From NCBI GenBank assembly GCA_031409335.1, contig JANNWY010000220.1:1-18516 (forward strand): 18,516 nucleotides of DNA, written 5' to 3'. A program made the position numbers and the translations under genes. Every line of letters begins with the position of its first letter. Position 1 is the first letter of the stretch. Below are positions 1 to 18,516 of this stretch, in pieces. This DNA is from Chthoniobacteraceae bacterium (GTDB lineage: Bacteria; Verrucomicrobiota; Verrucomicrobiia; Chthoniobacterales; Chthoniobacteraceae). The notes beneath the pieces were generated by a model. That model saw only the letters and a list, made by a program, of their open reading frames with translations, did no database searches and was not told the origin of the DNA.

Positions 1-99
1 ATCGCGGGGACACAATCGAAATGGCTTCGGCCTTCGCTGCTGACGCTGGCGATCATCGCCACCGTCCTCGCCGCGACCGGCTGCACGCCCCACCACTAA
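1..99 (+). CDS. 3' part of a tiny putative lipoprotein (5'-truncated by the window edge), ...SKWLRPSLLTLAIIATVLAATG-CTPHH*
   Basis: Frame 1 is open from base 1 to TAA at 97-99. It has a hydrophobic stretch plus lipobox-like AATG-C. Bases 16-84 align ungapped to 1746-1814 (53/69 nt identical by hand count). Not in the ORF track. Confidence 0.6.
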   Translation: MAGTQSKWLRPSLLTLAIIATVLAATGCTPHH

Positions 100-112
100 G
101 TCATCCTCCACC

Positions 113-280
113 ATGAAAACGACACTTCCATCCACACTCGCCGCGCTGAGCTTCGCCATTCTCGCAGCGATCATGTTATCCGGTTGTGCGAGCAGCGGCG
201 GTTCCGGGAGCGGAACGCACGAAATGGGTCCGCCAAAAAGCCCCTCCAGGATGTCCGATCGGGATATGCCCGGTCGCTGA
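113..280 (+). CDS. Small putative lipoprotein, 55 aa (MKTTLPSTLAALSFAILAAIMLSG-CASSGGSGSGTHEMGPPKSPSRMSDRDMPGR)
   Basis: Translated by hand: ATG 113, TGA 278-280. MK start, hydrophobic core and canonical lipobox LSGC. It fills the gap before the ALDH ATG and is below the ORF-track length cutoff. Confidence 0.75.
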   Translation: MKTTLPSTLAALSFAILAAIMLSGCASSGGSGSGTHEMGPPKSPSRMSDRDMPGR

Positions 281-306
281 GGAACTGCGCAGAGCGCCAC
301 GAAGCC

Positions 307-1689
307 ATGAGCTACCAGAGCGTTAATCCCTCCAACGGCAAAACTCTCAAGACGTTCGCGGAACTCACCGACGAGCAGCTTGAGGCGGCGCTGCAAACCG
401 CTGCGACCTGCTTCGAGAGCTGGCGGCGCACGACATTCGCCGAGCGTGCCACAGTCGCCGCCAAAGCCGCCGCGATCATGCGGGCGCGCATCGACGAGTT
501 CGCCCGCCCCGTGACGCTGGAGATGGGCAAGCTCTTCGCGCAGGCCCGCGGCGAAGTGGTCCTCAGCGCAGACATCATCGACTACTACGCGAAGAACGCC
601 GAGCGCTTCCTCGCCACGGAAACCCTCCAGCCGGGCACGGGCGAAGCCGAGGTCGAAAGCACTCCCTTCGGTGTGCTCTTCGGCGTCCAGCCTTGGAACT
701 TTCCCTACTACCAGCTCGCGCGCTTTGCCGCGCCAAATCTCATGGCGGGCAATGTCGTGATGGTGAAGCACGCGGGGTGCGTCCCACAATGCGCCATCGC
801 CTTTGAGAAGCTGTGGCTGGAGGCGGGAGCGCCAGCGGGCGCTTACACGAATCTGCTCATCTCGCATGACCAGGTGAACCGCGTCATCGACGATCCTCGG
901 ATCAAAGGTGTGGCGCTGACCGGCAGCGTGGAAGCCGGCAAAAGCGTGGCCGCGAGAGCCGGACAAAACCTCAAGAAATCCACGATGGAGCTGGGCGGCA
1001 GCGACGCCTTCATCGTGCTCGATGATGCCGACCTCGATAAGACCGTCGAGTGGGCCGTCTGGGCGAAGATGAACAACACCGGCCAGTGCTGCGTCGCGGC
1101 GAAGCGCTTCATCGTCGTCGAAGAATTGGCCGATTCCTTTCTCACAAAGTTTGGAATGGCGCTGGCGGCGCTCAAGCCCGGCGACCCGATGGACGCGGCG
1201 ACAACGCTCGGCCCGCTCTCCACGGAAGCGGCCTTGGTGCAACTGCTCGGACAAGTCGAAGAAGCCGTAGCGAAAGGTGCCGACGTGGTCATGGGTGGCA
1301 AACGCATCGACCGCCCCGGCTCGTTTATGCAGCCGACGATCCTGACAAATATCCAGCCCGGCAATCCCGCCTTCCGGGAGGAATTCTTCGGGCCGGTCGC
1401 GCTTTTGTTCCGAGTTAAGAACGAAGACGAGGCGGTGGCCCTAGCGAATGACTCGGAATTCGGTTTGGGCGGCTCGGTCTTCACCAGGGACGTGGCGCGC
1501 GGCAAACGCCTCGCGAGCCGCATCGACACAGGCATGGTCTTCATCAATCACCCGACTTGGACAACACCGGATCTGCCCTTCGGCGGCATCAAAAACTCCG
1601 GTTACGGACGCGAACTTTCCAGCATGGGCATCCAGGAGTTCGTGAACAAGAAACTCGTCCGCGTCAGTGCCATCGACGCCCCGGCATAG
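307..1689 (+). CDS. NAD(P)-dependent aldehyde dehydrogenase, succinate-semialdehyde dehydrogenase (Sad/GabD1-like) family
   Basis: Motifs QPWNFP, LTGS, MELGGSD (catalytic Glu), GQCCVA (catalytic Cys), EEFFGPV, PFGGIKNSGYGRE. Start moved to ATG 307 (MSYQSVNP) because 184-306 overlaps the small lipoprotein gene. Confidence 0.93.
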   Translation: MSYQSVNPSNGKTLKTFAELTDEQLEAALQTAATCFESWRRTTFAERATVAAKAAAIMRARIDEFARPVTLEMGKLFAQARGEVVLSADIIDYYAKNAERFLATETLQPGTGEAEVESTPFGVLFGVQPWNFPYYQLARFAAPNLMAGNVVMVKHAGCVPQCAIAFEKLWLEAGAPAGAYTNLLISHDQVNRVIDDPRIKGVALTGSVEAGKSVAARAGQNLKKSTMELGGSDAFIVLDDADLDKTVEWAVWAKMNNTGQCCVAAKRFIVVEELADSFLTKFGMALAALKPGDPMDAATTLGPLSTEAALVQLLGQVEEAVAKGADVVMGGKRIDRPGSFMQPTILTNIQPGNPAFREEFFGPVALLFRVKNEDEAVALANDSEFGLGGSVFTRDVARGKRLASRIDTGMVFINHPTWTTPDLPFGGIKNSGYGRELSSMGIQEFVNKKLVRVSAIDAPA

Positions 1690-1697
1690 CAAAAATC

Positions 1698-1916
1698 ATG
1701 AAACCAAAAAACACACTCACCGGCGCAACAAACGCGGTGACACCATCGAAATGGATACAGGCCGCGCTGATGACCTTGGCGCTCTTCGCCGCCGCCCTCG
1801 TCGTGACTGGCTGCGACCGCTCCGGCGACTCCGACCATCGCGACTCCGACCACCGCGATTCCGACCACCGCATGAATCACGGCAACCAAAACCATCCCAG
1901 CGGAGGGAACAACTAA
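1698..1916 (+). CDS. Small putative lipoprotein, 72 aa, with Asp/His-rich (DSDHR)x3 mature region
   Basis: ATG 1698 follows AAAAATC, 8 nt after the ALDH stop. Hydrophobic stretch plus VVTG-C lipobox. Mature part is CDRSGDSDHRDSDHRDSDHRMNHGNQNHPSGGNN. Confidence 0.72.
   Translation: MKPKNTLTGATNAVTPSKWIQAALMTLALFAAALVVTGCDRSGDSDHRDSDHRDSDHRMNHGNQNHPSGGNN
1827..1871 (+). repeat. 15-bp coding tandem repeat x3 (GAYTCCGACCAYCGC = DSDHR)
   Basis: gactccgaccatcgc / gactccgaccaccgc / gattccgaccaccgc. The differences are all synonymous third positions. Confidence 0.95.
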
Positions 1917-1932
1917 TCCGAAAGGACTGACT

Positions 1933-2121
1933 ATGACCAAAATCACCGAAACGACCAAAGACCCCATCTGCGGAATGACCGTGGACGAAGCCACCGCTCT
2001 CCACGCCGAACGCGATGGGAAGACCTTCTACTTTTGCAGCGACCACTGCCGGCAGAAGTTTCTGTCCACGCCCGCCGACGCAAAGCCCGAGGAAAAGTCG
2101 GGCGGCTGTTGCGGGTCTTAG
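1933..2121 (+). CDS. Stand-alone YHS-domain protein (putative Cu-binding or chaperone)
   Basis: KDPICGMTV...DGKTFYFCSDHCRQKF signature, C-terminal GGCCGS, and AAAGGA upstream. Confidence 0.88.
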   Translation: MTKITETTKDPICGMTVDEATALHAERDGKTFYFCSDHCRQKFLSTPADAKPEEKSGGCCGS

Positions 2122-2148
2122 TCCGCAATCCAACACCTGACCACACAC

Positions 2149-3303
2149 ATGAAAACACCCTACTCTTCCGCACGCACTATCGTCGCCACGGCCTTTGCTG
2201 GAGTGCTCTTCTCAGTCCTCAGCGCTGGCGACTTACCCGCGCAGACTCCGAAACCGGCTACCCCGCCGGCTGATCCCGCGACCCACGCGGCGCACGTCGC
2301 CGCAGGCAAGATGCCAGCCACGCCCGCGCCGGATGCGGCGAAGGGCAATCCCGCGCTCTCGCAAGATGTCTCGCAGTTGCAGGCGAAGATCGCGCAGCTC
2401 GAAGCCGCTCTCGCGAAAGGTGCGCCGCCGATAGCCGCTGCTCCGGCTGGTGCAGCGATGCCGGGAATGCCAGCAGCAACCCCAGCCGCCAGTCCTGCGA
2501 TGGGCATGGGGATGGGCAAAATGACACCCGGTGCCGCGATGCCGGGCATGAGCCCGGATGCCACAGTTCCACCGATGCCCGGGATGAGCGGCGCAGCGAT
2601 GCCCGCAGGACCGCCCATGAACATGATGGGCATGATGGATAAGATGATGGGGATGATGGACAAAATGATGAGCATGGGCGGCGGCGGCATGCCTGCTGCC
2701 ACACCGATGGCAGGCGGCGGCGGCGGCATGGGCATGATGGATATGGACATGATGAAGATGGGTGGCGGCGGCTCGATGCCTCCCCCACCAGCAGCGGCCA
2801 TGGCCGCCCGCGGCATGGCGATGGGAAAGGACATGATGAAGATGGCCGGGATGATGGGCATGGGTGCAATGCCCGCCGCCGCAACGGGAGCCATGCCGCA
2901 ATCCGCGCTGCCCGGCTTCCCCGGCGCATCGCACCTCTACCACCTCGGTGCGACGGACTTCTTCCTTGATCACCCGCAGCACATCGCGCTCACGACCGAG
3001 CAACAGGCCGCACTCAATAAGGCCAAGGAACAGGCGCTGCTCGCCAAGAGCACCGCGGATCGCGCCATCGAGCAAGCCGAGCAGGACCTGTGGACCCTCA
3101 CGGCTTCCGATCAGCCCGACGCCGCCAAGATCGAGGGTAAAATCGTCGAGATTGCAAAGCTGACCGGCGATGCGCGCCTCGCCTTCATCCGCGCCGTGGG
3201 CGAAGCGAGCAAACTCCTCACCGACGAGCAGCGCAAAGTTCTCACCGGTTTCGCGCCACCCACGCCCGCTACGGCTCCGATGGCCCCGATGAAAGGCATG
3301 TGA
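2149..3303 (+). CDS. Exported, extremely Met-rich protein with a C-terminal Spy/CpxP/ZraP-like (periplasmic heavy-metal sensor) helical domain
   Basis: Signal peptide ending near LPA-QTP, a short coiled coil, and about 45 Met in a Gly/Pro/Ala-rich central region. The C-domain has IALTTEQQAAL and LLTDEQRKVL (LTxxQ motifs) and a His cluster SHLYH...DHPQH. Confidence 0.82.
   Translation: MKTPYSSARTIVATAFAGVLFSVLSAGDLPAQTPKPATPPADPATHAAHVAAGKMPATPAPDAAKGNPALSQDVSQLQAKIAQLEAALAKGAPPIAAAPAGAAMPGMPAATPAASPAMGMGMGKMTPGAAMPGMSPDATVPPMPGMSGAAMPAGPPMNMMGMMDKMMGMMDKMMSMGGGGMPAATPMAGGGGGMGMMDMDMMKMGGGGSMPPPPAAAMAARGMAMGKDMMKMAGMMGMGAMPAAATGAMPQSALPGFPGASHLYHLGATDFFLDHPQHIALTTEQQAALNKAKEQALLAKSTADRAIEQAEQDLWTLTASDQPDAAKIEGKIVEIAKLTGDARLAFIRAVGEASKLLTDEQRKVLTGFAPPTPATAPMAPMKGM
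2623..2670 (+). repeat. 21-bp coding tandem repeat (MMGMMDK x2 plus MM)
   Basis: atgatgggcatgatggataag / atgatggggatgatggacaaa / atgatg. Confidence 0.85.
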
Positions 3304-3330
3304 GCGGGTAACTCAGCCGAAATCAAAAAT

Positions 3331-3939
3331 ATGAAAAGCAAACCGATAAGATGTTCCTCTCTCTCGCCTGATGCCGTCTTGGTCGCGACGGGGCGGAGGG
3401 GCTTTACGAAAACATGGACAGCCATCCTTGGGGCCGCGGGACTGGCGGTGGGAATGCTTTTCGTCCAATCCTGCTCGAAAGCGAAGGCCGGTCCAAACGG
3501 CGGTGACCTGGTGACTTTGGGTGATGGAAAAACCAACGCCGAGATCATAGCCAACTCCGACACGGGCGAGGCCATGGTTCACACATGGAATCAGGATTTG
3601 AAATCTCCGCAGCCGGTTGAAGCCAAACCGCTGACCCTCGGCACGGAGGCGAACAGCGTGCAACTGGACCCCCACCCATTACCCAGCGACCCAGCGGGCA
3701 CTTGCAGCCGCTTTTATGGGCGCGCGGATTGGCTTCGCGGCGGGAGCGTTCACCACGGCTGGTTGAGCAGCGGTGGCGGCTAATCGCAGCGGCAGCACTT
3801 TGACATGAATCGCTGCTGGAACTCCGGTCGCACGCACGGACACATGTGGTCCGAAATGGGCGGACACGGTCCCGGAATGGGAGGGCCTGGCCCTGGCTCT
3901 GGAATGGGTCAAGGCGGCCACGGAGGAATGCGCAAATGA
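3331..3939 (+). pseudogene. Putative lipoprotein interrupted by an in-frame TAA (3781-3783); read-through would add a His/Met/Gly-rich tail
   Basis: Hydrophobic segment plus FVQS-C, and a GPNGG motif. After the TAA the same frame stays open for 51 codons (SQRQHFDMNRCWNSGRTHGHMWSEMGGHGPGMGGPGPGSGMGQGGHGGMRK) to TGA 3937-3939. Confidence 0.65.
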
Positions 3940-4035
3940 GTGGACGCGGAACGCGGCGGTTGACCGTGTCCCGCCACAATATTCCGCGAATGGGAATAAG
4001 GATAAAATAGCCAAAACCTGAAACGAACATCGAGT

Positions 4036-4329
4036 ATGGAAACCACCGATCTAAAACCCGCCGAATTCTCCTGCCACGCGCCGACTGCACAGGCGGTGTT
4101 TGTGGCCGGCACTTTCAATAACTGGAACCCCGTGACGCTGCCGCTCGATCAGCAGGCGGATGGGCACTGGCGCACCGTCGTGCCGCTCCCGGCGGGCCAT
4201 CACGAATTCAAGTTCATCGTCGATGGTCAGTGGTGCTGCGAGCCCGGCTGCGAGCACGGATATAGCGGCTGCCCGCAATGCGTGCCCAACGAATGTGGCA
4301 CGATGAATCGCGTCCTGGAAGTGAGTTGA
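4036..4329 (+). CDS. Stand-alone CBM48/AMPK-beta-like glycogen-binding (early-set) domain protein with a Cys-rich insert
   Basis: APTAQAVFVAGTFNNW, GHW...LPAGHHEFKFIVDGQW and VPN.xGTMNRV pattern. Confidence 0.85.
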   Translation: METTDLKPAEFSCHAPTAQAVFVAGTFNNWNPVTLPLDQQADGHWRTVVPLPAGHHEFKFIVDGQWCCEPGCEHGYSGCPQCVPNECGTMNRVLEVS

Positions 4330-4340
4330 GAGGATGAGCG

Positions 4341-4412
4341 GTGAATCAGCACTCCACTGCCCCCGGAGCGCCGGGCATTGAGCCGCGCTGGACCTCCAGC
4401 GCCAAGGAGGGG
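4341..4412 (+). pseudogene. 5' relic (24 codons) of a GH15 glucoamylase/glucodextranase-type gene
   Basis: GTG start after AGGATGAG. APGAPGIEPRWTSSAKEG matches, from memory, the N-terminal motif of bacterial GH15 glucan 1,4-alpha-glucosidases. The similarity ends abruptly into leader-like sequence. Confidence 0.6.
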
Positions 4413-4481
4413 AGGGAGAGGATTTTCAGGTCGAGGTTTCTGCGTCAGAGCAAACCTAAAAGACAAATGGAACATCTAACT

Positions 4482-5165
4482 ATGAATGTGCTGACGATTG
4501 ATACAGGTGGCACTCACGTAAAAATCCTTGCCACCGGTGAGAAGACTCATCGGGAGTTTTCCTCCGGCCCGACACTAACGGCCAGGCGGATGGTCGCTGC
4601 CGTCAGAAAGCTGGCCGGGGAATGGAAGTATGACGTGATTTCGATTCGCCATCCGGGACTCGTGGTTCACGGACGCCCCGTTTTGGAGCCGCATAACCTC
4701 GGGTCGGGCTGGGTTGGCTTTGATTTCGCCGCAGCGTTCAAGCGCCCGGTCAAAATAGTCAACGATGCGGCCATGCAAGCCTTGGGTAACTACAAACGCG
4801 GCAAATTGCTTTTCCTGGGTCTTGGAACCGGACTCGGCTCCGCGATGATTGTGGATGGCATCGTCGTGCCGATGGAGCTGGCCCACCTGCCTTACAAGAA
4901 GGCGACTTACGAGGATTACGTGGGGATTCGCGGACTGAAGAAGCACGGCAAGAAAAGATGGCGGCGACATGTCGCAGACGTAGTGAAGCGCCTCACTGCC
5001 GCGCTCGAACCCGGTGATGTGGTGCTGGGCGGAGGCAACGTCAAGAAACTGAAGACGCTGCCTCCCGGTTGCCGCGCCAGCGACAACGCTAAGGCATTCA
5101 TCGGCGGATTCCGGCTATGGGCCAAGGCCGATGAGCCATCATCAAAGAAAGTCCGCACGACGTGA
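4482..5165 (+). CDS. ROK-family sugar kinase (polyphosphate glucokinase-like)
   Basis: IDTGGTHVK, VNDAAMQALG, LGLGTGLGSA, MELAHLPY, VVLGGGN. Start at ATG 4482 (alternative 4467). Confidence 0.85.
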   Translation: MNVLTIDTGGTHVKILATGEKTHREFSSGPTLTARRMVAAVRKLAGEWKYDVISIRHPGLVVHGRPVLEPHNLGSGWVGFDFAAAFKRPVKIVNDAAMQALGNYKRGKLLFLGLGTGLGSAMIVDGIVVPMELAHLPYKKATYEDYVGIRGLKKHGKKRWRRHVADVVKRLTAALEPGDVVLGGGNVKKLKTLPPGCRASDNAKAFIGGFRLWAKADEPSSKKVRTT

Positions 5166-5198
5166 GAGCGAAGCGGAGACGCCCTTGAAAAGACCCTT

Positions 5199-6068
5199 AT
5201 GAAATCAACATTCCAATCACTCAATCAGCGGCGCTTGATCAGCGTCGGCGCAGTTCTTTGGCTGCTGATCGGTCTGCTCTGGTCGTTGGGTCTGCGGGCG
5301 CAAACTCCCGAGGAACACGCGAGCCATCATCCCGGTGCGGTTGGTGCTCCGGCGGCTGGAGCAATGCCCGCAGCCGGTGGAGTTCCCGGTCCCGGCGGCA
5401 TGGGACCGCCGGCAGGCGTGGGGCCACCGGCGGGTGCGGGAGGCATGATGGGGGGCGGCATGGGCGAGATGATGGATGGCATGATGAAGAAAATGGGCGT
5501 GCCGCCGCCGAAGGAACTCTATCCGACGCTCATGGCGTTGCCGGAGCTTTCGCCCGAGCAGCGCACGCAAGTCGAGACGCAAGCCAGTGGGCGGATGCAC
5601 ACGGGCACGGTCTTGATGGGACAAGCGCTCGACGCGCTCAACGCGGGCACTGCGTCCGATAACTACGCCGCAATGCACGATGCCATGACCCAGATGCGCG
5701 AAGGCATCGCGCAACTGGAGAGCGGCATCGCCGCACGCCGCGCGCTGGCGGAAGGCCGTGCCCCGCGCGACGTGGCGCTGGCGTGGTTCAAGCAGGAGAT
5801 GAGCCTCTCGCTCGCCGCCGCGCCAGTGGCGCATCAGCGGGCGGGAGTCACGGTATTTCACCTCTTCGCGATGGTGCTGCTGATTGCGTTCGCGCTCGCC
5901 ATGGTCGCCATGTATTTCTTCAAGATGCGCCGTGCGGCGGCGCTCTTTGGGCGGATCGAAGCGGGCAAGGGAGCACCGCCGCCGGGATCGGCACCGGAGC
6001 TTGCGGGCGGCAAACCTGCGTCCGGCGACAAACCAGCCACTCCTGCCGATCAGCCTGCTGCACCATGA
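5199..6068 (+). CDS. Membrane-anchored exported His/Met-rich protein of unknown function
   Basis: Signal peptide (LRA-QTP), EEHASHH, a Gly/Met tract (MMGGGMGEMMDGMMKKMG), a helical domain, and a C-terminal TM helix followed by KMRR and a Pro/Ala tail. The stop overlaps the next start (ATGA 6065-6068). Confidence 0.8.
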   Translation: MKSTFQSLNQRRLISVGAVLWLLIGLLWSLGLRAQTPEEHASHHPGAVGAPAAGAMPAAGGVPGPGGMGPPAGVGPPAGAGGMMGGGMGEMMDGMMKKMGVPPPKELYPTLMALPELSPEQRTQVETQASGRMHTGTVLMGQALDALNAGTASDNYAAMHDAMTQMREGIAQLESGIAARRALAEGRAPRDVALAWFKQEMSLSLAAAPVAHQRAGVTVFHLFAMVLLIAFALAMVAMYFFKMRRAAALFGRIEAGKGAPPPGSAPELAGGKPASGDKPATPADQPAAP

Positions 6069-7150
6069 GCGATCTGCCTCCAGAAAAGGCCGCGCCGCCT
6101 TTGACTGCGAACTGGCGCGGGCAGCTTCGCGTGGGGAGCGTCATCAAGGAAACACCGAACGTGAAGACGTTCCGGCTGCTTCCTTCATCCGGCGATCACT
6201 TCCTCCCTTTCACCTTTGTGCCCGGTCAATTCCTCAACCTCGCGTTCTGGATTGGCGGCGCGCGGATGAACCGCTCCTACTCCATTTCATCCTCTCCGAA
6301 CCAGCATGAATACGTCGATCTGACCGTGCGACGCGAGCCGCGCGGAGCAGTGTCGCGTCATATCGTTGACCTGCTCAAGGTGGGCGACACAATCGAAGCA
6401 GGTGGCCCGGTCGGAAAATTTACTTTCACCGGAAAAGAGGCGGACAGCATCGTCCTCATTTCCGGCGGCGTGGGCATCACGCCGATGGTCAGCATTAGTC
6501 GCTATCTCACGGAGCAGTCATGGCCCGGTGACATCTTCTTCATCTACGCGTGCCGCACTCCGGCCGACTATATTCTGGCGGATGCCATCGCCGCGCTTGA
6601 ACGCGAGAATCCCAAGCTTCACGTCATTGTCACCATGACCCGTCCCGAGGGGACGGATTGGAAAGGCCCGCGCGGACATCTGACCGAGGAGCTACTCACG
6701 CAGTCTGTTCCCGATCTTACTTCGCGGAGAATCCACCTCTGCGGCCCGGTTCCGATGATGGACGCGACCAAAGCGCTCCTAGCCGAGTTGGGAGTTCCGC
6801 CGGAACAACTCAAGACCGAAGCATTCGGCACACCCAAACCCACCCCGGCTGCCGCGGGAACCACAGCCAAACCTACTGTCTCAGCAACGGGACCGCAGGT
6901 CACGTTTTCCAACAATAACAAGTCGGCGAAGATCCACGATGGTCAGACCGTGCTCGAACTTTCTGAGGAACTCGGCATCGGAATCCAGTTCTCCTGCCGC
7001 GTCGGCACCTGTGGCGTGTGCAAGGTGAAGATGACTTCCGGCGAGGTCACGATGGCAGTCGAGGACTCACTCGACGCCGATGATAAGACCAACGGCATCA
7101 TCCTCGCCTGTCAGGCCATCCCGAAAGGCGACATAGCCGTCGAAGCGTAG
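6065..7150 (+). CDS. FAD/NAD(P)H ferredoxin-reductase-type oxidoreductase with a C-terminal 2Fe-2S domain (Hcr/PaaE-like architecture)
   Basis: RSYSISS, GAVS, ISGGVGITPM, HLCGP, EAF, and CRVGTCGVC...LAC. ATG 6065 is coupled to the upstream TGA. Confidence 0.92.
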   Translation: MSDLPPEKAAPPLTANWRGQLRVGSVIKETPNVKTFRLLPSSGDHFLPFTFVPGQFLNLAFWIGGARMNRSYSISSSPNQHEYVDLTVRREPRGAVSRHIVDLLKVGDTIEAGGPVGKFTFTGKEADSIVLISGGVGITPMVSISRYLTEQSWPGDIFFIYACRTPADYILADAIAALERENPKLHVIVTMTRPEGTDWKGPRGHLTEELLTQSVPDLTSRRIHLCGPVPMMDATKALLAELGVPPEQLKTEAFGTPKPTPAAAGTTAKPTVSATGPQVTFSNNNKSAKIHDGQTVLELSEELGIGIQFSCRVGTCGVCKVKMTSGEVTMAVEDSLDADDKTNGIILACQAIPKGDIAVEA

Positions 7151-7154
7151 CCCT

Positions 7155-7898
7155 ATGAAAGACCGCGAACGCATCGTCATCACCGGCATTCTCACCCTCC
7201 TCGTGCTGGGCTGGCTCGGCTTTCTCTTTCACACGTCGCCGCGCTTTGCGGGCAGCGGCATGGGGGCGGTGTTTGGCATCGCGGGGGCCGTGCTCATGTT
7301 GATCCCGCTCGCCTATCCCATCGTCAAGCGCATCCCCTTTATCAACGCGCGGGTCACCAAGCATGTCTCGATGCAGACGCAGCTCGCCGTGCATGTCTAT
7401 GCGGGCATCTTCGGCCCTTTGCTCGCGATCATCCACACCGGCCACAAGTATGAAAGCTGGCTGGGAATCTCGCTCACGGCAGTGATGCTGCTCGTCGTCG
7501 TCAGTGGGTTCGCCGTGCGCTATCTGCTCACCTATGTCAATCAGGAGGTGAAAGATAAACTGCTCCTGCTCCAGACCGCCCGTGGCGATCTCGACCATGC
7601 GTGGGGCGTGCTGGAAAACACTCCGGTCGAAATGCGCGGCCTGCCGAATGCGCGCCTCCTGACGGCCGGACTGGCATCGGTGGGGATCGACCTGTCATCC
7701 GGCGGCCCAGCCGGTGAAGTGACCCGCCTCGCCGAATCCGTGGCGGACCTGGAGTATGCGGTGCGCACGCACGAGTTCTTCAAACGCTGGTTCGCCCGAA
7801 CTTTGAAGCTGCACATCGTCCTTTCCATCATGCTCTATGTGCTGCTGGGGCTTCACGTCTGGGCGGGGATTCATTTCGGGCTGAGGTGGCTACCATGA
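7155..7898 (+). CDS. Integral membrane protein, ferric-reductase-like / di-heme cytochrome b
   Basis: Several hydrophobic helices. Two carry His pairs 14 residues apart (HVYAGIFGPLLAIIH and HIVLSIMLYVLLGLH), as in bis-His heme b ligation. Confidence 0.78.
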   Translation: MKDRERIVITGILTLLVLGWLGFLFHTSPRFAGSGMGAVFGIAGAVLMLIPLAYPIVKRIPFINARVTKHVSMQTQLAVHVYAGIFGPLLAIIHTGHKYESWLGISLTAVMLLVVVSGFAVRYLLTYVNQEVKDKLLLLQTARGDLDHAWGVLENTPVEMRGLPNARLLTAGLASVGIDLSSGGPAGEVTRLAESVADLEYAVRTHEFFKRWFARTLKLHIVLSIMLYVLLGLHVWAGIHFGLRWLP

Positions 7899-8704
7899 CT
7901 CTAAAAAAAGCACTGCTGTTTGCGACCATCACCCTCGTCCTGCTGGCGCTCGCTTTCTTTGTCTTCTCCGCCCGCCACCCGGATAAAACCGCGCGTGCCA
8001 TCCTCTCGCCGGCCTCCTGGCAGCACATGGTCGTCCCCGGCGAACTGTCCCAGCCGCATGCCTTTCTCGTCAACAATTGCGCTGCGTGCCACACCGCGAA
8101 CAAGGGCGTCGAGGCGCAGAACTGCATCGTCTGCCATGCCGACAACAAGGCTGTCCTGCAACGCCAGCCGAGCGCCTTTCACGCGGACATCGGCGAGTGT
8201 GCCACCTGCCATCTCGAACATCGGGGGCGGGTGCCGAGGACGACGCAGATGGACCATGTCGCGCTCGCGCGCATCGGGTTCAAGCAACTCAAAGGCGAAC
8301 CATCGCGCGCCGGCGTGGACGTGGCGCAAATCAAACACTGGCTCGAAGAAACCAGCGCAGCGCCGCAACCAACCTTCGCCCATCTGCAACCGGAAGAAGC
8401 GCTGCTGAACTGCGCGACATGCCACCAAACCAAAGACCGGCACCGCGGTCTGTTCGGCAACGACTGCGCGCAATGCCACGGGACGACGAAATGGACACTC
8501 CCGGAGTTTCGCCATCCCTCGGCCGCGTCGCAGTCCTGCGCGCAATGTCATCAAGCGCCGCCGAGCCATTACATGATGCACTTCCAAATGATCTCGATGG
8601 GCGTCGCGCACATGAAGAAAGCGGAGGTCAGCCAATGCTTCTTCTGCCATCAGACAACCTCGTGGAACGACATCAAAGGCGTGGGCTATTACAAACATCA
8701 CTGA
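7895..8704 (+). CDS. Heptaheme c-type cytochrome with an N-terminal anchor or signal
   Basis: Seven CxxCH motifs (CAACH, CIVCH, CATCH, CATCH, CAQCH, CAQCH, CFFCH) and an N-terminal hydrophobic helix. ATG 7895 overlaps the upstream TGA. Confidence 0.9.
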   Translation: MTLKKALLFATITLVLLALAFFVFSARHPDKTARAILSPASWQHMVVPGELSQPHAFLVNNCAACHTANKGVEAQNCIVCHADNKAVLQRQPSAFHADIGECATCHLEHRGRVPRTTQMDHVALARIGFKQLKGEPSRAGVDVAQIKHWLEETSAAPQPTFAHLQPEEALLNCATCHQTKDRHRGLFGNDCAQCHGTTKWTLPEFRHPSAASQSCAQCHQAPPSHYMMHFQMISMGVAHMKKAEVSQCFFCHQTTSWNDIKGVGYYKHH

Positions 8705-8827
8705 ACCGCGAGTGCCGCTGAAGAACGCACCGCCTTTTGCTGACTACGCACTTTGCAGCTATGAAAGCGGGCCTCGCCGCTTCGTGAAACTCCACGCACT
8801 CACCATCAATCTATCCTTGGCGATGCT

Positions 8828-9523
8828 TCATACCGACACCCCAAAGAGCGCGCCGACGCCTGCCGTCACACCCATCGCCAATGCGCTCCAGAACGCGACG
8901 CGAGCGGCTCCCACCCACGGACTGGCACCGCCGGTCTGGGCCGCGACGCCGCCGAGCACGGCGAGGAAAAGCAGTGAGATGCCCACGACTGCCGGAATGA
9001 GAAACGCCTTCGAGATCATGAATGCGGTGAACAACGGAATCGCCGCGCCAACGGCGAAGGTTGCCGCCGAAGTCAGGGCCGCTTGGAGCGGCCTCGCGGC
9101 TTGGTTGGGCGTGATACCCAACTCCTCGCGTGCGTGGGCACCCAGAGCATCTTTGGTCATCAGTTGTTCGGCCACCTGCCGCGCGAGCACGGGCTCGACG
9201 CCACGCTCAACGTAGATGCTGGCCAGCTCATTCAGTTCGCTTTCGCGGTCGGAGCTGAGTTCTTTGCGCTCGCGTTCGAGGTCGGCTTTTTCGGTGTCGG
9301 ATTGCGAGCTGACGGAGACGTATTCACCTGCGGCCATCGACATCGCGCCCGCCGCCAGCCCTGCGAGACCGGCGACGAGAATTTCATTTCGCCCGGCATT
9401 GGCCGCAGCCACACCCACGACCAGGCTTGCCGTGGAGACAAGGCCGTCATTCGCGCCGAGCACCGCTGCTCGCAACCAGCCGATGCGATCCGTCCGATGG
9501 CGTTCCGAATGTTTCAAAAGCAT
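8828..9523 (-). CDS. VIT1/CCC1 family Fe/Mn transporter
   Basis: WLRAAVLGANDGLVS, GAMSMAAGEYVSVSSQSD, HAREELG. Start at ATG 9523 (alternative TTG 9544). Confidence 0.93.
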   Translation of the reverse strand: MLLKHSERHRTDRIGWLRAAVLGANDGLVSTASLVVGVAAANAGRNEILVAGLAGLAAGAMSMAAGEYVSVSSQSDTEKADLERERKELSSDRESELNELASIYVERGVEPVLARQVAEQLMTKDALGAHAREELGITPNQAARPLQAALTSAATFAVGAAIPLFTAFMISKAFLIPAVVGISLLFLAVLGGVAAQTGGASPWVGAARVAFWSALAMGVTAGVGALFGVSV

Positions 9524-9617
9524 TCCCGCGATCCTGTCCGACAATCCGCCCGCTCACGACGTTTGTTTTCAAAATCGCACCGACCATCGTGGCGCTGATG
9601 CCGCAACCGGACGACGC

Positions 9618-10148
9618 TTACGTCGCGCCGGGTTCGCCGCAGGTGCAATCCAGGCAGCCGTGCGTCGCGCAGACGCGGCAGGTCGCTTCGAGGAGTTCGC
9701 GCAGGCGGCGGCGGGCGCGGTGGAGTTGCACGGTCAGCGCGTTTGGGCTGACGCCACGCTCCGCGGCGAGAGCTGTCGGGCTGGCGCCTTCGAGGTCCAC
9801 GCGGCGGATGAGGTCGCGGTATTGCTCCGGCAATTCCGGGAGCAGGCGCTCGAAGCAGGCGCACAGGATGCGCGTCTCCTCGGCATCGGGTGTGGTGTCG
9901 GCCTCGTAGCGGGCAAGGGCGCGCTCGCGGGCATCGCGCCGTCGATGCAGGTCGATGATCGTCCGGCGGAGGATGCGGTAGAACCAGCGCACGGCATCGG
10001 CATCGGCTGGCTGGTGTTCCGCAGCGACAGCCTTGAGCAAGCTGTCCTGCACGGCATCGCGAGCCAGTTCACCGTCGCCCAACTGCGCGCGGGCAAAGCC
10101 GGTGAAGGCATCGAGATTTTCCAGCAGGACGGCAGCAGTTTCAGCCAT
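9618..10148 (-). CDS. ECF sigma-70 factor, CorE-like (CxC linker and Cys-rich C-terminal domain)
   Basis: Sigma2 motifs ARDAVQD and WFYRILRRTIID, linker LCAC, sigma4 motif LTVQLHRARRRL, and tail CRVCATHGCLDCTC. Start at ATG 10148 (MAETAA). Confidence 0.9.
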   Translation of the reverse strand: MAETAAVLLENLDAFTGFARAQLGDGELARDAVQDSLLKAVAAEHQPADADAVRWFYRILRRTIIDLHRRRDARERALARYEADTTPDAEETRILCACFERLLPELPEQYRDLIRRVDLEGASPTALAAERGVSPNALTVQLHRARRRLRELLEATCRVCATHGCLDCTCGEPGAT

Positions 10149-10154
10149 AGGCGC

Positions 10155-10183
10155 AGCATACCTGTGGACGCCGCTCGGCTCAA
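10155..10183 (-). promoter_or_regulatory. Putative sigma70-type promoter of the ECF gene (TTGAGC-N17-TATGCT), probably giving a leaderless mRNA
   Basis: The minus strand reads TTGAGC cgagcggcgtccacagg TATGCT gcgcct ATG: 17-nt spacer, 6 nt to the start codon, no SD. Confidence 0.6.
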
Positions 10184-10195
10184 TGCGCGGCGAGG

Positions 10196-10222
10196 TGTAA
10201 GGTTTCGCCACCGCCTGCGTTT
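10196..10222 (+). promoter_or_regulatory. Candidate ECF-type promoter of the copper ATPase (TGTAAG-N16-CGTTT)
   Basis: TGTAAG at 10196-10201 and CGT at 10218 resemble the ECF -35/-10 layout. It lies upstream of GAAGGA and the ATG. Only one instance was seen. Confidence 0.4.
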
Positions 10223-10246
10223 GTCTCGGTGAAGGAACCAATCGCC

Positions 10247-12649
<2,403 letters not shown>

Positions 12650-12661
12650 GGCGTCGGAAGG

Positions 12662-13276
12662 TCACGCCACCGCGCGGAAGCGGCAGTAGATGAAACGCTG
12701 TTCCGTCTTCCAAGGGGTGACGTGGATTTCGCGGCGTGTTTCGCAGAGATCGAAGTCTGCGCCCAACTCGGCGGCGAGCTTCGTCTCATCGTAGCGCGCG
12801 ACTTCGAGGCCGCTGCATTTCTCGGGGCCGTCGTTGGCGAAGGTGGCGATGATGACGTGACCGCGCGGGATGAGGGCAGACCGCAGTGCGGTCATGTATT
12901 GCCGCCGGTCCTCTGCCGCCGTGAGGAAATGAAACACGGCGCGGTCGTGCCAGACGGCGAAGCGCGTGTGCGCACGAAAAGTCGTCACATCCGCCTCGAT
13001 CCATTGCACGGCTGCCGCGCGTTGTCCGAGGCGCTCCCGCGCGTGAGCGAGGGCAGAGGCCGACACGTCCAGCACGGCAAGATTCGAGTAGCCGTCTTCC
13101 AATAGACAATCGACGAGGGTCGAGGCCCCACCACCGACATCGAGGATGCCGCCGTTACGCAGGGCTTGAGTAGCGGCAATCAATTCGAGCGAGTTGCGCG
13201 GACGCGCCTGATACCAGCTCACGTACGTCGGATCGCTGCTTTGGTAAGCAGCTTCCCAATGTTCCTTTTGATCCAT
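12662..13276 (-). CDS. Class I SAM-dependent methyltransferase
   Basis: ILDVGGGAS, VLDVSASAL, WIEADVT, WHDRAVFHFL, GPEKCSGL. Confidence 0.9.
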   Translation of the reverse strand: MDQKEHWEAAYQSSDPTYVSWYQARPRNSLELIAATQALRNGGILDVGGGASTLVDCLLEDGYSNLAVLDVSASALAHARERLGQRAAAVQWIEADVTTFRAHTRFAVWHDRAVFHFLTAAEDRRQYMTALRSALIPRGHVIIATFANDGPEKCSGLEVARYDETKLAAELGADFDLCETRREIHVTPWKTEQRFIYCRFRAVA

Positions 13277-13283
13277 GCCGTCC

Positions 13284-13775
13284 CTACGGCTTCTTGGCGT
13301 TTCGCGGATCGTCGGCAGGGTTCACATAGTTGATGACCCAAGGCCCCATGCCGTGAAACTGCACGATCGTTTCGCCCTCGATCCAGACGGCATGCACCAT
13401 TCCCGGAGGCCAGTAGCCATAAGTCCCGGCGGGCAACGCGCGGGCGTCCTCCTTCTTCGGATTGTCTCCCATCGCGAGCTTGAAGATGCCTTGAATAATC
13501 GTCACCCGCTCGGGCTTGGGATGCGTGTGGGCCGGGATGTGGAAGCCATCCGGCACCTTCACGCGCATGACGAACATTCCCTCCTTGGCCGGGTCGCCTT
13601 CGAGGACGGCGATCTTCGCGCCCGGCGGCAGCGAGGGCGGGCCATCCGTCCATTTGATCTCGACGGAAGTGTGCAACGCCATGCTGGGGGCTGCGGCGGT
13701 CGGCTGACTTTCCTGCGCGACGGCGCTGCTGCAAAAGGCGAGGGCAAGAATGGAGAGGGCAGATGCTGGTTTCAT
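13284..13775 (-). CDS. Secreted cupin-domain protein
   Basis: Signal peptide (AVA-QE), GDPAKEG, and cupin metal motifs PAHTHPKPE and PPGMVH. Confidence 0.88.
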   Translation of the reverse strand: MKPASALSILALAFCSSAVAQESQPTAAAPSMALHTSVEIKWTDGPPSLPPGAKIAVLEGDPAKEGMFVMRVKVPDGFHIPAHTHPKPERVTIIQGIFKLAMGDNPKKEDARALPAGTYGYWPPGMVHAVWIEGETIVQFHGMGPWVINYVNPADDPRNAKKP

Positions 13776-13892
13776 AATTCCGGAGGTGAGGATTCAGCCT
13801 AACGCGAACGTTGCTGTCACGTAAGCGGTTTCCATGATGGAATTGCCGCTTCGATAATCCGTCGGGCAGCGCGACGCGGCTTTTCCACTGCT

Positions 13893-14273
13893 TCACCTCT
13901 CAGCGGTCAAAGTGGTTTCTGCGAGGCGGGCTTCGTCCACAAACAAGGCGACGACGTAATCGCCAAAGGACTCCACGACGAGTGGCAGTTTTCCTTGGAT
14001 CACGGGAAAGGAGAAAGACTCCTCGCCCGTCGGGTCCGGCGTGACATCGGGCAGCGCGAGCCAGCGGTCTTTGCCGTCCGGGTAAGTCACGCGGAGGCGC
14101 ACCGTGTGCGTTTGTTCATCGGCGAGATCGAATCGTAATCGGATGACGAAGCCGACGGCCAATTTGATCGGGATCTCCGGCAGCCGCACGCCGCTGAAAA
14201 TTCCCAGGATGTTCAGCTTCCCATTGTGGAACGCGGATTGTTCGCAAAAGCAGAAGACTTCGCAGAGTGCCAT
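13893..14273 (-). CDS. Hypothetical beta-rich protein (DUF6941-like)
   Basis: LC/FC...GKLNILGIF N-terminus and GDYVVALFVD C-terminus resemble this family from memory. It is the only plausible ORF in the gap. Confidence 0.6.
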   Translation of the reverse strand: MALCEVFCFCEQSAFHNGKLNILGIFSGVRLPEIPIKLAVGFVIRLRFDLADEQTHTVRLRVTYPDGKDRWLALPDVTPDPTGEESFSFPVIQGKLPLVVESFGDYVVALFVDEARLAETTLTAER

Positions 14274-14406
14274 CGGCGTTAGGTAAAAATTCCGGCGAAC
14301 AAGAGGAACCGCATCGCGCGAGCGTGTCTCGAAAGTTGTGGGAAAGCACGCTCAGGTTGTCCGCAGTAGATTGCGCCCGCTCTGGATGGCTGCTTTCATC
14401 CCAGCC

Positions 14407-15477
14407 ATGTGTCTCCGCGCGATTCTCTTTATTACCTTCACTGTCGCCGCCTCGCTGGCGAGCGCCGCGCCAGTCGAGATCATCCCGCCCGAGTTGCGCG
14501 GTGCCGTGCAGCCGCAAGTCGCCATCGCCCCGTCTGGCGGCGTTCACGTTGTCTTTGGAAAGGACAACTCCGTCTTCCACACGACGTCGCCGGATGGACG
14601 CACGTTTTCCGCGCCGGTAAAAGTCGGCGAACTGGACAAGCTCGCGCTGCGGATGCGGCGCGGGCCGCGCGTGACGGCCACGGACAAGCTCGTGCTCGTC
14701 ACGGCCATTTCGCACACGGATGGCAACGTCCACGCATGGACTTCCGCCGACACCGGCGCGACGTGGAAAGAAAGCGCGCCGCTCAACACCGCGCCGAAAT
14801 CCGCGCGCGAAGGTTTGCAGGCGCTCGCGGGCGACGGACGCGGCCTCGTCGCCGTTGTGTGGCTCGACCTTCGCGGGAAAGGCACCGAGCCGTGGTGCCG
14901 TGTCTCGCGCGATGGCGGCGCGACGTGGGCGGATGAGGTTTCCATTTACCAATCGCCCAACGGCCACATCTGCGAGTGCTGCGTGCCGACCGTCGCCATT
15001 TCACCGATGGGCGAAATCGCCGCGATGTGGCGCAACTGGCTCGGCGGCTCGCGCGACCTCTACATGGCTACCAGTCGCGACGGACGCACTTTTTCTCCCG
15101 CGGAAAAACTCGGCACCGGCACCTGGAAGCTCAACGGCTGTCCGATGGACGGCGGCAGCCTCGCCTTTGCGCCCGGCGGAAACTGGCTAGCCGTCTGGCG
15201 GCGCGAGCGCGCCATTTTCGCCACCGAAGCAGCCCTGCCCGAAACGCAACTCGCGCCCAATGCCGTGGAACCCCTCGTCGGCTTCGCGGCCAAGACGCCG
15301 CTGAAGCTGTGGGAGGCCAATGGTGCGCTCATGCTCCAGCGCGGCAGCGAAACTCCCGCGCGCTTTGCCGAAAGCGCAGCCGCCGCGTGCATCGCCAGCG
15401 GTGATGATTCCGCAGTCGTCGTGTGGGAAGGCACGGCGGGGGGTGCCAGGACGATCCTGCTCAACCGCGTGCGCTGA
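14407..15477 (+). CDS. Exported Asp-box/BNR-repeat (sialidase-fold) protein with CECC and GCP motifs
   Basis: Signal peptide (ASA-AP), Asp boxes SPDGRTF, SADTGATW, SRDGGATW, SRDGRTF, plus HICECC and NGCPMDG. Start at ATG 14407 (alternative 14386). Confidence 0.85.
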   Translation: MCLRAILFITFTVAASLASAAPVEIIPPELRGAVQPQVAIAPSGGVHVVFGKDNSVFHTTSPDGRTFSAPVKVGELDKLALRMRRGPRVTATDKLVLVTAISHTDGNVHAWTSADTGATWKESAPLNTAPKSAREGLQALAGDGRGLVAVVWLDLRGKGTEPWCRVSRDGGATWADEVSIYQSPNGHICECCVPTVAISPMGEIAAMWRNWLGGSRDLYMATSRDGRTFSPAEKLGTGTWKLNGCPMDGGSLAFAPGGNWLAVWRRERAIFATEAALPETQLAPNAVEPLVGFAAKTPLKLWEANGALMLQRGSETPARFAESAAAACIASGDDSAVVVWEGTAGGARTILLNRVR

Positions 15478-15504
15478 TTCATGCCGGCCGCAGGGGCGAC
15501 GCAG

Positions 15505-15738
15505 CTACAGCTTGCCCTCAAATTCGATCAGCCGCTCCAACGCTTCCGTGAAGTCTTTGAACGCCTCCGCCGGGAGCATGATGGTGTCGCGGCGACCGCC
15601 CACGTCTTCGGTGATTTTCAGAAATCGTCCGCGCTGATTCTCTTTGAGATCGAGGAAGAAAATCTTCCGCTCATGCACAATTTTTTCGGACGCGATGGGT
15701 GCGGTGTGCATCCGCTCGCCGGGTGAGTCGTTCATCAT
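15505..15738 (-). CDS. PUR-family (PurA/DUF3276-like) ssDNA/RNA-binding protein
   Basis: RKIFFLDLKENQRGRFLKITE...RRDTIMLP matches a single PUR repeat. Confidence 0.85.
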   Translation of the reverse strand: MMNDSPGERMHTAPIASEKIVHERKIFFLDLKENQRGRFLKITEDVGGRRDTIMLPAEAFKDFTEALERLIEFEGKL

Positions 15739-15781
15739 GGGTTTAATTAGTTACCGGCAGGTGAGATGTGTGAGGGGGCGA

Positions 15782-16186
15782 TTACTTGTGAGGCTGGTGG
15801 TGCTCCTGGTCGCGGAGAAAGCGGGTGCCGTCGGCTGGGTTCATTACGGCAGCCATTTCAGCATGGTGCGCGGCGGTGTCGCCGGGACCGTGGCCCGGCC
15901 TCGTAAGGCGGTTGCCGGTGCCGTGGAAGGCGAATTCGATTTCGAGGATGCGGCGGGCTTGCGCGTCGTTGAGATGATAGGTCGTGCGCCACTCGTCGAT
16001 GGTGCTGGTGAGCGACTTTGCAAAAGCCGCCTTTTCCACTGATATGCGGTAGGCGATCGAACCCCCCACGATGCCAAAAATCAGGGCGATGATGCCCCAG
16101 ATTTGCAGCAGGTCTTTGCGGCTGAATTTCGTCAGCTTCGCGGCCTCGCCTCGCAGATTTCTTTTCTGTTTCGGCGGGCGTTTCAC
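15782..16186 (-). CDS. Single-pass membrane protein with a His-rich helical extracytoplasmic domain
   Basis: GTG 16186 overlaps the ATPase TGA. Basic N-terminus, one TM helix (IWGIIALIFGIVGGSIAY), then HLNDAQ, AAHHAEM and EHHQPHK. Confidence 0.7.
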   Translation of the reverse strand: MKRPPKQKRNLRGEAAKLTKFSRKDLLQIWGIIALIFGIVGGSIAYRISVEKAAFAKSLTSTIDEWRTTYHLNDAQARRILEIEFAFHGTGNRLTRPGHGPGDTAAHHAEMAAVMNPADGTRFLRDQEHHQPHK

Positions 16187-18378
16187 GGGGCGGGTGCGCG
16201 GAGCAGGCGCAGCGCGTTGGCGATCACGATAAGGGTCGCGCCGGTGTCGGCGAGAATGGCGAGCCACAGACTCGTGTAGCCGAGCACCGCGAGAACGAGG
16301 AAGATGGCTTTGATCGCGAGGGCGAAGGCGATGTTGAATTGGATGATGCCGACGGTGCGGCGACCGAGGGCGATGGCTTCGGCGACTTTGCCGAGATCGT
16401 CCTGCATCAGCGCCACGTCGGCGGTTTCGATGGCGGTGTCGGTGCCGGCCTGGCCCATCGCGATGCCGATGCTCGCGGCGGCCATCGCGGGCGCGTCGTT
16501 CACGCCGTCGCCGATCATGCCGACGTATTTGAACTGCTCGGTGAGCGCGCGGACGCGGGCGATTTTGTCGTCGGGCAAAAGGTCGCCGTGCGCTTCGTCG
16601 ATACCGGCTTGTTTCGCGATGGCGTCGGCGGTGCGCTGGTTGTCGCCGCTGAGCATGACGACTTTCTCGACGCCCGCCGCGTGGATGGCGCGCAACGCCT
16701 CGGCAGCGTTTGGGCGGATGGTGTCGCCGACGGCGAGGATGCCGAGGACTTCGCCTTTGCAGTCGGCGTGCGGCTTGTGGCCGACGACGACCACGGACAG
16801 CGCCTCGCTTTCGATCTCGGCGAGGCGCTGCTCGATCTCGGGTGTGCAGACGCCGATCTCGTGCGCGAAGCGGTGATTGCCAACGAAGTAGCGATGACGG
16901 GCGATGGTGCCCTCTGCTCCACGCCCGCTGAGCGACTGGTAATCTTCGCTGCGCTCGAAGAGCACTTTCTTCTCCGTTGCGTAGGCGACGACGGCGAGCG
17001 CCAGCGGGTGTTCGGAATGCGTGTCGATGCCAGCAGCAATGCGGAGGATTTCTTCATCGGTTCCTTTCACCACCACGACTTTCGTCACGCGCGGTTTGCC
17101 TTCGGTAATCGTGCCGGTCTTATCCACGGCGAGCGCGCGCAGTTTGCCGATCGCTTCCAGCACCGCGCCGCCTTTGATGAGCACGCCGCGCCGGGCCATC
17201 GCGGTGAGGCCGGAGACGACGGAGACGGGCGTGGAAATGACGAGCGCGCACGGACACGCGATGACCAGCAGGACGAGGCCGCGGTAAAACCACGCGAGCC
17301 ACGCGCCGCCGAAAAGCAGCGGCGGCACGAGCATCACGAGCAGCGCGGCGACCATCACGGACGGCGTGTAGTAGCGGGCGAAGACATCGACAAAACGCTG
17401 CGACGGCGCTTTCTGCGACTGCGCCTCTTCGACCAAGTGGATGATTTTCGCGATCGTCGTGTCGGTGTGCGCCTTGGTGGTTTGGATTTCGAGCGAGCCT
17501 GCGCCGTTGATCGTCCCGGCGAAAACGGCGTCGCCCGGCTTCTTCTCCACCGGCATCGACTCGCCGGTGATCGGCGCTTGATTGATCGCGGATTCGCCTG
17601 CGGTCACGACGCCATCGAGCGGCACGCGCGAGCCGGATTTCACGGCGATGGTCGCGCCGACGGCGACTTCCGCGACTGGCACTTCACGGAAATCATTACC
17701 CTCCTTGAGCAGCGCCGTCTCCGGCGTGAGTTGCATGAGCGCCTGCACGGCCTTGCGGGCGCGGGCGAGGCTGAAGGCTTCGAGCAATTCCGAGAGCGCG
17801 AAAAGGAACGTGACCGCCGCACCTTCGGAGAATTCGCCAATCGCCATCGCGCCCGCGACGGCCACGGTCATCAGCACATTCATATCGAGCGCGAGCCGCC
17901 GCACCGCGCGCCACGCCTTCGGCGCGATGAACCAACCGCCCGCCACAATCGCGATGCCAAAAACAATGTTCGCCGCGAGCGCCGGGCCGAACTTCATCCA
18001 CTGCGCGAGCAGGCCGAGGCCCGTGAAGACACCCGAAACGGCGACGGAAATCTGCCGCATCCGTTTCGCGCCCTCCACGTCTGCAGCATCGTCTCCGTCG
18101 CGCACCGCTTTCATGCCGGTGCTCGCGACCGCGCCGATGAGCAGCTCCGGCGTCACGCTCTCGTCGTGGAAGAGCGTGACCTTCCCGCCCATGAGATTCA
18201 CCCGCACTTCGCGCACGCCTTTCAGCGGGCGAAACACCTGCTCCAGCGCCTCGACTTCATCCGCGCAATCCATGCCCGCCACCCGCAGCGTCGTCTCGAT
18301 GTTGCCCTTGGAGTCGGAGTTCAGCGCGATGTTCTTCGCTTCGTCGCCTGACTTGTGATCGTGAGGTTTGTCGCTCAT
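16183..18378 (-). CDS. cadA: Zn/Cd/Pb-translocating P1B-2 ATPase (CadA/ZntA family)
   Basis: HMA domain GMDCADE, TGES, CPCALVISTP, DKTGT, SEHP, GDGVNDAP, Lys in AIKAIF, and ADTG in the last TM. Confidence 0.93.
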   Translation of the reverse strand: MSDKPHDHKSGDEAKNIALNSDSKGNIETTLRVAGMDCADEVEALEQVFRPLKGVREVRVNLMGGKVTLFHDESVTPELLIGAVASTGMKAVRDGDDAADVEGAKRMRQISVAVSGVFTGLGLLAQWMKFGPALAANIVFGIAIVAGGWFIAPKAWRAVRRLALDMNVLMTVAVAGAMAIGEFSEGAAVTFLFALSELLEAFSLARARKAVQALMQLTPETALLKEGNDFREVPVAEVAVGATIAVKSGSRVPLDGVVTAGESAINQAPITGESMPVEKKPGDAVFAGTINGAGSLEIQTTKAHTDTTIAKIIHLVEEAQSQKAPSQRFVDVFARYYTPSVMVAALLVMLVPPLLFGGAWLAWFYRGLVLLVIACPCALVISTPVSVVSGLTAMARRGVLIKGGAVLEAIGKLRALAVDKTGTITEGKPRVTKVVVVKGTDEEILRIAAGIDTHSEHPLALAVVAYATEKKVLFERSEDYQSLSGRGAEGTIARHRYFVGNHRFAHEIGVCTPEIEQRLAEIESEALSVVVVGHKPHADCKGEVLGILAVGDTIRPNAAEALRAIHAAGVEKVVMLSGDNQRTADAIAKQAGIDEAHGDLLPDDKIARVRALTEQFKYVGMIGDGVNDAPAMAAASIGIAMGQAGTDTAIETADVALMQDDLGKVAEAIALGRRTVGIIQFNIAFALAIKAIFLVLAVLGYTSLWLAILADTGATLIVIANALRLLRAPAP

Positions 18379-18420
18379 GGAGCTTGGTGCGCCGGGACGA
18401 TGCGTGGAGTGCGCATGAAG

Positions 18421-18516
18421 TTACCGGCGCGGGCGCGCGGCGGGCGCGGGTTGGAAGAGGATGACGCGCGAGACGAACGGCTCGCCGAAAAATGGAGAGT
18501 GAACAGTCACATCGGC
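18421..18516 (-). CDS. Possible 3' end of an upstream gene (...ADVTVHSPFFGEPFVSRVILFQPAPAARPRR*)
   Basis: Frame is open from the window edge to TAA at 18423-18421, 42 nt before the ATPase start. No recognisable motif. Confidence 0.3.
   Translation of the reverse strand, partial: ADVTVHSPFFGEPFVSRVILFQPAPAARPRR

Follow-up and report, generated by a model that had tools for sequence, protein, structure and literature searches.

The 18,516 nt window, which is the entire contig C220 of a Chthoniobacteraceae genome, begins with very small open reading frames, and the question it raises is whether these are genuine genes and what their products could do. The first-pass annotation proposed three small lipobox ORFs at 1-99, 113-280 and 1698-1916, and all three were found at these coordinates on the plus strand. 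ORF1 enters at the left edge, where bases 1..99 hold codons 12-43 and the stop of a 43 aa precursor. The end of contig C26 overlaps window positions 1-141 exactly (141 nt). A start codon upstream of base 1 was sought by this contig extension, and the ATG was found 33 nt upstream on C26 (L001:10654). The lipobox Cys39 and the predicted five-residue mature core, CTPHH, occupy 82..96, as judged from the sequence, the homologues and the codon changes. ORF1 was ruled out as a truncation or assembly-edge artefact by the C26 overlap, the ATG, homologues which end alike and an identical contig from a public run. This contig spans L001:10450-10827 with 0 differences and may come from the source sample.

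ORF2 (113..280) encodes a 55 aa precursor with its own 24 aa leader, Cys25 (185-187) and a 31-residue His/Met core (HxMG..M..M). ORF3 (1698..1916) encodes a 72 aa precursor with an ORF1-type 38 aa leader, Cys39 (1812-1814) and a 34-residue Asp/His/Asn core. Three 15 nt repeats within ORF3, at 1827..1871 on the same strand, code for DSDHR; relatives have fewer copies and a 15 nt deletion was present in run X4. The ORF listing gave the boundaries of ORF2 exactly and opened ORF3 at an upstream TTG. A possible second start lies at codon 14, which is GTG or ATG in 12 of 14 close genes (GTG in ORF3, GGG in ORF1) and is not kept as a start in the wide family. Its use is possible for ORF3 and the mature product is the same either way. 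A crude scan of the genome gave four tiny lipobox ORFs with a mature length of up to 10 residues compared to one and one in two shuffled genomes, neither of which had a tiny lipobox ORF with two His. A lone tiny lipobox ORF is weak evidence and the evidence rests on the homologues.

ORF1 and ORF3 share a leader. The gapless alignment of bases 16-84 with 1746-1814 noted earlier was reproduced at 53/69 identical nt, and the best other ungapped site on either strand of the 7.9 Mb genome matched at 42/69. The similarity spans the whole leader (85/117 nt, 18/39 aa) and drops to 5/15 nt past the Cys, in agreement with the claim that it stops at the lipobox Cys. The leader of ORF2 is not common with the others, as its last 48 nt match ORF1 at 16 positions and ORF3 at 17 compared to 38/48 between ORF1 and ORF3. 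No further copies were found in the genome, where only ORF1 and ORF3 carry this leader. The near-identity of the two reflects recent duplication or recombination.

The search with ORF1 alone gave four relatives, all of 43 aa and all ending CTPHH. A single-protein search with ORF3 recovered 0 of 100 relatives and profiles were required. A joint ORF1/ORF3 profile enlarged the set to 49 proteins. Thirty of these close relatives had cores of 5-7 residues, every one ending in His, 18 had Asp/His/Asn-rich cores of 24-34 residues, and one had the heavy-metal-binding domain PF19335 (HMBD). A HMMER profile search of 1.84 billion representative proteins gave a wide set of 86 hits. Repeats of other loci (L024, L038, L039, L040, L011 and L028) and spurious rows (P0127 and P0128) were removed before counting. 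A core of 4-10 residues followed the lipobox Cys in 53 of these distant representatives, giving 39 distinct micro cores of which the shortest is CPHH. Fifty of the 53 end in His, 50 contain at least two His, 30 end in HH and 17 in HxH; none is without His. Longer cores were found in 27 hits, including four HMBD-type, one ORF2-like, two CKPHH read-throughs and one spurious. The remaining six had no lipobox by the rule of the script, which overlooked that of P0061 on account of its position. The lipobox was not intact in 4/86 (P0073, P0109, P0125 and P0131), and two of these four still end in HH. Homologues continuing well past CTPHH had been suggested as a sign of simple truncation. Their lengths spoke against this, with short cores in 30/49 close and 53/86 distant relatives and read-through of the stop in only 2/86 (P0075 and P0107).

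To control for ascertainment, since His columns formed part of the profile, the hits were scored again with a leader-only profile. The 60 of 86 that passed include 39 micro forms, and a terminal His is present in 36 of these. The leaders of the micro forms have a mean identity of 35% (right-anchored, ungapped), and identity to one reference is 37-67% among 33 aligned members. Most precursors are 41-46 aa. All 53 micro forms have leaders of at least 31 residues and leaders of 24-25 residues were seen only with longer cores, a comparison biased by gene callers, which would drop shorter forms. A side hypothesis is that export requires a minimum length, which a tiny precursor may reach through its long N-region. 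The proposal of a conserved-leader, variable-core family was borne out and the family is wider than proposed, including HMBD and ORF2-like cores. The layout held, yet the terminal His (50/53) is better conserved than nearly every leader column. The relatives of ORF2, 11 in number, form a separate family whose His/Met core is nearly invariant. ORF1-3 had no Pfam match at E 0.01 and no NCBIfam match near the cut-off. An Atlas search gave no usable match for ORF1, and as a lead only showed ORF2 to resemble generic small lipoproteins (0.87). Of the weak genome matches (E about 1e-5 to 1e-2), those read were rejected as unrelated frames or ordinary signal peptides.

The genes around the three ORFs were examined for their metal functions. 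An aldehyde dehydrogenase gene lies between ORF2 and ORF3 (307..1689, plus strand; PF00171, 1e-135) and is absent or cut in some relatives. ORF3 is followed on the plus strand by a YHS-domain protein (1933..2121; PF04945, 2e-13) and a Met-rich protein (2149..3303), for which a signal peptide is predicted and whose C-terminus is weakly Metal_resist/Spy/ZraP-like (PF13801, below cut-off). A P1B ATPase with two HMBD repeats and CPC, YN and MxxSS motifs (10229..12649, plus strand) is presumably copper-type by motif rules. A second P1B ATPase with an HMA domain and CPC, K and DxG motifs (16183..18378, minus strand) is by the same rules taken to be Zn/Cd-type. Contigs C26 and C220 together encode a CopA-type multicopper oxidase, CopB and three P1B ATPases, as well as the YHS protein, the Met-rich signal-peptide protein, a multiheme cytochrome and a VIT1 protein. 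The window is part of a copper/heavy-metal island whose distribution is patchy. The Zn/Cd-type ATPase and non-metal genes are also present there, so that the island does not point to copper alone.

Genomic context was available for micro-gene loci with readable DNA; the 53 distant proteins are sequences alone. At least one island gene was common to 11/12 micro-gene loci, and an explicit copper-resistance or heavy-metal-efflux family was present at 4/12; these are raw counts with no background rate, and the queries came from these islands. At L022 the gene after the aldehyde dehydrogenase, where ORF3 lies in the window, is a CKPHH gene. L023 has a CPGPHH gene in tandem with an HMBD (PF19335) gene of the same leader, before OEP and CusB-type genes. 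A 24 aa version of the leader carries HMBD ahead of an OEP gene at L042 and L043. The PF19335 domain is absent from ORF1-3 and present in the leader relatives P0042, L023 and L042. The HMBD form that precedes TolC/CusB-type efflux genes has a homologous leader and is a likely source of it.

The named loci were Chthoniobacteraceae, Chthoniobacterales and Verrucomicrobiales metagenome-assembled genomes, which suggests that the host is verrucomicrobial. For one leader relative the source gives the label Clostridia, which may reflect transfer or mis-binning. Carriers made up 4/151 genomes of the family and 0/4 other genomes of the genus. Strong matches were present in 2/401 genomes of the phylum, and 1/21 genomes in the order of G330 was positive. 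Viral contigs gave 109 pattern matches with none confirmed, and no family match was found in a plasmid collection. The family is accessory, rare and dispensable.

The reading we favor, by a modest measure, is that the products are Sec/SPII micro-lipopeptides which bind metal, most likely copper, through HH or HxH. ORF1 and ORF3 would be translated and the precursor exported, probably post-translationally because the chain is so short. The housekeeping pathway would then transfer diacylglyceryl (Lgt), cleave the leader (LspA) and N-acylate the Cys, with no tailoring enzyme. The acylated Cys and three to seven further residues would be left after processing, so that the ORF1 product would be a five-residue membrane-anchored lipopeptide ending in a His pair. 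Its core without modification has a mass of 593.24 Da, and three C16:0 chains would add about 789 Da. The HxH motif binds copper like bis-His. Metal binding by the cores is suggested by the conservation of HH/HxH and by the context. Cu(I) could be bound two-coordinately by one HH/HxH, or Cu(II) by two neighboring lipopeptides. The simplest role would be that of a lipid-like buffer for metal at the periplasmic face of a membrane, beside the efflux ATPases and the oxidase. ORF2, with His/Met, and ORF3, with Asp/His repeats, would apply the same principle in longer, unstructured form. The bis-His motif in Ctr1 peptides binds both Cu(II) and Cu(I), according to the accessible part of that report (PMC9117721), and lipidated copper-binding peptides are known from the portion available of a recent preprint (10.1101/2025.10.31.685832). 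The chances are about even for a further joint reading. The product would be a gene-encoded metal-chelating lipid, a triacyl-Cys plus three to seven residues ending in a His pair, which the ribosome and the ordinary lipoprotein pathway would make without a tailoring enzyme. It would be part of a modular kit that provides the envelope with copper sinks by shuffling one long leader among HH/HxH, Asp/His-repeat, His/Met and HMBD cores.

The favored reading depends on export and processing as lipoproteins. A rule-based lipoprotein scan picked ORF1-3, each with a positively charged n-region and an uncharged, hydrophobic h-region (mean hydrophobicity 0.64-0.73). The lipoboxes are ATGC, VTGC and LSGC. 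The genome encodes Lgt, LspA, Lnt and LolA, all above cut-off. By the PROSITE rule a lipoprotein Cys lies within about 15-35 residues of the start, which holds for ORF2 (Cys25) and not for ORF1 and ORF3 (Cys39). The median Cys position in the long lipobox ORFs of the genome was 21, and 5/49 had the Cys at 36 or later. A test for Tat lipoproteins was negative, as the twin-arginine is not conserved and most relatives have other residues where ORF1 has RR. The amphipathicity of the N-region was not consistent (moment 0.09-0.30). On these sequence tests ORF1-3 are predicted Sec/SPII lipoproteins, with leader length in ORF1 and ORF3 as the exception. The lateness of Cys39 for an SPII site favors a different and unlikely reading, in which the product is an uncut, possibly lipidated, one-helix small membrane protein. 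Its long leader would be the working part and would bind or tune a transporter of the island, and its His tail would be a periplasmic metal-sensing tip. Small membrane proteins such as AcrZ and KdpF bind or tune transporters, and members of the present family adjoin RND and P-type ATPase genes at L020 and L023. The leader length is kept near 38, with Met at that position in 87% of the 53 micro forms, and W19, S17 and P22 are kept at 72-79%. Most h-region columns, however, are free to vary, neighboring genes differ between loci, and the short-leader HMBD forms at L042 and L043 do not fit such a role. The lipobox Gly-Cys, present in 49/49 close relatives, is better conserved than the rest of the leader, which also bears a folded HMBD domain and many unrelated cores. 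As the leader delivers a folded domain and its lipobox is the best conserved part, it is read as a Sec/SPII export signal.

Selection was assessed from the codon changes. Among 13 genes with DNA available the leader had no indels and a pN/pS of 0.55, which is moderate constraint as expected for a signal peptide. On a tree of 12 micro-gene loci Cys39 had four synonymous changes and Gly38 three, with no other changes at either. The stop switched between TAA and TGA three times and was never lost. The last codon had two synonymous changes and one non-synonymous change, and all four Pro codons were used ahead of HH. In nine genes the ORF2 core had a pS of 0.70 and a pN of 0.18. Some copies appear from their sequences to decay, with 4/86 lacking an intact lipobox and two read-throughs; in the L025 allele both His are gone, a loss seen in no other, and a Gln is present in the h-region. 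This is a real, unannotated and selected micro-gene family, which recurs across many genomes and metagenomes.

The same leader carries HH/HxH, Asp/His-rich (ORF3), HMBD and, once, ORF2-like cores, indicating that cores have been shuffled. A repeated module comprising a hairpin, an A/C-rich run and the start context precedes many island genes, and fusion and deletion alleles were found (P0057, P0058 and P0060; 10 nt shared junction). Because of these two features recombination is the likely engine of core exchange, as judged from sequence. Cores were mixed on the leader tree, with 14 changes compared to a minimum of four, on a poorly resolved tree with 10/52 branches well supported, which is too weak to order events. 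The repeated module, the fusion and deletion alleles, the mixed cores, the patchy distribution and the decayed alleles would also fit functionless signal-peptide stubs left by deletion or recombination of HMBD or His-rich lipoprotein genes. This vestigial origin is improbable, given 39 distinct cores of 4-10 residues which nearly all keep a terminal His pair despite leader divergence. The synonymous-only changes of Cys, Gly and stop in the 12 loci and the rarity of read-through (2/86) also count against it.

A strong hairpin precedes the short ORFs, and the next start lies 13 nt downstream in L001, L007 and L041. This arrangement resembles a cis-acting metal-sensing leader peptide, of which the copper-responsive upstream ORF CruR is an example, where translation or stalling controls the next gene. 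Such control is very unlikely here, as the downstream genes and their spacing vary, some members are followed by a hairpin instead of a gene, no Pro-rich arrest motif was seen, and an invariant lipobox would be unnecessary.

The predicted lipopeptides were compared to known systems. The DAG-RiPPs are lipidated bufferins, oxazolins (NedA) and chryseobasins (DybA), and in the portion of the preprint available the lipidated oxazolins are proposed as a membrane-bound copper buffer (10.1101/2025.10.31.685832). They are alike in being short ribosomal peptides processed through Lgt/LspA/Lnt with a proposed holding of copper at the membrane (10.1101/2025.10.31.685832). As described there, they differ in requiring an MNIO that modifies Cys motifs, compared to plain His ligands and no MNIO in 20 loci here. 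The survey in that preprint mined 50-160 aa (10.1101/2025.10.31.685832), and most of the present precursors, at 41-46 aa, fall below this cut-off. That the ORFs are DAG-RiPP precursors with cores tailored by an enzyme encoded elsewhere is hardly credible: the leader and variable-core layout, the use of the same lipoprotein pathway by DAG-RiPPs (10.1101/2025.10.31.685832, as far as available) and the one MNIO in the genome would suit it, but that MNIO is on another contig beside its own Cys-rich precursor, tblastn with the MNIO and partner of the genome gave no match in 20 loci (1-19 kb, from which a distant gene could escape), and the micro cores have no second Cys, CQPCH being the sole exception (1/53).

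CopL of Staphylococcus aureus is also a copper-binding lipoprotein from a mobile copper-resistance region beside a P-type ATPase, and a copper-buffering role at the membrane is described for it (PMC8546587). It is described, in the part of that paper available, as a surface protein of a Gram-positive host, and is set apart by this description and not by sequence comparison (PMC8546587). The single-HMBD (PF19335) lipoproteins have a homologous leader and lipobox and occur in the same islands (L023, L042, L043, P0042 and P0100), but carry a folded Cys/His/Met domain compared to the short unstructured His or His/Met cores of ORF1-3. CopL, for its part, is a folded protein of ordinary size. PcoE, SilE and CopK are His/Met-rich periplasmic metal sponges, soluble and several times longer. 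Their chains, disordered and carrying His/Met or His/Asp, come from islands of copper/silver resistance and recall the cores of ORF2 and ORF3, which are predicted to be lipid-anchored rather than soluble and matched no family. Entericidins and colicin lysis proteins likewise have 45-55 aa precursors with a lipobox. Their mature parts are roughly 25-35 residues and are not His-tipped; the context is different and ORF1-3 did not match the family profile. The putative micro-lipopeptides resemble metal-binding lipoproteins and DAG-RiPPs in their predicted working and are a member of neither named family, because no MNIO is linked to any of 20 loci, the cores of ORF1-3 have no Cys beyond that of the lipobox, and no Pfam or NCBIfam family matches. 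The literature covered, which lay mostly outside subscription journals and the DAG-RiPP preprint supplements, held no description of the family and no bacterial lipoprotein with a mature part of less than 10 residues. Those supplements, which lie beyond the available portion of the preprint, could list related precursors.

If true, no natural lipoprotein in the literature searched is as short as the mature product would be. Products of this size lie under the usual annotation and mining cut-offs and escape routine proteomics, so that the class could be overlooked on a wide scale. Synthesis of the cores is feasible at this length and the genes can be expressed in a laboratory strain, which makes the claim cheap to test. 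If processed as predicted, ORF1 and its relatives would set a natural lower bound of 4-5 residues for maturation by Sec, Lgt, LspA and Lnt, and would represent a strategy of metal defence intermediate between a lipid head group and a protein.

Two very Met-rich proteins with signal-like N-termini are encoded in the window, at 2149-3303 and 5199-6068. The C-terminus of the former is weakly Metal_resist/Spy/ZraP-like, and the protein was present again in 10 of 20 loci. A conserved gene run at window 5199-8704 encodes a Met-rich membrane protein, an FAD/2Fe-2S reductase, a membrane protein and a multiheme cytochrome c. The run also occurs in L019 and L034 and partially in L041, and is possibly a metal redox module.

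Small Cys-rich and His-rich proteins were encoded in several of the compared loci. A paired-Cys protein of about 65-73 aa, with a signal-like N-terminus and metallothionein-like in character, lies at L001:8866-9087, and similar ORFs are found in L005, L007, L009, L034 and L041; a Pfam scan of these gave no match. His/Cys-rich proteins with a hydrophobic N-terminal stretch are encoded at L022:1689-2198, L026:2351-2893, L027:3837-4385 and L042:1710-2150, the last having a Pro-containing C-terminal tail. These look like copper-responsive upstream proteins of the CruR/CutF type; the three scanned had no Pfam match. A family of 120-165 aa proteins (L022, L019, L026, L027 and L004) has signal-like N-termini, several CxxC pairs and ends rich in His and Met. 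Pfam returned nothing above cut-off among the members scanned.

At L035 (G000:C12:34261-38043) the source genome, G000, also has an MNIO gene; a partner gene accompanies it, as does a precursor that is rich in Cys and Lys and has a signal-like N-terminus. This bufferin-like locus showed no linkage to the metal island. Further small lipobox ORFs with mature parts of 17-20 residues were seen on contigs C41, C107 and C22, and one of these has two Cys-Cys pairs at its end.

A phage terminase large-subunit gene (L019:10321-11580) adjoins the island in genome G330. Deletion or fusion alleles were seen in relatives P0057, P0058 and P0060 and for window 278 to 1954. In one fusion the N-terminus of the aldehyde dehydrogenase (ALDH) is joined onto the small lipobox ORF3. 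In another the N-terminus of the lipobox ORF2 leads into ORF3, with the junction at a 10-nt stretch common to both. ORF2 was joined to a YHS gene on contigs from two runs of one study.

A repeated 5' module is located at L001:9104 and 10585 and also in L021, L022, L023, L025, L026, L027 and L034. A hairpin comes first, followed by a run rich in A and C and by a common start context. The hairpin is of two kinds, GCGAAC-N5-GTTCGC or with a longer GCACTGCGCAG arm. The module precedes the micro-genes (ORF1-type lipobox precursors) and CBM48, CxxC-rich and His/Tyr-rich genes; ALDH and ORF2 genes have just the start context ahead of them. This module may be a driver of gene shuffling or a regulatory element.
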